Sequence record: MK370061.1
Source of the DNA: a phage
Reading direction: 5' to 3' (one strand)
DNA: 774 bases
Shown here: positions 1-774 of the stretch, piece by piece
Position numbering within the stretch: position 1 is the stretch's first letter
Layout: each line of letters opens with the position of its first letter
The notes under the pieces: generated by a model
Told to the model about the DNA's origin: nothing
Database searches by the model: none
Seen by the model: only the letters and a program-made list of their open reading frames with translations
Translations under genes and position numbers: made by a program

Positions 1-774
1 ATGACTATTTCTACTGATACTACTCTTCTTCATGATCCTCGTCGTCAGGCTTCTCTTCTTTATTGGCAGGGTTTTTCTGTTCCTCAGATTGCTGAGATGC
101 TTCAGGTTAAACGTCCTACTGTTCAGTCTTGGAAACAGCGTGATGGTTGGGATGGTATTGCTCCTATTTCTCGTGTTGAGTCTTCTCTTGAGGCTCGTCT
201 TATTCAGCTTATTGCTAAACCTCAGAAATCTGGTGGTGATTTTAAAGAGATTGATCTTCTTGGTCGTCAGATTGAGCGTCTTGCTCGTGTTAATCGTTAT
301 TCTCAGACTGGTAATGAGGCTGATCTTAATCCTAATGTTGCTAATCGTAATAAAGGTGAGCGTAAAAAACCTAAAAAAAATTTTTTTTCTGATGAGGCTA
401 TTGAGAAACTTGAGGAGCTTTTTTTTGATCAGTCTTTTGAGTATCAGCTTCAGTGGTATCGTGCTGGTCTTGCTCATCGTATTCGTGATATTCTTAAATC
501 TCGTCAGATTGGTGCTACTTTTTATTTTTCTCGTGAGGCTCTTCTTCGTGCTCTTAAAACTGGTCATAATCAGATTTTTCTTTCTGCTTCTAAAACTCAG
601 GCTTATGTTTTTCGTGAGTATATTATTCAGTTTGCTCGTCTTGTTGATGTTGATCTTACTGGTGATCCTATTGTTATTGGTAATAATGGTGCTAAACTTA
701 TTTTTCTTGGTACTAATTCTAATACTGCTCAGTCTCATAATGGTGATCTTTATGTTGATGAGATTTTTTGGATT
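1..774 (+). CDS. Phage terminase large (ATPase) subunit, P2 GpP-like family; N-terminal 258 codons, 5'-complete (ATG at nt 1), 3'-truncated by the window end
   Basis: Seen in sequence: frame +1 is open from ATG at nt 1 to nt 774 with no stop; the other two + frames hit stops within the first 15 nt (tga at 2-4, tga at 15-17). Manual translation begins MTISTDTTLLHDPRRQASLLYWQGFSVPQIAEMLQVKRPTVQSWKQRDGWD and continues to ...GAKLIFLGTNSNTAQSHNGDLYVDEIFWI. From established knowledge: an N-terminal HTH segment followed by a KSRQxGxT-type deviant Walker A and an hhhDE Walker B about 80 residues later is the layout of terminase large-subunit ATPase domains. The family assignment is from recall, not a database search. 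No nuclease domain is present because the window ends first. Confidence 0.85.
   Translation, partial: MTISTDTTLLHDPRRQASLLYWQGFSVPQIAEMLQVKRPTVQSWKQRDGWDGIAPISRVESSLEARLIQLIAKPQKSGGDFKEIDLLGRQIERLARVNRYSQTGNEADLNPNVANRNKGERKKPKKNFFSDEAIEKLEELFFDQSFEYQLQWYRAGLAHRIRDILKSRQIGATFYFSREALLRALKTGHNQIFLSASKTQAYVFREYIIQFARLVDVDLTGDPIVIGNNGAKLIFLGTNSNTAQSHNGDLYVDEIFWI
52..153 (+). other. Encoded N-terminal helix-turn-helix-like DNA-binding segment of the terminase (aa 18-51, SLLYWQGFSVPQIAEMLQVKRPTVQSWKQRDGWD)
   Basis: Seen in translation: a short helix (SVPQIAEML), a turn with basic residues (QVKRP), then a second helix (TVQSWKQR), bracketed by aromatic residues. This is typical of small HTH modules at the N-terminus of GpP-like terminase ATPase subunits. 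Boundaries are approximate. Confidence 0.5.
373..388. repeat. Perfect 16-nt self-complementary homopolymer palindrome A8T8 (aaaaaaaatttttttt) inside the CDS
   Basis: Seen in sequence at nt 373-388, produced by codons aaa aaa aat ttt ttt t(ct) encoding K-K-N-F-F-S. A second T8 run lies at nt 419-426 (ctt ttt ttt, encoding L-F-F). Both follow directly from the one-codon-per-residue coding. They would be unusual and mutationally unstable in a native gene. Confidence 0.9.
496..519 (+). other. Encoded deviant Walker A / P-loop of the terminase ATPase (aa 166-173, KSRQIGAT)
   Basis: Seen in translation: KSRQIGAT. It resembles the SRQLGKT Walker A of T4 gp17, but the canonical GK[ST] lysine is alanine, and a lysine sits at the N-terminal end of the motif, as in the lambda gpA-type deviant Walker A. 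A YQ pair (aa 148-149, nt 442-447) lies 17 residues upstream, where terminases carry an adenine-binding Q-motif. Confidence 0.6.
745..762 (+). other. Encoded Walker B-like motif of the terminase ATPase (aa 249-254, DLYVDE)
   Basis: Seen in translation: hydrophobic LYV followed by the acidic pair DE, about 80 residues after the Walker A. Spacing and form fit a terminase Walker B (hhhDE). The downstream coupling motif would lie beyond the window. Confidence 0.5.

Follow-up and report, generated by a model that had tools for sequence, protein, structure and literature searches.

The window, by which we mean the whole 774-base stretch of DNA analysed here, is read from end to end by frame +1 (positions 1-774), which begins with an ATG and runs through 258 codons without a stop. 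Its translation was used as a tblastn query against 50,697 phage records and was found to be 100% identical to residues 1-258 of Orf12 of coliphage 186 (records U32222 and NC_001317, annotated "terminase large subunit; Orf12; P2 P homolog"); the identity to other phages in the same search was at most 99.6%. Direct translation of the native 186 gene over the matching stretch gave the same protein as the window. Native Orf12 (NP_052251.1) is 589 amino acids long and is encoded on the minus strand of NC_001317 (3730..1961). In the native 186 and P2 loci alike, the portal gene lies downstream, and the scaffold, capsid and small-terminase genes are divergent near cos. NC_001317 also carries, directly after orf12 and slightly overlapping the start of the portal gene (196-1218), a CDS labelled gene W (1215-1961; "terminase large subunit; similar to Orf12"), which appears to be an oddity of annotation or an outdated reading-frame assignment.

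The window protein was matched by PHROG 5751, "terminase large subunit" (E=2.6e-152), and by two Pfam domains (Table 1). The N-terminal helix-turn-helix domain expected of a gpP-type terminase was present over the full length of its profile, and it was followed by the first half of the ATPase domain. Within the latter lie KSRQIGAT, which we take to be the deviant Walker A of terminases, and YVDE, presumably the Walker B of the large terminase. In full-length native Orf12 the Terminase_6N ATPase domain extends from residue 164 to residue 386 and is followed by Terminase_6C at 413-571. The window ends four codons past YVDE, at residue 258 of 589 and inside Terminase_6N, and the C-terminal RNase-H-like nuclease domain (PF17289, the Terminase_6C of the native protein) is absent from it. 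Because that domain is absent, the window protein would, judging from its domain content, be a fragment of a known large terminase of the P2/186 gpP type rather than a functional member of that group. A sequence search of the Protein Data Bank with full-length native 186 Orf12 returned no chain at E<=0.01; as far as that search goes, the widespread P2/186 type of terminase has no solved relative detectable from sequence alone. A literature search on the phage 186 orf12 terminase returned nothing relevant.

Table 1. Features located in the 774-base window
Feature	Position	Strand	Basis or content
Synthetic back-translated fragment, 186 orf12 codons 1-258	1..774	+	Codon tabulation, protein identity, exact rebuild
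Stop-free antisense frame (-1)	1..774	-	0 stops; native gene has 2 stops in this frame
gpP-like N-terminal helix-turn-helix domain, aa 12-69	34..207	+	Pfam PF06056 Terminase_5, E=3.1e-27, profile 1-58/58
Terminator-like hairpin	177-197	+	8 pairs, T-rich tail; sequence absent from native gene
A8T8 homopolymer pair	373..388	+	Recoded K-K-N-F-F; window AAAAAAAATTTTTTTT, native gene AAAAAGAATTTTTTCA
T8 run	419-426	+	Recoded LFF
ATPase domain, first half, aa 164-258	490..774	+	Pfam PF03237 Terminase_6N, E=7.7e-27, profile 2-108/215
Walker-A-like segment KSRQIGAT, aa 166-173	496..519	+	Motif position
Walker-B-like segment YVDE, aa 251-254	751..762	+	Motif position

An earlier note on this DNA had claimed that every amino acid in frame +1 is written with one codon across all 258 codons. 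Tabulation of the frame gave exactly the 19 distinct codons that the note expected, with zero synonymous variation, and the tabulated codons agreed with all 19 of the assignments it listed: Ala GCT (19 copies), Asp GAT (15), Glu GAG (15), Phe TTT (14), Gly GGT (16), His CAT (4), Ile ATT (20), Lys AAA (15), Leu CTT (26), Met ATG (2), Asn AAT (13), Pro CCT (8), Gln CAG (18), Arg CGT (20), Ser TCT (17), Thr ACT (12), Val GTT (11), Trp TGG (5) and Tyr TAT (8). Cysteine and stop codons were absent. Third positions were T in 203 of 258 codons (78.7%), G in 40, A in 15 and C in none, as the note had it when it described about four fifths of the codons as ending in T and none in C. Wright's effective number of codons (Nc) was 20.0, which is the theoretical minimum, whereas in the native 186 gene the corresponding 258 positions are written with 52 codons (Nc 39.5). 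Among the coding sequences examined, from phiX174, M13, G4, alpha3, lambda, T7 and 186, the fewest distinct codons found in any natural stretch of 258 codons was 40. The probability of a single codon for each amino acid was approximately 1e-54 given the codon frequencies of the native 186 gene, and approximately 1e-121 given uniform synonymous choice; the pattern cannot be due to chance. The window thus has the form of a one amino acid-one codon sequence, keeping to a single codon per amino acid through a stretch long enough for natural genes to vary.

In order to compare the recoded DNA with its natural counterpart, the window and the native 186 gene were aligned without gaps. Nucleotide identity was 75.1% (193 base differences) and was distributed unevenly over the codon, being 95.7% at the first position, 97.3% at the second and 32.2% at the third. 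Identical codons were found at 82 of the 258 positions; the remaining 176 were changed, all of them synonymously, with no amino acid differences. By arithmetic from the codon counts, there were 11 differences at position 1 (4+7) and seven at position 2, numbers that fit the recoding of native TTR leucine codons to CTT and of native AGY serine codons to TCT. As a natural control, 186 and P2 were compared over the same codons; their DNA was 83.7% identical, and of the codons that differed 88 were synonymous and 20 changed the amino acid; at that ratio the probability of zero amino acid changes among 176 changed codons is approximately 1e-16. Identity to a natural protein, together with DNA differences that are synonymous only, is what back-translation would leave, and the earlier claim that the window is back-translated is therefore upheld by these 193 changed bases in 176 codons. 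The accompanying expectation, that the translation would prove to be that of a phage large terminase subunit encoded natively with mixed codon usage, was also correct (52 codons, with a third-position GC content, or GC3, of 0.70 in the native gene). The identity reported by BLAST for positions 1-773 of the window against NC_001317 was 75.5%, close to the 75.1% of the ungapped codon comparison. Full recoding of any gene would be expected to leave an identity no lower than about 75%, since the protein dictates the first and second positions of each codon.

Searches for the recoded DNA itself were negative in all of the collections used. By megablast the window had no match in the phage collection, which includes phiX174, nor in the plasmid collection. 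Native terminase genes were detected by sensitive blastn, with matches to 1,629 of the 5,426 E. coli genomes and to 142 of the 50,697 phage records, but the best identity among these E. coli genomes and phages was 75.5%. Of two different 30-mers taken from the window, neither occurred in viral_contigs or genome_contigs, and one was missing from metagenome_contigs as well; these scans were exact-match, such that a copy mismatched in both probes would escape them. The DNA was therefore found in none of the natural collections searched (phage, plasmid, E. coli, viral, genome and metagenome), as would be expected of an artificial sequence. The prediction that no meaningful native nucleotide match would be found stood for megablast. 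It did not hold for sensitive blastn: with 96-97% of first and second codon positions preserved, the native homologues are still recovered, at about 75% identity. Neither of the two observations that would have spoken against the earlier note, an amino acid with two codons or a near-identical nucleotide match in the collections searched, was made.

The composition of the window differed from that of the native gene in ways that trace to the codon choice. GC content was 37% in the window and 55% in the native 186 gene, with a GC3 of 0.155 in the window, and the AT skew shifted from +0.08 in the native gene to -0.32. Recoding of KKPKKNFF, LFF and FW produced runs of A6, A8 followed directly by T8, T8 and T6 (364-388, 419-426 and 764-769); the native gene contains a single T6 run. 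The A8T8 pair is a recoding artefact and carries no signal. Repeated 9-mers occupied 22 positions in the window versus 4 in the native gene. The absence of stops in frame -1 follows from the codon set, in which no codon is the reverse complement of a stop. Frame +2 contains a single stop, its first codon, versus four in the native gene; it is nearly free of stops since 202 of its 257 codons carry a T in the middle position. We considered both frames as overlapping genes and rejected them, since their openness follows mechanically from the set of 19 codons. An Rfam scan of the window returned no family at the gathering score, and no promoter-like site was found in the window. The terminator-like hairpin was rejected as a signal because it was at chance level, one having been found versus 0.5 +/- 0.9 in shuffled sequences. 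The GC content, the excess of T, the homopolymers, the short repeats and the openness of the alternative frames are by-products of the codon table. The warning in the earlier note that nucleotide-level signals here say nothing of the original genome was thus well founded with respect to composition, repeats and alternative frames.

To identify the source of the codon table, most-frequent-codon tables were computed from the annotated genes of a handful of candidate genomes and compared with the window at the 17 degenerate amino acids. The top-ranked codons of phiX174 agreed at 17 of 17, as did those of alpha3, so that every choice made in the window is the first-ranked codon of a single reference table. 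Agreement was lower for M13 (15 of 17), G4 (11), T7 (9), lambda (8) and the 186 late genes (4). M13 was rejected because it disagrees at Leu (TTA) and Glu (GAA), and G4 because it disagrees at six amino acids, for which it prefers ATC, GAC, CAA, TTC, GAA and AAC. T7, lambda and 186, with eight, nine and thirteen mismatched amino acids respectively, were likewise rejected. Alphabetical rules and rules that take the first or last codon, judged by eye, fail at Leu, where CTT is neither, and at Lys versus Gln and Glu. When the 186 protein was back-translated with the phiX174 top-codon table, the window was rebuilt with 0 mismatches in 774 bases, and this result was the same with or without the overlapping A* gene. 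Codon preference is not uniform across the Bullavirinae, alpha3 (NC_001330) fitting at all 17 amino acids and the related G4 (NC_001420) being off at six.

The perfect fit to phiX174 and alpha3 is worth no more than about 4 bits (one chance in 16). In 13 of the 17 choices the codon used is the sole T-ending codon of its amino acid, and only Ser TCT (not AGT), CAG, GAG and AAA discriminate between tables; with only four discriminating choices, the link to a small coliphage is weaker than 17 of 17 suggests. In phiX174 the counts behind three of these are CAG 53 versus CAA 45, GAG 58 versus GAA 35, and AAA 74 versus AAG 47. A phiX174-type most-frequent-codon table is the best reading of the source, though not necessarily the only one; alpha3 fits equally, and the comparison covers neither Cys nor stop, both absent from the window. 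For Cys, phiX174 itself has a tie between TGT and TGC, at 13 copies each. The suggestion in the earlier note of a table from a small, T-preferring coliphage accordingly stands as to the agreement at all 17 amino acids and the exact rebuild, but it rests on four informative codons. The same note's statement that the table is not one optimised for E. coli is borne out by the lambda, T7 and 186 tables, which are similar to E. coli in their usage, have CTG for Leu and do not match the window.

These results indicate that the window is almost certainly artificial, namely residues 1-258 of 186 Orf12, or of an identical prophage allele, written with one codon per amino acid. Such a sequence would be obtained by taking the amino acid sequence of residues 1-258 of the 186 terminase large subunit (Orf12, the homologue of P2 gpP) and looking up, for each residue in turn, the one codon that a fixed table assigns to it, a "one amino acid-one codon" back-translation. 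The table would be that of the top codons of a phiX174-like microvirus, with phiX174 and alpha3 fitting equally well. Its ends carry neither a leader or ribosome-binding site at the 5' end, nor a stop at the 3' end, nor cloning ends. The window is exactly 774 bases long, and its 3' cut looks arbitrary. The window lacks both a translation-initiation region and a stop codon, and it breaks off partway through the ATPase domain; it is thus a truncated fragment and not an expressible gene. We infer that it was produced by a person or a program. It was probably made in silico and not designed for synthesis, as suggested by its 8-base homopolymers, which gene designers normally avoid, along with the missing stop, ribosome-binding site and cloning ends and the cut within a domain. 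Beyond the encoded protein, nothing in the DNA of the window reflects evolution.

A natural origin would require a genome of extreme codon bias, for example that of a host with a minimal tRNA set or of a single-stranded DNA phage rich in T, that had acquired a terminase of the 186 type. The codon preferences of real phiX174 and alpha3 genes do point in the same direction as those of the window, but phiX174 genes use 21-60 codons with an Nc of 32-56 and have T at no more than 57% of third positions, and an identity of 75% with zero amino acid changes stands against the 20 changes seen between 186 and P2 at 84%. The recoded DNA was, moreover, in none of the collections searched, and the organisms listed for the 490 phage records with a tblastn match to the protein included no microvirus. 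The organisms listed were tailed phages (186, P2 and relatives), which, with the lack of a megablast match, does not support a gene of a phiX174-like microvirus. We regard a natural gene as so improbable that it may be neglected, and the absence of any amino acid divergence from phage 186 rules out, for all practical purposes, a natural organism or virus that truly uses a single codon for each amino acid. It is appreciably more probable, and a possibility that we take seriously, that an artificial window owes its codons to a hand-made or rule-based table with a preference for T, unconnected to phiX174 or to any other real genome. The 13 sole T-ending codons would follow from such a preference by themselves, leaving a choice to be made only for Ser, Gln, Glu and Lys, and a rule of the form "T-ending where available, else CAG, GAG, AAA; Ser TCT" yields identical DNA. 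However, no simple third-base rule yields CAG, GAG and AAA together: under "else G" Lys would be AAG, and under "else A" Gln and Glu would be CAA and GAA. The combination does agree with the empirical rank order in phiX174 and alpha3, and other T-rich genomes fail at these choices (M13 at Glu and Leu, G4 at Gln and Glu). A hand-made table, if real, would leave the verdict of artificial origin unchanged.

Whether the window exists as a file or as a molecule is a separate matter, on which the sequence alone cannot tell one from the other. A physical synthetic gene, fragment or read, recoded for an experiment on codon usage, attenuation or expression of the 186/P2 terminase, seems to us unlikely, although one amino acid-one codon design has been used in gene synthesis (PMC3056764). 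The table in the window is unlike that of the expression host E. coli, for which lambda, T7 and 186 served as proxies. E. coli uses CTG for Leu. The A8T8 and T8 runs are of the kind avoided by synthesis-aware design, a construct would hardly lack a stop, a ribosome-binding site and cloning ends and be cut in mid-domain, and no plasmid record matched. Still less likely, and in our judgment very improbable, is that the window derives from a recoding project that was actually built, such as a packaging gene in a 20-codon "minimal code" or a codon-deoptimised terminase, whose DNA was present in a sequenced sample; were this true, the window would be the trace of an engineered phage instead of a computer file. 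A back-translation made in silico therefore remains our preferred reading.

For users of sequence collections the window amounts to a data-quality flag, and it should be marked as synthetic or recoded and excluded from nucleotide-level inference. The GC content, skew, k-mers, repeats, promoter and terminator scans, alternative-frame ORFs and codon-based host prediction obtained from such a sequence describe the lookup table and not a genome. It can also serve as a positive control, because the artefact is recognisable from the letters alone and the protein is still traceable to its exact source. If many sequences of the same source share a 20-codon table, this would imply that the whole batch was recoded.

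Nothing in the window is new, since its protein is that of a known coliphage terminase, the recoding method is known, and the genomic feature is an artefact. It can nevertheless be placed against three known systems. With 186 Orf12 it shares amino acids 1-258 without a difference, and the Terminase_5 domain and the start of Terminase_6N are common to both, but it stops short of residues 259-589, where the remainder of the ATPase domain and the RNase-H-like nuclease domain are located. The native 186 locus has in addition a stop codon, a B-dependent p12 promoter and neighbouring portal and scaffold genes, which are not found in the window. With the Bullavirinae phiX174 and alpha3 the window shares the preferred codon at all 17 degenerate amino acids and a T-rich coding strand; it differs from them in that their real genes are far less restricted in codon number and third-position T, as given above, in that there was no homology by megablast, and in that its protein comes from tailed phages, the Peduoviridae. 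The third system is one amino acid-one codon optimisation, in which each amino acid is given the most abundant codon of a reference table (PMC3056764). Here the table fits phiX174 and alpha3 and not an expression host, and the constraints of synthesis and expression are not respected (homopolymers, no stop, truncated end), but the pattern of the window is exactly that of the published design.

Follow-up and report, generated by a model that had tools for sequence, protein, structure and literature searches.

A Lysine-First Walker A Motif in the Packaging ATPase of Phage 186 and the P2 gpP Family

Introduction

Terminases with a 'deviant' Walker A motif, in which the lysine stands at the start of the P-loop, were reportedly described by Mitchell and Rao in 2004 (Virology 321:217). 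The abstract of that work reportedly treats the lysine at the N-terminal end as a possible three-dimensional equivalent of the one in GKT/S.

In bacteriophage λ the motif takes the form K-xxxx-GY-S, and the phosphate-binding lysine lies at its N-terminal end (PMC13595956). This precedent bears out the statement, made in the first-pass annotation of the DNA analysed here, that large terminases include deviant Walker A variants with an upstream lysine. When the eight residues of the motif are numbered from 1 to 8, the Walker A sequences of the solved terminases of T4 (LSRQLGKT), P74-26 (LGRQSGKS), and Sf6 (GGRGSGKS) have no lysine at position 1, and that of λ (KSARVGYS) has one there (Table 1 in PMC6379665). 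The HK97 terminase carries an additional Walker A lysine upstream, K57, which proved essential and has been modelled at the γ-phosphate (PMC9410871).

In this work, we describe the Walker A motif of the P2 gpP homologue of phage 186, with a particular focus on its register, its conservation, and the lysine at its first position.

The Window and the Encoded Protein

The window, i.e., the whole stretch of DNA that was analysed, is 774 nt long and has frame +1 as its sole open frame, with no stop codon and no ORFs in the other frames. For each amino acid, a single codon is used throughout (e.g., CTT for 26/26 Leu and CGT for 20/20 Arg), which identifies the window as a mechanical back-translation, unlike natural DNA. 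Its nucleotide identity to the native 186 gene is 75%, and its GC content is 37% vs. 55% in that gene. The codon usage and the recoding rule out treating the window as natural DNA with respect to ORFs, composition, or comparison with the native gene; since the information sits in the protein alone, analysis at the DNA level was abandoned.

The 258-aa product is 100% identical to aa 1–258 of Orf12 (589 aa) of Escherichia phage 186, which is labelled 'terminase subunit; Orf12; P2 P homolog' in entry U32222.1 and is referred to below as 186 P. The identity between P2 gpP and the window product is 92%. In the 186 genome, the gene adjoins the portal gene and is divergent from the scaffold/capsid operon, and V, T, and R lie on its other side. 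The full protein consists of a Terminase_5 helix-turn-helix (HTH) domain, a Terminase_6N ATPase (E 6e-60), and a Terminase_6C nuclease (E 2e-43) according to Pfam, which is the architecture of P2 gpP-type (Peduoviridae) terminases. Residues 12–69 also match HTH_23/HTH_28 and, weakly, small-terminase PHROGs, and the HTH helices span residues 13–22, 27–34, and 38–48 in the AlphaFold model. The Terminase_6N score is 94.8 bits for the window, against a cut-off of 22, and 203 bits for the full protein, where the match extends over profile positions 2–215 of 215. The window ends four residues past Walker B, and the rest of the ATPase domain (C-motif and lid) and the RNaseH-like nuclease lie beyond it. 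The features within the window are collected in Table 1.

Table 1. Features of the 774-nt window, with nucleotide coordinates and the basis of each assignment.
Feature	Coordinates (nt)	Strand	Basis
Back-translated CDS, aa 1–258 of phage 186 Orf12 (P2 gpP homologue, large terminase)	1..774	+	Codon usage, 100% protein identity
N-terminal HTH DNA-binding domain, aa 12–69, Pfam Terminase_5 'gpP-like'	34..207	+	PF06056, E 3e-27
Y148-Q149, counterpart of T4 gp17 Y142-Q143, upstream of the P-loop	442..447	+	hhalign
β-strand 1, aa 161–166, leading into the P-loop, K166 as last residue	481..498	+	DSSP on AlphaFold model
First half of Terminase_6N, aa 164–258 (profile positions 2–108 of 215)	490..774	+	PF03237, E 8e-27 (window)
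K166 codon, proposed relocated phosphate-binding lysine	496..498	+	Conservation; motif position as in λ K76
Walker A/P-loop KSRQIGAT, aa 166–173	496..519	+	Pfam coordinates, hhalign, HMM alignment
Post-P-loop helix, aa 172–187, A172-T173 as first residues	514..561	+	DSSP on AlphaFold model
Walker B strand and catalytic carboxylate, D249-L-Y-V-D253-E254 (T4 gp17 MIYID255-E256)	745..762	+	hhalign

KSRQIGAT as the P-Loop of the Packaging ATPase

The motif KSRQIGAT, encoded by AAATCTCGTCAGATTGGTGCTACT in frame +1 at nt 496–519 (aa 166–173), has no GK[ST] lysine, as the first-pass annotation had noticed, and the residue numbers given there, K166 and A172, agree with the translation of the window. 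A scan of the 589-aa 186 protein found neither the classical [AG]xxxxGK[ST] nor GK[ST] anywhere. The protein contains a single instance of the bare pattern K-x4-G-x-[ST], yet 10% of shuffles of the 258 residues also yield one or more; the pattern being this weak, the significance of the motif rests on its position and on homology.

The Pfam coordinates provide the first alignment to T4 gp17. Position 2 of the Terminase_6N profile corresponds to aa 164 of 186 P and to aa 158 of T4 gp17, and the constant offset of six residues puts 186 K166 on T4 L160 and 186 A172 on the canonical lysine, T4 K166. The same register was obtained with hhalign, in which a profile of 54 gpP sequences matched T4 gp17 with a probability of 72% and E 3.5e-5, and the register was unchanged with a profile of 45 sequences. 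In these alignments, LYVDEIFWIPNF of 186 is paired with MIYIDECAFIPNF of T4 gp17, and the pairs include ILKSRQIGAT/CNLSRQLGKT, FEYQ/RDYQ, and FSTP/TTTP. In this register, R168 corresponds to T4 R162, the P-loop arginine, and G171 to the conserved glycine; T173, the counterpart of T4 T167, would bind Mg2+.

A third alignment was made with an HMM of the gpP ATPase domain, which at E<1e-3 recognizes 64 ORFs of T4-like terminases in IMG/VR. A lysine falls on gpP column 172 in 59/59 of those covering the motif; as these ORFs were picked via the motif itself, it is the flanking motifs that provide an independent test here. Upstream of the P-loop, Y148-Q149 is a pair which we take to be the adenine-binding or Q motif. 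Q149 is present in 52/54 full-length family members and is aligned to Q in 58/58 T4-like terminases, while D253-E254 is aligned to D/E in 63/63 of them. In the AlphaFold model, strand 249–253 ends with Walker B. The C-motif S283-T284, beyond the window, is aligned to T4 T286-T287, and its residues are conserved in 52/54 (S283) and 51/54 (T284) full-length terminases. Thus, the Q motif, Walker B, and the C-motif are all in register with T4 gp17 and at the right spacing.

The predicted structure is consistent with this register. In an AlphaFold2 model built on a full-length homologue of 98% identity, strand 161–166 is followed by a short loop and by helix 172–187. The pLDDT of the ATPase region is about 80–97, with block means of 85 for residues 161–170 and 92 for residues 171–180. 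The best Foldseek matches are T4 gp17 (3cpe, E 4e-12) and the terminases Sf6 gp2, D6E, P74-26, and HK97, which confirms the ASCE ATPase fold.

The first-pass annotation had named an alignment placing the P-loop elsewhere as one of the results that would speak against its reading. A coincidental register, with the true nucleotide-binding loop in another part of the protein, gains something from the frequency of the bare pattern in shuffled sequences and from the PDB sequence searches, in which phmmer and a profile hmmsearch returned HTH proteins only and no terminases. The latter result reflects the distance of the gpP family from the solved terminases, a gap that is bridged by Pfam, hhalign, and Foldseek. 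Pfam, hhalign with two profiles, and the alignment of 59 T4-like terminases to the gpP HMM concur in placing the P-loop at KSRQIGAT, the predicted strand-loop-helix fits, the three flanking motifs are in register, and the rest of the protein offers no other GK[ST], all of which makes a coincidence hardly credible. The comparison with T4 gp17, which had been proposed as a check, therefore confirms the register: the packaging ATPase of 186/P2 has KSRQIGAT as its Walker A P-loop, in which alanine replaces the usual lysine. As for membership in the T4-type Terminase_6N family, the profile, the fold, the P-loop arginine, Walker B, and the C-motif are all present. By lacking the G-K-[ST] lysine, 186 P deviates from the motif that is usual in the family, and its fold and profile match are unaffected.

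Conservation of the Motif in the gpP Family

Among 54 full-length terminases with 31–74% identity to 186 P, K166, R168, G171, D253, and E254 are each found in 54/54, and T173 and R162 are each found in 53/54. Position 172 is occupied by A in 38 of these proteins, L in 6, F in 5, G in 2, and M, Y, and W in 1 each, and never by K or R; no other of the motif's eight positions varies as much. The acceptance of the bulky residues F, W, and Y implies that the pocket may have been remodelled. In an alignment of 45 sequences with 44–98% identity, K166, R168, Q169, I170, G171, A172, and T173 are invariant. The motif is also recognizable in distant Peduoviridae, as K139 and HP1 carry KSRQIGAT, ACA1 carries KPRQIGAT, and an uncultured phage carries KPRQVGGT.

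A broader sample was obtained by an exhaustive HMMER search with residues 142–258 against 1.84 billion representatives of 50%-identity clusters. Merely 373 clusters were matched at E<=1e-3, which indicates that the gpP family is compact. Among the matches listed, 134 representatives cover the motif, and 131/134 have K at position 1. The three exceptions are short ATPase-only proteins of 167–259 aa, unlike the full-length terminases. At position 7, the same 134 listed representatives have A101, L13, F8, M4, T2, G2, S2, W2, Y1, and D1, and never K; the single D belongs to a degenerate sequence. In 122/122 IMG/VR loci position 1 is likewise K, a residue that the search pattern itself demands. The family is also sharply bounded. 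When cultured phages were searched by tblastn with the ATPase and nuclease domains, allowing E-values of up to 1, no GKT-bearing intermediates were found, and the E-values leap from 9e-82 (H96) to about 0.3–1 (H97–H100).

The invariance of K166 means that this residue behaves like a catalytic one. P-loop NTPases that lose their Walker A lysine are usually inactive, so the replacement in 186 P might be read as decay, leaving an ATPase domain that has degenerated to little or no activity and has a role in nucleotide binding or structure only. Some 250-aa ATPase-only paralogues are indeed further decayed, with GAD for GAT and with VYLGE or VYVSE as Walker B. The full-length terminases, in contrast, have kept the remaining motifs, as the counts given above for R168, G171, T173, D253, and E254, as well as for Q149, S283, and T284, demonstrate. 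Moreover, a gpP-family protein is the sole large terminase in hundreds of functional P2-like phages, packaging needs an ATPase, and the annotated genes of the head module examined here (terminase subunits, scaffold, capsid, and portal) include no other candidate. A degenerate enzyme is thus very improbable.

Two Positions of the Lysine

The relation between the lysines at positions 1 and 7 was examined by codon-pattern scans of IMG/VR, in which the codon restrictions were identical among the patterns. The pattern K-S-R-Q-h-G-A-T was found at no fewer than 120 loci, with 122/123 ORFs matching the family HMM, and L-S-R-Q-h-G-K-T was found at 114 loci, 75 of which are verified terminases. The pattern with both lysines, K-S-R-Q-h-G-K-T, was found at 8 loci, which is near the roughly estimated chance number. 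When position 1 was left free (S-R-Q-h-G-K-T-T), it was K in 0/147 verified terminases, the residues there being L66, A57, C8, S5, V5, and a few others.

At the level of clades, the position-1 and position-7 lysines are mutually exclusive. This exclusion contrasts two clades, the gpP family and the T4-like terminases, and should accordingly be counted as a single event in evolution, or as two when λ is included, rather than as a series of independent ones. Three of the eight loci with both lysines (KSRQLGKT) belong to one real terminase lineage, whose ORFs of 774–795 aa match phrog_32359 with E 5e-36. The position-1 lysine can therefore coexist with the canonical one, and it might have another role.

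Proposed Role of K166

In P-loops such as that of Ras, the amino group of the canonical lysine lies against the backbone carbonyls of the first residues of the loop. A side chain that starts from position 1 is, for this reason, spatially close to the same site. The mechanism that we propose begins with the loss of the canonical lysine after the conserved glycine (A172) and the fixation of K166, the last residue of strand 1, in its stead. The side chain of K166 would span the mouth of the loop and bring a positive charge to the β- and γ-phosphates of ATP, taking over the part of the GK[ST] lysine in the way proposed for K76 of λ gpA. The loss of K166, rather than a change at position 172, should then abolish ATPase activity and packaging. 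Judging from conservation and from the analogy with λ, K166 is probably the functional, phosphate-binding lysine of this family. A literature search found no mutational data on the P2 or the 186 terminase.

Other sources of the positive charge have to be weighed. KSRQIGAT may be the P-loop while the charge is provided by R168 in cis, by an Arg or Lys of the neighbouring subunit of the pentameric motor acting in trans, or by a monovalent cation, with K166 kept for a different purpose such as the subunit interface, a lid contact, or regulation. R168 is indeed invariant and R162 nearly so (53/54), trans-acting fingers are documented for the P74-26, D6E, and phi29 motors (PMC5727402), and cation-assisted mechanisms have been discussed for HK97 (PMC9410871). 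The lineage with lysines at both positions 1 and 7 also shows that a lysine may stand at position 1 without replacing the canonical one. The distribution of the basic residues, however, favours K166. R168 and K198 (the latter in SASKTQ) align to R and K/R, respectively, in classical T4-like terminases; being equally present in GKT-bearing enzymes, neither accompanies the loss of the lysine, and both were rejected as compensatory donors. R162 was rejected as well, as it lies four residues earlier on strand 1, at the end that the AlphaFold model and the topology of P-loops would place away from the loop. Within the loop, no basic residue other than K166 is both invariant and specific to the family, and none of the 147 classical relatives has this lysine. 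We consider a donor other than K166 somewhat unlikely.

A more elaborate history may also be envisaged, in which the P2/186 clade made a lysine swap of its own within the T4-type lineage (position 1 from Leu to Lys, position 7 from Lys to Ala), independently of λ and possibly via a KSRQLGKT-like intermediate with two lysines. The phosphate pocket would have been remodelled to tolerate Phe, Trp, or Tyr at position 7, and K166 would be more than a simple stand-in, namely a finger-like residue that is gated, with its insertion dependent on the assembly of the motor. Taken jointly, this set of events is unlikely.

Significance

Lysine-first Walker A motifs of terminases have been known since 2004, and the 186/P2 case, although real, is an ordinary one that should not surprise a specialist. 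The variant is of a known kind, the phage protein has long been known, and the case itself is possibly already known; a full-text literature search for 'KSRQIGAT' found no mention, the 2004 alignments being outside its reach. For motif-based annotators, it is a warning that the gpP family is a terminase family without GK[ST]. The family also represents a clean natural experiment, as its P-loop is nearly that of T4 gp17 with the lysine moved by six residues. A lysine-swap comparison of T4 gp17 and P2 gpP is thereby suited to probing how the geometry of the P-loop is coupled to DNA translocation. The practical value lies in the choice of K166 or E254 for ATPase-dead mutants.

Comparison with Known Systems

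The name 'deviant Walker A' is also used for the motif KGGxxGK[ST] of ParA, MinD, and NifH, which resembles that of 186 P in this name and in an N-terminal P-loop lysine. ParA/MinD-type ATPases retain the GK[ST] lysine, and their extra signature lysine acts across the dimer interface. KSRQIGAT has neither the canonical lysine nor the GG, and its assignment to this type was rejected.

The closest likeness in family terms is to T4 gp17, the archetype of Terminase_6N, which shares with 186 P the Terminase_6N and Terminase_6C domains, the fold, the SRQ[IL]G-x-T core, the P-loop arginine, and the flanking motifs in register. The two differ in the motif itself: position 1 is Leu in T4 gp17 but Lys in 186 and P2, and position 7 is Lys in the former but Ala in the latter. 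Furthermore, 186 and P2 carry the gpP-type N-terminal HTH, for which T4 gp17 has no Pfam match. The terminase of HK97 (K57 and K60) is similar in that an upstream P-loop lysine is, by experiment, essential and can reach the γ-phosphate (PMC9410871). HK97, however, has kept the canonical lysine, and its extra lysine stands three residues upstream of it, at position 4, vs. six residues, at position 1, in 186.

With Lys at position 1, a non-basic residue at position 7, and a position-1 Lys conserved like the catalytic residues, the motif of 186 P is a lysine-first terminase Walker A. It shares with λ gpA (K76-S-A-R79-V-G-Y-S83) the pattern K-x4-G-x-[ST] with a non-basic position 7, as well as the proposed solution of a position-1 lysine that binds the phosphates (PMC13595956). 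The P-loop arginine stands at position 4 in λ gpA and at position 3 in 186 P. The proteins also differ in family, as λ gpA consists of the Pfam domains GpA_ATPase (PF05876) and GpA_nuclease, neither of which is matched by 186 P, and hhalign of the gpP profiles against λ gpA gave no alignment in the ATPase domain. The label 'λ gpA-type', which the first-pass annotation had used, therefore holds for the motif pattern and fails for the family, which is Terminase_6N/6C; 'λ-type' denotes a resemblance of motifs and makes no statement of homology. The lysine-first Walker A common to λ gpA and 186/P2 looks convergent.

ATPase-Only Paralogues of the Large Terminase

Between its terminase and portal genes, phage 186 encodes a paralogue of its large terminase, Orf12, that comprises only the ATPase part. 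This protein, annotated as "W protein; similar to Orf12", shares 37% identity with residues 125-371 of Orf12, matches the Pfam family Terminase_6N with an E-value of 3e-19, and retains both the Walker A motif KSRQIGAT and the Walker B sequence VYLDE. Phage P2 is devoid of a counterpart of the W protein gene. The same tandem layout occurs at three IMG/VR loci (L076, L086, and L089), where two motif matches lie exactly 1400 nt apart, and proteins of about 250 aa with the ATPase-only architecture make up at least a dozen clusters at 50% identity. Some of these short proteins have a degenerate motif, either Walker A (GAD replacing GAT) or Walker B (VYLGE or VYVSE), and in some the lysine at motif position 1 has been lost, as in the homologues P0367 (cysteine) and P0381 (asparagine).

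Coordinates of the features described in the text
Feature	Location	Strand	Remarks
N-terminal HTH	window 34-207		aa 12-69
A and T runs	window 364-388
R160 and R162	window 478-486		strand 1, upstream of the P-loop
A172 site	window 514-516		usual place of the P-loop lysine
W protein gene	L001:4770-5516		phage 186 locus; 248 aa; lies beyond the window, directly following the terminase gene
Double-lysine terminase ORF	L011, contains 3007-3029	minus	IMG/VR locus

N-Terminal Region, Database Names, and Recoded DNA

The large terminase begins with a helix-turn-helix (HTH) that resembles the DNA-binding domains of small terminases and of sigma-70 region 4; it weakly matches PHROGs 1889, 509, and 2606 (all small-terminase families), the NCBIfam model TerS_not_xtmA, and sigma-factor entries of the PDB. 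The stretch connecting the HTH to the ATPase is made up of a long helical segment and a basic linker modelled with lower confidence (aa ~101-120, including NRNKGERKKPKK), whose two 10-residue blocks have mean pLDDT values of 65 and 60.

Many copies of the gpP-type terminase in NCBI and GenBank records are named "oxidoreductase", among them the homologues P0002, P0017, P0019, P0023, P0037, and P0064, as well as the cultured-phage records H60 and H68. This label looks like a propagated misannotation.

The DNA of the window (1-774) is a back-translation in which a single codon is used for each amino acid (Leu CTT, Arg CGT, and Ser TCT throughout, for example); its GC content is 37% versus 55% in the native phage 186 gene, and nucleotide identity between the two is only 75%. 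The A and T runs, like any DNA-level feature of the window, are a recoding artefact.

Variation and Conservation Around the P-Loop

Across the family homologues, the A172 site varies more than any other position of the motif. Besides alanine and glycine, it accepts bulky side chains that are hydrophobic or aromatic (L, F, M, W, and Y), which suggests that this family makes different use of the space in which the lysine side chain usually lies.

Both lysines coexist in one terminase lineage, with proteins of about 780 aa at the IMG/VR loci L011, L012, and L015; their Walker A, DSKSRQLGKTQ, has a lysine at position 1 and the canonical one at position 7. These proteins match phrog_32359 (E-value 5e-36) and have no match in Pfam; one of them sits on a 254-kb viral contig. 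The lineage could serve as a model for an intermediate state of the lysine swap.

The two strand-1 arginines, which may contact DNA, belong to a subunit interface, or serve another role, are highly conserved in the family, R160 in 44 and R162 in 53 of the 54 full-length terminases compared; T4 gp17 has a threonine aligned with R162.
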